Of a DNA stretch of 64,000 nucleotides, positions 1 through 64,000 are shown piece by piece. The notes below the pieces were generated by a model. That model was not told the origin of the DNA. It searched no databases and saw only the letters and a program-made list of their open reading frames with translations. A program made the translations under genes and the position numbers. The stretch is taken from positions 62,001-126,000 of the IMG/VR virus record IMGVR_UViG_3300042923_000281; one strand, 5' to 3'. Position 1 is the stretch's first letter; each line of letters opens with the position of its first letter.

Positions 1-27
1 TCTCGGTTAGAAAGCCTTCAGACTGAT

Positions 28-147
28 TCAACTCGGGGTGTTAGGTGCTTGGGTTTCGAAGCACTTCTTGGCGATCGCATGGAGTGCCAGGTTGGCGGCT
101 ACACGAACGGTGACGATAACAGCAACAGCAACGATGAAATTACGCAT
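28..147 (-). CDS. 39-aa hydrophobic micropeptide (MRNFIVAVAVIVTVRVAANL...)
   Basis: Translated by hand (below the ORF-track cutoff). AGGAG RBS in AGGAGTTTCACC-ATG; resembles the 206..313 peptide. Confidence 0.6.
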   Translation of the reverse strand: MRNFIVAVAVIVTVRVAANLALHAIAKKCFETQAPNTPS

Positions 148-205
148 GGTGAAACTCCTGGTTTCGAATGGGGGGTAAAGCTAGGGGTGTTGCCACCCCC
201 AGTTG

Positions 206-313
206 TTACGAGTTGCGGGTCATCAGTCGTTGCCGAAACTTCGACGTCGAGTAGATATCCATGGCGACACGGATAACGATGACTGTTGCAACGGTGGTCA
301 GGATACGAGCCAT
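206..313 (-). CDS. 35-aa hydrophobic micropeptide (MARILTTVATVIVIRVAM...)
   Basis: Internal ATG of track ORF 206..436 with AAGGAGG RBS, just downstream of the stop of 324..881. Confidence 0.6.
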   Translation of the reverse strand: MARILTTVATVIVIRVAMDIYSTSKFRQRLMTRNS

Positions 314-323
314 GATGGCCTCC

Positions 324-881
324 TTACTTTTGCATTGCGCTGATGAAGTCTTTGAACTGCTCAACAGTGAGGCTGCCGTTTGGCAGTTGGTCACGGTATT
401 GAGTAGCCGAGTTGTGCACCACCACGAATGGGCCATGGCCCAGAGTGAAGCGTTCGAAGAACACAGCAGTTCCGAACTCAGTGCCGATCAGGATCAAACG
501 ACGGCCACAGTCGCCAGTCGCTTTAGCCATGTTGCCATTGGCCAGGCCGACAGTCTGAGCACCGTTGAAGTAACCGGTGCCATTCTTCCAGCGAGGATCG
601 AAGTCCAGCAGGGTGTCGATGTTGGCGTAGACGTGATCGAAGGTAGCTTCGAGTGGGCTACGGTCACCAGGGCCACGACCGGACTTGGCTTTCAGGTTGT
701 TGATCAGTTCGTTGTTCGCATTGATGCGAGACAATTCAACAGCCGTTTTGGCAGTCGCTACGAGTTCAGGAGTGACGGCCTTCTTGGCGACCATCTTCGA
801 GATCGTGCGTTTTGCCAACCAGCCCAGACCTGCAACAGCAGCGGTACCGGCAACAGCAACAGCGATTTGTTTAGCTTCCAT
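324..881 (-). CDS. Hypothetical protein with N-terminal membrane anchor, probably early
   Basis: 185 aa, AGGAG RBS, hydrophobic N-terminus followed by KR; lies downstream of the promoter motif at 942-968. Confidence 0.8.
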   Translation of the reverse strand: MEAKQIAVAVAGTAAVAGLGWLAKRTISKMVAKKAVTPELVATAKTAVELSRINANNELINNLKAKSGRGPGDRSPLEATFDHVYANIDTLLDFDPRWKNGTGYFNGAQTVGLANGNMAKATGDCGRRLILIGTEFGTAVFFERFTLGHGPFVVVHNSATQYRDQLPNGSLTVEQFKDFISAMQK

Positions 882-941
882 GGTGTTTCTCCTACAAGGT
901 TAGTATTGGCAAGTAGATTATTCTCCTTGCTCACTGTAACT

Positions 942-968
942 ATGTATTGTCCAAATAAATTCGAATCG
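942..968 (-). promoter_or_regulatory. Bipartite phage promoter motif, copy 1 (CGATTCGAA-N10-CAATACAT)
   Basis: Same two boxes and spacing recur at six intergenic sites, all oriented toward minus-strand genes. Confidence 0.7.
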
Positions 969-975
969 CATTTAA

Positions 976-1019
976 ACAAAGAAAAAAGAAGCCTAGGGAA
1001 TTACCCCTAGGCCTTTATG
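976..1019. terminator. Hairpin terminator GCCTAGGG/CCCTAGGC with T-rich tails on both strands
   Basis: Inverted repeat 991-998/1005-1012; minus tail TTCTTTTTTCTTTG. Confidence 0.7.
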
Positions 1020-1739
1020 TCACATCATGAACGATGGGAACGTTTGTACAATGTGTTTCTCGCCCTTGTGCAGATCGAACGTTGAACCCCCTGCACCGTG
1101 TGCACGGATGCGCAGATGACGATCACCCACCAGCCCTGTCATGGCTTTGCAGAAGCCAGGCACGTCAGCCAGTGCCAGACCCAACGGATACATGGCCACC
1201 AGAGCCACCTGCCCATCTTCGCAGAGCAACTTCACAGTGCCGAGACCGTGCTTGATCATGAGTGGGATTACCTGCTCATGAAGTTCAGCCAAGTCTTTGT
1301 GCTCTGGGGTGTCTTCGTAGTCCGTGGACGCTCCCCATGTGGCGGCGTTGCCGGGCTGGGTGAAGACATTGATGTCGCGGTCCTGAATACCCAGCTCTTC
1401 ACAAAGTTGTTTGATGGTGAGCTGTTTATCACCGTACCACGTCTTCATCAACGGAGCATCTTGCGGGAAGTCTTCGAGGTACTTCCCATCTTTGTCATTG
1501 ACCAGCAGCCGTGACAGAGACAGCGTACCCAATGGGTCAAGTTTGCTGTATTCGATATACGGAGTCCCCGGTGACAAGTAGCCGATGAAGCGGACGCAGT
1601 GCTCTTGCCATTCGAACTGGATGTGCACTGTGTACAGGACTTGATCGTAGTTGATGTCAGGAAACGACGGAGGTTGTTTCTTGAATGGCGGTTGAGCTGC
1701 CATGTCGACACGGGTAGTGATTGCTTTGGGTTTCGGCAT
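1020..1739 (-). CDS. Hypothetical protein, paralog of 1766..2446
   Basis: 239 aa, GGAGG RBS; shares GYLSPG and a similar C-terminus with its neighbour. Confidence 0.8.
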   Translation of the reverse strand: MPKPKAITTRVDMAAQPPFKKQPPSFPDINYDQVLYTVHIQFEWQEHCVRFIGYLSPGTPYIEYSKLDPLGTLSLSRLLVNDKDGKYLEDFPQDAPLMKTWYGDKQLTIKQLCEELGIQDRDINVFTQPGNAATWGASTDYEDTPEHKDLAELHEQVIPLMIKHGLGTVKLLCEDGQVALVAMYPLGLALADVPGFCKAMTGLVGDRHLRIRAHGAGGSTFDLHKGEKHIVQTFPSFMM

Positions 1740-1765
1740 GATGTCCTCCTGGTGATTGTGCGGTG

Positions 1766-2446
1766 TTACAGTAAGAATGTCGGCCAGCGGTAAGTGCCGC
1801 TACGACCGTTGTTGACGTAGACCAATGTCTCACCACCCACGCTGGTCTGGATGTTCAGTCGGACGTCGGGCAGGACTTCTAGCTTATCGAGCATGGCAGC
1901 GATGCCCATGTATGACATCGTCCCTACTGTGCCGACGGAGATAGCATCCCATGAACCGCCCTGCATACGGAACTCACCACTCAAGAGGTTGTTCACGATG
2001 AGATCGCCAATCAAGTCACGGGTCACCTTCAACGCAAAGACCGCTACAGGATCGTTTGGTTTGAAGTCATCGTCCTTGTAGTTGCCCAGACGGTTGTTGA
2101 AGTAGAACGGTCTATCGTCGTTCCCTACACGCTCTACCAGCTGGCCCAGTGTTTCAAGATACAGCGGGGCATTGTTATTCGGTGTGGTCAGGGCAACGGT
2201 CTTACCTTTACGAATCCATTTGCGAGTGATGCACACGTTGGCTGGATACGCCGCCTCCATGTTCTCGAGGTCAAGCTTCTGACCGGGAGACAGGTAACCT
2301 GACACGTACACCTGATCACCGTTGTCACCTGGGTAGGTGGCGTACACCGCGAACATCTCGGTGTCAACGCTAGCCGGGATCTGCCATTCGGGTTGTTTGG
2401 CAGTGTACGGAGTCAGTTGCTTAATTGACAAATTTGAGTGGCGCAT
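1766..2446 (-). CDS. Hypothetical protein, paralog of 1020..1739
   Basis: Start chosen at MRHSNL (AGGAG RBS); GYLSPG motif. Confidence 0.8.
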   Translation of the reverse strand: MRHSNLSIKQLTPYTAKQPEWQIPASVDTEMFAVYATYPGDNGDQVYVSGYLSPGQKLDLENMEAAYPANVCITRKWIRKGKTVALTTPNNNAPLYLETLGQLVERVGNDDRPFYFNNRLGNYKDDDFKPNDPVAVFALKVTRDLIGDLIVNNLLSGEFRMQGGSWDAISVGTVGTMSYMGIAAMLDKLEVLPDVRLNIQTSVGGETLVYVNNGRSGTYRWPTFLL

Positions 2447-3119
2447 GTTGCTCTCCTGAATGGTGAAGTACATGGGTCAGGTAGATCGACCCAATGGCGT
2501 GGTTGTAACTGTCAGTCCAACGATCGACAGTCGTACGGTTAGAGGACTTGACTGGACACACTTCAATGATCACGTCACCGTTGTGTGTCAGGTCAATGGT
2601 TTTGAACTCGCTGTTGATCACGGTGAGTCCGATGTGGTTGGCCTCAAGGAAGCCATAGACGTCCCGTGGAGAGACGCCACGATGATCGACCACCGTTGAC
2701 CCCAGTACCGCTTCCATCAAGCCATAGGCATCGCTGAGAGCGTTGTGTGGGACTCTGGAGATGTGCTTGACGCCAACGAGGGGGCGAACAAACAACATGT
2801 CGATCAGGCACGGTGCTTTGGCATCTTCGAACAGCTTAGCGAAGTGATTGGCATCCGAGTTGTTATCAATGACCAAGGTCACTCGGTCAAACTGACAGAG
2901 GAACTTCTTCAATGACTCAATGACAGCCTCACGAGGGAGCTGAGGCTTACCCAATAGCGGGATCACGTGTTTACGAGGCCAGTACTCCAGCTCAGTGCCT
3001 TCTGGAAGTTCTACAGCTTCATACCACCGATGTCCTTGGTTACTGACCATTGCAGCAGACAGAAGCTTACCGCCTCCGCTGTTGGATTCAGTGTCGGTGT
3101 ACAGATACGCGTGCTTCAT
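2421..3119 (-). CDS. DEDDh 3'-5' exoribonuclease-like protein (Rv2179c-like)
   Basis: YTDTES (ExoI), LLSAAMV, WYE...W...V.PLL, and HNALSDA (ExoIII, DEDDh). Confidence 0.7.
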   Translation of the reverse strand: MKHAYLYTDTESNSGGGKLLSAAMVSNQGHRWYEAVELPEGTELEYWPRKHVIPLLGKPQLPREAVIESLKKFLCQFDRVTLVIDNNSDANHFAKLFEDAKAPCLIDMLFVRPLVGVKHISRVPHNALSDAYGLMEAVLGSTVVDHRGVSPRDVYGFLEANHIGLTVINSEFKTIDLTHNGDVIIEVCPVKSSNRTTVDRWTDSYNHAIGSIYLTHVLHHSGEQHAPLKFVN

Positions 3120-3137
3120 TGCTACTCCTGGTTAAAT

Positions 3138-3188
3138 GACATAAACACCCCTACACCCCATCACCCTCGTTTAGGGGATGGGGTGTAG
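3138..3188 (-). terminator. Hairpin terminator
   Basis: 12-bp stem 3151-3162/3177-3188, then GGGTGTTTATGTC on the minus strand. Confidence 0.7.
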
Positions 3189-3265
3189 ACCGGCAACATG
3201 GCCGGTGACGAAAGGGTGTCGTCGATTGAGACAGCGGTATCGCTCTCTAGTGGGGCAAAGCTTTG

Positions 3266-3460
3266 TTACAGGGTGGGACGTACCGGTACATCAAGGCTTG
3301 GACGGACGGGCATTGGAAAGACCACGGAGTCCCGCAGGTAGCGCCTTACAAGGGAGAGCGCTGCTGGGTTCTTGACTTCTAAGTCTTTCAAATGATCGTC
3401 GTAAGCCGAGTCAATAATTCGATCACTACTACGACGTTGAGGTGCTACGGATTGTCCCAT
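3266..3460 (-). CDS. Possible 64-aa hypothetical protein inside a structured intergenic region
   Basis: Track ORF with weak RBS (GGGAAAA); region could instead be ncRNA. Confidence 0.4.
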   Translation of the reverse strand: MGQSVAPQRRSSDRIIDSAYDDHLKDLEVKNPAALSLVRRYLRDSVVFPMPVRPSLDVPVRPTL

Positions 3461-3504
3461 GATGGTTTTCCCATAGTGTCTATAGAGTAACGATTTCTGT
3501 GCGG

Positions 3505-3562
3505 CGGCATAGCAGATAGTCAGGGGCGGTGGCTATTGCCGATCCGCGCGCCTGAGACTATC
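3505..3562 (-). terminator. Hairpin with TGCTATGCCG tail (terminator or attenuator)
   Basis: GATAGTCAGG 3515-3524 pairs with CCTGAGACTATC 3551-3562; tail matches other terminators. Confidence 0.55.
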
Positions 3563-3583
3563 TCCGGAGACTGGTACCTTCTC

Positions 3584-3615
3584 CTACATCATGTCCTAGG
3601 TTTGTATTTTTTTAC
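3584..3615 (-). promoter_or_regulatory. Middle/late-type promoter candidate (GTAAAAAAATAC-N13-GATGTAG)
   Basis: Matches 52470-52503; resembles phiKZ middle (AAanntTAC) and late (TATG) consensus as recalled. Confidence 0.45.
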
Positions 3616-3682
3616 CATTCAGCTATTTTCAACAAGTCTAACGCCGTAAACAAACATCGCAACGATCGTTGACACTAGAGTG

Positions 3683-3709
3683 ATGTATTGCCACAGTAAG
3701 TTTGAATCG
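3683..3709 (-). promoter_or_regulatory. Bipartite phage promoter motif, copy 2 (CGATTCAAA-N10-CAATACAT)
   Basis: Same boxes and spacing as 942-968. Confidence 0.7.
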
Positions 3710-3720
3710 AATTGAGAAAC

Positions 3721-3751
3721 AGCATAAAAACGGGAGCCCTAAGGCTCACCG
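3721..3751 (-). terminator. Hairpin terminator with TTTTTATGCT tail
   Basis: GAGCC/GGCTC stem at the end of 3739..4029. Confidence 0.6.
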
Positions 3752-4029
3752 TCTACGATGGGTTCTGCACCACAGATACGACGTAATGCTGCACGACGTT
3801 CAGGCATGTCCTTGAAGATCTCTACCCGTTGACGACGAGAGACAAGACCGACCTTCTTGATCTCCAACCGCTCACGCAGGAGGTGGGAGTCTGCGCAGTA
3901 TTCCAGATGAGGTGTGTGCAACGTGCGACGCTTCTCCTCAGCCGCTTGACGCATGGCCAACAAGATCTTGTCGATGTAGACGATCTCGGCATCAATGTGT
4001 GCCAACTCGTCTTTCACTGAACGACTCAT
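3739..4029 (-). CDS. Hypothetical coiled-coil protein
   Basis: Start MSRSVKDEL with GGAGG RBS, overlapping the upstream stop. Confidence 0.7.
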   Translation of the reverse strand: MSRSVKDELAHIDAEIVYIDKILLAMRQAAEEKRRTLHTPHLEYCADSHLLRERLEIKKVGLVSRRQRVEIFKDMPERRAALRRICGAEPIVDGEP

Positions 4030-4259
4030 CACCATCCCTCCATGTGCTTTAAGGTTTGAAGCAAGGCAAACACGATTGCCCCACAGAAGACCAGGTTGAT
4101 GACACTGGAGACACCCAGCAGTTTGTAGTAACCCCGACGCCACGGTGTACGCTCTTCACTGATCCGCAGCAGGATGAACCGCATGGCAAACAGCATCAGG
4201 ATCATGTACAGCACCACGGCCACCGCAGTGCCCATGAACCACACTCCAGACATGGTCAT
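4029..4259 (-). CDS. Small membrane protein (2 TM)
   Basis: 76 aa, two hydrophobic segments, GGAG RBS, coupled to neighbours. Confidence 0.7.
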   Translation of the reverse strand: MTMSGVWFMGTAVAVVLYMILMLFAMRFILLRISEERTPWRRGYYKLLGVSSVINLVFCGAIVFALLQTLKHMEGW

Positions 4260-4480
4260 CGCGTGCTCCCCAGTTGATAGAGGTCGTAGGCGTACCGATC
4301 AGCCAACACTAGAAAGGTGATCAGGACAAAGATGCCCAGCACGATACGACAACCCTGTAGAGCCCCTACTTCATTCCACAGGTACGTGCTCTTGGCCAGC
4401 TTACCTTCCAACCGTCTGAGGTGGAAGTACAGCATCAAGGACATCACCAAGATAAACAACACCAGCCATGAATTCATCAT
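4256..4480 (-). CDS. Small membrane protein (2 TM)
   Basis: Two hydrophobic segments; start/stop overlaps with neighbours. Confidence 0.7.
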   Translation of the reverse strand: MMNSWLVLFILVMSLMLYFHLRRLEGKLAKSTYLWNEVGALQGCRIVLGIFVLITFLVLADRYAYDLYQLGSTR

Positions 4481-4689
4481 CACCACCCCACGTTAACAAG
4501 TCGTACGTGCCGCATGAACAGCCACGGGACAATAAACATCAACACCATGAACTGAGTAAACCCAGACCACCAGATGATCCGCATGTGATCCCGGTAGCTG
4601 GTGTATTGAATCTTGCTGTGCAGGTCTACGGTCACGACCATACTGAAGGTCACCAGTATCCCCATGATGACCAAGATAATGGACTTCAT
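4480..4689 (-). CDS. Small membrane protein (2 TM)
   Basis: Start MKSIILV; ATGA overlap with upstream gene. Confidence 0.7.
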   Translation of the reverse strand: MKSIILVIMGILVTFSMVVTVDLHSKIQYTSYRDHMRIIWWSGFTQFMVLMFIVPWLFMRHVRLVNVGW

Positions 4690-4898
4690 TGCGCTCCCCC
4701 ATGTAACAGTGCTACACCGATCTTTACCACCATCATGATGCACAGTCCCATTTGGAGAATAGACGCACAACTAGCAGCACCCTTGATGGCTTCAATGTTC
4801 TTCTGCTTGACGTACCCATCTACCCACGAACTACATCCCAGACTGATGACCAGTGCGATGAGTAATAGAAAGTCAGCTACGATCTTGATGTCAATCAT
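4686..4898 (-). CDS. Small membrane protein (2 TM)
   Basis: Start MIDIKIV with G-rich RBS; hydrophobic segments. Confidence 0.65.
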   Translation of the reverse strand: MIDIKIVADFLLLIALVISLGCSSWVDGYVKQKNIEAIKGAASCASILQMGLCIMMVVKIGVALLHGGAQ

Positions 4899-5045
4899 CC
4901 CTGTCCCCAGTTCACTATAAAGCATAAGAGAGGTCGTCGCTCCGCTCCTCCGCTTGCGCATTGTCTTCGTTACACTTCGACAATGCTTTTTATAGCATTT
5001 CGAAATTACTCAGAGGATGAGACGACAACGGAATAAATTACAAAC

Positions 5046-5075
5046 AGCATAACGAGGGACCCGAAGGCCCCTCGC
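5046..5075 (-). terminator. Hairpin terminator after the portal gene
   Basis: CGAGGG/CCCTCG stem with TTCG loop on minus strand; TTATGCTG tail. Confidence 0.7.
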
Positions 5076-5083
5076 TAATACCG

Positions 5084-8000
5084 TTACACCTTCGGTGGTG
5101 GATTGTCAGGCAGGTTGTCCAAGATAGAGCCCTTGTTAGGGAGCTTCAACGCTTTGACAGCCGCATCAGCCTTTCTCTGGTTCTTGTCCTTCTCCCTGTC
5201 CTTCTCTTTCTCCTCCTCAGACTTCTCCTCTTCCTCTTCAACAACAGGAGGCTCAGGATCAGCATCAGGCTCGACTGGATCAGTAGGCTCTTCTACCACA
5301 GGGGCATCAGGGTCCACAGGTTCATCTTCCACCACAGGAGGTTCATCGCCTACTGGAGCTTCAGGGTCTTCCGGATCTACAGGCTCAACCGGTTCTGCGT
5401 CAGGATCAACGGGATCGGTTGGTTCTTCGATCGGATCAGTCGGAGCACCTTCCTCTTCGATAGGTGCCTCAGGATCAACCGGCTCTACTGGGTCCGCATC
5501 AAGATCGATAGGGTCAGTAGGTTCTTCTTCCAGCGGTGCATCTGGCGCCTCTGGATCTACCGGGTCGACAGGGTCGGTCGGTTCTTCCACAGGCTCGACT
5601 GGAGCAGCAGGTTCATCAGGAGCCAGCTCAGGGTTCTCTGCATCCACCTCAGCAGCCGCTACATCAGCATCTGCCAAGTCACCCACTTCCAGACCATTGT
5701 TACCCAACTCCGTGTCAGGTACCGGATCGACGTCGTTGTCTTGAGGAATCAAATCGCTATCCGCGTTCTCATCCACGACAGGGTCAGCCGGCTCTTCAGT
5801 TACAGGTGCATCCGCATCAGGAATCGGTGCGTCTACATCAGGGGCTGGAGCGTCCGGATCTACTGGCGCCTCAGGGTCGACTGGCTCATCGCCCGCTGGG
5901 AGTTCCAGATCAGGATCAGCCGGTGCTTCTGGATCAACCGGATCAGTAGGCGCTACGTCCAAGTCAGGATCAACTGGGTCCGTAGGTTCCGCATCAGGGT
6001 CTGCCAATGCATCTAGCTCGCCTTCTGGAGCAGGTTCACCGTCTGCCGGAGCATCGAGTGCTGCCATTGGGTCTGCATCAGCCGGTGCAGCATCAGCACC
6101 TTCAGCAGGCGCTTCAGCAATGGCCGAGTCATCGCCCAGTTCAGCCGCAGGGTCAGCATTTGGATCAGCATCAAGGTCCGCTGCCGCAGGATCTGCGTCT
6201 GGGTCCAAGCTTGGGTCTGCTGGGTCCGCTGCTGGATCAGCGTTAGGGTCGGCATCGAAGTCCAACTCATCACCACCACTCAAGGATGGATCAGCATCGG
6301 GATCGGCCAATGGATCAGCGTTCGGATCAGTGGCGTCCATACCACCGTCTAAGCCATCACCGCCCTCAGGACCTGCGGTTGCAGCGTTCTTCGCGTCTTC
6401 CAGTTCCGTCTTGCCAGCCGTGAGTTTCTCCAACACCTTCGCACGACGTTTAGCGGCCTTGACCACTTTCTTGACGTACTCGGAGATGGAGTTGTTCAGG
6501 CCATCAAGATGCTCTGCACTGGCCTCGAGCAGATCGAAGACTGGAGAGCCCTCTTCTTCCGAGACAGTGTTGAACACATCGAGTTCTGGCATGACGTTGT
6601 TGTGACGCAGCCAGCGACGTTGGAACTCGGCCTTGACAACAGCCTTGACGTTTGGAATCAGCTCTTCCATGCCGATAGACGAATCTGCTGCGAACATCTC
6701 TTCGTTCATGTAGGCGTCGATGACCTTGTCCAGCGCTTCGCTGTACGAGTCGAACGATTCCATGGACTTCTTGATGTCGCCCACTTCTGGTGCAGGCAGG
6801 CCCACGCAGAGTGCTTCGATGAACTCGTACAGGAATGCATCGACTTGCAGCATGTCGTCCTGTAGGTTCGGATCGCCCTTGATGTGGTCTGGCAGGTATT
6901 GCTTGTTGTCGCTGATCAGCTGACGCATCTCGGTCAGGAAGATCCCCGAGTTCAATACGTAACGGCGCACGAAGTCCGTCAGGAATGGCTCGAACTTCTC
7001 CTGGCTCTGAATCACACGCTTGAGGAGCATCAGGTTGTTCTGTACGACCGTGGTCGCAAAGTCCGACTGGTTGATACCCTCCATGACCTCCGGCGAGAGA
7101 CCGAACATCTGGATGTGACGACGGCGCATGGTTTCTTCAAACTCAGCATCGACTGGCTTGTTCTGCCCTTCACGCTGGTTGACGTTGAAGGTGGTTTCAG
7201 GGTACCGGCTGTTACCGGAGACCACCACGTTCACACCATGGTTCTGAATCTGATCCGCCAAACCCAATGGGTGAGTCGAACCAATGATCTTGCTGAAGCC
7301 TTGACTGTTGACCTTCGCGTGTTCGGAGAGCATGAACTCCACCGTCGACACTGGATCTTCGTCTTCAGGGTCCAGACCGATCTCAACCGTCTTACCGCCG
7401 ACTGCGTTGTTCAGGGTGGCCAAGGTGTTAGCCAACATGATCGAAGCACGGATCGACCCGAGGATCTTGCCGTCTTCCAGCACGGACTTACCTACGCCGA
7501 ATTCGTTGTAGTCAAAGGCGATGTACGTCATCATCTCTGGCGGAACGAACAACATGACGGTCTTCTGACCTTTCATGTGGCGAGAGAACATAATGCGGTT
7601 GATGTTCTCAGTCTTGCCCAGCTCGTAGTTACCCGAGAGAGCACCGCTGCGCAGACGTGCCAACAGATCACGTTCTACGGTGTCGGAGTAGACCTTGCCC
7701 AACTCATCCACGATCTCATTCTGAAGACCGCCCGAACCCTCGAACCCACGACGCGCTTGCTGAATGATCTGCGAGGCGTAGCTGTCGACATTGTTCATCT
7801 GCGAACGGATGTCATCGTAGTACGACGATTGATCCGCAACGTTGATCGGGTTGCCGTCGATGTCGAGCATCACGTAGTAACCCACGTGCTCCGACGGGTT
7901 GCCTGGTACGTGAATCGGGATCACCGACTCAGAAGGCAAGTGCATGACCAGCGGGTGACCGTAGGTCTCAGTGCCGGTCTGTGCATGGGTCAGCAATGGC

Positions 8001-9040
8001 TGTACAGGGACGTGCTGGTAGCGACGCTTCTGGTACATGCTGCGCTCAACGGCTGCCAAGTTACGGGCTGCGTCTTTATCACCGGCCTGAGCACGGCTTT
8101 CCAACGACGCACGCTGGTGCAACTTGCCGCCATAGATGCGACGCACTGCCAGCTTACGCTTGGCGTCCACGACCATCGGGCGCTTGAGGATGGTGAGGTT
8201 GTCAGACACAGTGATCGTCGAACCTTTACCTTCGACCAACTTAACAGCCTTGGCACTGGCCTCAGTCAGTTTGGTACGGGCTTCTTTGTTCTCGTCCACG
8301 TCAACCAGCAACTGCTCAAGGCTGACCTTCATGCCGCTGAACTGAATGTCCCCGTTGTAAGCCCCAGCACGTTGGTCATTGCCGAACGACAGGCTTTCAA
8401 ACGACACGCCAGTGTAGCTGTCCACCTTTTCCTTGGCAGCGCTGGAGTTACCCAGAATGCCCCAAGGGACATAATTGCCGTTGCCGTCAGTCTCTTCTTT
8501 CAGGTGACCGTCCAGCGTCTGCAACGCAGACTCCATCGACACTCCGCCGTAGTTATCGGAGTTGATGATACGGTCAATCGAGGATTCCGGCATAATCAGG
8601 ATTGGGTAGCTGCCGGTCTCGAACATTACATCGTTCAACATCGGATGCAGCAGCGGTCTAATCCTATAGGAATTATCGAAGAACTCCTGAACCTTCCTGA
8701 GAAGCGGCCCTGACAGGTTGCTATCCATGGATGTATCTTTGATGCTGTACAGCACCTTGGTGTCCGTCAAGTCACCAGGCGAGATCGTTGCCGAAATCAG
8801 AATCTGCCGCGCATAGTCCATGTCCGGCAAGACTTGGAACAGGTTGCGCGCATCTCGGATGTTACCGATGGTCGTATTGGCAACATGAGCCAGTACACGA
8901 CCATCGGGCAGCCGCATGTTTTTGCGTTGGTTGCCAGTTCCGTGGGGGTCGGCCTGTAGTTTGGAGATGGCTGCTTTGACCTCGTTCGGAATAGAACGGT
9001 TCGCAGCAAATCTCGTAAACCGCCGTACTTCGTCAGTCAT
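5084..9040 (-). CDS. Putative portal protein (phiKZ gp129-like) with ~430-aa acidic Pro/Asp/Glu C-terminal extension
   Basis: 1318 aa; N-terminal NIRDARNLFQVLPDMDYARQILISATISPGDL resembles the recalled phiKZ-family portal; divergent from the gp128-like gene; several S-x-E sites. Confidence 0.7.
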   Translation of the reverse strand: MTDEVRRFTRFAANRSIPNEVKAAISKLQADPHGTGNQRKNMRLPDGRVLAHVANTTIGNIRDARNLFQVLPDMDYARQILISATISPGDLTDTKVLYSIKDTSMDSNLSGPLLRKVQEFFDNSYRIRPLLHPMLNDVMFETGSYPILIMPESSIDRIINSDNYGGVSMESALQTLDGHLKEETDGNGNYVPWGILGNSSAAKEKVDSYTGVSFESLSFGNDQRAGAYNGDIQFSGMKVSLEQLLVDVDENKEARTKLTEASAKAVKLVEGKGSTITVSDNLTILKRPMVVDAKRKLAVRRIYGGKLHQRASLESRAQAGDKDAARNLAAVERSMYQKRRYQHVPVQPLLTHAQTGTETYGHPLVMHLPSESVIPIHVPGNPSEHVGYYVMLDIDGNPINVADQSSYYDDIRSQMNNVDSYASQIIQQARRGFEGSGGLQNEIVDELGKVYSDTVERDLLARLRSGALSGNYELGKTENINRIMFSRHMKGQKTVMLFVPPEMMTYIAFDYNEFGVGKSVLEDGKILGSIRASIMLANTLATLNNAVGGKTVEIGLDPEDEDPVSTVEFMLSEHAKVNSQGFSKIIGSTHPLGLADQIQNHGVNVVVSGNSRYPETTFNVNQREGQNKPVDAEFEETMRRRHIQMFGLSPEVMEGINQSDFATTVVQNNLMLLKRVIQSQEKFEPFLTDFVRRYVLNSGIFLTEMRQLISDNKQYLPDHIKGDPNLQDDMLQVDAFLYEFIEALCVGLPAPEVGDIKKSMESFDSYSEALDKVIDAYMNEEMFAADSSIGMEELIPNVKAVVKAEFQRRWLRHNNVMPELDVFNTVSEEEGSPVFDLLEASAEHLDGLNNSISEYVKKVVKAAKRRAKVLEKLTAGKTELEDAKNAATAGPEGGDGLDGGMDATDPNADPLADPDADPSLSGGDELDFDADPNADPAADPADPSLDPDADPAAADLDADPNADPAAELGDDSAIAEAPAEGADAAPADADPMAALDAPADGEPAPEGELDALADPDAEPTDPVDPDLDVAPTDPVDPEAPADPDLELPAGDEPVDPEAPVDPDAPAPDVDAPIPDADAPVTEEPADPVVDENADSDLIPQDNDVDPVPDTELGNNGLEVGDLADADVAAAEVDAENPELAPDEPAAPVEPVEEPTDPVDPVDPEAPDAPLEEEPTDPIDLDADPVEPVDPEAPIEEEGAPTDPIEEPTDPVDPDAEPVEPVDPEDPEAPVGDEPPVVEDEPVDPDAPVVEEPTDPVEPDADPEPPVVEEEEEKSEEEKEKDREKDKNQRKADAAVKALKLPNKGSILDNLPDNPPPKV
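5150..6400 (-). repeat. Degenerate coding repeats (PTDPVDP, PVEPVDP, DPNADP, DPEAP)
   Basis: Visible in the translation and as GGATC/GGGTC-rich DNA. Confidence 0.85.
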
Positions 9041-9074
9041 GTTTACCTCTATATATCCGTCTGGAAATCGAACG

Positions 9075-11264
9075 ATGAGTAATCTTTATCAGATCTATCA
9101 CGAGTCGGTGACCAAACTGGCCGCCACCCTTGTGGTGAAAGATGAGGCTACTTGTCAGGTCCTCAATAGTCGCTTGTCTGCCCTCAAACAAGAGGTGAAA
9201 GACGATGCGCCTGAGACCTGGAAGTATTACCTCAACCTGAACGGCCGGTATCACCCGACCGACACGCTGATGAAAGTCACCTCTATGGACACCCATGAGG
9301 AAATCGACTTCACACGTGAGAATATGGACATCCACCGCGCTACTTGGCGTGAGTACCAATACGGGTCTCGGTATTACACCGAACTCATCACCAAATACCC
9401 GAAGCAGGACATGTTGATCCACGGGATTTTGAACCCGGTGGATATGGCCACGGCAATTGCCGCGCCGGATCATAGTATTCTCTATTTTGACTCTTCGTTG
9501 GTTGAAGGTCGGGAGACGAACCTGATTCCGAAGCTGCAAGAGTGGATCACGGCGCAGTTTACGCGTTGGGCACAGGACGATTACCGCATCAACAACAGTC
9601 TTTTCACGGCTGCACGGTTGGCAATCCTGTTCATGGCGATGCCGGGGGCTATTAAAAGCATCCGCAGTGAGAACTGCCACACTCCACAAGTGCACAGTTA
9701 CCACATTCGTCGTTACTTGGCCTCGTTCGGTCCTCTGGATCAGTACTACAGCCAGATGAACGAGTTCCAGCGCCTGTACTTCTACCGTAACATCCGTTAC
9801 ATCATGCGCAACAACGGTAAAGACGAGATCTTCCGTGAGTTGATCGACAATGTGATGACGGAACGCAACTTCCCGGTGGCTGAATACACCCTTCAGCAGA
9901 ATGATGCCGACGTGGTAGCAACGTTTGACCCGGCTATTCAGTACATGCGGTCCTCGATCAACGGGATTCCGTCTGCACTGGGTCTGGACATGAAGAACAC
10001 CCGCCAGATGTTGGACTTGCAGCGCACTTTGGCGCGTTCCAACCCTGGGGAAGAGGAATACGCTCAGGAGTACATCCCTGCATCGGCCGTTCGTAGCCTG
10101 AATGCTGAGGTGGACACCAAGGTCCTTGAATCCAACGTGCTCGACATGAAGGAATCGGAGCCTTACACCCTCGCTGATGTGCTGTTGAACCAGTGGATCT
10201 ACTTCGCTGACCTCGGCATCTATCAAACGGTGTTGACGTTGCAGCTTCCGAACGGTGGGGAGAGCTTTAAGCTGTCCATGAAGGAAGCGTTCATCGTTTA
10301 CCAGTACCTGTACATGCTGCGTCTGGGTGTGGACATGGTCGAGATCCCACAGATCAAGGCCAAACGTGTCCGTCGGATGCCCTTGCCGAAGTTTGAAGAG
10401 CTGCGTGGCATGACCACCAAGGCTCACACCTCCGACAAGTTCATTCACGCTGCATTAAAGGACAACGTCGACATCACCAGCTACGTCTCGGTCGATGCCT
10501 TCCTGGCCGTCTGTGAGAAGATCCAGCAGCGCATGCTGTTGCACCGTGACCTGTATGTGTTCCGGGAAGATCTCTGGACGTACGCTGAGATGCAGTTGAT
10601 GTGTAACCGCTTCTATGCTGACATCCCAGTGGACATGGATCACGGGCAGAACTATTCAGCGTGGCTTCGGACACGTGGCCTCAGTTTTGAGAGCTACACT
10701 CCGGCTGAGCTGGATGAGATCATGCTCAACATCATCAACCAGGCGACTGGTCTGAAGTTGCGCACTGCCATGACCCTGCAACAGATCCAACGGGCCATGC
10801 TCAACATCATGTCGCAGCTGTCCTCGTACAGCGTGCAGTACATTCAACAGATCAACGAAGACGCCGTGGTCATGTTTGACTGGGGTCACGTCCGTTGGCA
10901 CAACCAAGGTGGTACTGCCGCCCACGACATTCGATTGCCTGCCACGTTGGCCGTGCCCATGGAGTTCCACGGGGCTGCTAAGTTGCACCAGTTGATTGAC
11001 GTCAGTGGTGTCACCATCCAGACCATGGATCAGCACTCTGCCCATGACATGGAAGTGGACATTGGCTTGGAGTTTGAACTGTCAGGACTGAACCAGTTCT
11101 TGGCACACGGTGTGGCACTGGGTACCCTCTTCGGAGTCGTGACTCAACCACAAGTGGACTTGGCGACCCTCACCGGTAAGAAAGTCGTGATCCCGTCATT
11201 GACCACCAAACCGATTGCTGATCTTTTCAACAGGACGCAGACCGATGACTTCACAAATCCTTAA
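9075..11264 (+). CDS. Virion structural protein, putative baseplate component (phiKZ gp128-like)
   Basis: ~730 aa from MSNLYQIY; WKYYLNLNGRYH motif; divergent from the portal gene as in phiKZ relatives (recall). Confidence 0.7.
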   Translation: MSNLYQIYHESVTKLAATLVVKDEATCQVLNSRLSALKQEVKDDAPETWKYYLNLNGRYHPTDTLMKVTSMDTHEEIDFTRENMDIHRATWREYQYGSRYYTELITKYPKQDMLIHGILNPVDMATAIAAPDHSILYFDSSLVEGRETNLIPKLQEWITAQFTRWAQDDYRINNSLFTAARLAILFMAMPGAIKSIRSENCHTPQVHSYHIRRYLASFGPLDQYYSQMNEFQRLYFYRNIRYIMRNNGKDEIFRELIDNVMTERNFPVAEYTLQQNDADVVATFDPAIQYMRSSINGIPSALGLDMKNTRQMLDLQRTLARSNPGEEEYAQEYIPASAVRSLNAEVDTKVLESNVLDMKESEPYTLADVLLNQWIYFADLGIYQTVLTLQLPNGGESFKLSMKEAFIVYQYLYMLRLGVDMVEIPQIKAKRVRRMPLPKFEELRGMTTKAHTSDKFIHAALKDNVDITSYVSVDAFLAVCEKIQQRMLLHRDLYVFREDLWTYAEMQLMCNRFYADIPVDMDHGQNYSAWLRTRGLSFESYTPAELDEIMLNIINQATGLKLRTAMTLQQIQRAMLNIMSQLSSYSVQYIQQINEDAVVMFDWGHVRWHNQGGTAAHDIRLPATLAVPMEFHGAAKLHQLIDVSGVTIQTMDQHSAHDMEVDIGLEFELSGLNQFLAHGVALGTLFGVVTQPQVDLATLTGKKVVIPSLTTKPIADLFNRTQTDDFTNP

Positions 11265-12225
11265 CGGGACGCAGCTGGCTCTGACGGCCCTCCAGGTGTC
11301 TGACGAGGAGGCCTTCAAACAGCTTCTGAGCACGCTACTCAAGAACAGCGCAGACTCGGCTGGCTTTGAGTACAGCGACGTCACAGCAGACCCTACAGAC
11401 CCTAAGTACGCCACTGCTTTGGTCAAGGTCAATCGGGATAAAGCCCACGTGTCTCTCTGGCCGTATCAGGGGGCACAGCCCATCCGTTACAAGCGCATCC
11501 CAGTGACTGCCTTGGTGACGCGTTACGGTAAGGTCATTCGTGCTGACCTACCTACCACCACCCGTGAACTGATGCGGATCTACCTGACCTCCAATGGCTT
11601 GGCAGATCGCTCGGAGCAGGTGGTGGACCAACCTGTCTCCGCCGTGGGCGATCAGGTGATTACCGTTAACCCCGGGCAGTTCCTGCTCTGGGGTGGTGCA
11701 CCGTTCACGATCAAGCCCAAGCAACGTCAGTTGGTAGACGTCATCAAAGAGACCACCTTGGTGGGCTTCCGGGAAGTGGGTTACTTCAGCAACGATCCGA
11801 AAGAACGACTGCTGAACCAGATGCAGGCAGACAACACGTTGCCGTATCCACTGGAACCTGCCCTGACCTCGTTTGGTGAGCCCCTCAAGATCTCCGGATA
11901 CCGGTACGACAACACTCAGATCCGAGCCACTGCCACAGGCGATGGTTTCTACTTGGGTGATGTGGACTTGGTGTACACCCGGTACGACTTTGGTTGGAGC
12001 ACCAACGGGTCACAGTTCTTGGTGAACGGTCCGTCAGTGCCGACCATCCAGTACATGGTGCAGCAGGTAGCGTTGCAGACCGGGTTCCCCATCACGGCAG
12101 CAGATGTGAATGCACAGGCTTACCCGTCGATTCCATCGGGGACGCTGGAGACGCTGACGATCACCTTCAAAGAGGACAACCTGCGCTACACGGGCGAGTT
12201 GACCATCGACTATAAGGCTAACTGA
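11245..12225 (+). CDS. Putative virion structural protein (phiKZ gp127-like)
   Basis: ~326 aa; YxG and YxR repeats typical of phiKZ-family tail/baseplate proteins; operon context. Confidence 0.6.
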   Translation: MTSQILNGTQLALTALQVSDEEAFKQLLSTLLKNSADSAGFEYSDVTADPTDPKYATALVKVNRDKAHVSLWPYQGAQPIRYKRIPVTALVTRYGKVIRADLPTTTRELMRIYLTSNGLADRSEQVVDQPVSAVGDQVITVNPGQFLLWGGAPFTIKPKQRQLVDVIKETTLVGFREVGYFSNDPKERLLNQMQADNTLPYPLEPALTSFGEPLKISGYRYDNTQIRATATGDGFYLGDVDLVYTRYDFGWSTNGSQFLVNGPSVPTIQYMVQQVALQTGFPITAADVNAQAYPSIPSGTLETLTITFKEDNLRYTGELTIDYKAN

Positions 12226-12227
12226 TC

Positions 12228-12671
12228 ATGTCCAACTTCTCCCTTGATCAACTGCTCACTTACACCCCGTTCCAAGCGATGCTGATCGCCTTCAATGAAA
12301 CCCACGGCACCCAACTCAACCCGCGCTTCGTGGGACTGGATCAGGTGCTGAGCAGCGAAGGCCCAGACATCACTGTACGGCTCAAGGCCATTCCCCAGCG
12401 CAGCAACTCTGAGGCAAACCGCTTCAGTGGCAAAGGGGACATCACAGTGACTCGCTTGAACTTGACTGATTTGTTTCCTCAGCCATTCGTCATGGACTAC
12501 TTCGGTGAGGTGGTCAGTCACGACGTGGCCCGAACCATCACGCAACGCACCGGTATCGTCTTTGATGAATCGGACTTTGAATCCGTGGTCCTCACGCCTG
12601 AGAACGCCATCCTGAAAGCGGGTCCTAACTCGCTGCGGTGGTACGGGCAGATGACCATCCTGAAAGCTTAG
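12228..12671 (+). CDS. Putative virion structural protein
   Basis: 147 aa; RLNL...SLRWYG motif family; coupled in operon. Confidence 0.6.
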   Translation: MSNFSLDQLLTYTPFQAMLIAFNETHGTQLNPRFVGLDQVLSSEGPDITVRLKAIPQRSNSEANRFSGKGDITVTRLNLTDLFPQPFVMDYFGEVVSHDVARTITQRTGIVFDESDFESVVLTPENAILKAGPNSLRWYGQMTILKA

Positions 12672-12679
12672 AGGTGACC

Positions 12680-13690
12680 ATGTACGTCCGCCCGTTGCGG
12701 TATAACAAGCCCGCTAACCAACTGCTACTGGACATCATGAACATGACCAACCAAACGGCCATCGAGCCTTGGCAGGTCAAGTTCGGTCTCCCGTACCCGG
12801 TCTCGGAGCCTGCTCCACAGATCAACGTTCAACACCTGAACGATTACAACAACCACCGTCCTACGGGCAACACCCTCACCGGCATTGAAGTCATTCCGAC
12901 CCCTGAGTCAGGGTGGCGCAAGTCAGCGCAGTTGGTGTACCGTCGCCGTGTGATTCAGGACCTCTTCATCTCTGTACCGTTCGTGATCTACTGCGTGGAC
13001 AACTCGGATGAGGTAATTCTGAAAGCTTTAAGCGAACAGTATGGTCTCTACCTTGATAAAGAACTCGTCACACTGGAGTTCGTCGAGGTGAGTCTGAATG
13101 AAGTACTGTTCCGTACGCACATGGGTTCCATCTTGGAGACCGACGCGTGTTCTGACTTCGTACAACCGATTGCTTACAACCTCATCATCAAGATGAAGCC
13201 CGAGCATCCGATTTACGTTGGCGAGATCCACGTCTACATCCGGGAAGCTGTCCAATTCCTCAACCGCGACATCAAGACCACCTTGGAAGTCCTGAAGTAC
13301 TTGGGACCTGAGGAGCATCACAAGATGCCGGCCGAGATGATCCTGCCAAACAACCGCTTCGTGGACCATGACTACGTCATGAAGAACCTGAAGCCGGGCG
13401 ACTTGGTAGAGAAGTGGATTGTGGACACAGCCAAGGCCATCACTGGCGACGACTGGGTATTCACGCAGAACCAGAACCCCTTCAACCTCTACGGTACGAA
13501 GGTGGTTTACAACGGTTTGAACACGGGTGAGGTTTACATTAACGATCCAAAGGTGTCCAACATCTTGATCGTTCAATTCTCCGATGAACACTGCACGAAT
13601 ATCCGTGGGCAATGGGTTATCGGGTACTACAACCGTGACTCGTGGCTGCGTCGTGAAAGGATCGATAATCTCCCGATCCAAGACCAGTAA
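12680..13690 (+). CDS. Putative virion structural protein
   Basis: Start MYVRPL with GAGG RBS; operon context. Confidence 0.6.
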   Translation: MYVRPLRYNKPANQLLLDIMNMTNQTAIEPWQVKFGLPYPVSEPAPQINVQHLNDYNNHRPTGNTLTGIEVIPTPESGWRKSAQLVYRRRVIQDLFISVPFVIYCVDNSDEVILKALSEQYGLYLDKELVTLEFVEVSLNEVLFRTHMGSILETDACSDFVQPIAYNLIIKMKPEHPIYVGEIHVYIREAVQFLNRDIKTTLEVLKYLGPEEHHKMPAEMILPNNRFVDHDYVMKNLKPGDLVEKWIVDTAKAITGDDWVFTQNQNPFNLYGTKVVYNGLNTGEVYINDPKVSNILIVQFSDEHCTNIRGQWVIGYYNRDSWLRRERIDNLPIQDQ

Positions 13691-13742
13691 TCCCCGCGCT
13701 ATCGTATGAACTGTATTTCTTTCTGACCATAAAGGCCGCCCC

Positions 13743-14621
13743 ATGCAAAAGATCGTCCCGACGCAGTTGTCGAACTATCTCCAAGTGTCCAACTTTCTGG
13801 GCACTCCGTTCGAGAAGTTCGACAACACCACGTTGAACCAGAAGTTCGACATCCAAGCGAATGCCGTGCTTCAACCGAACATGCGCCCTACGCTTCAGTT
13901 CTACACCATCGGTATCGGTGGTCACACCTACACCATGGGGCCGAACGAGATCCCGCTGTCCGACATCCTGGACCACAGCTCGGGTGACGCAGGGTTGTTC
14001 AAACACCTGCCGTTCGTGATCCGACCGATCAACGACGACCTCACGCCAGGCGAGCGCACCAAGTACTGCCTGCGCAAGACCATCACGGTTGACAACGTCA
14101 GCTACTACGCCTACTACGGTAAGCGCCTGAGCATGGACGGCGTAGTGCCGAAGATGACCAAGCGTACCATGGTCGACGGTCAGCCAGACATCGAGGAATA
14201 CGTCTACACCGAGAAGAACCTGTCGCCCACTCCGGCGTCGATTCCGAACGATGAAGCGGTCACCACCAGCAACGAGTACCTGGCCACTTCGGCCATCGTG
14301 CCCATGCCGTTCACCGAGCAAGACGTCGCTGAAATGTACAACGTGGCAGAGATCCTCTTCGGCGACCGCCGGATGGCGATCATCTCCGAGTTTGGTTTCT
14401 GCACCGCGGTCATGGCGGACGTCTCCATCAACACCTCGGCTGGCTCTGTCCAGTTCAAGGAAGCCATCGGTGCGCAGATCACTGCGATCATCAGTGGCCA
14501 CTACGAGCTGATCTTCAACAGCAAAGGCTTTGACTTCAACCTTGAAGTAGGTGCTGTCCAACCTCTGCTGGCTACCGGTCAGATCCCAACCATTACCATG
14601 TCGCTACTCGGCGGGGTTTAA
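13743..14621 (+). CDS. Conserved phiKZ-family virion protein
   Basis: 292 aa; NTTLNQKFDI, FKHLPFVIR and YYAYYGKRL motifs recalled from phiKZ-like phages. Confidence 0.65.
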   Translation: MQKIVPTQLSNYLQVSNFLGTPFEKFDNTTLNQKFDIQANAVLQPNMRPTLQFYTIGIGGHTYTMGPNEIPLSDILDHSSGDAGLFKHLPFVIRPINDDLTPGERTKYCLRKTITVDNVSYYAYYGKRLSMDGVVPKMTKRTMVDGQPDIEEYVYTEKNLSPTPASIPNDEAVTTSNEYLATSAIVPMPFTEQDVAEMYNVAEILFGDRRMAIISEFGFCTAVMADVSINTSAGSVQFKEAIGAQITAIISGHYELIFNSKGFDFNLEVGAVQPLLATGQIPTITMSLLGGV

Positions 14622-14643
14622 CGTAACTGCCTAAGGTGAGAAC

Positions 14644-15240
14644 ATGAAATACCAAGACGATTCATACATCTACCGGATCATGGCGATCGATAACGGTTCG
14701 TCCATGTTGGGGATGGTGATTGTTCTTCTCGACCTTAGGCTGGGTCACTACCACGTCGTTACGAAAGAGACGTTCGTGGCAGAAAAGCTCATCTCGCGTC
14801 ACGAAGGGACCGTAGTGTCTCATGGCGCCAGATGGGCGAGACAGAACACCCTAAAGGATTGTGTCCGTCGAGAACTGCACTACCACAACCCACATGCGGT
14901 TGCAGTTGAGACTCCGTTCTTCATGCCTCGGCGTGTACAGAGTTTCGAGACCTTGACAGAGATGATGATCTTCATCCGCCAAGCGGTAGAGGATCATTCG
15001 GGAAGGGACATCTACCGAGTAACTCCAGGCGAAGCTAAGCGTGCTGTCCAACCAGCTAAGTCAGGGAAGTTCACCATGAAGAAGGTCGTAATCAAAGATT
15101 GCGTCCTTGCCATGACCAACATTAGCTACAACGAGGACATTGATAAACACACCCTGACGGAACACGAGTACGATGCCATCGCCGTAGCAGTTGCTCACGG
15201 TGAAGCGATTCGAAAAGCGACCGGGTTCCTCAGGAAGTAG
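14644..15240 (+). CDS. RuvC-like Holliday junction resolvase
   Basis: IMAIDNG (D), VAVETP (E), TPGEAKRAV and HEYDAIAVA RNase H-fold catalytic motifs. Confidence 0.75.
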   Translation: MKYQDDSYIYRIMAIDNGSSMLGMVIVLLDLRLGHYHVVTKETFVAEKLISRHEGTVVSHGARWARQNTLKDCVRRELHYHNPHAVAVETPFFMPRRVQSFETLTEMMIFIRQAVEDHSGRDIYRVTPGEAKRAVQPAKSGKFTMKKVVIKDCVLAMTNISYNEDIDKHTLTEHEYDAIAVAVAHGEAIRKATGFLRK

Positions 15241-15257
15241 CCTGTGAGGAATACGTC

Positions 15258-15722
15258 ATGCTCTTGTCTGACGTTATAAAGGTCTTGGGGAACACTCCCT
15301 TAAAAGCGTTCCCCTGGGGTTGCGTCGTAAAAGACACGGTAAACTTGTTCGTGGATGAGTCGAACAAGATCACGGAAGATTCCACTGGCATGGATGTCAC
15401 TACCGCCTTGGATTCTCTCTCTGCTGAGACACGCGATCTGGTTCTTCGAGCAAACCTCGACCCAGCTCGTCAGTGTGTAGCCACTCCCGCTGGGGGCGGG
15501 ATGGTTATCGAGCATGAAGGGGAGTCAGCGACTCTCGATGACACTGCTGCCTTACGCAGTGCCATGCTCAATCCGCTCTTCATGACATGTCTTGCCATGG
15601 TGTTTGTTCCACTGACCATGGCGTCGTACATGATCTCCAACCTGTCCGTTCACAAAGGCTTCCATTGGGGAGAGCTGTTCTCGGCTCTCTTCAAAGTCTT
15701 TGGCTTTTCACTTGGAGACTAA
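15258..15722 (+). CDS. Hypothetical membrane protein
   Basis: 154 aa, GAGGA RBS, C-terminal hydrophobic segments. Confidence 0.7.
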   Translation: MLLSDVIKVLGNTPLKAFPWGCVVKDTVNLFVDESNKITEDSTGMDVTTALDSLSAETRDLVLRANLDPARQCVATPAGGGMVIEHEGESATLDDTAALRSAMLNPLFMTCLAMVFVPLTMASYMISNLSVHKGFHWGELFSALFKVFGFSLGD

Positions 15723-15724
15723 TC

Positions 15725-15937
15725 ATGAGCGAAGAAAGCAATTCCGTAGCAAGGGCCACAAAGAAGCCCGGCTTCACCTCCTACATCGCCATTGCCATTG
15801 TCGTTCTGGTATTGGGTTCCTTTGCGATCGAAGCTGTCGCCGCGCTCAAGGAAGGCCGGAGCATCAATTTCGAGCTGGTTAACAAACTGCTCGATACGTT
15901 GATGTCGCTGATGAATACTCCGTCACCGACTGAGTAA
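15725..15937 (+). CDS. Small single-TM protein
   Basis: Start MSEESN with GGAG RBS; one TM helix. Confidence 0.7.
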   Translation: MSEESNSVARATKKPGFTSYIAIAIVVLVLGSFAIEAVAALKEGRSINFELVNKLLDTLMSLMNTPSPTE

Positions 15938-15940
15938 CAA

Positions 15941-15987
15941 CATAGAGAGCCACCCGCCTGTTTAAGGGCGGGTGGCTCTCTATGCCG
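15941..15987. terminator. Bidirectional terminator between convergent operons
   Basis: Perfect 18-bp inverted repeat 15941-15958/15967-15984; TATGCCG tail. Confidence 0.8.
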
Positions 15988-16644
15988 TCATTTGCGTTTA
16001 TGCTGCGGGTTCGGGATTTCGTAGTGATTGGCGAACAAGTCACGTACGTACTCCGAGTCCTCTGCCGATTTCTTGCCCGGCTTGATGACGCGAGTGATCT
16101 CGATCTTGAAGGGGATCTTGATCTCACTGACCGAGACGCCCTCAGGGACCTCCAGATCGATCTTCACGACGTTGCACTGCTTACCGTCGGCATCATTGAA
16201 GACATCGACCTGTAGCTCGTGCTCAGTGCCTTCCAGCGGGAAGAAGTAGCGGGTCTTCACCAAGCCATTGGGTACGAGGCCAGCGAAGATGTTGAAAGTG
16301 GCTTCGCCAATCTCGATCTCGTTCTCATCGCTACCATCAGGCTGCTTCTGCTTGATGGTCTGCTCGTACTTCACAGCAGCACCTTCGCCTTCACCCTCAC
16401 GGGTCATCCGGACACGGATACTGCCAAAGATGCCAGCGTCCTTACCGAAGTCGCACGGCATGCCCCATTGTTCCTGGTACTCTTTACCACGAGCACCTGC
16501 TTGCATCGCTGCAAGGTCGTCTACGCGTCCGTAGATCTCGTATTCACGTTCCTTGACAGTCTGCCCATCCGCAGGGGCCAGCGCCTCCAGAGAGGTGGTC
16601 ACAGGCGGGTTGAGGAGGGTTGCTAATACTGCTTTTGCATTCAT
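15988..16644 (-). CDS. CYTH/triphosphate-tunnel metalloenzyme-like protein
   Basis: EREYE, SIRVR, YEQTIK, ENEIEI, KTRY, QVDVF and KIDLEV follow the CYTH pattern. Confidence 0.65.
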   Translation of the reverse strand: MNAKAVLATLLNPPVTTSLEALAPADGQTVKEREYEIYGRVDDLAAMQAGARGKEYQEQWGMPCDFGKDAGIFGSIRVRMTREGEGEGAAVKYEQTIKQKQPDGSDENEIEIGEATFNIFAGLVPNGLVKTRYFFPLEGTEHELQVDVFNDADGKQCNVVKIDLEVPEGVSVSEIKIPFKIEITRVIKPGKKSAEDSEYVRDLFANHYEIPNPQHKRK

Positions 16645-16664
16645 GATCGGTATCCTTGCTTCAA

Positions 16665-16714
16665 ACAAAGAAAAAATGAAGAGAGTCATAATAAATGGGA
16701 GCCCGAAGGCTCCC
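16665..16714 (-). terminator. Hairpin terminator with TTTATTATGAC and TTTTTTCTTTG tails
   Basis: GGGAGCC-CGAA-GGCTCCC at 16697-16714. Confidence 0.7.
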
Positions 16715-16730
16715 ATCCATCAAACACCCA

Positions 16731-18653
16731 TCAAGCGGCACGAATACCGATGATGTCACGAGCGCCACTGATCGGCACCAGCTCGAAGATGAGGTTGTCC
16801 GCAGACACCACATACACACGCCCTGCACCGGCAGTCTTACGCCCAATGGCGTAGAGTCCGTTCAGAGTGTCGACCATGGTTGGATCAGCGCCGTTACCGG
16901 TACGAACCGGCACACGCACTTCGTGGTCTACGTAACCCAGCTGTTCAGCCATCAGCTTGATGTGAACCATTGCCACTGGTTTGAACAGCACCACCATGTT
17001 CTTGCGGAACTCGGTGTACGCTTCCGGATCGCCTTCACCCGGTTGCAGCAGGTCCGTGCACTCCAGGAACTCTTCGCGCAGGTCTTCCTCGGTGAGGTAC
17101 TGCATGGAGGCCAGGAGGATACGGGTACGGCTGAGGAACTGGCTGGCGTAAGCCTGCCCTTGTTTCTTGAACGTGTTGCAGTTCAGCAGGTCTTCGAAGT
17201 CTTCGATGAAGCTTTCGATACGCGGCTTGGCCAGACCGAACTGGTCACCCAGTGCAGCATTCACTTCGGCAGTGAAGTGCTTGTCCAGGTAGTTCATCAC
17301 GTTTTCGGCCAGAGTGCCACGCAGGGACTTGAAGCGCTTCTGCAATTGCAGCAGGTCGCCTTCGTTCGAGCTGATGGACTTGATCGATTCCAGGGCTTTG
17401 ATGCTGGTGGCATCGCCGGCCAACTGGACAGACATGATGTTGTTGGTAGCAGTGACGTCACCTTCGTTCTTGGTCGCGTCACCCGCCACACGGACGGCTG
17501 CTTCTTCGAGGGTTGCCACGGAGATGGCTTGCTCGGAGATGTACGGGCTGGTGATGTCCAGCTCTTGCAGCAATTCCTTGGCAGCGTAATGGCGGGTCGC
17601 GTTGAGCGCGTCCAGATCCACTACGTCCAAGTCTTGGCCCTGGAACACCGCATCACCTTCCAGACGTTCAGTGCTGGTACGTGGACGGTTAGGGCGCTGG
17701 TGTGCACGGATGGCATGAGCTTCTTCGACCAGATCGTCGGTCATTTGGATGAACTCCTCTCGGATTTGACCGTCGACACCCTTGACGAGGAAGCGAACCT
17801 CATTGTCCGGGTCGTACGCACGGCGGGATTGTTGTTTAGGCGACCAGCTCCATACGAACTTGGAGCGGTGTGCAATCTGCCAGTTCTCACCCTTCATCCA
17901 GAAGTCGTCGTACGGACGTTCCTGGCTCATGTCAGGGCCTTCCTGGGCATGTACGCGATCTTCGCGTGCTGGCTCAGTACGAGCAGGCTCTTCACGGCGG
18001 GTTGGTGCTGGATCGGCAGGACGCTCACGGGTCTGAGCAAACGCCGAACGGTGTGGAGTCTGGGTACGCTCACGTTCGTCTTGATGACGATCGAAAACGG
18101 GACTCGTACCGCGCACATCACGACCAGCGAACACGCTATTGCTAGCACGCTCTTCACGTGGTTGATCCCGGTCAAACGCAGTGCCACGGCGAGCGCCGTA
18201 CTGCTGGCCACGATCGAACACGCTACGGCTCTCACCACCACCGCCCCACGAACGGGACTGAGTCTGACGACCACCACCGCGCGTGTTGCCAGACAGGCGG
18301 TTGAGGATGTCGTTCCACTTGGCATCTGCACGCTTCATGTCGGTGTAGACGTCATCGGGTGCAGCGTTGGCAATCGTGCGGTCGGACAGACCGAAAGAGC
18401 CGCAGTTGGCATCAACGATAGTCATGATGACATCTTTGATGCAAGCGTCTTCTTCACGCTGAGAACGGCAGCTGCGCAGCTCATCTTCAGCAACCACGGC
18501 AATCACTTCGACGACGTTAGCCATCTCGTTATTGTTCCAGTTGCCTTTCGACATGTAGTCGGCGTAAGCGCTGCGAAGCTCGTTGTCGCGTGCGCGGTTT
18601 TCGATATAATCGACCGTACGCTCGTAGACAAAGTTGACGAAATCGTTACTCAT
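16731..18653 (-). CDS. Conserved phiKZ-family hypothetical protein with central disordered R/E-rich linker
   Basis: 640 aa, strong codon bias; downstream of the RNAP beta gene as in phiKZ relatives. Confidence 0.8.
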   Translation of the reverse strand: MSNDFVNFVYERTVDYIENRARDNELRSAYADYMSKGNWNNNEMANVVEVIAVVAEDELRSCRSQREEDACIKDVIMTIVDANCGSFGLSDRTIANAAPDDVYTDMKRADAKWNDILNRLSGNTRGGGRQTQSRSWGGGGESRSVFDRGQQYGARRGTAFDRDQPREERASNSVFAGRDVRGTSPVFDRHQDERERTQTPHRSAFAQTRERPADPAPTRREEPARTEPAREDRVHAQEGPDMSQERPYDDFWMKGENWQIAHRSKFVWSWSPKQQSRRAYDPDNEVRFLVKGVDGQIREEFIQMTDDLVEEAHAIRAHQRPNRPRTSTERLEGDAVFQGQDLDVVDLDALNATRHYAAKELLQELDITSPYISEQAISVATLEEAAVRVAGDATKNEGDVTATNNIMSVQLAGDATSIKALESIKSISSNEGDLLQLQKRFKSLRGTLAENVMNYLDKHFTAEVNAALGDQFGLAKPRIESFIEDFEDLLNCNTFKKQGQAYASQFLSRTRILLASMQYLTEEDLREEFLECTDLLQPGEGDPEAYTEFRKNMVVLFKPVAMVHIKLMAEQLGYVDHEVRVPVRTGNGADPTMVDTLNGLYAIGRKTAGAGRVYVVSADNLIFELVPISGARDIIGIRAA

Positions 18654-18671
18654 GATGACTCCAGCTGGATA

Positions 18672-20324
18672 TTAAACACGTTGAATAAGACGTTGTACAC
18701 CGTCTAGGACTGGTTGGTGCTCGGGACTTGGCACAGTAGTGCGAGTCTCCGGATCTAGCTTCACACATGGGTTGAACCGGTTGTTACCAATCGGCGTCGA
18801 CTTGGGCAACACACCAAAGCCGGTGACTTCGGCAAAGGAAGAGTCCAAGTACATGGTGGGGCCAATGGGCTTGGCATCCTGGGACTTCCCACGACCGTGT
18901 GTATCGGTCTGCTGGACGATCACCGAGGTGACCTTGAAGAACATGTTGTCGCTCGGGTTGGATACCGAACTGACTTCGGGATGCTCAGCTGCTGAGCTGA
19001 TGCCGTGAATCAGCCAAGGGTTGAAATACTTGCGCAGGATGTCCTCGTACTCTTTCGGTTGGAGAACCTTCTTGCTGTTGCCGGTGATCTTGAACAAGAA
19101 CTCGAACATGCTGTTATTGATGTTACGAAGCAGATAACGCAGAACTTCCAGACGCTTGTTGTACAAGCTGGCTTCTTTGCCCCGGTTGTTCTCAAGCATC
19201 GCACGCATTTCGCGCATGATGTACGCCATCAGATCGTACAGATCCTTACAGTTCACCTGGACCTCTTGCAAGGTCTTGACTGTCTCTTGGTCGACGTAAC
19301 TGTCGAGAGACTTGAGGTGAGTTTCGACATCCTCTACCAGACGACCGTAGTTGTTACCTTCACCCCACTGGATGAACGCCATGAAGACGCACCACCACCA
19401 GGTCTCTTCCAACTCGGAAGGTTCGGTCACGAACTCTGGGAAGTGGTCGATAACATAGAAGAACCCCGCAGCAAAAGACTTGGTCATGTCAGTCCACGCA
19501 CCACGGTCCACCAGCATGATCAGCTGAGTGGCGATGTTGTGGTAGCCTGCTTTCCGCCGAGGGTTGATGCCATCGGGTTCTTTGCCGTGAGACGAGACCA
19601 GGACCCAATGGTCCGACGGGTACTTGGCTTCGTCGTAGTCTTCTTTCTTCATGATGATTGGACGGGTGCCGCAATACTTCTCGAACGCCCCGTACATCCC
19701 GTACTTGCAGAACAAGTAATGGGCCAGCGAAGATTGCACGTGCCCCAAGCGAATCAGCTCGGAACGGTTGCGCGACTTCTTACCGCCCTTGTTGTGCAGT
19801 TGCGAGTACACCACGTCAGCCTTCTCACGGATGCCGTCAATGACGATCGTGTGGCTTTCGCGGTTGAACGAGATCGGTGCCCGAGGAATCCGGATGAACA
19901 CACTGTTCTCATCGATCTCAAATGCTCTATCCCCCATCACTGGTGCCACAGCGAACTGCTTGCCAGAGATGTAGAGCATACCGGCCTGGTGAACAAACGG
20001 CAGGTACATGTACATCGGGTGAAGCTCTTTACCATGCAGCGAGAACCGATACTTAACCAGAAAGACTGAACTGCGCGCAATGTCGTAGATCCGGTTGTTG
20101 CCAGCCCGAGCACGGGTAATGACGTTGTACTCCTCCAGTGGATTACAGCGCTCACTCGTAATGAACACAAATCCCTCGGGATACTGCTTTTCGCCGCAGC
20201 GGATGATGCTCTCTACATAACGCTGAGCACCTGGAACATCCTTGCAAGCAATCCCTTTCACCACATCCTGATTGAAGACAGGAGCGCGCTTGCGGTGTGA
20301 GAACTCGTGTAGTTTGTCGTCCAT
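18672..20324 (-). CDS. Non-virion RNA polymerase beta subunit, N-terminal fragment (phiKZ gp123-like)
   Basis: 550 aa; YLPFV...G.LYISG and conserved position two genes from the major capsid gene (recall). Confidence 0.7.
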   Translation of the reverse strand: MDDKLHEFSHRKRAPVFNQDVVKGIACKDVPGAQRYVESIIRCGEKQYPEGFVFITSERCNPLEEYNVITRARAGNNRIYDIARSSVFLVKYRFSLHGKELHPMYMYLPFVHQAGMLYISGKQFAVAPVMGDRAFEIDENSVFIRIPRAPISFNRESHTIVIDGIREKADVVYSQLHNKGGKKSRNRSELIRLGHVQSSLAHYLFCKYGMYGAFEKYCGTRPIIMKKEDYDEAKYPSDHWVLVSSHGKEPDGINPRRKAGYHNIATQLIMLVDRGAWTDMTKSFAAGFFYVIDHFPEFVTEPSELEETWWWCVFMAFIQWGEGNNYGRLVEDVETHLKSLDSYVDQETVKTLQEVQVNCKDLYDLMAYIMREMRAMLENNRGKEASLYNKRLEVLRYLLRNINNSMFEFLFKITGNSKKVLQPKEYEDILRKYFNPWLIHGISSAAEHPEVSSVSNPSDNMFFKVTSVIVQQTDTHGRGKSQDAKPIGPTMYLDSSFAEVTGFGVLPKSTPIGNNRFNPCVKLDPETRTTVPSPEHQPVLDGVQRLIQRV

Positions 20325-20334
20325 TGGAACGCCT

Positions 20335-21465
20335 TCACTTGGATGATCGTAACTTTGACAATATCCCGTAAATGGTTATTGCCGCCCCTATGAGAGCGAC
20401 GCCTGTCTTAGCCCACTCGACATAGTTGCGCCGCATTGCGGCCTCCTTATCTTGCTGAGCTTTCGTCAACGCCCCCTCATTACGCAGGCGCTGGAGTTCG
20501 GCATCAGCCCCAAGCTGTTCACTGCGCAACTTTACTTCTTCGACTTTCTTAACGGTCGTTTCTCGCTCAATGATTGACTTCACCATGTCATTCAAGGGGC
20601 CTCCCGTGTGGGCGTCCTCGATGGTACGGTGAAGATTGAGTTTTGCATCTGCCTCCTCGAAGGTGAATGACCGATGAATCACATCGGACACAGCTTCCCC
20701 ATTCTTGATCGGTGTACGACTGACGATGTGAATGCCAGTCTGATACTTCAGGTCCCGTTCTATCGGCACCATAAAGACATCACCACCTAGGTTAATGTAG
20801 CGGGTCGCCCGCTGGACGTTGTGTGCATTGTCCACCGCCTTGATCATGAAGACAAAGGTGGCTTCCCCTACACCTGGTGCGATGGATTGCAGCGTGGCCT
20901 CATCGCGCTTGATCTTGTCAAACGGATGAACAGCCCCGTGATCTGCCAACCACTCCACCAGAAGATCGACATCCGGCATATAGCAACGCCCACCGGCGTC
21001 CTGAATATCCCGGAAGTAGATGATGTATTCGACGCTCGCAGCAACAACGTGATGAGACTTGTTGTTGTACAGCGCTGCCTCGTAGGCTCGAATCCAATAC
21101 TGACATTCTCTCTCATCAGGATTGGCACGATTCTTTAAAATGTCCAGCGCCCGTTCCATTGACTCCTTGGGCATGGTGTGGGTCACGCAAACAATGAACT
21201 CATCGGCCGAGTAGTTCCCGACAGGAGGCACCACAACACTGGAGCCATCCCGACTGGTCACTATAATGTCGCGCTCCATGTAATTGAAGTACGACACCGT
21301 AACCATCGGTGAACCTTTGATACCATTCTCATGTTGACGACTTGCCAACCGAATACGACTGGCTGCCTTATGTTGAAACGGCAGCGCCGTCTTAGCTTGG
21401 TGATGTCTCTGGGTGTCTATACGCTTCGGCTGATGTGCATTGTCGATACGTGAGAACTCGTCCAT
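20335..21465 (-). CDS. Conserved hypothetical protein with C-terminal coiled coil and TM anchor
   Basis: 376 aa; hydrophobic C-terminus; follows promoter copy 3. Confidence 0.8.
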   Translation of the reverse strand: MDEFSRIDNAHQPKRIDTQRHHQAKTALPFQHKAASRIRLASRQHENGIKGSPMVTVSYFNYMERDIIVTSRDGSSVVVPPVGNYSADEFIVCVTHTMPKESMERALDILKNRANPDERECQYWIRAYEAALYNNKSHHVVAASVEYIIYFRDIQDAGGRCYMPDVDLLVEWLADHGAVHPFDKIKRDEATLQSIAPGVGEATFVFMIKAVDNAHNVQRATRYINLGGDVFMVPIERDLKYQTGIHIVSRTPIKNGEAVSDVIHRSFTFEEADAKLNLHRTIEDAHTGGPLNDMVKSIIERETTVKKVEEVKLRSEQLGADAELQRLRNEGALTKAQQDKEAAMRRNYVEWAKTGVALIGAAITIYGILSKLRSSK

Positions 21466-21530
21466 ATAGGTTGGCTCTTTATTAAAAATTTACACGTGTA
21501 TTTTATTACCCATGTTTGCTCACGTAAATA

Positions 21531-21557
21531 ATGTATTGCCAAAAACGTCTTGAACGT
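21531..21557 (-). promoter_or_regulatory. Bipartite phage promoter motif, copy 3 (ACGTTCAAG-N10-CAATACAT)
   Basis: CAATACAT exact; upstream box partly conserved (TTCAA) at the same spacing. Confidence 0.55.
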
Positions 21558-21580
21558 GATAGCCTCGAGCCAGCATTCGG

Positions 21581-21620
21581 ACATACGGCAAAAGAGCGGA
21601 GCCGAAGCCCCGCTCTTTTG
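21581..21620 (-). terminator. Terminator after the major capsid gene
   Basis: CAAAAGAGCGG/CCGCTCTTTTG stem; GCCGTATG tail. Confidence 0.75.
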
Positions 21621-21672
21621 TTTAACGCCTAGCGACTAGCGCTGACGCCACTTTACCTTTGGCCCTTACGGG

Positions 21673-23934
21673 TTAAGGCTGGGTGGTGCCATTGCCGGTA
21701 TCACCTGGGGCAACAGGCTGCTGAGTGCCACCTTCACCACCGGTGGTGTCGTCGTCGGTGGCTCCTGGAAATGTGGCAACAGGAATGTGCCAGCCCTCCG
21801 ACAGAACCTCGTCCAGACCGATCACGTTGATCTTGCCGAAGATCGGCAGGTGGTTGACGTGACGGTTACGCGGTTGCACCATGGCTTCGCGGATCTGGGT
21901 CTCGTCACGCGATACGTTCACGTGGGAGATCAGCTCTGGAATCCAGAAGTGAGTACCGCAGTTCAGAGGGTCCAGGCCTTCGGTTTGACGCTTGAAGGTC
22001 CAGAAGATCTGCTTGCGGATACGCTGGTCAACTGCCGACACCTTCTCGAAGGTGATGTCGTCGCCCAGGGTACGGCTGTCGCCGGTCTGGATGATGTACG
22101 AAGCAGTCTTCGGATCGGAACCGATCAGAACGTGGACCTTCTCACCGGTGTAGCCGGTGTACGCATCGAGCGCGGTCTTGTAGTTCGATTCCAGGATTGC
22201 GTCCTGGATGTCGCTACGCAGAACGTTGGCCAGAGCAGCCTGAACGTCTTGAACGCGGTCGAAGGAGCGCAGGGACACAACCAGCTTGCGCAGGTCGAGA
22301 TCACGCTCACGGTACCATGGCTTGACCAGGAAGCGAGCGATACCTTCAACTTCTGGGAGCAGGTCGTCAGAGTTGATGGAGTCAGTCAGGAACTTCCAGC
22401 GGCTCAGGCCGTCGGTGAAGCGCAGCAGGGTGGTGATCGCCATGTTGTCGTTACGCAGACGCGCAGCGGTAACCAGCAGGTCGATGTCGGCCATGCCACG
22501 AGCTTCTTGCAGCGGGCTCGGGATCGAGAACGGGCTGCCCAGCATTACTGGGTAACGCTCGGTGTACTCGGAGCTGTTCAGTTGCAGACCGCGCAGACGA
22601 CGGTTGGCGTTGGACAGGCGAGCGTTCGGTTCCCAACCGATGATGACCAGGTCTTGCAGGGCATCAGCGATGTCCTTACCAGGACCGGCTTTATCCAGGG
22701 CCAGCACTTCGCCAGCGGCGTTCACGATCTTGTCGACAGTGATCGGCGCAGCGTTTACGGTGGCGTTGGCCTTCTCGGTATCAACGTTACCAGTGACGGT
22801 AACAGCCAGGGTCACACGGTAGTCACCGTCGACGATCTGCTTCAGAACCGGGTTGGTCAGCGCAACGCCCTTGTAGTTGACGCTGTTCGCGTTCAGCTGA
22901 AGGGAGCTGGTACGGAAGTTCAGCTCGAGTTCACGAGCCAGACCTTGGTTGCCCTTGATGAAGGCAGCACGTGGCAGGGTTTCAACGTCGAAAGCCAGCA
23001 CGTCGGAGTCGCCCTTACGGACGTAGATGGTCTTCAGACCAACGGCGCGGTCCAGAGCATCGGTTTGGTTCGCTTGACCAGCGATCTTCACCAGGCTGTT
23101 CTGAGCCAGGCCAACCAGGTTCACGCGCTTGCCGATGGCCAGAGCGGAAGTGGTGACGGTGCGGTTGCCCAGTTCAACGGAACGCGGCTCAACGATGCTT
23201 TCAGCAACGAAGAGGTCTTTGTTACCGTCGTGGATTTCAGGGACCAGAGTGGTCGACTGGTCAGCCAGGATCTTGTAGTTGATCGCAGCTTCGAGCAGAC
23301 GGCGCTGTTTGAAATCGGCGTGGTCGCCACGGGTGTTGTGCAGGAAGTGGTTCAGAACCAGGTGGCTACGGATGGTGACGTCAGCGCCGCCTTGTTCCGG
23401 AGTCAGGATCACAGTGCGGTAGAACGCTTCAGCGAACTCGCCCTGTTTGGCCGCTTTCTGGTTGTAAACCATCGACAGACCGATGAAATCGGTCAGGTTC
23501 GAGTTGTCGAACGCTTCCATGGACGGGTTGGCTTTGTCCTGGAAGTCGAAGTCGCCCATGGATTCAACCGAAACCACGGTACCGACTTTAGGAGCCGACA
23601 CGTCGCTGGCACCCAGAGCACGACGAGCGTAGTCGCCCGGCTCGAGAGCGGCCATTGCGATCACGCCCATGGCGTCGCGTTGTGCACGGGTCAGGTCAGC
23701 GCTGTTAACGCCGAAGTCGCCCAGCGCTTCCATCGAAACGGTTTCGCCGATGGACATCACGGCCGATTCCATGGAGGCAAACAGGTTTTCGTGATCCAGG
23801 GTGGTCAAGGATTCCATGGAAGCGATCGCGCTGTTGCCGACGATGCCGCCCTGCTTGAATTTCTCTTGAATGGCGTTCGCTTGGGCATTCAGCGTTTGCT
23901 GACTGGTGCGAGCCGATTTACCTACTACGCTCAT
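21673..23934 (-). CDS. Major capsid protein precursor (phiKZ gp120-like)
   Basis: 753 aa; propeptide with repeated S-M-E sites (ASMES, VSMEA, PSMEAF); EFAEAFYRT motif; strongest codon bias in the window. Confidence 0.85.
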   Translation of the reverse strand: MSVVGKSARTSQQTLNAQANAIQEKFKQGGIVGNSAIASMESLTTLDHENLFASMESAVMSIGETVSMEALGDFGVNSADLTRAQRDAMGVIAMAALEPGDYARRALGASDVSAPKVGTVVSVESMGDFDFQDKANPSMEAFDNSNLTDFIGLSMVYNQKAAKQGEFAEAFYRTVILTPEQGGADVTIRSHLVLNHFLHNTRGDHADFKQRRLLEAAINYKILADQSTTLVPEIHDGNKDLFVAESIVEPRSVELGNRTVTTSALAIGKRVNLVGLAQNSLVKIAGQANQTDALDRAVGLKTIYVRKGDSDVLAFDVETLPRAAFIKGNQGLARELELNFRTSSLQLNANSVNYKGVALTNPVLKQIVDGDYRVTLAVTVTGNVDTEKANATVNAAPITVDKIVNAAGEVLALDKAGPGKDIADALQDLVIIGWEPNARLSNANRRLRGLQLNSSEYTERYPVMLGSPFSIPSPLQEARGMADIDLLVTAARLRNDNMAITTLLRFTDGLSRWKFLTDSINSDDLLPEVEGIARFLVKPWYRERDLDLRKLVVSLRSFDRVQDVQAALANVLRSDIQDAILESNYKTALDAYTGYTGEKVHVLIGSDPKTASYIIQTGDSRTLGDDITFEKVSAVDQRIRKQIFWTFKRQTEGLDPLNCGTHFWIPELISHVNVSRDETQIREAMVQPRNRHVNHLPIFGKINVIGLDEVLSEGWHIPVATFPGATDDDTTGGEGGTQQPVAPGDTGNGTTQP

Positions 23935-24059
23935 TGTGTTTCTCCGCGGAAGATGCAGCGCGCGCTGCTATTTACTGCGAGGCATACTGAGGTCTCTTTA
24001 TCATCGCTCAGCGCATTCGCAAGTTTTGCATACCATTGCAGTTTTTTACTACATGGCTC

Positions 24060-24605
24060 TCAATACAATACCGGGTTAAAAGGAATTTCCTTTACATACT
24101 GTTTGAACGCCCCGGTCTCTGCCAGCGCTCGAAGGCCGACACGGTGGAACAGAATGTTGGTGATTTTCTCAGAGAGAGACTGACCATCATTCTTGAGTTC
24201 TTCCGGTGCACGGCTGAAAGGAATCAGTCGGACACACAATACCTCACTGTCCGACAGGTAGACGTCGGCGTAAAGTTGCTGTTCCTTGTCACGAGTGCAA
24301 GTTGCACCGTAAATAAGAACATCGATCGACTGGTTAGCGCAGAAGGCACGCTCTTCCAAAGTCGGCACTGGAGTGGCTACCGCAAACATATCAATGACCT
24401 TACTGGCCACCTGATCGTTGCAGCCTGGGAGCTTCGCGAGCACCTCGCCAGCGTTCCAATTGAGCATCTTGTAAATCAAAAGATCTCTAGGCGATAGTAT
24501 GCCTGAAAGTTTCTCCCAATCAGCAAGATCATCGTTCGTGATGCCCAGCTCCCTCATGATGAGGTCGAGCCATGCGGGCACAATGACCAGTTTGATGTTG
24601 TACAT
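24060..24605 (-). CDS. Conserved hypothetical protein (phiKZ gp119-like position)
   Basis: 181 aa between capsid and helicase genes. Confidence 0.7.
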   Translation of the reverse strand: MYNIKLVIVPAWLDLIMRELGITNDDLADWEKLSGILSPRDLLIYKMLNWNAGEVLAKLPGCNDQVASKVIDMFAVATPVPTLEERAFCANQSIDVLIYGATCTRDKEQQLYADVYLSDSEVLCVRLIPFSRAPEELKNDGQSLSEKITNILFHRVGLRALAETGAFKQYVKEIPFNPVLY

Positions 24606-24631
24606 CAGTATTCACCCTCTTGGGACAAAGA

Positions 24632-26206
24632 ATGGACATCAAGTTATTCCTAGTCAAGTCTGTTACCTTGTTGTACCTCGAGAGTCAAATCGAAGGGTAC
24701 AGTTCGAGTAACGCATCAGTGATCCGTTCAATGTTGAGCGAGATCAAGCTACCCGAAAACATCGGCGACATCGGAGACGGGAGGAACATCCTGTCGAATT
24801 TGCGCTCCACTGTTCTGGAGATGTTGAACAGCGGTGGTTCACAGAGATATGAGCCGGATATGCTGATGCAGCGTATTCGGATGAACCTGCAATCCGATGA
24901 CATCACTTATAAAGCCTTGGAAAAGGTCATCCGCAAGTACCCGGATGAATCGGTGATTCGCAAACACATCAACGACATTTCACGGGAGATGCGCCGCTAC
25001 AAGAACCGTGAGAAACTGCACGAGATCGTTAAGAAAGCTTCCTACACCCTGTCGTTCAACGAAGCCGAGGTTGAAGACTGGGACACCTTTGTACTACAGA
25101 CTGCACAGGACCTCCTGTCGGTCGATATGGAGACAGACGAGCGGGTAGACCCTGCGTTCATCACCAGCATCAACTTCAACGACCCAGCTTCTGTTACAGC
25201 CGCGTTCGCGGACATGAACAAGTCCTTGTCCACCGAAGGTATCATCAAGTTCCCCTTCAAAGCGTTGAACCGCATGATGGGTGTACAAGGTGGTGGCCGT
25301 CGGGGTGAGTTTGGTTTGGTTAACGCCTTACCTCACAACAACAAGTCAGGCACCTTGCTTGACCTGTTCATTGGTACTTGCCTGTTCAACGACCCGTTCC
25401 TGTTTGACCCGGACAAGAAACCGCTCTGCTTGTTCTACAGTACGGAAGATGACATCCCAATCATCATCCAGAAGATCTACGTGATCCTCAAGCAGATGGA
25501 ACTGGGCATGGCAGTCTCTGTTAAGGGTCTTGACCCCGCAGAAGCTTCCGCCTACGTCATTGAGAAGTTGCAAGCCCGTGGTTGGCACGTGGAACTGCAC
25601 CGGATCAAAGGTTCGTCGTTTACGTACGCCAAGTACATCAAGCATTTGGAGCAGTACAAGGCCAAGGGCTTCGAAGTCTGTGCCTCGTACATCGACTACT
25701 TGGCCATGTTCAGCAAGGACGGTTGCATCCAAGGTTCCACTGGCGACGACCTGCAAGATCTGTACAAGCGGACACGTGAATACACGTCAGCCGAAAAGAT
25801 CCTGCAAGTCACAGCGCATCAGCTCTCGACCCAAGCCAAGGAAGAGAAGCGGATGAACCCGACGAAGTTCATTCGGGACATGCCGGGCGGAGGTTACTAC
25901 CAAGGCTGTAAGAAACTGGACACCGAAGTCGACTGGGAGTTCTACGTCAACAAGCAAGTGGTCAATGACGGCGCGTACATCGAGTACCTGTGGGGTAAAC
26001 ACCGTGGCGTGGTGGAGCCAACTCCAGAGGCGCACAAGTACTTCGTCCTCAAGTTCAACGATCACCCAATGTACGGCGTAGCGTATGACTTCCATCTGGA
26101 AGTGGATCTGAGCTACAAGATCGTTGGTGGCAGACCAAGTTCCCAAGGTGGTGGGATGGCTTGGAATGACATCGATGAGATGAACGATTCCCGCATGGCG
26201 GCATAG
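24632..26206 (+). CDS. dnaB: DnaB-like replicative helicase (phiKZ gp118-like)
   Basis: GGRRGEF..VNALPHNNKSG Walker A variant, YIDYL Walker B, TAHQLS motif. Confidence 0.8.
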   Translation: MDIKLFLVKSVTLLYLESQIEGYSSSNASVIRSMLSEIKLPENIGDIGDGRNILSNLRSTVLEMLNSGGSQRYEPDMLMQRIRMNLQSDDITYKALEKVIRKYPDESVIRKHINDISREMRRYKNREKLHEIVKKASYTLSFNEAEVEDWDTFVLQTAQDLLSVDMETDERVDPAFITSINFNDPASVTAAFADMNKSLSTEGIIKFPFKALNRMMGVQGGGRRGEFGLVNALPHNNKSGTLLDLFIGTCLFNDPFLFDPDKKPLCLFYSTEDDIPIIIQKIYVILKQMELGMAVSVKGLDPAEASAYVIEKLQARGWHVELHRIKGSSFTYAKYIKHLEQYKAKGFEVCASYIDYLAMFSKDGCIQGSTGDDLQDLYKRTREYTSAEKILQVTAHQLSTQAKEEKRMNPTKFIRDMPGGGYYQGCKKLDTEVDWEFYVNKQVVNDGAYIEYLWGKHRGVVEPTPEAHKYFVLKFNDHPMYGVAYDFHLEVDLSYKIVGGRPSSQGGGMAWNDIDEMNDSRMAA

Positions 26207-26208
26207 CA

Positions 26209-26245
26209 GCATAGAGAGCGGACCATTGGTCCGCTCTCTATGCCG
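26209..26245. terminator. Bidirectional terminator
   Basis: Perfect 16-bp inverted repeat 26209-26224/26228-26243; TATGCCG tail. Confidence 0.8.
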
Positions 26246-26249
26246 TGTG

Positions 26250-26870
26250 TCAGGGTGTCGGTGTGCCAGCCAGTGCTTCAATGAGCGTGGCTTGTTCTGC
26301 AATGGTAGCGTCACGGGCTGCAAGCTCATCGCTCAGACGGATGATGGTCGCAGTCGATGTCTCGTTGTTGGTCTTGGCCGCTTCACGAGCAGCGGTGATC
26401 TGGATGTGCTGTTCTTCAGTGATGCTGTTGGTGACGGAGCCTCGAGCCAAGGTGACTTCCACATCCACACCCAGGTTGCCTTTGCAGGCTTCCTTCAGGG
26501 AGGCCATGACGTCATCGAGGTCACGGTAGTTGGCCCACATGCCCAAGTCCACGACACCGATCAGACGACTGTACGGTACGCTGCCCAGCCCCGGGTAGCT
26601 TTCCACGTAGGTGTCAGGCACATACAGCACGTTACCTGCACTGTCACGCAGGGCAATGACAATGGCTCCTTCAATCTGGTCTTCGACGTACGCAGTGGCA
26701 GTCAGACCGACGGGGTTGTAGACCAGCTTCAGGACGTCCTGACTGCGGGCAATCAGTTCACTGAAACTACGGTGAGCGGTGACGGTGTAACTCTTGGTAG
26801 GATCTGCTACGAACGGGGCTCGCAGCAAGAACGGACCCGAGATGTTCATCGGCGGAGTATTACGAGCCAT
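26250..26870 (-). CDS. Conserved phiKZ-family hypothetical (putative virion) protein
   Basis: Start MARNTPP with GAGGA RBS; C-terminal coiled coil. Confidence 0.75.
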   Translation of the reverse strand: MARNTPPMNISGPFLLRAPFVADPTKSYTVTAHRSFSELIARSQDVLKLVYNPVGLTATAYVEDQIEGAIVIALRDSAGNVLYVPDTYVESYPGLGSVPYSRLIGVVDLGMWANYRDLDDVMASLKEACKGNLGVDVEVTLARGSVTNSITEEQHIQITAAREAAKTNNETSTATIIRLSDELAARDATIAEQATLIEALAGTPTP

Positions 26871-26882
26871 AGCGTCCTCGGA

Positions 26883-26935
26883 CAAAGAAAAAAGAAAAGG
26901 GTGGCTAGGAGGGCCGAAGCCCTCCTGCCTAGAGC
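26883..26935 (-). terminator. Hairpin terminator with TTTTTTCTTTG tail
   Basis: AGGAGGGC-CGAA-GCCCTCCT stem-loop. Confidence 0.7.
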
Positions 26936-26937
26936 TG

Positions 26938-27474
26938 TCACATGATACCGGGGATCTGCCAGGGCATGGCATCCTTCAGTTTCACACGACGTTTCTTCAC
27001 GTACCGCTTGACTGCCCGATGTCGATGATTGGTGACCAACTCCATTGCAGCTTCGAAGTAGTGACCATGTGTGTTCTCGTTACCGGCATAAGCGATGCAC
27101 CCAGGCTCCTCAGCGATCGGTGTAGCGATGATCGCGTAGTAGTCTAGGTTACCCCTGTGCTGACGTCGTACGCAGACACCTACCGTCCCTGTGAGCCATT
27201 GCTTGTCGCGACGCTCATTGAGGATACGGCGCATGCCTTGCTGGAAGAACTCCCCGTGTTCGTACAGATACTTGATAGCTGCCTTGTAGGCTTCATCGGC
27301 ATCGCCGTACACGTTGTCGTGGAAGTAAGCCCGCTCAGTCAGGTTGTTGTCATTGTTAGGCGACACCACCCAACGTTCACGCCCTTCCGATTGATCTCGG
27401 TAAATGCCTTTGATGCGTGGCACCAATCCAAGACCATCAACGATGTAGCCAGAATCCAGAACTAATACAGACAT
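26938..27474 (-). CDS. Putative AP2-like DNA-binding protein
   Basis: GIYR...W.V...F...YG...A...AI and TG.VGV segments resemble AP2 domains. Confidence 0.45.
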   Translation of the reverse strand: MSVLVLDSGYIVDGLGLVPRIKGIYRDQSEGRERWVVSPNNDNNLTERAYFHDNVYGDADEAYKAAIKYLYEHGEFFQQGMRRILNERRDKQWLTGTVGVCVRRQHRGNLDYYAIIATPIAEEPGCIAYAGNENTHGHYFEAAMELVTNHRHRAVKRYVKKRRVKLKDAMPWQIPGIM

Positions 27475-27542
27475 GTTAAACCCCATAGTGGTCTAGAGGG
27501 ACACAGGGCATCCCTCTTCAGTTGATTATTCTTGATGCTGCC

Positions 27543-28391
27543 TTACGCAGCGATGTCTTTCAAGAAGAGCACGTACGCCTCAATGATGTCGTCTTCTTCC
27601 TGAGTGTACTCATAACGCCCGGAGCGGGAGCTGCCGTCGTTGATGTTGCTCTTGACCCATTCGGCAGAAGTACCGTGGTTGATGCTGAAGCCCGGAACAA
27701 CGCGGTTGTCGAACAGGTTCTTGACAAGGATGTCTTCACCCTTGTCGCCCACGTAGTTCCGATTGATCACCTGTACCGCTGCTTGAATGCGCACTCCGCA
27801 ATAAAGATTGAAGCAGTACTCTTCCAGCTCTTTACGCCCAGCTTTCGCCTGATCGCCTTTGAGGAAGTTGATCACGCCGGTGGACGCTTGCAGTGCACAG
27901 GTATCCAAGCGAGCACGTTCCACCGCATTGATCTCTTCACGCATCTGACGAGAACCACGGGTAGCCTGACGACGAGCACCATTGCCTTCATCGGCGCTGG
28001 CAGATTCATCGGGGACGTGACTGCGATCGAACTTGACCTCTACATCTTCACCGGACGAGAGACGGAAGTTCAGGTCGGACGGCGGGTTGTCAACGAAGTC
28101 TTCCGATGGAGGGAAGGCAGTTACCACCAGACGGAACTGACAGCCACGGTTGTGGATATGCTCCAGCGTCATGTCAGCTTTGAAATCACCCAGTGGGAAT
28201 TCGGCGAATTGATTCGGAGCGATCTCAGCACGGACCATGGTCACAGCGTTGATCTCTTGCAGCTTCTTGTTGAACAAGTAGCCAAAGTAGAAGTACGGGA
28301 AGGCCGCATCCACCAATTCAGGATTGACTGCCCATTTGTTAGCACGGACGATTTCAGGAGCTGCACGGCTAACAGTTTCTTTACGGATCAT
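27543..28391 (-). CDS. Hypothetical protein
   Basis: 282 aa, GAGGA RBS, phage codon bias. Confidence 0.8.
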   Translation of the reverse strand: MIRKETVSRAAPEIVRANKWAVNPELVDAAFPYFYFGYLFNKKLQEINAVTMVRAEIAPNQFAEFPLGDFKADMTLEHIHNRGCQFRLVVTAFPPSEDFVDNPPSDLNFRLSSGEDVEVKFDRSHVPDESASADEGNGARRQATRGSRQMREEINAVERARLDTCALQASTGVINFLKGDQAKAGRKELEEYCFNLYCGVRIQAAVQVINRNYVGDKGEDILVKNLFDNRVVPGFSINHGTSAEWVKSNINDGSSRSGRYEYTQEEDDIIEAYVLFLKDIAA

Positions 28392-28458
28392 GGTGTTTCC
28401 TCGGAAAGGATTGCAATGGTGAAGAGGCTGGGATGTCCCAGCCTCTATTACGGGTGTG

Positions 28459-28860
28459 TTAACCGCCCAGCTTCTCGAACAGACGGAAGCACTTGGCAGT
28501 TTCTTCTTCGGTCAGGTCGATACGCTCGATCTGCGTCAGTTGTTGATCTGGACGGTACACCTTCCAGAAGCCCGGGCCAGGCAGGTCTTTGTCCTTACCG
28601 GACTTACGGACCACCAAGACCGTCAGATGAGGCAGGCCAGCTTCTTTGCAGAAGTTGAACACGTCGTACAGCACAGGCGAGATCGCTTGCGCCAGGGCAT
28701 TGCCAGAGGACGGCAGACCCAACATGATGGCCATGGTTTCGTAGTTGACAGTCTGGCGTTGGATCGCCATCAACTGCAACATGTTCAGGCAGTACAGCGC
28801 CTTGATCTGGCGGGTGTTCATGCCTTCGGTTACAGCGCGGTACGGGGATACAGCTTCCAT
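28459..28860 (-). CDS. Winged-HTH-like small protein
   Basis: QTVNYE.MA..LG...L..VF..C...GLP.LT.LVV.K...PG.GF pattern. Confidence 0.55.
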   Translation of the reverse strand: MEAVSPYRAVTEGMNTRQIKALYCLNMLQLMAIQRQTVNYETMAIMLGLPSSGNALAQAISPVLYDVFNFCKEAGLPHLTVLVVRKSGKDKDLPGPGFWKVYRPDQQLTQIERIDLTEEETAKCFRLFEKLGG

Positions 28861-28873
28861 GGGAAGTCTCCAG

Positions 28874-29455
28874 CTACATTGGTAGCGATGAGTGAGGGGT
28901 TTGGGTTGGGAGCGTGGTTAAAGCGACTCCCATCAGACGTTGGATCTCGATCCGGTGGAAAGGGTAGAACAGATCGTCCACCGCTTCCAGATCGAGTTGT
29001 TCGACGATGGCCTCATTGAGGTCATTGCCATGGGCCCAGCACTGTCGGACATAAACCGACAGCATCTCCATCACGACCATAACGATGATCCGAAGGTACT
29101 TGACGTCACCTTTCAGAGCAAACTCACGAATCGCTTTGGAGAGCCCGTGACCCGCGATGAGAAGAGCATTCGCATCGTTAGGGTCAGCTATGCCGTCGCA
29201 CATAAAGGCTTGGCTAGCATTCTTGCCACAGAGGTTCAAGATCCGGATGGCAGCAATGGCACCCTTGACCGCATCGGCGGTATCAATCAATTGCTGTTTA
29301 CCGTCATTCCAGATCTTGCGATTGATGCTCAGCAAGTCTTGGTCTAACGCGGACAGCCTGTGAACTTTGCTTTGATCAGCGTACCCTTTCTGGTAGTACT
29401 GGTCGTGAAGCTCAACACGATACTGAAGCAGGTGAGACGACTTGCTAAACATCAT
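28874..29455 (-). CDS. Hypothetical protein
   Basis: 193 aa, GGAGG RBS. Confidence 0.75.
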   Translation of the reverse strand: MMFSKSSHLLQYRVELHDQYYQKGYADQSKVHRLSALDQDLLSINRKIWNDGKQQLIDTADAVKGAIAAIRILNLCGKNASQAFMCDGIADPNDANALLIAGHGLSKAIREFALKGDVKYLRIIVMVVMEMLSVYVRQCWAHGNDLNEAIVEQLDLEAVDDLFYPFHRIEIQRLMGVALTTLPTQTPHSSLPM

Positions 29456-29482
29456 TGCCTCCGATTCAGAGGACGCGGGTCC

Positions 29483-29692
29483 TCAGGGCTTATAAGTGAA
29501 ATAGAACATGTACGCGATGTACAATGCTCCGTAGATCAACAGAGCACCCAACGGGAAGTAGACCAGCACCAACATGAAAGGCCCGGGAGCCTTCTTCTGC
29601 GGGATGATCCACAACCACAAGGGTGTCATGACAAGGTGCACCACAGCAGACAAGAAGCCTGCTGCGATGATGAGTAACGAATTATCGGTCAC
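29483..29692 (-). CDS. Small membrane protein (2 TM)
   Basis: 69 aa, GTG start, two hydrophobic segments. Confidence 0.6.
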   Translation of the reverse strand: MTDNSLLIIAAGFLSAVVHLVMTPLWLWIIPQKKAPGPFMLVLVYFPLGALLIYGALYIAYMFYFTYKP

Positions 29693-29701
29693 GTCGAATC
29701 C

Positions 29702-30676
29702 TTACGGTGTGACACCTCGGAAGAGACCCCATGCAGCGGAGAGACGTTCGAGGATGGTGGGTGGTTTGCCGAGGATACGTGGCAGGTTCATACTGCCAGT
29801 AGCCGGATGGGCGATGGAGAACGCTGAAGCTTCAGCATGACCACCACCACCGAACATCTCGGAAATGGTAGACGTGTCGAAGCCACCCTTACGAGCCCGA
29901 AGGCTGTAGACGGTGCGTTCTTTACGGCGGGTGTACAGAACCACAAAATCGTACTTGCCGCTCAGACGATCACCGATCTCATTACGCAGATGGTGAGGCG
30001 CATTGACCATGACGTAGCGTAGACCAGCATCGGTCTCGAAGACTTCAAGGTATTCCTTGATGACACTGCGGATGATCTTGTCGTCGTACTTGAGCAGGGC
30101 ATTACCCACCGCCAAGTATTCCGCTGGGATGTCATCGCCGTGTGCCATCAGGTCAGCGACACGCTCGATAGTCAAGCCGCCGTTGATCAACCACGCGTTG
30201 AGCGCCTTGGTCTCAGGGAACTTGTGTTGCCACAGGTCGTAGTCTTGAATCAAGCGCAACGGCAGAGGCAGCTCAGCGTGCTCGATGTCTTCGATGTCGT
30301 TGAAGAACGCCCATGTCAAGACAGCACCAGAGTAGTCGTTGTCGAACAAGATGAATTTCATCTCACCCCGACGAAGGTACTTCAAGTACTCTTTGTAGGT
30401 CTTCACCCGGCGCATGACGTTTTCCAGCACCGCGGCAGTCTTGTGATGGTCGATGATCAGGATCGACTCGACTTCAGCTTCGATTGCACTCAGCATCTTT
30501 TTAGGGATGCTCAAGTCAACCATGATCACGTGAGAACCAAACACTTCAACCGGCAGTTCCTCACCGTACTGGTAAGGGATGTACTTGGCATCAGCGCCGT
30601 AGTGAGCTGACGCAGCCCAGGCAGCAACAATGCCGTCATTGCAACCACGGTGGTACAGCACGATAGTTGGTTTCAT
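29702..30676 (-). CDS. DHH/DHHA1 family phosphoesterase (nanoRNase-like)
   Basis: YH..C.DG, MVD, IIDHH, YDLW and GGGH.EAS motifs. Confidence 0.85.
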   Translation of the reverse strand: MKPTIVLYHRGCNDGIVAAWAASAHYGADAKYIPYQYGEELPVEVFGSHVIMVDLSIPKKMLSAIEAEVESILIIDHHKTAAVLENVMRRVKTYKEYLKYLRRGEMKFILFDNDYSGAVLTWAFFNDIEDIEHAELPLPLRLIQDYDLWQHKFPETKALNAWLINGGLTIERVADLMAHGDDIPAEYLAVGNALLKYDDKIIRSVIKEYLEVFETDAGLRYVMVNAPHHLRNEIGDRLSGKYDFVVLYTRRKERTVYSLRARKGGFDTSTISEMFGGGGHAEASAFSIAHPATGSMNLPRILGKPPTILERLSAAWGLFRGVTP

Positions 30677-30683
30677 GATGTTC

Positions 30684-31064
30684 TCAGAATTTGACGAGGT
30701 CGTAAGTGATGACGTCGGCCACGGAGGCCTTGGTCACAATGCGAGCACCGAACGCCAAGCGCTCATGTTGCCCGCGGTCGAGGATCTGCTTGACGGTCTT
30801 GGCATGAGGACCAAACGCTTCGATGGTCCCGTAGACATTTCCGTTTTCGTCAAGGCGCAGCTTGGTGATGCGTGCACAGACGCGGTCATCCAGCACTGCA
30901 CGGTAACGATCAGCCTTTTCGTTGATGCTGGCACCGGGCATCAGCCGAGGAGCACCGAACTCACTGTAGAGTCCGCCTGCTTCAGCCTTGGCTTTGAGTT
31001 TCTCAAAGGTGCCTTGTGTGATGGTCTGTTGACCAATGCCCAGCTTTACTTCAGCTTCGCTCAT
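30684..31064 (-). CDS. Truncated, probably inactive prohead-protease-like protein
   Basis: LYSEFGAP / VCARI / FGPH / LAFGAR / VITYDLV align by eye with GE.GHP / V.HHI / .GP.G / FSIR / IVTWD.V of gp175/gp21-type proteases. Confidence 0.5.
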   Translation of the reverse strand: MSEAEVKLGIGQQTITQGTFEKLKAKAEAGGLYSEFGAPRLMPGASINEKADRYRAVLDDRVCARITKLRLDENGNVYGTIEAFGPHAKTVKQILDRGQHERLAFGARIVTKASVADVITYDLVKF

Positions 31065-31071
31065 GTCCGCC

Positions 31072-31422
31072 TCAATGCGTAGTGGTGATGTTGGCAGAGC
31101 AGTCTTGGACTGTCCCTGCGGTCAGGTCGATCGCAATGAACGCAGCCACATCGGTTGCTTGGCCCTCTTGATCCACCTTCATTAGGTGGAAGAAGACCCG
31201 CTCATGGTCATCCATGCCTTGCTCACTGGCGTCAAAGATGAAGTCAGTCTTCCCGGTCAACATGGAGCCCAGGTAGGTGATGTTGTAACCACTGTCACGC
31301 AGGACTTCGATGGAGGTGAAGATCATCTCCGTCAACGGTTGTGCGCAGGCAGGGTTTTGTTCTTTGACGTAAGCGATAGCACGCTCGATGTCATTCGCGA
31401 TCAGCAGATCTGGCTTATTCAT
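31072..31422 (-). CDS. Hypothetical protein
   Basis: 116 aa in co-directional operon. Confidence 0.7.
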   Translation of the reverse strand: MNKPDLLIANDIERAIAYVKEQNPACAQPLTEMIFTSIEVLRDSGYNITYLGSMLTGKTDFIFDASEQGMDDHERVFFHLMKVDQEGQATDVAAFIAIDLTAGTVQDCSANITTTH

Positions 31423-31437
31423 GGTGTCTGTGCTCTG

Positions 31438-32271
31438 TTAGACGCGTGCCAGTGTCAGGCCGCGTTGTCCTTGGTATTTGCCCATCTTGTCTTTGTACGA
31501 ACGCAGGCATGTTTCATCGCCTTGGAAGAAGACGAACTGAGCGATACCTTCTTCGAGGTAGCAGCGGACCGGACTGTTGGTCACGTTAGCCACTTCGATG
31601 ACCACCTCACCTTCAAACTCAGGCTCGATGGGTGTCACGTTGCAGATCAAGGCAGAGCGTGCATAAGTACTCTTGCCCAGCACGATCACGAGCACGTCAC
31701 GCGGGATGCGGAAGAACTCCATGGTCGGTGCCTGAATGTAACTGTGGGCAGGGATCAGAACGTAGCGTGCCCCGTCCTCATCAACGCGAATGAAGGGCGT
31801 AGCAAAGTTCTTCTCCGACATGCGCTTCGGGTCGATCTCCGGCATGAACACATTGGTGAAGACCTTGATCTGGTCGGGGTCACCTTTAATGCGTACGTCG
31901 TAGCCGTAGGAGGACGCACCGAACGAGATAACCTTACGGGCATGCGATGGTGGCTCTTCACCGTACGGCACGTCCACAGGCTCACCAGAGACCCGATCCA
32001 CGTAACGCACTGGTTTATCAAAAGCCCCTTCAATCATGGGCTTCCAATTGTCCAGCAGCTTACGACCTTCCACCGAGTTATCGATAGGAATGGCGATGTG
32101 CTTTCGAGGAGGACGTTTAACCCCTATCTCAGGGTAGTCGTTGATCGCTTGCTGTTCGTACTGCGAGTACGGCGGACCCACCATCATGTCTCGGGCACCG
32201 TGACGACCGTAGAAATGATGGGTGGGCTTAGTGTTCTGCCGGATTATCCAGCGATCAGATTTTAAGCTCAT
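31438..32271 (-). CDS. dcd: dCTP deaminase with N-terminal insertion
   Basis: SDRWI, SSYGYDVR, KSTYAR, NVTPIEPEFEG, IAQFVF and KYQGQRG motifs. Confidence 0.9.
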   Translation of the reverse strand: MSLKSDRWIIRQNTKPTHHFYGRHGARDMMVGPPYSQYEQQAINDYPEIGVKRPPRKHIAIPIDNSVEGRKLLDNWKPMIEGAFDKPVRYVDRVSGEPVDVPYGEEPPSHARKVISFGASSYGYDVRIKGDPDQIKVFTNVFMPEIDPKRMSEKNFATPFIRVDEDGARYVLIPAHSYIQAPTMEFFRIPRDVLVIVLGKSTYARSALICNVTPIEPEFEGEVVIEVANVTNSPVRCYLEEGIAQFVFFQGDETCLRSYKDKMGKYQGQRGLTLARV

Positions 32272-32600
32272 TTGGCTGAGACCTGTTCCTGCTCTTGAGT
32301 CGAGAACATCATGTTCCGGATCTCATCATCGAGCTTCTTGATGTAGGACACCTGTTTACGCATTTCTTCGCCGTAGAACATGGTGTCGATGAGAGTGGGC
32401 TTGCAGCAGATGTCCGCGAAGCGACTCACCTGCTCGATCATCTCGCGGTAGAGTGCCCTGATTTCCTCAGAGTGCCCGCTGTAGCCGACGAAGATGTCAG
32501 TGACGACCAGTCTGCGAATGGCCTTGTGGCTGATCTTGATGCTTTCGTACAGTCTGCGGCGCTCTTCATGGCGAGCACGCAGTCGTTTAATCCAGCCCAT
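32268..32600 (-). CDS. Hypothetical protein
   Basis: 110 aa; overlaps the dcd start. Confidence 0.7.
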   Translation of the reverse strand: MGWIKRLRARHEERRRLYESIKISHKAIRRLVVTDIFVGYSGHSEEIRALYREMIEQVSRFADICCKPTLIDTMFYGEEMRKQVSYIKKLDDEIRNMMFSTQEQEQVSAK

Positions 32601-32610
32601 TGCATTTCCC

Positions 32611-32928
32611 CTAAGCTATTTCTGGCAGGCGAGCGTTGTGACGCTCTCTTAATGTCAAGGCCAGGTTCATACGCCCTGTCGAGACACCGTACCCGTTCTT
32701 TACAGCGTAGTTCCTGACCAGCTTGGTGACTTGGTTACGAACCTTGTCAAACTCCCCTTCTTTCAACTGCGTGGCGAAGTAGTCCCCAACGAAGTACACG
32801 GTCACACTACCGGACTTCCTACATTCCTCATCCTTTACCGTGACCGTTCCGAGTTTGCGAAACCCCGGTAACTCGATCAAGCTAACGACGAGCTTTTCAT
32901 TAAGCTTGTGTATTGTTAGCGCTTCCAT
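32611..32928 (-). CDS. Hypothetical protein
   Basis: 105 aa; first gene of the leftward operon. Confidence 0.7.
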   Translation of the reverse strand: MEALTIHKLNEKLVVSLIELPGFRKLGTVTVKDEECRKSGSVTVYFVGDYFATQLKEGEFDKVRNQVTKLVRNYAVKNGYGVSTGRMNLALTLRERHNARLPEIA

Positions 32929-32944
32929 AAATCCCCCTGATGTA

Positions 32945-33050
32945 CATATAACTGACCCCTTCGTTTTTATTTTACAGTGGTCTCGAAACGATAATGTGTG
33001 GTTACAATACGGTTCAATTTACAAAATAAATAGACCCCCGATACATTATG
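32945..33050. promoter_or_regulatory. Divergent middle/late-type promoter pair (AAA(T/A)A(C/G)-N13/14-TATG on each strand)
   Basis: Minus: GTAAAATAAAAAC-N14-TATG (32975-32945). Plus: AAAATAAATAG-N13-TATG (33023-33050). Confidence 0.45.
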
Positions 33051-33112
33051 CATAGAGGACCAAACATTCTTCAAATCTGGTCTCAGAATCACTAGCTAAG
33101 GCACAGCACACC

Positions 33113-35611
33113 ATGATCAAAGAGTTCATCAAACGCGACGGACGCATCGAGCCGTTCAATGCGCCCAAGGCCCTCGGCTGGGGTAAGTGGGGAGCCAAAG
33201 GCTTCGCCAAGTACATCGATTGGCAGTCCATTGTGGTGGCTACTGTGGCTCAGATGCCTGAGCGCTGCACGGCCAAGGAATTCAACAACGGTCTGATCCG
33301 TAACGCACTGAACACCGATACGTGGGCAGGCCAACTGATGGCCGGTCGTATCTACGCCACGGAGATCCACAAAGAAGTATTCGGGGGCAAGAAGAAGCTC
33401 CCTCTGAAAGAAGTCCACACCGTCATGCAAGCCGCGGGCGTCATGGTCTACCTGAACTACTCGGATGAGGAATACGCTCAGATCGAGAAGTGGGTCGATC
33501 ACGAACGTGACTTCCACTGCGCTCACTACCAGCTCAAGCAAGGCCGTGACAAGTACGCGCTGCGCAACCGTATCACTGGCCGGATCTACGAGACCCGTCA
33601 GCACGCGTTGGCCCGTGTAGCCATGGTCGTGGCAGAGCACCATGATCCAATCACCCGTATGGCCCGTCTGGAGTCCCTCTACAGTGACTTGGTGAACGAG
33701 CGCCTGTCTGCTCCGACCCCGAACCACAACAACATGGGCACTGGCCACAACGGCTTCTTCTCATGCTGCCTGTTCACCTGTGACGACACCAAGGAATCTA
33801 TCGCGGCTTCCAGTCACATCGCTGAAGTCATGACCTACATGTCGGCAGGCTTGGGCGAGAACATGCAGGTGCGTTCGCTGGGCGACCCGATCCGCGGTGG
33901 TTCCATTGTTCACTCGGGCAAGATCCCGTACATGAACAAACAGACCGGCATCGTGAAATCGAACAAGCAAGGCCCACGTGGTGGCAGCTTGAACGAGTTC
34001 TTCAGCGGCTACGATCCAGAAGTCGTGGACATCATGGTCCTGAAGAACCCACGGACCCCGATCAACAAGCGCAACCGTTCCATCGACTACACGATGATGC
34101 TGAACCGTTGGCTGTTGCACAAGTCCTCGCTGAACGAGAACATCTTCCTGTTCAACGTCTACACTGCACCGGACCTGTACCGTGCACTGTACGGCAAAGA
34201 CCTGAACGAGTTCATCGCGCTGTACGAACAGTACGAGCAAGACGAGAACTTCAAGAAGATCTGGATCTCCGCTCGCCAACTGGTCGTCAATGCCCGTTCC
34301 GAAGGTTTCGAGACTGGGCGCTTCTACCTGGCCATGATCGACGAGATCAACTATCACACGCCACACCGTGATGCGATCCATTCGTCGAACCTGTGCGTTG
34401 AGATCACTCAGCCGACTTGGTACTACGACATGCTCCTCGAGTTGTACAGCGAGAAGTTCATCGGGTTCATCAAGTTCGACACCATGTCCACTAAGGGCGT
34501 CTTCCTGGACAGCAACGTCCCGGTTGAAATCCAAGGCGTCGTGGGTGAAGTGGCTGCACTGGAACTCAAAGCCGGCACCATGTTCCGCCGTGCTGCGAAG
34601 GACCGTAAAGAAGGGGATGACCAATGGCACACCGTGGCCAAGGTCTTGGAATCGCGTAAAGAGCCTGAAGTCTCCCTCTGTGCTCTGGCTGCGTTGATCC
34701 CAACGAACATCCACACCGAAGAGCAGTACGCCGAGACTGCCTACAACGCCCTGTACATGATCGACTACTGCATCGATCACAACCACTACGCCCTGCCACA
34801 CATGAAGCTCACGGCACAAGCTCGCCGTAACGCCGGTGTGGGCCTGATGGACGTGGCGCACTACATGGCTCAGCGTAAGCTCTCCTACACGTCCCAAGAG
34901 GGCATGCTGGAGCTGCACCGCATTGCTGAACGTCATGCGTACCACCTGATCAACGCCTCGATTCGTCTGGGTCAAGAGCGTGGCAACGCTGAGTGGATTC
35001 ACAAGACTGACTGGCCACGTGGTTGGACTCCGCAGTCGACCTACAACCGTAACGTCGACACGCTGGCTCCGTTCGTTAACCAGTACGATTGGGATGACGT
35101 CTCTCGTCGTCTGATCGCTCAAGGCGGTGGCCGCTTCAGTTCCCTGATTGCGCACATGCCGGGTGAGTCGTCGTCCAAGTACAGCGCGTGCACCAACAGC
35201 TTGATGGACCTGCGCGAACTGTCGATCATCAAGACCGATGCCGACAACTCGATGTACTGGGTAGCTCCAGAAGCCGACACCCTGAAAGAATGGTACTCCA
35301 TCGCATGGAACCGTACTCGCCGTCAACACAGCGAGACGTACGCCATCTTCCAGAAGTGGGCTGACCAATCCATCAGCGCTGACTGGTACGCCACCTTCAA
35401 GGGTGACGAGAAGATCAGTTCCAGTGACCTGATCGAAGAGACCAACTACATGTCCTGGCTGGGACAGAAGACGGTCTACTACACCAACACTGACTCCTCA
35501 GACAAAGACGCTTTGGCTGGGGTGATGCAACGTGTACGTCGCGAAGTCGCAGAAGACGACGGCCTTGACGTTAGCGGTCCTGCATGTACCTCCGGCGGTT
35601 GCTCCGTTTAA
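33113..35611 (+). CDS. nrdA: Ribonucleotide reductase class Ia alpha subunit
   Basis: IKRDG ATP-cone-like start, SCCL, SNLCVE, SLCAL, HMPGESSS, VYY and C-terminal CxxxxC. Confidence 0.92.
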   Translation: MIKEFIKRDGRIEPFNAPKALGWGKWGAKGFAKYIDWQSIVVATVAQMPERCTAKEFNNGLIRNALNTDTWAGQLMAGRIYATEIHKEVFGGKKKLPLKEVHTVMQAAGVMVYLNYSDEEYAQIEKWVDHERDFHCAHYQLKQGRDKYALRNRITGRIYETRQHALARVAMVVAEHHDPITRMARLESLYSDLVNERLSAPTPNHNNMGTGHNGFFSCCLFTCDDTKESIAASSHIAEVMTYMSAGLGENMQVRSLGDPIRGGSIVHSGKIPYMNKQTGIVKSNKQGPRGGSLNEFFSGYDPEVVDIMVLKNPRTPINKRNRSIDYTMMLNRWLLHKSSLNENIFLFNVYTAPDLYRALYGKDLNEFIALYEQYEQDENFKKIWISARQLVVNARSEGFETGRFYLAMIDEINYHTPHRDAIHSSNLCVEITQPTWYYDMLLELYSEKFIGFIKFDTMSTKGVFLDSNVPVEIQGVVGEVAALELKAGTMFRRAAKDRKEGDDQWHTVAKVLESRKEPEVSLCALAALIPTNIHTEEQYAETAYNALYMIDYCIDHNHYALPHMKLTAQARRNAGVGLMDVAHYMAQRKLSYTSQEGMLELHRIAERHAYHLINASIRLGQERGNAEWIHKTDWPRGWTPQSTYNRNVDTLAPFVNQYDWDDVSRRLIAQGGGRFSSLIAHMPGESSSKYSACTNSLMDLRELSIIKTDADNSMYWVAPEADTLKEWYSIAWNRTRRQHSETYAIFQKWADQSISADWYATFKGDEKISSSDLIEETNYMSWLGQKTVYYTNTDSSDKDALAGVMQRVRREVAEDDGLDVSGPACTSGGCSV

Positions 35612-35676
35612 TCTGCTCGGCATGATGCCGGTGCTTCCGCCGGCATTACCTCCAACACTTAATAGACGGCAACGAC

Positions 35677-36876
35677 ATGTCTAATCTGAAAGAAGCTTCA
35701 CCGATCGCTGCACTGCAATCCATCGTCCAACCCGCCATGTTTGACGTGAACATCTTCAACGCCGAAAAGCAGAACTACGGTGACAGCCGTTTGTTCCTCG
35801 GCGAACCGGCAGGCTTGCTGGACACCGTGAACGATCCGCATCCGAAGCTGTGGGACTTCTGGCGCTCGCTCCGTGGTCTGGACTGGGACACCAACGAGTT
35901 CGACTTCAGTCCGTGCTTGCTGGAATTCAAGACCGGCGATAAGTTCGTCGCTCAAGCCATGATCCAGAACTTGGGCTGGCAGTGGGAAGGTGACACCCTC
36001 GCAGCCAACAGCATCATGGCCGTGGGTAACCACTTCGTGACCAGTTCTGCACTGAAGGTAGTGTGGGACCAGATCGTGGCTAACGAGAACCTGCACGCTA
36101 CGACCTACTCTGAGATCGTGCGTTACAGCTTCGACACGCCGAACGAAGTACTGGCCAACGTACTGGGCATCAAAGAAGCCATGTCCCGCATGGAAGTCAT
36201 TGGCCGTACCATGGGCGAATGCTACCGAGTGGGTCTGAAGGTCTCCCTGGGCCTCATTGACCGTAACTCCGACGAAGCCTACCGTGCTGCGTTCATGTTC
36301 ACGGTTGCACTGTTCCTGCTCGAGCGTGTGAACTTCATGGGTTCGTTCGCAGTGACTGGCGGTATCGCACAGACTGGCGCCTACATGCCAATCTGCAAAG
36401 CGGTACAGCGCATTGCTCAGGACGAAGCTGAGATCCACGTCAACGTCGGCAAGTACGTGCTCCAGTACGAGATGTCCACTGAACGTGGCCGTGCCTGCTG
36501 GAAAGCCAACCGTCACCTGATCGACGACATGACCCTCGAAGTGCGTGCATCTGAAATGCGTTGGAGAAACTTCCAGCGTGATTCGGGTTCCATCGTACCG
36601 GGCGTGGGCTGGGATGAGATTGGTTCGTTCATCAACTTCAACGTGGCTGATGCCTGTGACGTCCTGGAACGTCCTGTGGACTTCAAAGCCCCGCTGGAGA
36701 TGCCATTGCCGTACATGGCGAAATGGTTGGACGTGGCGGCCACTCAGGCCTCCCCACAAGAACAGGACAACGGTCAATACCGCGTGAACGTCGTGCGTCA
36801 TGACGACCACGATAAGGTGTTCCCGTTCCAACTGCACCGTCCACAGAACCCCTCGCGGATTCTGTTGCCAGCATAA
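35677..36876 (+). CDS. nrdB: Ribonucleotide reductase beta subunit
   Basis: Di-iron ligands (D; ENLH...Y radical tyrosine; LE...F; DE..IH) and C-terminal PQE...Y. Confidence 0.9.
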   Translation: MSNLKEASPIAALQSIVQPAMFDVNIFNAEKQNYGDSRLFLGEPAGLLDTVNDPHPKLWDFWRSLRGLDWDTNEFDFSPCLLEFKTGDKFVAQAMIQNLGWQWEGDTLAANSIMAVGNHFVTSSALKVVWDQIVANENLHATTYSEIVRYSFDTPNEVLANVLGIKEAMSRMEVIGRTMGECYRVGLKVSLGLIDRNSDEAYRAAFMFTVALFLLERVNFMGSFAVTGGIAQTGAYMPICKAVQRIAQDEAEIHVNVGKYVLQYEMSTERGRACWKANRHLIDDMTLEVRASEMRWRNFQRDSGSIVPGVGWDEIGSFINFNVADACDVLERPVDFKAPLEMPLPYMAKWLDVAATQASPQEQDNGQYRVNVVRHDDHDKVFPFQLHRPQNPSRILLPA

Positions 36877-36883
36877 GCACCTG

Positions 36884-36923
36884 CCCCCTACAGCGCGCAA
36901 AACGCTGTAGGGGGTTTATGCCG
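36884..36923 (+). terminator. Terminator after nrdB
   Basis: 12-bp stem 36884-36895/36903-36914 followed by TTTATGCCG. Confidence 0.8.
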
Positions 36924-36977
36924 ACATCCTATGTACAGCAATTCCTTCGCTGTATTTGCTCACATGAGGATCTTCAT

Positions 36978-37502
36978 ATGAACGCTGCTCACGCTGGTCG
37001 GGCTCTGCTGCTCGCCGCACTGAACGTCGCTGCCGCTGCTCAGGGCAAAACCCTGCTGGCTTCCGATTTCACTTTCGGTGAAGTCGCTGCTTCGACCAAC
37101 CCAAACCGTGAAGTTCAGGTTGAACTGACCGCGGCTCCTGAATCGCTGTTCTCCGGCGAACAGACCGTGTTCTTCGACCGCCTGGACCTGCAAGGCATCT
37201 TCACCGCTGCCGGCATCAACGACGTGACTGTCATCCGCGGTGCTGCTACCGTTGGTGAACTGGTCACTGGCCTGAACGACCGTTTCGGTCTGGGCTTCAA
37301 CGCTGAAGACTTCGATCTGACCGCCGCCATCGGCGAAGAAGACACCGAAGTTGTCCTGTCGGCCCTGCCGACTTCGTTCGCTTTCAAAGGCGAGCTGCTG
37401 GTCACTCTGGCGGTAGCCAAAACCCCTTTGGCTGATGCCGTCGTTAACCCAGAGCTCGGCGGCCTGGAAGTGACCCCTGTTGACTCCGAAGCCCAAGGCT
37501 AA
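36978..37502 (+). CDS. Putative virion (tail-associated) protein
   Basis: YxG/FxRLDL-type repeats, SFAFKG; strong codon bias. Confidence 0.6.
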   Translation: MNAAHAGRALLLAALNVAAAAQGKTLLASDFTFGEVAASTNPNREVQVELTAAPESLFSGEQTVFFDRLDLQGIFTAAGINDVTVIRGAATVGELVTGLNDRFGLGFNAEDFDLTAAIGEEDTEVVLSALPTSFAFKGELLVTLAVAKTPLADAVVNPELGGLEVTPVDSEAQG

Positions 37503-37532
37503 GGGTTGACCCGATAGGGTGAGGGAATAATC

Positions 37533-37955
37533 ATGGCAGAGCCAGAAGTGCCCCAAGGCTGGACCAGCACTATTGGACAGTTGACGCCCATTGATCCCTC
37601 GCTGCTGTCTGGCGAAGAGAGCGTAGAACTCACCGTCACCACTCGTGAAGACGGCGGGGCGAGCATGGTAAAGAAAACTTACCGTGCTCGCATCTACGAC
37701 CTCCTCTCTATCTACGCCGCAAGGCGAGATAACCCTAACCAAGTCACTGCTGAGCAAACTGGTGCCTTCACCAAAGAGAAGACTCAAGAGCTTCTCGATG
37801 GGAAGTTGGGTGCGGATGAAGTGGCGGTGGATGCTCTGAAGCTGGGCGGTAAGCTGGCTGAAGACTACCTGCTGGTTGCAGAGTTTCAACAGACGTTGCA
37901 AAACGTCACAAGTGACATTGACGACATCACCGATACGTTAATCGCGTCTCCGTGA
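37533..37955 (+). CDS. Putative tail-fibre-associated protein
   Basis: NPNQVTAEQTGAFTKE motif typical of phage fibre repeats. Confidence 0.55.
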   Translation: MAEPEVPQGWTSTIGQLTPIDPSLLSGEESVELTVTTREDGGASMVKKTYRARIYDLLSIYAARRDNPNQVTAEQTGAFTKEKTQELLDGKLGADEVAVDALKLGGKLAEDYLLVAEFQQTLQNVTSDIDDITDTLIASP

Positions 37956-38072
37956 TGAGGTCACTGGCGTACGGTCCTAATGCATTTGGGGTCGTGCGTC
38001 AGATTCGTCTATTTTATGTGGCAAGCCAATACAGGCTTCCTCACTAACCCTTCCCAAGAGAGGAATGTTTTC

Positions 38073-38870
38073 ATGGCCATGTCCAACGCCGTACTTGAAG
38101 CCGCCCTTAAAGCGGCAGTCGCTCGCCTTGTAGCCGCATTGCGCGACAAAGACGCCCTCAACAGCTTGAAGCTGGAAGGCAAAACTCTGGCCGAGATCAC
38201 CACCCTGATCCTGGCTGGCAAAGCTGCAACCGCTGGTGTGGCTGATAACGCACTGGCAATCGGCGGGAAGGACCTCGCAACACTGCAATCTGATTACGCT
38301 GCTGCTATCGATGCAGCCGTCGCCGCTGCCAAACTCGAACTCGAGGCTGCCATCGGAGCCATCGACAAAGAGTCCATTGGCCTGGGCAACGTCGAAAACT
38401 TCGGCGTGGCTACCGAAGCTGAAGCACTGGCTGGCGCTGCTGACAAATACGTCACTGCGTTCCTGGCTGAAAAGATTGCACAGAAGAAGATCGACGACCT
38501 CGTCGGTGGCGCTCCAGAAACCCTGGACACCATCAAAGAGATCGCTGACGCTCTGAACAACGATCCGGACATCATCAACACCCTGATGAGCCAGATCGGC
38601 ACCAAAGAAACCCCTGAAGGCGCGCAAGCCAAGGCCGACGCCGCGCAGACTGCTGCAATTGCAGCCGCTGCTACCGACGCCACCACCAAGTCCGGTCAAG
38701 CACTGACCGATGCGAAAGCCTACACCGACCAGAGTGTTGCGGGTTTCCAAGAGCAACTTGACGAACAAGCAGGACAAGTCGACGCGTTGGCGCAAGCCCT
38801 CATCGATTCGTTCAACGAAGCGTCCGACGCGCTCGAAGGCGTAGAACCTGAGCCAGCCCCAGGCGTCTAA
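38073..38870 (+). CDS. Tail-fibre-like/virion structural protein
   Basis: IGLGNVENF..AT..EA and LVGGAPETLDTIKEIADALNND motifs common in fibre proteins. Confidence 0.65.
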   Translation: MAMSNAVLEAALKAAVARLVAALRDKDALNSLKLEGKTLAEITTLILAGKAATAGVADNALAIGGKDLATLQSDYAAAIDAAVAAAKLELEAAIGAIDKESIGLGNVENFGVATEAEALAGAADKYVTAFLAEKIAQKKIDDLVGGAPETLDTIKEIADALNNDPDIINTLMSQIGTKETPEGAQAKADAAQTAAIAAAATDATTKSGQALTDAKAYTDQSVAGFQEQLDEQAGQVDALAQALIDSFNEASDALEGVEPEPAPGV

Positions 38871-38879
38871 GCAAAGCGA

Positions 38880-38917
38880 CATAGAGCGAGGGCCAATGGC
38901 CCTCGCTCTTTATGCCG
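38880..38917. terminator. Bidirectional terminator
   Basis: AGAGCGAGGGCC/GGCCCTCGCTCT stem; TTATGCCG tail. Confidence 0.8.
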
Positions 38918-39481
38918 TTAGTCGAGAGAACCGTTCTCAACGAACCGGATCTGTCCTTCGTCGGTAATGCGCAGTCGCCCTTCGTCAGTGATCCGACGGA
39001 TACCGCCAGACCAGAACAAATGGATCTTCTTGTCCCCGATGTAGATGAGGGACTTCTCTTTGGCGAAGATGTCCACGTCCATGAACTGGAACAGGGAGTT
39101 GAAGGGATCGTTGATGTCCACATCGAACTCACCGTCCACCAGGTTGAACTTGCCATCAAGGTAGGCAATCAAGGCCGCCTTGTCTGCAATGTCCTTCACC
39201 TCTTCCAGATCCACTTGGAAGACAGGGTAGTGGGTCTCGATGTCAGCCCGAGCGTAGTACAGATCCTCTTGGCCTTTGAAGGGACCGCCGGGTTTGGCCT
39301 TGACCAAGATCACGGTGTTGTCACCATCGTCGTCCTCGCCTTCTTCCAGAGCACGAGGGAGTTCTACTTCCACCATGTTGGGGTTCAGCTTAACGCGGTT
39401 GGTCCGATAGATCAGGGCGAAGAGGTTCTCCAGCGCTGTCTTGTCGGGGTCGAACTTGAAGTTGTCAGTCTTGCACGCCAT
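38918..39481 (-). CDS. Putative virion structural protein
   Basis: 187 aa; LI...N start, LYYARAD and SL.YIG motifs like other phiKZ-family tail proteins. Confidence 0.6.
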   Translation of the reverse strand: MACKTDNFKFDPDKTALENLFALIYRTNRVKLNPNMVEVELPRALEEGEDDDGDNTVILVKAKPGGPFKGQEDLYYARADIETHYPVFQVDLEEVKDIADKAALIAYLDGKFNLVDGEFDVDINDPFNSLFQFMDVDIFAKEKSLIYIGDKKIHLFWSGGIRRITDEGRLRITDEGQIRFVENGSLD

Positions 39482-39505
39482 GAGATAGCCTCAGTAAAGC
39501 CCTAG

Positions 39506-39871
39506 TCATAGTATTTCCCCACGCACCACCAAACGGTAGCCATTGTCCTCTGCCACATCCTGAATGAACTCAACAAAGATGTGTCGGTGACAGAACTTAC
39601 CCGCCTTGCAGTAACAGGCCACACAGATGGAACCCTCTTGTTCGAGGAACTCTTGAAAGGCTTCAGGATAGAGCCTGAACTGCTCTCTGAGGCGTTCTAG
39701 GTACAAGACCGTGTACTGCTCGTCTGTGACCTCATTACGCTTGTAAGCCCACAGTACGGACGGCTCAGGTGCAAAGACAGCGAGACCTGACTTGACAGTG
39801 ATGTCGATCAGGGTGACTTGCCTCTCCTTAGCCTTGCGCCATTGGGAGAGAGCGATGGTGTAGAGTTCCAT
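39506..39871 (-). CDS. DUF488-like protein
   Basis: FAP...L..YK, Y...Y...L and C.C...FCHR pattern. Confidence 0.6.
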   Translation of the reverse strand: MELYTIALSQWRKAKERQVTLIDITVKSGLAVFAPEPSVLWAYKRNEVTDEQYTVLYLERLREQFRLYPEAFQEFLEQEGSICVACYCKAGKFCHRHIFVEFIQDVAEDNGYRLVVRGEIL

Positions 39872-39902
39872 AATTCCCTCCTTCGTCTATACAGTGACAC
39901 GG

Positions 39903-40335
39903 CAAAATAAAAATAAAAGCCATCCGCAGTGCATCCCCCAGTGCTCTATCCGAAGACAGAATACTGGAGGCTGCACTAAAGATGGCATCACTCCATGAGG
40001 AGTGGCACTTCGTGACGCCTGATGTCCCCTTTCAGCCGGATCGGGAGACACCATTGGCAGCGACGTGGAGCACACGCTCAGACGCGTCATCGTTTACCGT
40101 AACACACCACGGGTAGCGTTGGCGTGGGGCTACGGAACCGCAACAACCCTAACTATCACGACGAGTTCATTAGGGGCAACGAAATAGTAGCTGAGGGCGC
40201 GATGCCCTCAGCTGTGTGGCCCATCCAATGGGGGAGTGGACGGGTACCACGAGTGCGAGAGCAAATGCTCTCCTCTTTTCTACGCAATCAAGCGCATGGA
40301 TGCTGGATTATCTGTTAAAGAACAGGTCCTACATA
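39903..40335 (-). ncRNA. Candidate ~430-nt structured non-coding RNA
   Basis: TATGTAG start motif, many hairpins, terminal hairpin plus U tract, no credible ORF. Confidence 0.45.
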
Positions 40336-40356
40336 CTATACAGGCTTTTTGCCAGT

Positions 40357-41805
40357 TTAGATGTCCATGAGTGCTTGAAGAGCGCGGGTGTTGGTGTCCC
40401 CGTCACGAATGCAGGCTGCAACCCAGGTGTCGTAATGGCGAACCAGCACGTCACCGGCACGGTCAACGACCATGTTGGTGTTCAGGCAGAACTCGTGATT
40501 GATTTCACCTTCGAGTGCAGCTTTACCTTCAGCGGTCAGCAGACCGTTGGAGTCCAGCCACGACATCAGTTGACGCTGAATGCCAACAACGGCATCGACG
40601 TCCTGAACACGAGTGGTGATGTTTTCGATGACGATTGGATCAGCAACCGATTCAGTCGAGACCTTCTTCTTCGGGTTGCCTTCGGCGTCCAGTTCTTCTT
40701 CAGCTTCCGGATCGATTGGATCGGTCGGTTCAGCATCAGGATCTACTGGATCGGCATCGGCGTTGGCCGCAGCGATTTCAGCTTCTGGGTCGATCGGGTC
40801 AGTTGGCTCTTCGATTGGATCGACAGGGTCAACTGGATCTACTGGATCAGCGCCCGGGTCAACGGGGTCGACCGGATCTACTGGGTCCACAGGTGCATCG
40901 GGATCGACAGGGTCGACCGGCGCATCAGGGTCCAGTGGGTCAGTGCTGCCAGCGGCATCCGGATCAACCGGTGCGTCTGGATCAACAACGTCGCCTTCAC
41001 CGTTGTTCTGAGTCGACGGGGTGTCTTTCTCGATGGTGCTGGCATTGACGCCGTCATCAAGTTTCGGCCCCGATGGATTCTCACCGCGGTGCTGTTCGAT
41101 CAGGTCGCCCATGCGGTCTTCACCGTCAGTGCCAATGGCAGCAGCTTCGGAGCGAGCAGCTTCTGCGCTCTCTTCAGCACTTTCCTTGGCCGTGGCAACC
41201 AGCGCTTCGATACGGTCAACCGCGTCGGACATGTCGCCCAGGACTTGGGTTTGTTCCAGGTCTTCCATGGAGACACCCAGAGCAACCAGACCGTCGCCCA
41301 TGCGGCGAGCCACGTTCAGCACCAGAGGACGGGCTGCTTCGATGGTCATGCCTTCCATGGAGATCACTGCTTTCACAGTGTCGATGTTTTCCTTGAACAG
41401 GCCCAGGGCTTCTGCCTTGAAGTTCAGGGATTCCAGCGAGGCCGTGGTTTCGGTGTCGCGGGTGGTGAACGGCACAGGCTCTTCGTTATCAGCCTTGGCT
41501 TGCAGAGCTTGCTCGATGGTCTCGACTTCAGTCAGACGAGGAGTAAGCACGTCTTGCATGATCAGCTCGACTTGAGCTTGTGGCTCGCTCACGCCATCGA
41601 CGACCTGCAAGTCGGCCTGATGATCAGCTTGTTCAAGCACGTTTTCAGCCAGCACCATGAAGGACGAAGCGGAATCGCTTTCCAACGATGGGGTCAGCAG
41701 AAGTGCCTGACCAACCGACATCAGAGCTTCGAGACTGGTGCGGTAGGCTTGAGTCTCGTGAAGCATTTGAGCCGCGTTTGGTCGTGCGGTGGTATTGTGC
41801 GTCAT
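40357..41805 (-). CDS. Putative inner-head/virion protein with propeptide and DP repeats
   Basis: 482 aa; many S/A-x-E sites (TSLE, PSLE, ASLE, SMEG, STES); DPVDP repeats. Confidence 0.7.
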   Translation of the reverse strand: MTHNTTARPNAAQMLHETQAYRTSLEALMSVGQALLLTPSLESDSASSFMVLAENVLEQADHQADLQVVDGVSEPQAQVELIMQDVLTPRLTEVETIEQALQAKADNEEPVPFTTRDTETTASLESLNFKAEALGLFKENIDTVKAVISMEGMTIEAARPLVLNVARRMGDGLVALGVSMEDLEQTQVLGDMSDAVDRIEALVATAKESAEESAEAARSEAAAIGTDGEDRMGDLIEQHRGENPSGPKLDDGVNASTIEKDTPSTQNNGEGDVVDPDAPVDPDAAGSTDPLDPDAPVDPVDPDAPVDPVDPVDPVDPGADPVDPVDPVDPIEEPTDPIDPEAEIAAANADADPVDPDAEPTDPIDPEAEEELDAEGNPKKKVSTESVADPIVIENITTRVQDVDAVVGIQRQLMSWLDSNGLLTAEGKAALEGEINHEFCLNTNMVVDRAGDVLVRHYDTWVAACIRDGDTNTRALQALMDI

Positions 41806-41851
41806 GTTATGACCCTCTTCTCAGATATACTCCCCTTTGAGGAATATAGGA

Positions 41852-43933
41852 ATGTACGCCAGCTTTTCGCGCATGTTGGGGATAATCTCTGTCAAAGAGA
41901 CTGACTCTCACATTATAGTGAACGGAATACCCGGTCTGCGCTTTCAAAAGGACATCTACAACTTTTGGAAAACCAGCAAGATCGCCAACAACATCTTTAC
42001 TTCGGTGTCACGGTCCTCCGTTAAGTTTCCGAAGTTCTTCGCCATCGAAGTCCTGTACATCCTGGAGCAACTACAGGATTCTCGCCGTACCTTCAGCGGT
42101 CGTCGGACATTGTCCAAGGTCGCAGAAGAGCTCGTCAAATCCACATGGCTGCACAACATCGGCGTGACAGGGTTCGCATCTCGCTTGAATTACAAGGCGC
42201 TTGATGACCTCAATGTCACATTATTTCAGCACCAACTTAATTTTTTACGGGAGTACGACCGAACCACGTTTGAATATGACCTCAATGGCATGCTCATGGA
42301 CGTGGCAGCAGGTGGCGGTAAAACCATTACCAACTTTGCACTCGGTCATGTGCTTGGCGCTGATACCAAAGTGTTCATCGTACCGAAGAACTCCGTGTTC
42401 GACGTATGGGTCAAGACGATCAAGATGCTTTTCAAGAAAGGCATCCCGAACTATTGGCATAGTCTAAGTGGAGATGAGCCCAAGATTGGGCAAGAGTACT
42501 ACATCGTTCACTACGACTACATGGACAAGTTCCTGACGTTCGTGAAGCAGAACCGTGGCTCGTTCGGCAAGGTCTTTGTGGCCATTGACGAATCCCACAA
42601 CTTCAACGAGCAGTCGGCACGGACGCAATTCTTGGTGGACATCTGTCATGGACTTAAAGCACGCGATGTGGTGCACGCATCTGGTACGCCGTTCAAGGCC
42701 ATGGGCTCTGAAGCGATCACGTTGCTCAAAACAGTGTGTTCTGACTTCACCCCTGAAGTAGAGGCAGCCTTCCGCAAACTCTTCGGTAAGGAAGCCAAGA
42801 AGGCCCTGGAGATCCTTGCTAACCGAATCGGTATCGTGTCCTTTAAGGTGCCGAAGCAGGACATCGAAACCCCAGGCGTGGAGTACCATGAAGTCAAGAT
42901 CGGTCTGAAAAACGGTCTGGACTACACGTTGACTTCCGTGCGGGACAAGATGAGCAAGTTCATCGAAGAGCGCCTGAAGTACTACCGGGATGGGATGAAG
43001 GAGTACGAAGGTCTGTACGAACGCTGCCTCATCATGCATGAGAAGTCGCTGGCTCGGGCTGCTCCTGCACAGATGCGTGAGTTCGAACTGTACCAGAGCT
43101 ACGTCAAGACCATCCGCAAAGGCTACGACCCAGTCACCATGAAAGACATGGTGATGTTCTGCAACCGGTACGAGCTGAAGAAGATTGTCCCTTCGTTGCC
43201 TGATGCGTACCGCAAACCGTTCCTGAACGTGCGAGCGATCATCAAGTACGTCGAACTCAAGGTCATGGGTGAAGCACTGTCCCAAGTCCTAGGTCGTCTG
43301 CGTATCCAGTGCCACATTGACATGCTGCCCAACATGCCGTTGGATGACATCATTGACAACGCTACGTCAAAGACGGTGGTCTTCACCAGCTACGTCGATG
43401 TCGTCAAGGAACTGGAAGTGTTGCTCAAGGCGGCTGGGTACAAGCCACTGCTGGTGTATGGGGAAACCAACAAGGACCTCACCAACATCGTTAAGCAGTT
43501 CGAGAACGACCCGGATGCGAACCCGCTCATTGCGACGTTCAAGTCCTTGTCCACCGCAGTGCCTCTGACCATGGCCAATACGGAGATCTTCACCAACTCT
43601 CCGTACCGTGATTACGAACGTACTCAGGCAGTTGCTCGGGTTGACCGTATCGGTCAGAAGCATCGGTGCCATGTGCACGAGACCTTCCTTGACACAGGTC
43701 AAGAGCCGAACATCTCCACGCGGTCTAAGGACATCATGCAGTGGTCGAAGAACCAGGTCGAGGCAATCTTAGGGGTACAGTCCCCGGACGATCTGGAAGC
43801 CTCTCTGGAGTCTCTGGTTGAGAACCCAGAAGCATCGATCGACGACGGTGAGGCATTCATGGAGAAGCTGCGAGGCATGCTTCCTGTGGACACCATTCCG
43901 CAAGACGAAGTCGAAGAAGCTCTCGCACCATAA
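41852..43933 (+). CDS. SF2 (SNF2/DEAD-like) helicase
   Basis: AAGGGKT Walker A, IDESH, ASGTP and QAVARVDRIGQ motif VI. Confidence 0.85.
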   Translation: MYASFSRMLGIISVKETDSHIIVNGIPGLRFQKDIYNFWKTSKIANNIFTSVSRSSVKFPKFFAIEVLYILEQLQDSRRTFSGRRTLSKVAEELVKSTWLHNIGVTGFASRLNYKALDDLNVTLFQHQLNFLREYDRTTFEYDLNGMLMDVAAGGGKTITNFALGHVLGADTKVFIVPKNSVFDVWVKTIKMLFKKGIPNYWHSLSGDEPKIGQEYYIVHYDYMDKFLTFVKQNRGSFGKVFVAIDESHNFNEQSARTQFLVDICHGLKARDVVHASGTPFKAMGSEAITLLKTVCSDFTPEVEAAFRKLFGKEAKKALEILANRIGIVSFKVPKQDIETPGVEYHEVKIGLKNGLDYTLTSVRDKMSKFIEERLKYYRDGMKEYEGLYERCLIMHEKSLARAAPAQMREFELYQSYVKTIRKGYDPVTMKDMVMFCNRYELKKIVPSLPDAYRKPFLNVRAIIKYVELKVMGEALSQVLGRLRIQCHIDMLPNMPLDDIIDNATSKTVVFTSYVDVVKELEVLLKAAGYKPLLVYGETNKDLTNIVKQFENDPDANPLIATFKSLSTAVPLTMANTEIFTNSPYRDYERTQAVARVDRIGQKHRCHVHETFLDTGQEPNISTRSKDIMQWSKNQVEAILGVQSPDDLEASLESLVENPEASIDDGEAFMEKLRGMLPVDTIPQDEVEEALAP

Positions 43934-43975
43934 TACTCGGGAGACTTTGGTCTCCCTTTCTTTTAAGGATCGAAC

Positions 43976-45097
43976 ATGAAACAAGGTATTTTGAGCCAGT
44001 ACATGATGTCTGACGCACGTCAGGCTGGTCGTGGTCTACTGGCGTCGCTGGAGTCCATTGAAGAGATGGAACTCGGGGAAGAGAAGAAAGCAGATGCAAT
44101 CGAAGAGGCAAGTTCGTTGGCATTGCGCATCGGTCGGGACTTTCCTGAAGACAGTGACATGCATCAGAGCATGTTCAAGGTTCTTGAGAACATGGGCGCT
44201 ACCGAAGGTGCCAATGTTTCCAATGAAAGTCTATTGGGGTTGGCCACAAAGCTGTCTGGGTTCTGGCGAAAGCCTAAACCAGACTCTAAACAAATCTCTG
44301 ATGAAGAGAAGACGGATTGGAGCAAACGCCAACAAGCTATCCTCCAGTTCATCAAGGACATGGAGAAGACGTACCTGAACACGGTTTGGTTGGGTAAGCA
44401 GAAGTACGTTCAAGGTACTGTCCCTGCCAAGGACTTCTCAGGAGCGTTCCAGCTTGACGGGAAGCCGGTCACAGACCCACTGGCAAACATCGAGCAGCAC
44501 AAGAAGAACACTGGTGCGTTCATCAAAGCATGGCACGGCGTCTTGGCCAACCTGAACACCCAAGTGCAGGCCATCCATCAGCGTACAGTCAAAGCCACTG
44601 CCGGTGCGGCACTTGATGACGAAGCAGCGATCGACATCGTCCGCAAAGCGGTTGATGAACTCAATACATTACCCGACCCCACTGCCAAGTTCCCTTCGTT
44701 CTCCGGCACTGCATTGTCCAACATGGTCCCCGTCATCAATACCCGCTTCAGTGTGCCCGTGGTGAATGTCGAAGCAAAGATGCCGATGTCCCCAAGTGAC
44801 ACGCTGCCTGCGCTGGATAAAGATGGGGTGCTCAAAGTAGCCAAGTTGGTTGTCGAGATGATGAAGAACCCTGACTTCTGGCCACACATGGAATGGATCA
44901 GGTGGCTGGACTTCAAGGACGGCAGTAAGTTCAGTGACTGGATCTACGACGCAGACAACAGTGTCTACATGGATTACTACCATCGCTTCTATTGGCAGGG
45001 TGCCAACGATGCATGGTCGGACGACATCTTCGCATTGAACAGTCACTACCGCGTTATCATAGGCTTGATCAAGTGGATGGATCGCTCGATCAAGTAA
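43976..45097 (+). CDS. Putative head protein precursor (phiKZ internal-head paralog type)
   Basis: 373 aa; acidic N-terminal propeptide with ASLE and VSNE sites. Confidence 0.6.
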   Translation: MKQGILSQYMMSDARQAGRGLLASLESIEEMELGEEKKADAIEEASSLALRIGRDFPEDSDMHQSMFKVLENMGATEGANVSNESLLGLATKLSGFWRKPKPDSKQISDEEKTDWSKRQQAILQFIKDMEKTYLNTVWLGKQKYVQGTVPAKDFSGAFQLDGKPVTDPLANIEQHKKNTGAFIKAWHGVLANLNTQVQAIHQRTVKATAGAALDDEAAIDIVRKAVDELNTLPDPTAKFPSFSGTALSNMVPVINTRFSVPVVNVEAKMPMSPSDTLPALDKDGVLKVAKLVVEMMKNPDFWPHMEWIRWLDFKDGSKFSDWIYDADNSVYMDYYHRFYWQGANDAWSDDIFALNSHYRVIIGLIKWMDRSIK

Positions 45098-45152
45098 ACA
45101 AAGAAAAAAGAAAGCACTGGAGAGCAGCCCTAGGGCTGCTCTCCTTATGCCG
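45098..45152. terminator. Bidirectional terminator
   Basis: GGAGAGCAGCCC/GGGCTGCTCTCC stem; TTATGCCG on plus, TTTTTTCTTTG on minus. Confidence 0.8.
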
Positions 45153-45458
45153 TCAGTGCAGTATTTCCAGACCTTCGATTTGTAGGTTGTCTAACGTACG
45201 ACGGACCCAGCCTTCATCAGGCGGACGCTTCTGATTGCGGAGCGCTACCTCTTCACGCTTGTCAGGCGTGACGAACAGCAGCGAGAGGGGATAGTAGCCA
45301 CACTGTCCGGTGAAAGGGTTACCGTGGCGGACCAAGAGGCCCTTAACGGTGTCAGCCCATTTCAATTCCTCGAGGGGCACAGAGATGTAACTGATCCCTG
45401 TGTCTGCTTCGAGCTTCCGGAAGATCAGGCCTTGCTCTTCGTGATAGACATGTGTCAT
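45153..45458 (-). CDS. Hypothetical protein
   Basis: Start MTHVY; overlaps upstream stop. Confidence 0.65.
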   Translation of the reverse strand: MTHVYHEEQGLIFRKLEADTGISYISVPLEELKWADTVKGLLVRHGNPFTGQCGYYPLSLLFVTPDKREEVALRNQKRPPDEGWVRRTLDNLQIEGLEILH

Positions 45459-46108
45459 TTGGGATCTCCCAGGCTGTTGATGACTTCTTGGTTCTTCTCG
45501 ATCCATTCTTCTTTGCTGATGGCGTCATTGAAGCTGGTCGCTACATCGACATCATTGAACAGGCGAGACATTGGTTGGTACACGTAACGTCCGTTGATGA
45601 CAAACCGGACCATGTACATTTCAGGGATGAAGACACCGGTACCACGCTTTACGAAACGCTCGTTCAGCAGGGCCAGCGTGGCTTCATTTACAGCAGCGTA
45701 CGTGTCGCCGCCACGGGTAAACACGGTACCAGTGGTCTCGTGTTTCAGGGCGCGGCCACCCAGTACAGCTTCGTTGTGGTACACACCGCAAGGTGCGTTA
45801 ACCAGAACTTCGATGCGATGGATCTTGTTGCCCAGCTTGATCTTGGTCACACCGTAGTGCAGTTGCAGGATCACGCCAAAGATGCGTGGCAGGTGATCGT
45901 GCAGCTCGTACGGCAGTTGAGCGTTGACAACCATGCGGCCGTCTTCGTTCTCTTCGTACTTGACGATCAGGGTGTCGCCAGCCCGCTCATAGCCCACTTC
46001 TTCACACTCACTTGGAAGGCGAGTGATGAAGAGGTCTGCAAAGGGTTCACGGGTGTTGGCTTGTGCTTCAGCGATTTCGCGGGAATCAACGATGATGGTG
46101 TAAGTCAT
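45455..46108 (-). CDS. Hypothetical protein
   Basis: Start MTYTII with AAGGAG RBS. Confidence 0.75.
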   Translation of the reverse strand: MTYTIIVDSREIAEAQANTREPFADLFITRLPSECEEVGYERAGDTLIVKYEENEDGRMVVNAQLPYELHDHLPRIFGVILQLHYGVTKIKLGNKIHRIEVLVNAPCGVYHNEAVLGGRALKHETTGTVFTRGGDTYAAVNEATLALLNERFVKRGTGVFIPEMYMVRFVINGRYVYQPMSRLFNDVDVATSFNDAISKEEWIEKNQEVINSLGDPK

Positions 46109-46142
46109 GACATGCTCCTTAGCATGAGGGTAAAGGGTAGGG

Positions 46143-46505
46143 TTAGTGCAAGTGGTGCGAAGACTCGGGTGTATCTGCCCAGTCAACCGACAGGATGATC
46201 TTGGCAGACTCAATGAGGACCTTGGTGCGGTACTCAGGTTGTAATTCGTGACGCAGTGAGAAGATCGGTATCCCTCTCAACGTTTCAGCCATGTTGACCA
46301 AACCGTCGAAAGGGTAATTCACTTGCTCGGTGTAAAGTACAACTTGATTCAGGCCCACGACATGGATCGTGGTCAAAAAGCCCTGAATGATTTCGATAGC
46401 GACAGCGTACTGTTGTCCTGAGATGTAGCCCTTTAACAGATCACCATGACCTGTCCAGATCCGAAGAGCTGGGGCAAATATCTCGACAACGGCGTCGGTG
46501 TACAT
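46143..46505 (-). CDS. Hypothetical protein
   Basis: Start MYTDAV with AAGGAG RBS. Confidence 0.7.
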   Translation of the reverse strand: MYTDAVVEIFAPALRIWTGHGDLLKGYISGQQYAVAIEIIQGFLTTIHVVGLNQVVLYTEQVNYPFDGLVNMAETLRGIPIFSLRHELQPEYRTKVLIESAKIILSVDWADTPESSHHLH

Positions 46506-46515
46506 GGGACTCTCC

Positions 46516-46680
46516 TTAACGAGAGGGTTTGTTGTAGCCCGGGACATCCTTGATGAGGTTAGAGACGGTAGCACGTACCTGTGCCATCTTCTTTTCTTCT
46601 TTACGCTTGAGGTAGTACGACATCCCAAGGTAACCAACAACGAAGCCACCGATAGCGCAAGCGCCGTAAGTTTTAGACAT
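46516..46680 (-). CDS. 54-aa single-TM protein, probably early
   Basis: MSKTYG start, AAGGA RBS, directly after promoter copy 4. Confidence 0.7.
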   Translation of the reverse strand: MSKTYGACAIGGFVVGYLGMSYYLKRKEEKKMAQVRATVSNLIKDVPGYNKPSR

Positions 46681-46720
46681 GATACGTTCCTTCACTAGGT
46701 TAGGGTCATTCACCGTTATC

Positions 46721-46747
46721 ATGTATTGTTGAAAAGAATTCGAATCG
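46721..46747 (-). promoter_or_regulatory. Bipartite phage promoter motif, copy 4
   Basis: CGATTCGAA-N10-CAATACAT; within a 36-bp exact repeat shared with 51181-51216. Confidence 0.75.
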
Positions 46748-46750
46748 AAT

Positions 46751-46790
46751 CGGCATAAAGGCCAGGAGCACTCGCTCCTGGCCTATGCTT
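46751..46790 (-). terminator. Terminator abutting promoter copy 4
   Basis: AGGCCAGGAGC/GCTCCTGGCCT stem; TTTATGCCG tail. Confidence 0.75.
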
Positions 46791-47037
46791 ACTTGGGGGC
46801 TGCTTTATTAGCGGCATTGATCAACCGGATGTCAGCGTTGCAGTTGGTAAGGGACTGGGTCTGACGGATGTAGGCCGAGGTCATCTGCACTAACTTCTCA
46901 TCAGGAGTCGCCGTGGTGTATCGTTCGCCTTTAGGAGGAGAAGCGGATTCACATTCAGGCACCGCTTGGTACTGACGGTTGCCACACCCTGCCAGCATCA
47001 GGACGACAAACAGCAGGATCACTTGAAGGGAGCGCAT
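46789..47037 (-). CDS. o-spanin-like outer-membrane lipoprotein
   Basis: Signal peptide with LAGC lipobox; overlaps the 3' end of the upstream TM/coiled-coil gene; two further Cys. Confidence 0.7.
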   Translation of the reverse strand: MRSLQVILLFVVLMLAGCGNRQYQAVPECESASPPKGERYTTATPDEKLVQMTSAYIRQTQSLTNCNADIRLINAANKAAPK

Positions 47038-47522
47038 GTCTCGTCCTCATTCTTGATGGAGATGCAGTACGCCTTCCATGCGTTGTTCAAAGACTGCAAC
47101 GCAATCTCTTCATTCACGGGCCGCAGTTCAGACACCTTGGGGTCAAAGACCTCAGACTTGGTGATGTCAGTAGTCGGGCAATTGGAGACACGGTCTCGGT
47201 ACTTGACCACCTCAACGATCTGAGGCGTTGCAGGAGATGGAGGGGCAACCGGAGTATTGTTCCGTGCAGCGCACATCAAATCGATCTGGGCTTCCTCCAA
47301 TTCATCGAACCACATCTTGTTCTGCTTCTTGGTCGAGGTGTAGGTCTCGATCTCAGTGCGCAGTCCGGCAATGGTCTCATCACGTTCGCCAATAGTGGTG
47401 CTCTGGTTGGCTACTTGGGTGTTCATGTCCAATGACCAATTGACCCAGTAGGCCAAAGCACCAAGGACAATTGCGATTGCCAGCAGCCATTTAAGGTTGA
47501 CCAGCGAGAGTAGCTTGCTCAT
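47019..47522 (-). CDS. i-spanin-like inner-membrane protein
   Basis: N-terminal TM, periplasmic coiled coil, Pro-rich linker, Cys residues; paired with a lipoprotein gene. Confidence 0.65.
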   Translation of the reverse strand: MSKLLSLVNLKWLLAIAIVLGALAYWVNWSLDMNTQVANQSTTIGERDETIAGLRTEIETYTSTKKQNKMWFDELEEAQIDLMCAARNNTPVAPPSPATPQIVEVVKYRDRVSNCPTTDITKSEVFDPKVSELRPVNEEIALQSLNNAWKAYCISIKNEDETCAPFK

Positions 47523-47569
47523 GAGAACTCCTCATAAAGGGGAGAGCCGAAGCCCTCCCCTAGATTCAC

Positions 47570-47959
47570 TTACTCGGCGCAGGTGTCGAGGAAGTTGATA
47601 ACCAGAGCGGCTACCAGTGCAGCGGGGGTGACGCCCATGCGGGCCGCTTCTTTGATCAGGACTTCTTTCTGCGCTTTGGTGATCTTGCCACCGAGCGATT
47701 CAGAACGAGTCAGGCCGCCTTTGGCGAAGCCTTCGAAGATCTTGGCCAGACGTGCTGGGATCTTGTAGGGCTTTTTCGCTGGGGCTTTCTTGGCAGCAGG
47801 CTTGGCCTGTGCAGCAGGAGGAACGCTGATCGAGGCGACCTTGGTCTTTTTGATACCGTCAGCAGGGGCTACCTTGGCTTTCGGTTTGGCAGCCAGTTTA
47901 GCTGCGGGCTTACCGGCTGGTTTCTTTGCGACTGGTTTGGTTTCGTCATGGACGGCCAT
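47570..47959 (-). CDS. Histone H1/AlgP-like K/A/P-rich protein with C-terminal ribbon-helix-helix-like domain
   Basis: KPAG/KPAA/KKAPAKKP repeats, then SLGGKIT-KAQKEVLIKEAARM-G-TPAALVAALVINFL. Confidence 0.6.
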   Translation of the reverse strand: MAVHDETKPVAKKPAGKPAAKLAAKPKAKVAPADGIKKTKVASISVPPAAQAKPAAKKAPAKKPYKIPARLAKIFEGFAKGGLTRSESLGGKITKAQKEVLIKEAARMGVTPAALVAALVINFLDTCAE

Positions 47960-47995
47960 GGTGTGTTCCTTAGGATAGTTGGCAGAGGACTTTAA

Positions 47996-48559
47996 TTAGT
48001 CCTTCATACTATCCTCTTCATGGTCTTCCTTGAGCGAGAACATACTGACCGTACGCCGACCATCGGCATGGATCACAGGCTCTTGAGTCGAGTCGCCCAA
48101 ACGGGCAATCACATCGAACATGATGTTGCTCATTTCCATCTGGACCGCAGGACGATCAGATAGCTTATTGAACATGTGATCGCCAAACTGGAAGTACAGG
48201 TGCCGGGCTTTGATGCCTTGCTCATGGATGAAGACAAACTTCTCCCGTTGAGGAGTCGGCATGTACGTGCCCAAGATCATGATCCGTTCACCCCACTCGC
48301 ACAAGTCGCGTGCAATGTCAGTGTAGAAACAGATCTCAAGACCCTTTTCAATGTACATCCCTTTGACCATGTCGTACATGGAGTCACGCAACATGGCTCT
48401 AGCGTACTCCACACCCAGTCCTGTGTTCAGACTGTAGAAGATGTAGTACGTGTGCTTGTCCAACAGCGTCAATCGAATGCTGTTGGCCAGCACCTTACGA
48501 AGCTTCTTCTTTCTCCGCGGCAATAAGCAGAGGTCCAAGAGCATCCGCAGGCGTTTCAT
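47996..48559 (-). CDS. Hypothetical protein
   Basis: ~187 aa; start uncertain because of overlap with the upstream ORF. Confidence 0.65.
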   Translation of the reverse strand: MKRLRMLLDLCLLPRRKKKLRKVLANSIRLTLLDKHTYYIFYSLNTGLGVEYARAMLRDSMYDMVKGMYIEKGLEICFYTDIARDLCEWGERIMILGTYMPTPQREKFVFIHEQGIKARHLYFQFGDHMFNKLSDRPAVQMEMSNIMFDVIARLGDSTQEPVIHADGRRTVSMFSLKEDHEEDSMKD

Positions 48560-48995
48560 AATGGTACTTCCCATCCTTAAAGCTCTCCAAGCGATGTTTG
48601 AGATCCATGTCCATCACTTCTGACATTGCCTTCGTCAGACGGTAAATAGAGACCATGGCATTGTTCTTGTGTACCACTGCACGGCAATTGACCAACTTGC
48701 CAGTTCGCCATTCAGGCTTGAAGAATTCCATGGAGGCGATGTACGCAGCCTCAGTGAAGGCGTACCCAGTCGACCCCTCACAGACGATGTGCCAGAAGTC
48801 ATACTTGTCATCGTCCTTAAAGGTCACATCCCATGTAGAAGCATGCAGACTCAGTGACCCGCTGTAGACCCCGAACGCATCACGTGCATCAAGGTCAAAG
48901 AAATCTCCACGAACGGCCTCGCTATCGTATAGGTAGTCATCCAACTCCCGGGAGTCAGGATGCAGGCCTTCACGGAATACCAACAACTTTTTCAT
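48495..48995 (-). CDS. Hypothetical protein
   Basis: 166 aa in co-directional run. Confidence 0.7.
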   Translation of the reverse strand: MKKLLVFREGLHPDSRELDDYLYDSEAVRGDFFDLDARDAFGVYSGSLSLHASTWDVTFKDDDKYDFWHIVCEGSTGYAFTEAAYIASMEFFKPEWRTGKLVNCRAVVHKNNAMVSIYRLTKAMSEVMDMDLKHRLESFKDGKYHYETPADALGPLLIAAEKEEAS

Positions 48996-49058
48996 GGTGT
49001 AAGGCCTTAGCTAGTTCTACACCATCTCAGCACTTTTTCTTTATTAACGGTGAACGTC

Positions 49059-49526
49059 ATGTCCCATCTGTACCACGGTTCTGGCTACAAACAACCGGAG
49101 CTTAAACCCGGCATCATGCACTCGGGTGAATTGCAGCGCTGGGACAAGACCGAATCCAACGAGTTCCTCTACGCCACCACGTTGATGGAAGAAGCCATTG
49201 CCCAAGGCTTAGCGTCGGTCATTGAGAAGCACTGGAACCTATCTCGTTACCAGTCCTCAGGCGACACCATTACGATCATCGTTGATGGGCCTCTCCCGTC
49301 GCTCAAGGAGCTTCAAGCCCTGACGGTGTATCTGTACAAGATCCACTGGGAGAAGTCCGTGTGGGTCCTCGTAGACAACCTGCACAATGGAATGTCCAAC
49401 GAGTACAAGACCAAGCAGGTCATCGGCGGGAAGATGATCGAAAGCTGTGAGCCTGTGGACCTGAGCAATTGGCTCAAGCACAAGAAGGTCGAGATCAAAG
49501 GCAAGACCGCAGCGATGCGTTGGTGA
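49059..49526 (+). CDS. Putative ADP-ribosyltransferase-fold (Arr-like) protein
   Basis: LYHGS...LKPG, LYATTLMEEA, YLYKI and EYKT resemble Arr YHGT/L.PG, IYFS.LME.A, YIY.V and SYRT. Confidence 0.45.
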   Translation: MSHLYHGSGYKQPELKPGIMHSGELQRWDKTESNEFLYATTLMEEAIAQGLASVIEKHWNLSRYQSSGDTITIIVDGPLPSLKELQALTVYLYKIHWEKSVWVLVDNLHNGMSNEYKTKQVIGGKMIESCEPVDLSNWLKHKKVEIKGKTAAMRW

Positions 49527-49580
49527 CAAAGAAAAAAAAAGAGGCTAGAGACAGGGGACCTTCGGGTCCCCTGTCTATTC
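49525..49580. terminator. Bidirectional terminator
   Basis: AGACAGGGGACC-TTCG-GGTCCCCTGTCT; long T tract ending CTTTG on minus. Confidence 0.8.
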
Positions 49581-49582
49581 CG

Positions 49583-49951
49583 TTACGACATCAGCCAGAT
49601 CGGCTTGATGTCACTGAGTGGATAGGTCTCACCGTCAACAACGATCTTGACGGGGTCCGTTGAATCGCCCGAGTAAGTGACACCTTGGATAGACCCCATC
49701 CCAGCGGGAGTCTTAACCAACATGCCAACCGACGGGTTCCACATGACGCCCTCGCCATCGAACTCCACGGTGCCGCTTTCAGGGTCTGGCGTGGCCATAC
49801 TCTTCTTGAGGCGCGCGATGATCTCGCTGTTCATGGAACGATGGTTCTCTTTCGCCACCTCCTGAATCTGTTCACGCATGCCATCAGGCAGACGTACAAC
49901 GAACTTATCAGCAGTACGGGAAGAGTAGATTGCTTGTTTCAAAGGACGCAT
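49583..49951 (-). CDS. amrZ: AmrZ/Arc-family ribbon-helix-helix regulator with non-AmrZ C-terminal domain
   Basis: [27 protein letters not shown]...[12 protein letters not shown] matches recalled Pseudomonas AmrZ N-terminus almost exactly. Confidence 0.85.
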
Positions 49952-50021
49952 GGTAAAGCCTCTTGCAAGTGGGACCCTAGAGTCCCGGGTTATGGTGGTG
50001 AAGTGCCATTATGGCGATGTA

Positions 50022-50792
50022 TCAACGGCCGGTCAAGAAGTTCTTCGCTTGTTCCTGAGTAAGGTTCACCAAACCCTTACCGTGGAAACGGCTAGCCGAA
50101 GTACTGATCCCGGTGAACTCGTCCCCGCCCAAGTGCAGCACGGCAGAGACATTCGACTTGGTCACGTGAAGCACACCAGCAACGCCATCAACGGAGCATT
50201 TGTGGTAGCCACGTGCCAACTCGGTATTGCGGGTCTCGAAGTCAACCGAAGACAACTCGATGACGTCAGGACGACGCAATTTGGCCACGAACGAACTCCA
50301 GAAGACTGGAGATTGATCGGGTTGTACTGGGTTCAACACCGCCCGAGGACGGGAGATGCTGACCACCTTGTCACCATTTCTATCCTTGACTTGTTCAAGG
50401 ATAGCTTCCGAGCTGGAAGCCATCATTTCTTCGCCAAACTGACGGATGCTCGGAATGGTCCCAGGCGCCTGTTCAAAGTCAAGACTGACGTTGCTCGTAG
50501 CAGTGCTGGGCGAACGGTAGGTCATGAAGTCGAATGGGCCGTCAGTGTCCTTTTTATCAGCCATGTCGGCTCCTTCAGCTTTTTCAATGACGGTTTCGGT
50601 GATGGCCACTTCCACTTTCTGGGTAGTGGTTTGTTGTACCCGAGCACGCAGGATGGCTTTACGCTCTTCCATTTGCTCAGGGGTGAGTTTGTCATCGCCT
50701 TTACGAGCCTTGACAGTCTTCCAGCCGAGACCGCCAACGATAGCAGCAGCAACAGCACCCACACCAACGATTACGGCAACTTGCTTTTCCAT
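50022..50792 (-). CDS. Hypothetical protein with N-terminal membrane anchor
   Basis: 256 aa; N-terminus resembles 324..881; AGGAGTTTCACC-ATG leader identical to 28..147. Confidence 0.8.
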   Translation of the reverse strand: MEKQVAVIVGVGAVAAAIVGGLGWKTVKARKGDDKLTPEQMEERKAILRARVQQTTTQKVEVAITETVIEKAEGADMADKKDTDGPFDFMTYRSPSTATSNVSLDFEQAPGTIPSIRQFGEEMMASSSEAILEQVKDRNGDKVVSISRPRAVLNPVQPDQSPVFWSSFVAKLRRPDVIELSSVDFETRNTELARGYHKCSVDGVAGVLHVTKSNVSAVLHLGGDEFTGISTSASRFHGKGLVNLTQEQAKNFLTGR

Positions 50793-50822
50793 GGTGAAAC
50801 TCCTTTCAGTTCCGAGGTAAGT

Positions 50823-51140
50823 TTATTGTACTTGACGCAGGCTAGTGGCTTCGATCATCTTGGCAGTCGCCTCGTCCATGATCTTCTCAATTGCCATGCG
50901 GTCTTTCATGCCAACGCTCTGAAGGATCAGATCGTCAGCTTCTTGCTCCAGCTCCAAGGCACGGGAGAGGTTGCTGGCACGCAGGGCAGCTTTCTCGATA
51001 CGCTTGGCGTTCTTCAAGGCTTCGTATTTACGCTTGCCTTGCCAGCTCCGATAGACTCGCTTGATGGCAGTCCAGATGGACACCTTCTCTTGAGTGGTCG
51101 AAACACGGGATTCTTCCAGTTGACGGATGAGTGCGAACAT
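50823..51140 (-). CDS. Hypothetical helical protein, probably early
   Basis: Start MFALIR, GGAG RBS, after promoter copy 5. Confidence 0.7.
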   Translation of the reverse strand: MFALIRQLEESRVSTTQEKVSIWTAIKRVYRSWQGKRKYEALKNAKRIEKAALRASNLSRALELEQEADDLILQSVGMKDRMAIEKIMDEATAKMIEATSLRQVQ

Positions 51141-51183
51141 GTTGATCTCCATTGATCAGGGTTAGGGTTATGTCAGCGTAATC

Positions 51184-51210
51184 ATGTATTGTTGAAAAGA
51201 ATTCGAATCG
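51184..51210 (-). promoter_or_regulatory. Bipartite phage promoter motif, copy 5
   Basis: Identical to copy 4 over 36 bp. Confidence 0.75.
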
Positions 51211-51213
51211 AAT

Positions 51214-51250
51214 CGGTATAAGGAGCCAGGGCAATTGCCCTGGCTCCATG
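51214..51250 (-). terminator. Terminator abutting promoter copy 5
   Basis: GGAGCCAGGGCA/TGCCCTGGCTCC stem; TTATACCG tail. Confidence 0.75.
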
Positions 51251-51553
51251 TCAGCATTTGGTGCAGGCCATCTTGTAGAATTCGTTGTTGATCTCGATGA
51301 GTTGATCAACCGATGTAGCGGTGTGCAATGCATCAATGAAACACCCTGCCGCCCCTTGGATGGTCTTCATCAGGTGCTTGGCTGCTTCGAACTCATCACC
51401 TGACAACTTGTCGAAGGAGGTCCGCTTGAGCAACTGCAACATGATGTTCATGTGACTGGCAGTAATGCGGGCAGCCATCCAGCGTTCAGGGATGTCTTTG
51501 TGACCCGGTGAAGTGCTATTGGCAAAGGAAGTAGAAACGTGGACGAGTGACAT
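51251..51553 (-). CDS. Hypothetical protein
   Basis: Start MSLVHV with GAGG RBS. Confidence 0.65.
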   Translation of the reverse strand: MSLVHVSTSFANSTSPGHKDIPERWMAARITASHMNIMLQLLKRTSFDKLSGDEFEAAKHLMKTIQGAAGCFIDALHTATSVDQLIEINNEFYKMACTKC

Positions 51554-51595
51554 GAGACACCTCAAATTCAAGACTATAGGATTGGTATCTCGGCA

Positions 51596-52476
51596 AAACA
51601 AAAAAAGAAAGAAGTCTTGGGACACTGTTCGTCATCATTCGCCTCAGGGAGATCAGCCCCTTACTACGTTTCCGAGTCGACAGTGTCCCGTAACCTTGTG
51701 TAGCGCTTGTCTTCCTCATCCCCCGAGCCCTTTCACCAAGTGCGTCATCGCGTAGTGCGAGGCCTTGCGTTAATCAGTCGTAGGTTTGGATCGGACTGGA
51801 GGCCATTGCCATCCAATTCAACCGAACTCAATCGGAATCAATAGTCATCAAATGTGTTCACTGACACGGACTATTGATTAGCTCTCGTGCACCTTAGGCA
51901 CGCGCTGGATAGTCCGCTCAGACACCGCCGTGCGATAGCCCTCTGCTGGTTTCACGACGCACACTTGCGAAGCTCGTGCCATGAAGAGTACACCTTCTAA
52001 GCGAGCCATTGCTGGCATCGCCCTTGGGAGAAGACCTTTCCCCAAGTCCTGATGGTGCATCTTATCCGACGACGCAATTGCGCTCTTCTCTTGCTTAGCG
52101 ACTGCACGATTGTGCTCTTCCGCTTGGGCAGACAAGGTGACAGCTAGGGCCAACGCCACGAGAGTGGAGAAGCCGCGGGTTCTGATCAGTAGCTCCTTAG
52201 AGGCTTAATTGAACGCTCATGAGTTATCAATGGTCTCCAGTGCTACGGTGCACCTACCGTTCCACGCGCCTTATGCGTGAGGTAGGGCACCGAAGTCACT
52301 GAAACGGATGTAACGGTCCCGGTAATGCGCGGCGGGTCATCGGTCTCATTCGGCGGCGTCACGAGTGACACGGCCTTTAGAAGACGTTGTACTGATGTCC
52401 AGATGCGGCGCACGGAACCAAAGAACGATCCGAACAATGGCACGATCCTTAATCGATGTCACAGTGCTACTACATA
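51596..52476 (-). ncRNA. Candidate ~870-nt structured transcript (ncRNA, or structured mRNA for an ATC-start exported peptide)
   Basis: Promoter motif at 52470-52503, many long helices, terminal 10-bp stem plus T tract. Confidence 0.45.
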
Positions 52477-52503
52477 CAACTCGACCGAAACGTATTTATT
52501 TAC
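52470..52503 (-). promoter_or_regulatory. Middle/late-type promoter candidate (GTAAATAAATAC-N15-TATGTAG)
   Basis: Similar to 3584-3615 and 32945-32975. Confidence 0.5.
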
Positions 52504-52525
52504 CTGTGACCCGTATGTCCTTGAT

Positions 52526-53119
52526 TTAACGGGGTAATCTTGGCCGTATGTTGTTACGACGACGGTGGCCAGAGGGCACGTTATCTTCCGCTGGTTGTTC
52601 TGGCTCTGGGTAGTCTTTATTGAGGCGCGCTACAATGTCCTCAACCGACATCCAGACGATGGGGTAATTGGCCCCAACTGCCATCCCGTTAGTATCCTGC
52701 TGGAATTTCTCTTCGTCCTTCCAAGCAGCCAGCGCACCCAACAACGAATCGCGTGTACTGATCTCAGAACACATGACGTAGGTCGATTGGCCCGATGGCA
52801 GACCGTGGAAGTCTAACGTCCAGCGCTTTTCATCAGGGCTGGTGTTGTTCTTGAAGATGTCAACCTGCGCGATAGCCCCTTGTTTGGAGATCATGTAAGC
52901 CGACATGTTCATCGAGACACGAGGGTGACTGGCCATCTTCAAGCGACCACTCACCACGTCAGCGATGTTCGGCCCAGTGCCGCTCAGTGGGTAGATGAAA
53001 CCTTCATTGCTGAAGTACGTGCCGATGTCGGCTTCTAGGGCTTTGAAGTGTACGCCTTCGTTGGCCTCATGGACCTCAGGGAACCCGACCATGCCACGGC
53101 GGTAGATTAGGAAGTTCAC
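52526..53119 (-). CDS. Hypothetical protein
   Basis: 197 aa, GTG start overlapping upstream stop. Confidence 0.7.
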   Translation of the reverse strand: MNFLIYRRGMVGFPEVHEANEGVHFKALEADIGTYFSNEGFIYPLSGTGPNIADVVSGRLKMASHPRVSMNMSAYMISKQGAIAQVDIFKNNTSPDEKRWTLDFHGLPSGQSTYVMCSEISTRDSLLGALAAWKDEEKFQQDTNGMAVGANYPIVWMSVEDIVARLNKDYPEPEQPAEDNVPSGHRRRNNIRPRLPR

Positions 53120-53637
53120 AGAGTAGTCCCCTTGATAACAAATGGCTTCAATCGGCTAGCGTAAATCACATCGACCTTCGAGCCGGTCAACAGATCCAAA
53201 CGCTCAACGACTGGCATCGCCGCTTTAATAGTCATGCCGCACTTCAACATAGCAGCGAGTAGGTTACCACCCGTCCCACAGCCGTGTGTATGGCCCGCTA
53301 AGCGACGAAAGCGAGAACCGTAGGACATGATACCGAATTGCTGGTCACGGGTCATGAGGGTGCCGTGAGTGAAGCAATCGATCTTGTCTTCCAAGATGTC
53401 TTCCAGAGGGACGACGTCTCGTTTGTCAATGACTAGGCGTTCAAGAACAACGCGGAGTTTGTGTTCCAGTTCATCACGAATGGATTCATCGATGGCGGAG
53501 CCAGTGGCACCGTAAGCAAATTGCTTATCGCGGCTGATGAAGACTTTGGGACCGTCTTCGAATGCTGTAGGGATTACCAAGGCCACCTGTTTACGGTCGC
53601 CGATCAGTTTCCCATCATGGTACACAATAGCAGTCAT
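53116..53637 (-). CDS. Proteasome-beta/HslV-like Ntn peptidase
   Basis: M-T-A-I N-terminal Thr nucleophile, GD, K, GATG, GTG and D..TG..V motifs. Confidence 0.65.
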   Translation of the reverse strand: MTAIVYHDGKLIGDRKQVALVIPTAFEDGPKVFISRDKQFAYGATGSAIDESIRDELEHKLRVVLERLVIDKRDVVPLEDILEDKIDCFTHGTLMTRDQQFGIMSYGSRFRRLAGHTHGCGTGGNLLAAMLKCGMTIKAAMPVVERLDLLTGSKVDVIYASRLKPFVIKGTTL

Positions 53638-53650
53638 ACGAACTCCAAAA

Positions 53651-53683
53651 ATAAAGAGAGGACCCGAAGGTCCTCTCTATGCT
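53651..53683 (-). terminator. Hairpin terminator
   Basis: AGAGAGGACC-CGAA-GGTCCTCTCT; TTATTTTT tail on minus. Confidence 0.7.
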
Positions 53684-53686
53684 GGC

Positions 53687-54010
53687 TTAGTAGCCGCCGC
53701 GCGATTCACGCAGTTCAGACAGCGAACCGCAAGACTTGCGAGGGCTGGACTTTGGCAGTTCGCCCTGTGGGGCTACGCCGGTTTCGGAGACCAGGGTCAC
53801 GACGCCAGTTTCGACGTCGATGGCGATGGTGGAGCCTGCCTTGATGGTCTTGTCGTAGTCTTCGACTTCCACGGACATCTGGATAGTCTTGTCCACTTGG
53901 AACACCAGCTCTTTCTTGTCAGCCTTGGCTACGTAGGCTTCGAAGGGTTTCTTGTCCTTGGCCAGGAATGCCAGGATCGCTTGGTGCTTCTCGATTTCTT
54001 TGATTTTCAT
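53687..54010 (-). CDS. Hypothetical protein
   Basis: 107 aa, GAGGAG RBS. Confidence 0.75.
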   Translation of the reverse strand: MKIKEIEKHQAILAFLAKDKKPFEAYVAKADKKELVFQVDKTIQMSVEVEDYDKTIKAGSTIAIDVETGVVTLVSETGVAPQGELPKSSPRKSCGSLSELRESRGGY

Positions 54011-54049
54011 GCAGACTCCTCAGTCTTGGGTTGGTGTAGCAGGGATGGA

Positions 54050-55315
54050 TTAGTTAGCCTGGCCAGCAGCCGGATGGTGCTTGCTGGACAGCATGGCTTC
54101 GCGGTTGGCGAATTCAGTGGCGTTTTCACCACCCGCAACGGGACCCTCGCTCAGGTAGCGACCGATCCCAGCAGACTTCTTTTCGCCGTAGGTCTCCGTC
54201 GGGGCGAGGTTGATGGTTGGGGTGTTGTACTCGAACCCGTAACTCAACGTGATGTTGAACTTGCGATGACCTTGGTAGCTTACGACACGAGTGCCTTCGG
54301 ATTCTTCCAGGGCTTCGATGTGCAACTGAGCTTCTTTCAACATCGGGTCCGGGTTGGAGTCGATTGACAGGAAGCTGGTGTTGCCAGACTTGCGGGTCTC
54401 GGTGATGCGGACGGTCAGGTCGCTGCGGCTGTGGCGGTGCGAGTAGACCTGATAGCCGAAGCCTTCAAACTCTTCAGGAGTGTCCACCACTTCCACACGA
54501 GAGACGAACCACTGCATGCGCGGGAAATCCGGTACGTTGAGGATCTCGCACATGTCGGCCACTTCGATGGCATCTTTGCAGCCCGCCGACTCACGGATAA
54601 CGCAGAGCAGGGAGTCGAAGTTCAGCTTGCCGCTTTCACGCTTCACGTACGCTTCGAACGCCTTGTGCAGATGTTCAGAGACCTGCATCTTGGCCATGAT
54701 GTCATGGAGGGTTTCCAGGTCAATCATGGTGCCGAAGCCGATGTTGTAACGGAAACGCTGAGGACGGTTGACCAGGTAGTCGGAGAACTCTTCCGCCTCG
54801 TTGCCAGTGATGACGAACATTACGCCCAGGAACGACGTGTCGCTGAACAGTGGCAGCAGACGCTCACGTTCGACCTTCTCGCTGTAGGTCTTACCGAACT
54901 CGTCGAAGTACACCATGCAAGGGCCGATGGCCTTGATGATGATGCTCAACTCTTCAGCACCCATGGCCTCAGTGACCATGATGACCGGCAGGTCTTGCGC
55001 GATCATCCAGTTACCCAGTTCTTCTGCCAGCAGGCTCTTACCCGAACCCTTCATGCCGTGCAGCAGGACGCCGTTGCTCTTACCGAAGCGGTCATAGCTG
55101 GCGGTGATCTGCTTAACGCGGGCATTGTGTTTACCAAAGCGCAGCTGAGGCAGTACGAAGGTCGGGCGGTCCTTGGTCATGATGATGCCGATACGACCGA
55201 TGGACGCCTTGTACACCATGGCCGGCACGTGGTCGATGAGGTTGGACTCATCGTTCATGCGAATGACCATGTGGTTGTCGAAGTTGTTGATGCTGATAGA
55301 AGCTTTGCGATCCAT
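54050..55315 (-). CDS. AAA+ ATPase
   Basis: GMKGSGKS Walker A, VYFDEFGK Walker B, ITGN sensor 1, NRPQRFRY arginine-finger region. Confidence 0.85.
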   Translation of the reverse strand: MDRKASISINNFDNHMVIRMNDESNLIDHVPAMVYKASIGRIGIIMTKDRPTFVLPQLRFGKHNARVKQITASYDRFGKSNGVLLHGMKGSGKSLLAEELGNWMIAQDLPVIMVTEAMGAEELSIIIKAIGPCMVYFDEFGKTYSEKVERERLLPLFSDTSFLGVMFVITGNEAEEFSDYLVNRPQRFRYNIGFGTMIDLETLHDIMAKMQVSEHLHKAFEAYVKRESGKLNFDSLLCVIRESAGCKDAIEVADMCEILNVPDFPRMQWFVSRVEVVDTPEEFEGFGYQVYSHRHSRSDLTVRITETRKSGNTSFLSIDSNPDPMLKEAQLHIEALEESEGTRVVSYQGHRKFNITLSYGFEYNTPTINLAPTETYGEKKSAGIGRYLSEGPVAGGENATEFANREAMLSSKHHPAAGQAN

Positions 55316-55367
55316 GAGGTAAATCCTTGGTGAATTTCGAAATGAATGTACGAAGGTAAAGCGCCGA

Positions 55368-56150
55368 TTACTCGGCGTTTACGCGGGCGGTCTCTGCGAT
55401 GGATTCGGCAATCAAGAACGCGAGGTACACGCCCTTGAGTTGCAGCCAGCCGTGGTAGACAGAACCGCCGTGTTCAGTGAAGCCTGCTGCGTCAACGATG
55501 TAACCGATGAACAGCATGGCATTGCCCAGCAGGCCATTGTCGTACGTGGTCGAGTCCAGGGCTGCTTTACGGGCCTCTTCAGTGACGATGATCGGGTGGT
55601 TGCGCTGAGTGTCGAGGAAACGACCCAGTGCCACAACAGCACCAGCGTTATCGCCACAACCACACGCACCACCACCGTCCTTCGGCATAACGAGGTTCAG
55701 GATCACGGAGTCAATGTCACCGTGCCAGCATTCGTCGTCCACTGGAGTCCAGTTCTTGCCATCGGCGTCATCCAGCGTTCCGCCATCAATGCCCACGGTC
55801 GACCAGTCCAACATCAGACCGCAGAAGTGCGCCACAGTCGGGTTGACGTAGAAGCGGTTGCACTTGTCGCGAGTGACGACTTCCAGTTCAGAGTCGATGT
55901 AGCCGAAGGCGTCTTGCGCTTTCTTGGTGTACAGGACTTCGAACTCGGTGAACGCTGCATCAGCCGCATCGAACTTCTCTTTGTTCAGGTACGCCAGCTT
56001 CCAGTCGCCGGGCATATCGAGGAACGTGAAGTTGTCAGTGAGCTGAGGGATGGTCTCGTCGGTCTTGTGCATCACGACGAACGCAGTCAACAGTTTGCCT
56101 GGAGTGGCAGTTACGTCAGAAGAAGCAGACATGATAGCTTTGTTATCCAT
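55368..56150 (-). CDS. Hypothetical protein
   Basis: 260 aa, AGGA RBS; C-terminal EHGGSV..GWL..KG motif. Confidence 0.75.
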   Translation of the reverse strand: MDNKAIMSASSDVTATPGKLLTAFVVMHKTDETIPQLTDNFTFLDMPGDWKLAYLNKEKFDAADAAFTEFEVLYTKKAQDAFGYIDSELEVVTRDKCNRFYVNPTVAHFCGLMLDWSTVGIDGGTLDDADGKNWTPVDDECWHGDIDSVILNLVMPKDGGGACGCGDNAGAVVALGRFLDTQRNHPIIVTEEARKAALDSTTYDNGLLGNAMLFIGYIVDAAGFTEHGGSVYHGWLQLKGVYLAFLIAESIAETARVNAE

Positions 56151-56177
56151 GGTGAGGTTCCTGGGTGTATGTGCGGG

Positions 56178-56603
56178 TTAAAGGGTAGAGTTGTGCAAGT
56201 CAACCAAGATGTCGGTCAACTTCTCGAACGCATCGGCCAGAATGCTCATCGGGACTTCGTCGTGTCCAAAGATGGTCAAGCTGCCCTTTTCAGGTTCGGC
56301 GTAGATTGGCACTACCAAGATGAACCGGTTAAGGCCATCCGGGCAAGCGTCGTAGTTCTGAATCACAGCCAGTACCACATGACCGAGTTTCACGTACATC
56401 GTGCCAGACGCGCCCATCATCTCCGTTTCGTAACGGATTACAGGCTTGTGTACCGAGATGTTCCATTGACGGAACAGCTCAATAAAAGAGTGGCTGGTCA
56501 GGACACTGTGGTCCGTTTCCTTGCCAGTGGTGATGGTGAGTTGACCACGGAGTTCGCGTTCAATCAACTGGGTGAATTGCTTTGCCAGCTTCTGGAGTTT
56601 CAT
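56178..56603 (-). CDS. Hypothetical protein, probably early
   Basis: Start MKLQKL, AGGGG RBS, after promoter copy 6. Confidence 0.7.
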   Translation of the reverse strand: MKLQKLAKQFTQLIERELRGQLTITTGKETDHSVLTSHSFIELFRQWNISVHKPVIRYETEMMGASGTMYVKLGHVVLAVIQNYDACPDGLNRFILVVPIYAEPEKGSLTIFGHDEVPMSILADAFEKLTDILVDLHNSTL

Positions 56604-56636
56604 AGTGTCCCCTATGTAGGTGTATACACGTGAATG

Positions 56637-56663
56637 ATGTAGGGTCACAAACTTTTTGAATCG
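56637..56663 (-). promoter_or_regulatory. Bipartite phage promoter motif, copy 6 (CGATTCAAA-N10-CCCTACAT)
   Basis: Upstream box and spacing conserved; core variant. Confidence 0.6.
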
Positions 56664-56703
56664 GCATAAAGCGGTGAGGGGTTGGCCCCCTCACCACCTA
56701 TGT
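56662..56703 (-). terminator. Terminator abutting promoter copy 6
   Basis: GGTGAGGGG/CCCCTCACC stem; TTTATGCCG tail. Confidence 0.7.
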
Positions 56704-56707
56704 TGCT

Positions 56708-56959
56708 TTACTCGGCCGCTGCTTCAGCAACCGGCTCGAACGACCAGCTTTCAGCCAATTGCTTGGCCAGATCGCGGGTCACGCTGTTCGGCGCACCGTC
56801 AACGGTTTCGATGGCAGTGTCGACGATGGTCAACGTGCCTTGGATCGCGAAGTTGATGGCTTCAGCCTTGTCTTCGATGGCAATCGCATCGCGGCGAATG
56901 TCGTTCAGGCAGGTCACAGCGTCTTTGCGAGCTTGTTCAGCAGATACAGTCGTGGACAT
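56708..56959 (-). CDS. Hypothetical helical protein
   Basis: 83 aa, AGGAG RBS. Confidence 0.75.
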   Translation of the reverse strand: MSTTVSAEQARKDAVTCLNDIRRDAIAIEDKAEAINFAIQGTLTIVDTAIETVDGAPNSVTRDLAKQLAESWSFEPVAEAAAE

Positions 56960-56985
56960 CAGTGTTACTCCTAATGGTGCAGCGG

Positions 56986-58110
56986 TTATTGTGCGAACGC
57001 ATCGCCGGCATTGGCAGCCAGCTCAGCCAGTTGCGAAGCGAGGTCGCCCTGTGGCTGATTCATTTGCGGTTGTTCGGTGAAACACTTGTCACGCAGGACA
57101 GCTTCCAGACCTTCCATGTGTTCGGTCAGGTAACGGGTCCATGGCTCGCAACGGCTGGCCATTTCGATGACTTCAGCGCTGGTCTTCCAACCAACGGTGG
57201 TGTACTTCTCTTCCAGCACCTTGAAGTCCATGTCTTCTTTGACACGGAACACGGCGATCACGCCCAGGTGGGTGTTGCCGACGAAGCCAGGCTTCTTCAT
57301 GTCACGGTCGGACACGAAGCCGCACGGTACGACGTTGCTGTTCAGTTCAGCTGGGGTTTCAGGACGGATCGGTGGCTTGCCGGTGATCAGTTGGAAGACC
57401 TGAGACACGGTGGTGCCTTCCAGTACGTAGAACGCGCCAGCAGCCGGGTTGATGGCATCACGACGCAGAACGAATTCAGCCGCCGGGATCATGGCGTCTT
57501 TCTTCAGCTCTTCGGTCAGTTCTTCAACGACCACAACCGACAGGCCTTCAGGCAGACCCAGACCCTGACACAGTACGGCCAGTTGCTCTTCGTCAGTCAG
57601 TGGACGCTCTTTGTCAGCAGCAGTGGAGAACGCCACTTCTTCGGACAGTTCACGAACGCCGGAGGTCAGGGTGGTGTAGAAGCTCGATGGCACTTCTTCA
57701 GCCGCGATGACCGTGCCTTCCTGAGGACCGGCGATGTAGTGAGGAGTCAGGTCACGGAATTCCAGGTGACCGCCGAAGCCGATGGAAAAGCCATCTTTCA
57801 GTTGAGCTTCAGCACCTGCCGCACGCTGGTACATGGCCCAGTAAGCGGTGTCGCCGACGATCTTGCCAGCCAGGGTGTAGAGGATCAGTTGACGCACGTT
57901 TTCCAGCTTGTCGATCAGGGAACGACGCATGCCGACGAAACCTTCGTCCATCTGCATCATCAGTTCGGAGATCTCGTTAGGCTCGTACAGGCGTGCATCA
58001 CCTGCCATGTTGCCGACCAGGTTGTTCGGTACGAACTCAGGCAAGATGCCGAAGGTCATTTCGTCACGTTTGGTGCGCTCGTACAGTTTCGGCAGTTGTG
58101 GCTGGGACAT
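56986..58110 (-). CDS. Nudix-family hydrolase (COG4112-like phosphoesterase)
   Basis: RQLILY, YQR, SIGFGGH, RELSEEV and HLGV motifs. Confidence 0.7.
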   Translation of the reverse strand: MSQPQLPKLYERTKRDEMTFGILPEFVPNNLVGNMAGDARLYEPNEISELMMQMDEGFVGMRRSLIDKLENVRQLILYTLAGKIVGDTAYWAMYQRAAGAEAQLKDGFSIGFGGHLEFRDLTPHYIAGPQEGTVIAAEEVPSSFYTTLTSGVRELSEEVAFSTAADKERPLTDEEQLAVLCQGLGLPEGLSVVVVEELTEELKKDAMIPAAEFVLRRDAINPAAGAFYVLEGTTVSQVFQLITGKPPIRPETPAELNSNVVPCGFVSDRDMKKPGFVGNTHLGVIAVFRVKEDMDFKVLEEKYTTVGWKTSAEVIEMASRCEPWTRYLTEHMEGLEAVLRDKCFTEQPQMNQPQGDLASQLAELAANAGDAFAQ

Positions 58111-58170
58111 GGTGTAACTCCTAATGGACAACGAAAGGGTGAAAGGGGTGAGTTGCCCCACCCCTAAGGT

Positions 58171-60054
58171 TTAGATCGACAGTTGAGCCGTCGCGGCCGA
58201 AGGCGCTACAGGAGCCACTTCAGGTTCAGCAACAGCGTTGCGCTCACGGATCACTGGCTTGCCAGCGACTTGAGGTTTGATGCGGTAGCCCGTACCGTCC
58301 ACAACGAAGCGGACGTCTTTGGCACCGAACAGCACTTGACCCGCCGCGTTCAGACGAGCATGCAGCACGATCTTCACTTCGCCCGTTTGGTTCGGGTGAC
58401 GAGGACCGAAGGTCAGGCCGATAGCCTGTTGACCTTCACAGCGCGGCAGTTGCGTTTCACGCGAGTAGTCTTCGATCGCACGACGGTGTTCGTACAGTTC
58501 GTTCTTGATACCGTCAGCCATCAGCGCCGGGTGAGGGGCGTACGGCATGGCGATACCATGGAACCAGAACATGATCGCTTCGTTATCGGTGTCATCGTTG
58601 TGGTAACCCACGACAGACGACGTCGACAGCGACAGGACCGGCAGGATGATCCGACCGTTCTGGGATACCGACTTGTCCGAGAGCAGTTCATGAGCCCGGA
58701 AGTTCTGGTTGTAGGTCCATGGGATGAACGGAGCACGACGCTCAGCCACGTCCCACTTGAAGATCGGCTTGGCGTCCATGTTCGCCATGACGTTCAGAAG
58801 CGAAGGCTTCCAGCTCATGTCGGTCATGTCCACGCCCAGGGCATCGACGTGTTTCAGCACTTCGTTGAAGAAGTACGCGATGTCCATGGTGATCGGTGCT
58901 TTGATCTGTTCCACTTCCACGCCCTTACGAGAGGCGAATTCGGTGAAGTCAGTCTGCGCCGACATCGGCTTGCCTTCGATCCAAGTCCAACGGTCCTTGG
59001 CTACCCACAGCGCTGGGATTTCCTTCTCAGAAGCTTCACGCTGCTGGAGGGAAGGCAGCCAGTCGTTGTCTTTCAGGAAGTTGGCCGTGCGTTCCAGTTG
59101 ACCCGACGATGCCGGGGCTTTGGTACGACGGTAGTTCACAGACGAGGTCTGCGACTTCCAGAAGGACACCAGACCCATTTCGTGAGCTTTGGTGCGGTGT
59201 TGCAGTTTCATCAGCTTCGCCGCTTCGAGCAGCAGCTTGCCCAGCATGGAGTTACGCAGTGCCGCCAACGCGCGGTGTTTCACGGCGAAGACCCAGATCT
59301 GGTTGACCAGGATGGTTTCTTTCTGGTAATCGTTGGCCGAGGTGTACGACACCAGCGACTGAGCGACTTGCAGATTGGCCAGCAGGTCAGCAAACGACTT
59401 GATCGTGGCTTCGCTGTTTTCCAGATGATCCAGGGTACGGGCTTGGAACATCTGCTCGACCCACATCACGGTTGGAAGGTCGACTTCCTTGGTGATCTTG
59501 ATCAGCGAGTTGACACGGTCAGCTGTCTTGTGGAACTCGTCGAACGAGATCTCACGGTCCAGGCCAGCGTAGCGGTGACGCAGGTAGTTCGGCTGGATGA
59601 AGTAGTGCTGCCAGGTCTGCTCACCGTCTTCCGACTTGGTGATGTTCTGGTAGTTCTTGTACGGGCCTTCCGGGTTGAACAGCGTAGTGACACGCCCTTC
59701 TTCCACGAAACGCTTCATCAGCGTGACCACTTCCTTGAAGAAAGGATCGGTGACGACCTTCGGGTTCCAGAACACCGATTCCAGACCTTGTTCGCCTTCG
59801 ACCACCAAGTGGCCAACGCGCGACATGAAGCGTGCACACTGCGAGCAGTTGTAATGCTGCACGATTTCACGGATGTGGTCTGGGTAGGCTGCCTTGGCAA
59901 CCTTCTCGATGGACTTGATGTAGAAGTTCATCAGCTTCTTGCGCTGCTGGGTAGCGAAGATCGCACCGGCGCCTGGGGCCAGTTTCGATTGCGCAGCGAT
60001 TTGAAGTTGGTCGAGCGATTCGTGGTACTTGAAAGCTTCAGCAACTTGAGGCAT
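58171..60054 (-). CDS. Large conserved phage hypothetical protein with HYNCxxC motif
   Basis: 627 aa, strong codon bias. Confidence 0.8.
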   Translation of the reverse strand: MPQVAEAFKYHESLDQLQIAAQSKLAPGAGAIFATQQRKKLMNFYIKSIEKVAKAAYPDHIREIVQHYNCSQCARFMSRVGHLVVEGEQGLESVFWNPKVVTDPFFKEVVTLMKRFVEEGRVTTLFNPEGPYKNYQNITKSEDGEQTWQHYFIQPNYLRHRYAGLDREISFDEFHKTADRVNSLIKITKEVDLPTVMWVEQMFQARTLDHLENSEATIKSFADLLANLQVAQSLVSYTSANDYQKETILVNQIWVFAVKHRALAALRNSMLGKLLLEAAKLMKLQHRTKAHEMGLVSFWKSQTSSVNYRRTKAPASSGQLERTANFLKDNDWLPSLQQREASEKEIPALWVAKDRWTWIEGKPMSAQTDFTEFASRKGVEVEQIKAPITMDIAYFFNEVLKHVDALGVDMTDMSWKPSLLNVMANMDAKPIFKWDVAERRAPFIPWTYNQNFRAHELLSDKSVSQNGRIILPVLSLSTSSVVGYHNDDTDNEAIMFWFHGIAMPYAPHPALMADGIKNELYEHRRAIEDYSRETQLPRCEGQQAIGLTFGPRHPNQTGEVKIVLHARLNAAGQVLFGAKDVRFVVDGTGYRIKPQVAGKPVIRERNAVAEPEVAPVAPSAATAQLSI

Positions 60055-60085
60055 GGAATCTTCCTTTGGTTACGAAATAGATGGG

Positions 60086-60445
60086 TTACTGGACTGTTTC
60101 GAGGGTAGAGGTTCTGTCTACCAACGTCTGCGCGTTGAAGTCAAGAACCCAGAACACCTGTACTACAGCGTGGATGGCGATGTCGGAGGCCGCTTCCTTG
60201 TCACCCATGTCGAGGATGTTGAGGAGCCACACGCCCTCGGGGAGGGCTTCGGCGTCACTGCTCAGCAGCGAAGCATCGTTGGACAGGCGAGTCACCAGCC
60301 CACGACGACGGCCGCGCTTAGCAACCAGTTCGCTGAGAGCGTTGTCCAGTTTCTCACGGAACTCTGGATAGATCGCAGGACACTGTTTGCGCACCATTTC
60401 AAAGATGGCGTAGATGTCGTACTGCGTAGTGGGAGTCGTTTCCAC
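60086..60445 (-). CDS. Hypothetical protein
   Basis: GTG start with AGGAG RBS. Confidence 0.7.
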   Translation of the reverse strand: METTPTTQYDIYAIFEMVRKQCPAIYPEFREKLDNALSELVAKRGRRRGLVTRLSNDASLLSSDAEALPEGVWLLNILDMGDKEAASDIAIHAVVQVFWVLDFNAQTLVDRTSTLETVQ

Positions 60446-60455
60446 GGTGTTACTC

Positions 60456-60728
60456 CTATTTGCCGTTTCCGGCACGATCGTAGTAGCGTTGGAGTTTGGC
60501 GTACAGTGCGGCTTTACTGCGAGTCAAGCCTTTACTGATCCCTTTCGGGGATTTGTTCTGCGGGTTCCAGAACACATCACGCAGGTTGGTGTGGGTGAGC
60601 AGGATCTGCACCATGTAGGTGTCGAACAACCGGCGCTTTGGATTCCAGTGAGACTTGTCGGCCTTCAACTGCTCAATCCCTTCCGTCCCAACGTACTGGA
60701 AGTGTTTCTTACCGAGTCGTCTGCACAT
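60456..60728 (-). CDS. Hypothetical basic protein
   Basis: 90 aa, coupled to the Nudix gene stop. Confidence 0.65.
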   Translation of the reverse strand: MCRRLGKKHFQYVGTEGIEQLKADKSHWNPKRRLFDTYMVQILLTHTNLRDVFWNPQNKSPKGISKGLTRSKAALYAKLQRYYDRAGNGK

Positions 60729-61204
60729 CAGTCAGGCCTCAACCGGGTCATGCCTTCGTTTGCCTTGAGGCTCACGTAGACTTTCTCCATGTAGTTCTTG
60801 AACGGCAGGAACAGAGGCTCAGGCAGTTCGGCCAGATCGTACCAGTCCCAGCCTTCGCACTTTTCAGGCTCAAGGTTCTGGGCTTCACCTTCGTTGAAAC
60901 GAGACGCCACGAAGAGGGTAGCGTAATGCTTGCCTTCCTCTTCGAAGTGATCGTTGGTGTACCCGGCTTGGAAGATCGGATCATGGACAACGATCCCGGT
61001 CTCTTCCAAGACTTCACGCTTGGCACACGTGCCGACCGTTTCACCGAACTCCAGACCGCCACCTGGAACAGAATAGGTGCCAGCACCATGACTGCCTTTG
61101 CGTTTACCCATCAAGATCTTGGTACCGCGCATGAGGATCACCCCCACGCCTACACGAACATTCTGCTGAACGTCCGCTACACCCACATCCGACTTCTCAA
61201 CCAT
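60728..61204 (-). CDS. MutT/NUDT15-like Nudix hydrolase
   Basis: VGVGV..., PGG.LE.GE....CA.REV.EETG Nudix box, EPEKC..W.W. Confidence 0.9.
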   Translation of the reverse strand: MVEKSDVGVADVQQNVRVGVGVILMRGTKILMGKRKGSHGAGTYSVPGGGLEFGETVGTCAKREVLEETGIVVHDPIFQAGYTNDHFEEEGKHYATLFVASRFNEGEAQNLEPEKCEGWDWYDLAELPEPLFLPFKNYMEKVYVSLKANEGMTRLRPD

Positions 61205-61206
61205 TG

Positions 61207-61494
61207 TTACGTCCTTTTGATGACCGACGCGTCAAACACGCCTTTACAGACCAGACCGTGTACCTTGATACCGCGCGAGTTCTTCGCGACAAACGCGGTG
61301 CGATAAAGGTTGTTGCCACAGCCAGTGTACTGCCGTCCAGTGATATGGATGTCAGTGTAGCCTTCGTCTTCGAGGTGCCGAGTTGCACCGACGGGATCGG
61401 CATAGCCGACATCCACTGCGAACGCCACTGCTGCCAACACAGCCGCCACCATCAACTGTTGTGCCAAGAGGGCGTTGCTTTTCTTTCTAGCCAT
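61207..61494 (-). CDS. Small exported/membrane-anchored phage protein
   Basis: Hydrophobic N-terminus; L...GY..I.ITG..GC...F.A..G..V.G.VC pattern. Confidence 0.7.
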   Translation of the reverse strand: MARKKSNALLAQQLMVAAVLAAVAFAVDVGYADPVGATRHLEDEGYTDIHITGRQYTGCGNNLYRTAFVAKNSRGIKVHGLVCKGVFDASVIKRT

Positions 61495-61500
61495 GCTTGC

Positions 61501-62592
61501 TTACTCGTCTACGTTGCGAACTTGTTTCTTGGGAACCTTGACCGACGGCTGGAACTTCCAGCCAACGTTGTTGACGTGATCATTCTTCAACCCCATGCGG
61601 ATCTTTTCGTTGATCAGGCACAGGGAACCGTCACTGTTTTTGCTGATGAGGCCGCTGACTTCAATCGCCTGCTTCTTGAAGAAGGTACGCCATGCGGCTG
61701 GCAACTCGTGGCGGTTGATACGCAGATCGAAGGTGTCGCCGTCTTTGACCTTGTCCCAGAACGACTCGAAAGCTTTCTGGATCAGTAGTTCGGACTCACC
61801 AGTGGTGTGCAGAATCAGTTCCATCCCGTAATAGAAGTCAGCCACATTGGACGGACGACGGGCTTTACCAAAGATGCGTTCATCATCGGTCATTGGATCA
61901 GTGTACGCTGCAATGGTCAGGTGGTACGCCAGATCGGCACGACCGGCTTTGGTCAGGTGACCTTGCTGCTCGTTGAACCACTGAGGCAAGACACGTTTGA
62001 TCCACGGATGCAGCGCAATCTGCTGACGGATCTCTTCAGCGCGGTGATTGCCGAAGGTGTCCGTGAACAGCAACAGACGACGAGAGGCGTCTTCCATCTC
62101 CTCGGTCATGTTGTACGAGTCAGGCACGATGACGTGAGTCTTGCCGACCTTATCGAGATCACGCAACGAAGGAGGTAGGGAGTCGATCAGACAGAGGATC
62201 GTCGGATCGTCGTTAGCAGCGTATCGCAGCTTGTCCAACCATTCTTCGGCGGTAGGGAAGGGCGGGTTGTTCTCGATCAGCTTCTCCGCCATATCCACCG
62301 CAGCTTCGACTTCGATGCCGCCGGTGGTGTCCAACAGGTGCTCGTCCAGTGGATAGAGCATCATGCCGACCAGTACCTTGTTGTAGCGGACCAGTTGCTT
62401 GGAGCCATTCCCGTCAGCGTGCATAAGGACTTCGACGTGGCGACGCTCTGGCAGCGTGCTCAGGTTCTCGCCTTTTTGGATGGTCTCCAACAGCGCCTGC
62501 ATGGTGTTGGTTTCAAGTTTGATCGGGTCGCCAAAAGAGGCTTTGGTGTCACCCACCGAAACGGCAGGATAGAACAGGTTCTGTAACGACAT
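61501..62592 (-). CDS. Hypothetical protein
   Basis: 363 aa, phage codon bias. Confidence 0.8.
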   Translation of the reverse strand: MSLQNLFYPAVSVGDTKASFGDPIKLETNTMQALLETIQKGENLSTLPERRHVEVLMHADGNGSKQLVRYNKVLVGMMLYPLDEHLLDTTGGIEVEAAVDMAEKLIENNPPFPTAEEWLDKLRYAANDDPTILCLIDSLPPSLRDLDKVGKTHVIVPDSYNMTEEMEDASRRLLLFTDTFGNHRAEEIRQQIALHPWIKRVLPQWFNEQQGHLTKAGRADLAYHLTIAAYTDPMTDDERIFGKARRPSNVADFYYGMELILHTTGESELLIQKAFESFWDKVKDGDTFDLRINRHELPAAWRTFFKKQAIEVSGLISKNSDGSLCLINEKIRMGLKNDHVNNVGWKFQPSVKVPKKQVRNVDE

Positions 62593-62680
62593 GGTGAGAT
62601 CTCACTGGTAGACATAGATGTTGAAGGGTTCGTTTCTTTTGACATGCGGCATAAACGCCGCCCCGAAGGACGGCGTCGAA

Positions 62681-63160
62681 TCAGCGATAGGTATCGTAAC
62701 TCGGGTGCGTAAACGGCACGCTCTTCCTCGAGAGATCACCCAGCAATTCAGTGCGCTCCTTGCGTTCCAGCAAGTTGATTGCGAAACGAGCAAGTTTCAG
62801 CGGGGTGAGATCACCCTGCCGTTCAAAGATGTACCAGTTGTTGAGCTCGACCGCACGGAAGGCTCCTGGCAACGTGTTGTTGATGTACCCTTGCACGAGG
62901 GTGGCTTCTCGTTGGGTGACACCTTCAAGTGTGGCATCAAGGATCTGAAGTTCCTTCACGCGGGTAGGACGGTTGCGTGGAGCACCAGTCTTTTCCCACA
63001 GACGTTCCAATGCCTTCTCGTCTTTAACGCAGAGCCCCCGCTCTACATCAAACCTGACGAGCGCCATCCCTTGCTTAGCCGGAACTTCTCCCTTGACTAG
63101 AAACAGCTCATTACCCGGTTGCCCCAAGATCACCGGTACTACATATTTGCCTTTCGACAT
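62681..63160 (-). CDS. Hypothetical protein
   Basis: 159 aa, flanked by terminator hairpins. Confidence 0.75.
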   Translation of the reverse strand: MSKGKYVVPVILGQPGNELFLVKGEVPAKQGMALVRFDVERGLCVKDEKALERLWEKTGAPRNRPTRVKELQILDATLEGVTQREATLVQGYINNTLPGAFRAVELNNWYIFERQGDLTPLKLARFAINLLERKERTELLGDLSRKSVPFTHPSYDTYR

Positions 63161-63319
63161 GGAGAGTTATCCCTTAAAACTCAGCTCGACTCTTATTCTT
63201 CACGGTTATGTGTTGGCTTTATTGTCATGCTCGTGGATAATGTAGGGTCATTTAATGATGGAGTGGAATACCCCAATCATACAATGATGCGAAATAAAGG
63301 GAGGGCCGAAGCCCTCACC

Positions 63320-64000
63320 TTATAGAACGCCTGGACCACCGAGCACAAGCAGCGAGCCTTCAAAGTCCAAGTAGTAGGACCAGTAGGGTGCAACCGTGTT
63401 CTTGTAGAGACGCCCTGGGGTCATCACATCAGGGTTGGTGAACTTCCCTGCATTGACCCACGAGCTTGTGGTAGCGTTCCAACGCCACACCGTTTTATCA
63501 CGGCTGTCGATGATGTCACGCTTGGCCACCGGCACTTGCAGGTTCTTCCACGTAGCTGCTGGTTGAGACACAGCAATGTAACCAATCTGGCACGGAGACT
63601 GGAACATGACCGGGATGTCAACCGTGGCGAAGATAGGGTTCGGCCATGGAGTACCGTCTGCCTGTGTGGCAGTGATTTCCAATTGGTTAGTCTTCTTGCG
63701 AACGACCTTGACCTTGATGCCCGCTTGCAGAGGCCCAGCCGCTGCCCACGTTTGACGAGGAATACCCAACTCCTGAGACCACAACGGAACAGCGCCGTTA
63801 GCAGCGCCTTGGTTATAGTTCACACCGCACCAAATGACTGGTGTTTTGGTTTCGTCGTAGTTGCCCGCTGGGAGCATACCGCCGCCGCTGACCAAGACTG
63901 TCAAGGTGTACTCTCGACCATTGGCTCGCTTGAATGCCGCGCACATGCCGATGGTGTCGTCATCACCACCCGTTGACTTCATGATGGTTTCGAAGGTGTA
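63320..64000 (-). CDS. C-terminal part of a tail-fibre/tail-tip protein (partial, runs off window)
   Basis: Open frame to window edge; DDD.IG lectin-like beta domain and W.WN....W...GRLYKN C-terminus typical of phiKZ-family fibres. Confidence 0.6.
   Translation of the reverse strand, partial: YTFETIMKSTGGDDDTIGMCAAFKRANGREYTLTVLVSGGGMLPAGNYDETKTPVIWCGVNYNQGAANGAVPLWSQELGIPRQTWAAAGPLQAGIKVKVVRKKTNQLEITATQADGTPWPNPIFATVDIPVMFQSPCQIGYIAVSQPAATWKNLQVPVAKRDIIDSRDKTVWRWNATTSSWVNAGKFTNPDVMTPGRLYKNTVAPYWSYYLDFEGSLLVLGGPGVL

What the first reader, a model, noticed from the sequence alone, without database searches (positions are those of the whole stretch)
51596..52503. ~870-nt densely structured transcription unit with no convincing gene: candidate large phage ncRNA
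Seen: about 970 bp between two ordinary CDSs. On the minus strand it starts at a GTAAATAAATAC-N15-TATG promoter-like motif and ends in a 10-bp stem (GGGACACTGT 51619-28 / ACAGTGTCCC 51680-89) plus a T tract. Internal helices include a four-segment rod (52238-42/52297-301, 52246-51/52287-92, 52253-58/52281-86, 52263-67/52275-79), an 11-bp perfect stem (51836-46/51869-79), and stems at 52023-52046, 51786-91/51811-16 and 52368-79. The only ORF lacks an ATG. Inference: a large structured RNA of the kind described in other phages, or a heavily structured mRNA.
Basis: partly seen in the sequence, partly recalled or inferred. Interest (0 to 1): 0.7.

Follow-up and report, generated by a model that had tools for sequence, protein, structure and literature searches.

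The report
Abundant, densely folded two-ORF phage RNA
The "empty" 970-bp gap in this Pseudomonas-type jumbo phage makes a very abundant RNA of about 770 nt that is base-paired almost end to end, but it is not gene-less: it carries two small conserved reading frames, one for an exported protein that appears to start at the rare codon AUC.

Summary
The helices are where stated, and the minus strand folds better than shuffles (z -3.85; rod hairpin z -5.7). Across 10-11 related jumbo-phage genomes, 55 of 172 consensus pairs keep pairing through changes on both sides. That is about three times the pair density of the flanking genes.

Contigs from eight independent RNA runs cover only 51701-52504. 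In seven of them the flanking genes are absent, and in a peat metatranscriptome they are 20-70 times lower. Three contigs stop at 51701-51703, 7 nt before the terminator-like hairpin.

"No convincing gene" is wrong. Two frames stay open in all 13 relatives. ORF-A (52443-52243, 66-123 aa) lies inside two covarying hairpin domains. ORF-B (52186-51878, about 100 aa) begins at an invariant ATC, 6-8 nt after an invariant AAGGAG, and encodes a Sec-type signal peptide. Neither has known relatives. A conserved, structured 3' region of about 200 nt follows.

Best reading: a hyper-structured, long-lived bicistronic mRNA, possibly dual-function. In this reading ORF-A translation unmasks the ORF-B ribosome site and AUC throttles its output. 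Rfam, tRNA and protein-family searches found nothing. Still unexplained are an invariant 22-mer at the 5' end and a tenfold UAAGG excess.

The parts
52492..52503 (-). AT-rich box GTAAATAAATAC, the upstream half of the promoter-like element. Its TAC is centred about 22 nt upstream of G52470.
   Evidence: Conserved as GTAAAWAAWTAC-N15-TATGT in all relatives, including the most distant one, L004. Three other sites in the genome share the architecture. It resembles the phiKZ middle-promoter description: an A-rich repeat plus TACT centred 22 nt upstream of the TSS (PMC8244752). The TSS was not mapped.
52455..52476 (-). Invariant 22-mer TATGTAGTAGCACTGTGACATC: the TATGT(A) promoter half plus the first ~15 nt of the RNA leader.
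   Evidence: Identical in 11 loci and one mismatch in L020. Unique in the 277-kb genome within 4 mismatches. Absent from GTDB genomes. The X15 RNA contig reaches 52462. Why it is invariant is unexplained.
52243..52443 (-). ORF-A, 66 aa here (GTG 52443 or TTG 52437; ATG in most relatives), behind the invariant AAGGA at 52450-52446. The stop TAG is at 52245-52243.
   Evidence: Open in all 13 relatives at 65-123 aa, with the start at the same place. P(open) is 0.07-0.17 per sequence under shuffling, and the other frames carry 1-5 stops. dN/dS is 0.35-0.65. GC1/2/3 is flat and codon adaptation is not best in frame. The C-terminus is not conserved. No family hit.
52315..52419 (-). 5' rod domain inside ORF-A: a long irregular helix 52419-52395 / 52340-52315, with the apical hairpin 52384-52344.
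   Evidence: RNAalifold on 11 loci. Many pairs are kept through double changes, for example GC:6 UA:4 AU:1 and UA:5 CG:4.
52237..52302 (-).
   Evidence: z -5.7. 12 of 24 pairs compensatory, 0 of 500 shuffles. The apex stem occurs as CACGC/GCGUG, CACGG/CCGUG and CACCC/GGGUG, and in L004 as GCGACC/GGUCGU, always around the same UAAGGC loop.
52189..52246 (-). Candidate anti-SD helix. GUAGCACUGGAG (52246-52235, containing the ORF-A stop codon) pairs with CUCUAAGGAGCUAC (52202-52189, containing the ORF-B Shine-Dalgarno AAGGAG at 52198-52193).
   Evidence: Predicted in the consensus fold. One compensatory change: GUAGC/GCUAC becomes GAAGC/GCUUC in L009. Duplex energy is -13 kcal/mol against -8.6 for shuffles, p about 0.06-0.1 in W-type sequences and weaker in others. 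This is an inference, not shown.
51878..52186 (-). ORF-B, 102 aa, read from the invariant ATC at 52186-52184. It has a Sec-type signal peptide (codons 1-22, ...LSAQA|EE) and the stop TAA at 51880-51878.
   Evidence: AAGGAG-N6-8-ATC in 12 of 12 close relatives (ATA/ATC in L004), followed by K/R and a 12-16-residue hydrophobic run encoded by different codons. Indels are in frame. P(open) is 0.01-0.12 per sequence. dN/dS is 0.4-0.85. GC1/2/3 is 0.64/0.46/0.62 and CAI is best in frame 0. Only 6 small clade-restricted hits among 1.84 billion representatives. The AF2 model is only the N-terminal helix, pLDDT 57.
51959..52083 (-). Structured core inside ORF-B: the long-range rod 52083-52051 / 51997-51959, enclosing the hairpins 52046-52023 and 52022-52000.
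   Evidence: Consensus fold with many double changes. The ORF-B block has 54 pairs, 20 of them compensatory, against a shuffle mean of 11 and maximum of 17.
51702..51913 (-). Conserved 3' domain. It comprises the hairpin CGUGC-CUAAGGU-GCACG (51902-51886) at the ORF-B end, the 11-bp stem 51879-51836, the hairpins 51835-51822 and 51815-51797, and a multibranch 51796-51709.
   Evidence: The untranslated part is 72-88% identical where ORF-B is 57-81% and the next CDS 46-92%. 16 of 55 pairs compensatory, 0 of 500 shuffles. The CCGAUUNAGUUCGG hairpin is kept even in L004 and L020.
51701..51703 (-). Apparent 3' end of the abundant RNA.
   Evidence: Contigs of three independent RNA runs (X15, X17, X25) end here. 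In X17 the depth drops from 5067 to 69. These are Logan contigs, so this is suggestive, not a mapped end.
51596..51695 (-). Terminator-like long hairpin (51695-51613, apical loop GGGGCUGAUCUCCC) followed by a U tract (51612-51596).
   Evidence: 9 of 21 pairs compensatory, 0 of 500 shuffles. It exists in two allelic forms (W, L007, L009 against L002, L003, L010, L011, L014, DT01, L013) that keep the fold. The simple terminator scan does not call it because the hairpin is long.
51573..51601 (-). Sigma-70-like promoter of the next gene (TTGTTT-N17-TATAGT). It overlaps the U tract and is not part of the RNA unit.
   Evidence: Strongly conserved block TTTTTTGTTTTGCCGRGATACCAATCCTATAG. The next ATG is at 51553.

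Best explanation
The gap encodes one highly expressed minus-strand transcript of roughly 770 nt, from about 52470 to about 51701. It is both an mRNA and an almost fully base-paired RNA.

It starts at a promoter-like element (GTAAATAAATAC-N15-TATGT). It carries two small clade-specific reading frames and ends in a conserved, structured, untranslated 3' domain.

ORF-A (66 aa) runs through two covarying hairpin domains. Its amino-acid sequence is poorly constrained, but its openness is strictly kept. ORF-B (102 aa) is a Sec-signal-peptide protein that initiates at an invariant AUC, 6-8 nt behind an invariant AAGGAG.

Proposed mechanism, inferred:
- The dense structure and the closed 3' domain protect the RNA from RNases, so it accumulates far above neighbouring mRNAs.
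- The weak AUC start and an anti-SD helix formed by the ORF-A stop-codon region keep ORF-B translation low.
- ORF-B translation is thereby coupled to ribosomes finishing ORF-A.
- The mature 3' end lies 7 nt upstream of the terminator hairpin, which implies processing after termination.

Shown: the structure, its covariation, ORF conservation, and abundance of RNA limited to this unit.
Inferred: strand (from G-U pairs, ORFs and signals), AUC initiation, coupling, stability, and export of the ORF-B product.
For: Structure:
- z -3.85 and -5.7.
- 55 of 172 pairs compensatory against a shuffle mean of 29.
- Three times the pair density and 4-10 times the consensus energy of the flanking CDS.
- 174 G-U cells against 39 A-C cells, which points to the minus strand.

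RNA:
- Eight independent RNA libraries hold only 51701-52504. No flank was seen over 2.8 kb in four of them.
- In X17 the depth is 5067, against 69 and 266 for the flanks.
- Three contigs end at 51701-51703.

Coding:
- Both frames are open in 13 relatives.
- The ATC start and AAGGAG are invariant.
- The signal-peptide character is conserved at the protein level, not the nucleotide level.
- ORF-B has gene-like GC1/2/3 and CAI.

Coupling:
- An anti-SD helix containing the ORF-A stop codon, with one compensatory change.
- ORF-A ends vary, always lie in or beyond the anti-SD strand, and overlap ORF-B in L020.
Against: - No strand-specific or read-level data: Logan contigs give neither direction nor exact ends. 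One contig (X18) reaches 52504, upstream of the proposed start, and in X17 the region is contiguous with the upstream gene.
- ORF-A has flat GC1/2/3 and no codon-adaptation signal. dN/dS is high for both ORFs, and both products are predicted disordered. The peptides themselves may therefore matter little.
- The anti-SD duplex is only marginally better than shuffles (p 0.06-0.6).
- AUC initiation is untested. A GTG, TTG or ATG lies 8-11 codons downstream in every sequence.
- The untranslated 3' domain is better conserved than the ORFs. UAAGG is about tenfold enriched. Both hint at an RNA-level function that a plain mRNA reading does not explain.
Confidence: 0.6

Rival explanations
1. The unit is primarily a regulatory or sponge RNA (dual-function or non-coding). 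The conserved folds, the 3' domain and the repeated UAAGG / AAGG motifs, several of them displayed in hairpin loops, bind a host or phage factor such as 30S subunits via the anti-SD tail or an RNA-binding protein, or they base-pair with targets. On this view the ORFs are secondary, or serve only to let ribosomes remodel the fold.
For: - The 3' untranslated domain is more conserved than either ORF or the next gene.
- UAAGG occurs 5 times against 0.5 expected, and no other 908-nt window in the genome reaches 5. AAGG occurs 12 times against 4.2 expected. Four AAGG sites are invariant, including the rod apex loop.
- Abundance is far above that of neighbouring genes.
- A weak AUC start sits on a very abundant RNA.
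- The ORF products are predicted disordered and evolve fast.
Against: - Both ORFs are kept open with their SD sequences in 13 genomes, and ORF-B keeps a signal peptide at the protein level.
- GGA / AGGA is not enriched, so this is not a CsrA/RsmA-type signature.
- No Rfam family matches.
- No partner was identified.
- Two of the invariant AAGG sites are simply the two Shine-Dalgarno sequences.
Confidence: 0.22
2. The unit is a hok/sok-like (type I toxin-like) or lysis-timing module: a long-lived, folded, translationally silent mRNA for a small membrane-targeted protein. It would be activated by 3' processing and by translation of an upstream leader frame.
For: - Architecture: an upstream frame (ORF-A) ending in the strand that masks the ORF-B SD.
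- An apparent 3' end 7 nt upstream of the terminator hairpin suggests 3' processing.
- The consensus fold predicts a 5'-3' pairing, GUAGCACU with AGCGCUAC, ending exactly at the contig ends.
- The ORF-B product has a hydrophobic N-terminus.
- The weak start codon suggests that output must be kept low.
Against: - The unit is twice the size of hok mRNAs.
- ORF-B is about 100 aa with a cleavable AXA signal peptide, not a ~50-aa membrane toxin.
- The frames do not overlap, except in L020.
- The 5'-3' duplex is no better than shuffled controls.
- No antisense RNA or promoter was seen, and none could be tested without stranded reads.
- No sequence homology to any such family.
Confidence: 0.1
3. The gap holds nothing special: two tiny orphan genes with ordinary leaders plus a terminator. 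Structure and abundance are by-products of GC content, assembly or run selection.
For: - The runs were found by searching with this stretch, so they cover it by selection.
- Contig depths are flat averages (tool caveats).
- alifold also finds some 'covarying' pairs in the flanking CDS.
Against: - Flank controls give 3 times fewer pairs and 4-10 times weaker consensus energy.
- Slide and shuffle controls fall far below the observed values.
- laid 2.8 kb including both flanks, and four runs covered only the unit.
- Within one run (X17) the depth contrast is 20-70-fold.
- The non-coding 3' domain is more conserved than the coding sequence.
Confidence: 0.06

Closest known systems
hok/sok-family mRNAs (type I toxin-antitoxin; own knowledge)
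   Same: A very stable, extensively folded mRNA. An upstream reading frame whose translation controls a downstream frame with a masked SD. A membrane-targeted small product. Maturation by 3' processing. A predicted 5'-3' fold-back.
   Different: This unit is about 770 nt against about 400 nt. The frames are not overlapping. The product is about 100 aa with a cleavable signal peptide. No antisense RNA is known. The fold-back is statistically unsupported here. There is no sequence similarity.
Dual-function RNAs such as S. aureus RNAIII (hld), SgrS/SgrT and SR1 (own knowledge)
   Same: An abundant, long-lived RNA with many hairpins that also encodes a small exported or membrane peptide. The untranslated 3' domain is highly conserved.
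   Different: No trans target or seed is known. The loops here carry SD-like UAAGG rather than the C-rich anti-SD loops of RNAIII. There are two ORFs. It is phage-encoded.
Large phage-associated structured ncRNAs (GOLLD, ROOL and similar Rfam families)
   Same: The size class (0.6-0.9 kb), ornate covarying structure, and a home in phage genomes.
   Different: Those have no conserved ORFs. No Rfam model matches even at E <= 10. This RNA is translated-looking in two frames.
Non-AUG (AUU) initiation at infC and pcnB in E. coli (own knowledge)
   Same: An AUH start codon kept by selection behind a good Shine-Dalgarno sequence, which implies deliberately low or IF3-sensitive initiation.
   Different: AUC rather than AUU. 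It sits in a phage orphan gene. No evidence of autoregulation, and initiation was not demonstrated.
sRNAs and structured leaders mapped in phiKZ-like jumbo phages (PMC11512511, PMC8244752)
   Same: RNAs from jumbo Pseudomonas phages that encode their own multisubunit RNAP. The promoter box resembles the phiKZ middle type, an A-rich repeat plus TAC about 22 nt upstream of the TSS.
   Different: Those sRNAs are under 250 nt, are 5'UTR-derived or intergenic, and are unrelated in sequence. No unit of this size and architecture is described there.

Membership tests
Known RNA families (Rfam 15, incl. GOLLD, ROOL, OLE, HEARO, tmRNA, 6S, riboswitches) | Score at or near the family covariance model's gathering threshold | tested here: not met
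   cmscan of 51000-53000 at E <= 10 gave only four chance-level hits (12-19 bits against thresholds of 38-75).
Large non-coding RNA (generic) | No reading frame conserved across homologues | tested here: not met
   Two frames are open in all 13 homologous loci, with conserved SD and start positions. The other frames carry 1-8 stops.
Large non-coding RNA (generic) | Conserved secondary structure with compensatory changes | tested here: met
   55 of 172 pairs compensatory. Shuffle, slide and flank controls are all far lower.
tRNA / tRNA-like element (terminal hairpin) | Cloverleaf recognised by ARAGORN | tested here: not met
   No tRNA or tmRNA in 51000-53000. The MFE of the hairpin is a rod.
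Protein-coding gene (ORF-B) | Frame kept open, in-frame indels, protein-level conservation, codon-position composition | tested here: met
   dN/dS of 0.4-0.85 shows only weak purifying selection.
Protein-coding gene (ORF-A) | Frame kept open, plus a coding composition and substitution pattern | tested here: inconclusive
   The frame is open in all 13, with the start at the same place. But GC1/2/3 is flat, CAI is not best in frame, and the C-terminus is variable.
Sec (SPase I) signal peptide | Positively charged n-region, 10-15-residue h-region, AXA-type c-region | tested here: met
   By inspection of 12 sequences: for example (M/I)RTRGFSTLVALALAVTLSAQA|EE and IKTLSVATMAMLTLLVATVANA|AP. It holds only if translation starts at the ATC. 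No dedicated predictor was available. L005/L020 and L004 look more like membrane anchors.
Non-AUG (AUH) translation start | Start codon conserved at proper spacing from a strong SD, with no upstream in-frame canonical start | tested here: met
   AAGGAG-N6-8-ATC in 12 of 12 (L004: AAGGGGAG-N7-ATA), with an in-frame stop just upstream. Actual initiation is not testable with these tools.
hok/sok-type type I toxin mRNA | Cis-encoded antisense RNA | not testable with these tools
   Only unstranded contigs were available.
hok/sok-type type I toxin mRNA | 5'-3' fold-back pairing | tested here: inconclusive
   alifold pairs 52470-52463 with 51707-51700. There is no covariation, and RNAduplex is not better than shuffles.
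hok/sok-type type I toxin mRNA | Small (about 50 aa) membrane toxin overlapped by a leader ORF | tested here: not met
   ORF-B is about 100 aa with a cleavable signal. The frames are separated by 39-65 nt and overlap only in L020.
CsrA/RsmA-sequestering RNA (CsrB, RsmY/Z type) | Many GGA / ANGGA motifs in loops | tested here: not met
   GGA occurs 17 times against 13.7 expected, and AGGA 4 times against 3.3. The enriched motif is (U)AAGG followed by any base.
Intrinsic terminator | Stable hairpin directly followed by a U tract | tested here: met
   The hairpin 51695-51613, with covariation, is followed directly by the U tract 51612-51596. Abundant RNA contigs nevertheless stop 7 nt before it.
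phiKZ-type middle promoter | A-rich repeat plus TAC(T) centred about 22 nt upstream of the TSS (PMC8244752) | tested here: inconclusive
   The motif fits if the TSS is at about 52470. The genome encodes a split RNAP beta-like subunit. Only about 4 similar sites exist in the genome, which is near chance for the loose pattern. The TSS is unmapped.

The most novel reading that the evidence does not exclude
The transcript is a new class of phage dual-function RNA. It would be a hyper-stable, end-to-end folded scaffold of about 770 nt whose conserved 3' domain and loop-displayed UAAGG motifs act in trans, for example by titrating 30S subunits or an RNA-binding or defence factor. Its two frames would serve mainly as ribosome-driven switches. 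A separate ~100-nt 3' fragment (a seed-like CACAAGGUUAC plus the terminator hairpin) would be released by cleavage at about 51701 as an sRNA.
Probability: 0.2. Interest if true: 0.85.

Novelty: new variant of a known kind. Interest (0 to 1): 0.6.

Why it matters
Jumbo phages of the pPa_SNUABM_DT01 / JPTI55 group are common in soil, compost, food and wastewater. One of them transduces genomic islands in Pseudomonas fluorescens (bioRxiv 10.1101/2024.08.29.610337).

This unit appears to be one of their most abundant RNAs. It is often the only part of the phage seen in metatranscriptomes, yet it is annotated as empty or as one hypothetical protein.

It offers a natural case of an mRNA under simultaneous selection for dense structure and for two reading frames. 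It also offers a phylogenetically fixed AUC start codon. It could serve as an RNA marker for active infection by this phage group.

If the RNA also acts in trans, it would be a new kind of large phage riboregulator.

Tried and rejected
- Rfam at a permissive threshold: nothing.
- ARAGORN on the terminal hairpin, whose loop CUGAUCU mimics an anticodon loop: no tRNA.
- Simple promoter/terminator scan: misses both signals.
- The 22-mer as a repeated phage promoter: it is unique in the genome. Only the AT-box-N15-TATGT architecture recurs, about 4 times.
- Bacterial or plasmid origin: no match in GTDB representative genomes with two different patterns, and none in PLSDB.
- Protein homology for ORF-A and ORF-B: Pfam, PHROGs and NCBIfam gave nothing. 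A profile search of 1.84 billion representatives found only clade members. The ESM Atlas gave no usable hit. The AlphaFold model has pLDDT 57 and shows only the signal helix.
- CsrA/RsmA sponge: GGA is not enriched.
- 5'-3' panhandle: predicted by alifold but no better than shuffled controls.
- GAUC-GAUC pairing as the reason for the invariant ATC: L005 and L020 keep ATC without GATC.
- Mini-ORFs (ATG-TAG-TAG within the 22-mer; the 7-codon ORF at 52220): no conserved SD, or not conserved.
- Universality of the cassette: the more distant relative L021 has a different gene at this position.
It was rerun without that row.
Full report
**Setting**

The window is bases 62001-126000 of a 276,978-bp phage genome with direct terminal repeats and 54% G+C. 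It encodes a split multisubunit RNA-polymerase beta-like protein. Its only relative among deposited phages is Pseudomonas phage pPa_SNUABM_DT01. A similar phage, JPTI55, infects P. fluorescens SBW25 (bioRxiv 10.1101/2024.08.29.610337).

On the minus strand a 197-aa CDS stops at 52526 and a 100-aa CDS starts at 51553. DT01 has the same gap of about 1 kb between the same two genes. There it is annotated with a single 77-aa hypothetical protein.

**Observation**

- The minus strand folds at -331.8 kcal/mol against -305 +/- 7 for shuffles (z -3.85). The plus strand gives z -1.88.
- The rod hairpin gives z -5.7.
- Rfam gives nothing, and ARAGORN gives nothing.

**Relatives**

A 20-mer from the 5' end and the downstream protein retrieved homologous loci from IMG/VR and metagenomes. 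With DT01 this makes 13 distinct versions, from 90% down to about 30% identity. They are clearly mosaic.

The element is absent from GTDB genomes and plasmids. A more distant relative, L021, has another gene at this position.

**Structure is conserved**

RNAalifold and pair counting support every block.

| Block | Compensatory pairs | Shuffles as good |
|---|---|---|
| Rod hairpin | 12 of 24 | 0 of 500 |
| Terminal hairpin | 9 of 21 | 0 of 500 |
| 3' domain | 16 of 55 | 0 of 500 |
| 5' half | 25 of 56 | not run |

- Over the whole unit, 172 consensus pairs are 92% paired and 55 are compensatory. The shuffle mean is 29 and the maximum 37. Slid partners give 12-27.
- The structure runs through both reading frames.
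- As a control, the neighbouring CDS of the same phages give 6-8 pairs and -1.4 to -3.4 kcal per 100 columns. The unit gives 19 pairs and -15 kcal per 100 columns.
- There are 174 G-U cells against 39 A-C cells, which points to the minus strand as the RNA.
- The rod apex is a good example. Four different stems (CACGC/GCGUG, CACGG/CCGUG, CACCC/GGGUG, and GCGACC/GGUCGU in L004) close the same loop, UAAGGC.

**It is transcribed, discretely and very strongly**

Fourteen RNA or probable-RNA runs from peat, freshwater, soil, wastewater and organismal samples hold near-identical words of this stretch. Six further runs of unknown type also hold them.

I laid eight of them.
- Contigs cover only 51701-52504.
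- In four runs laid on 2.8 kb, neither flank appears, while the unit has depth 3-46.
- In the peat run X17, contigs over 51701-52285 have depth 2,700-5,100. The downstream-gene contig has depth 69, and the contig that includes the upstream gene has 266.
- Three independent contigs end at 51701-51703. That is 7 nt before the base of the terminator-like hairpin (51695-51613, followed by the U tract). It is also the 3' end of a helix that can close the 3' domain or pair with the 5' leader.

These are unstranded assembler contigs, so ends and strand are suggestive, not mapped. One contig (X18) extends to 52504.

**It is not gene-less: ORF-B**

- It begins at ATC 52186, 6 nt after AAGGAG.
- The same AAGGAG-N6-8-ATC occurs in 12 of 12 closer relatives. 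The thirteenth, L004, has AAGGGGAG-N7-ATA.
- It is followed by K/R and a 12-16-residue hydrophobic run ending mostly in AXA. That is a Sec-type signal peptide, but only if translation starts at the ATC.
- The hydrophobic run is encoded by quite different codons in different lineages. Indels are in frame.
- The frame is open in all versions, with P(open) 0.01-0.12 per sequence under shuffling. The other frames have 2-8 stops.
- GC1/2/3 is 0.64/0.46/0.62 and codon adaptation is best in frame 0.
- dN/dS is 0.4-0.85.

**It is not gene-less: ORF-A**

- It starts behind an invariant AAGGA. The start codon is GTG or TTG here and ATG in most relatives.
- It is open in all 13, at 65-123 aa. Its C-terminus varies, and in L020 it overlaps ORF-B.
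- Its composition is not gene-like.
- What is conserved is therefore chiefly that it is translated through the two hairpin domains.

Neither product has relatives outside the clade, and neither has a confident fold.

**Mechanism (inferred)**

The strand immediately after the rod, GUAGCACUGGAG (52246-52235), contains the ORF-A stop codon. The consensus fold pairs it with CUCUAAGGAGCUAC (52202-52189), which contains the ORF-B SD.
- L009 shows one compensatory change.
- The duplex energy is only marginally better than shuffles.

Ribosomes finishing ORF-A would open this helix. That is a classical coupling arrangement, and it would explain why ORF-A's openness is kept while its sequence is not. 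The AUC start would keep ORF-B output low despite the RNA's abundance. Dense pairing and a closed 3' domain would explain the accumulation.

**Promoter**

- GTAAAWAAWTAC-N15-TATGT is kept even in L004, where the rest of the leader differs.
- About three other sites in the genome share the architecture.
- It fits the published description of phiKZ middle promoters: an A-rich repeat plus TAC(T) about 22 nt upstream of the TSS (PMC8244752). This would put the start near G52470.

**Unexplained**

- The full 22-mer TATGTAGTAGCACTGTGACATC is invariant in genomes that are otherwise about 30% identical. It is unique in the genome.
- UAAGG is tenfold enriched and AAGG threefold, with four invariant sites. 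GGA is not enriched, so a CsrA-type sponge is unlikely.
- The untranslated 3' domain is better conserved than the ORFs.

These features keep open a dual-function or trans-acting role.

**Verdict**

The unit is a real, conserved, highly expressed and unusually structured phage transcript. It is best read as a structured bicistronic mRNA with an AUC-initiated exported protein. It is not a gene-less ncRNA.

It belongs to no described family. It most resembles hok-type mRNAs and RNAIII-type dual-function RNAs in logic, but it meets the defining features of neither.

Noticed in passing
window 51613-51695 (and the same place in L002, L003, L007, L009-L014, L001): The terminator-like hairpin exists in two allelic sequence types that keep the same fold. 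The types are distributed independently of overall relatedness: L014 is about 99% identical to the window elsewhere but carries the other type. This points to recombination at this spot.
   Followed up: partly
window 52455-52476: A 22-mer is invariant across 12 genomes and unique in the genome. It contains ATG-TAG-TAG (a start-stop) and the near-palindrome CACTGTG. No explanation was found.
   Followed up: partly
window 51596-52503, minus strand: UAAGG occurs 5 times against 0.5 expected, and AAGG 12 times against 4.2. Several copies lie in 7-nt hairpin loops (AUAAGGC, CUAAGGU). UAAGG is complementary to the extreme 3' tail of 16S rRNA (own knowledge).
   Followed up: partly
window 3571-3615 and 32930-32974 (minus strand); genome 208677 (minus strand): Other sites have the same AT-box-N14-15-(T)ATGT(A/G) architecture as the promoter-like element. 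They may form a small promoter class. The site at 3615 precedes a ~150-nt leader and a 64-aa ORF.
   Followed up: partly
window 53116-53637 and 54050-55315 (minus strand): An HslV-family peptidase homologue (PHROG 1040, E 6e-12) sits next to an AAA ATPase (PHROG 2376, E 4e-51). This is a phage-borne proteasome-like pair, syntenic with DT01 PA10_00288/00290.
   Followed up: no
window 51573-51601 (minus strand): A conserved sigma-70-like promoter (TTGTTT-N17-TATAGT) for the next gene overlaps the U tract of the terminator-like hairpin.
   Followed up: no
L020:1649-2017: In this relative the ORF-A frame runs on for 123 codons and overlaps the start of ORF-B by about 90 nt. In L005, whose ORF-B is 93% identical, ORF-A stops earlier and its sequence is very different.
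   Followed up: partly
L021:1480-2500: A more distant relative of the downstream gene lacks the whole structured unit. It has a 173-aa ORF and a short GC hairpin terminator instead, so the unit behaves as a cassette.
   Followed up: partly
runs X6-X9, X12, X16, X26, X28, X30, X32, X34-X37: Near-identical copies of this stretch turn up in DNA and RNA runs labelled as single organisms, not only in metagenomes. This suggests that DT01-like phages, or their RNA, ride along in cultures or host-associated samples.
   Followed up: no
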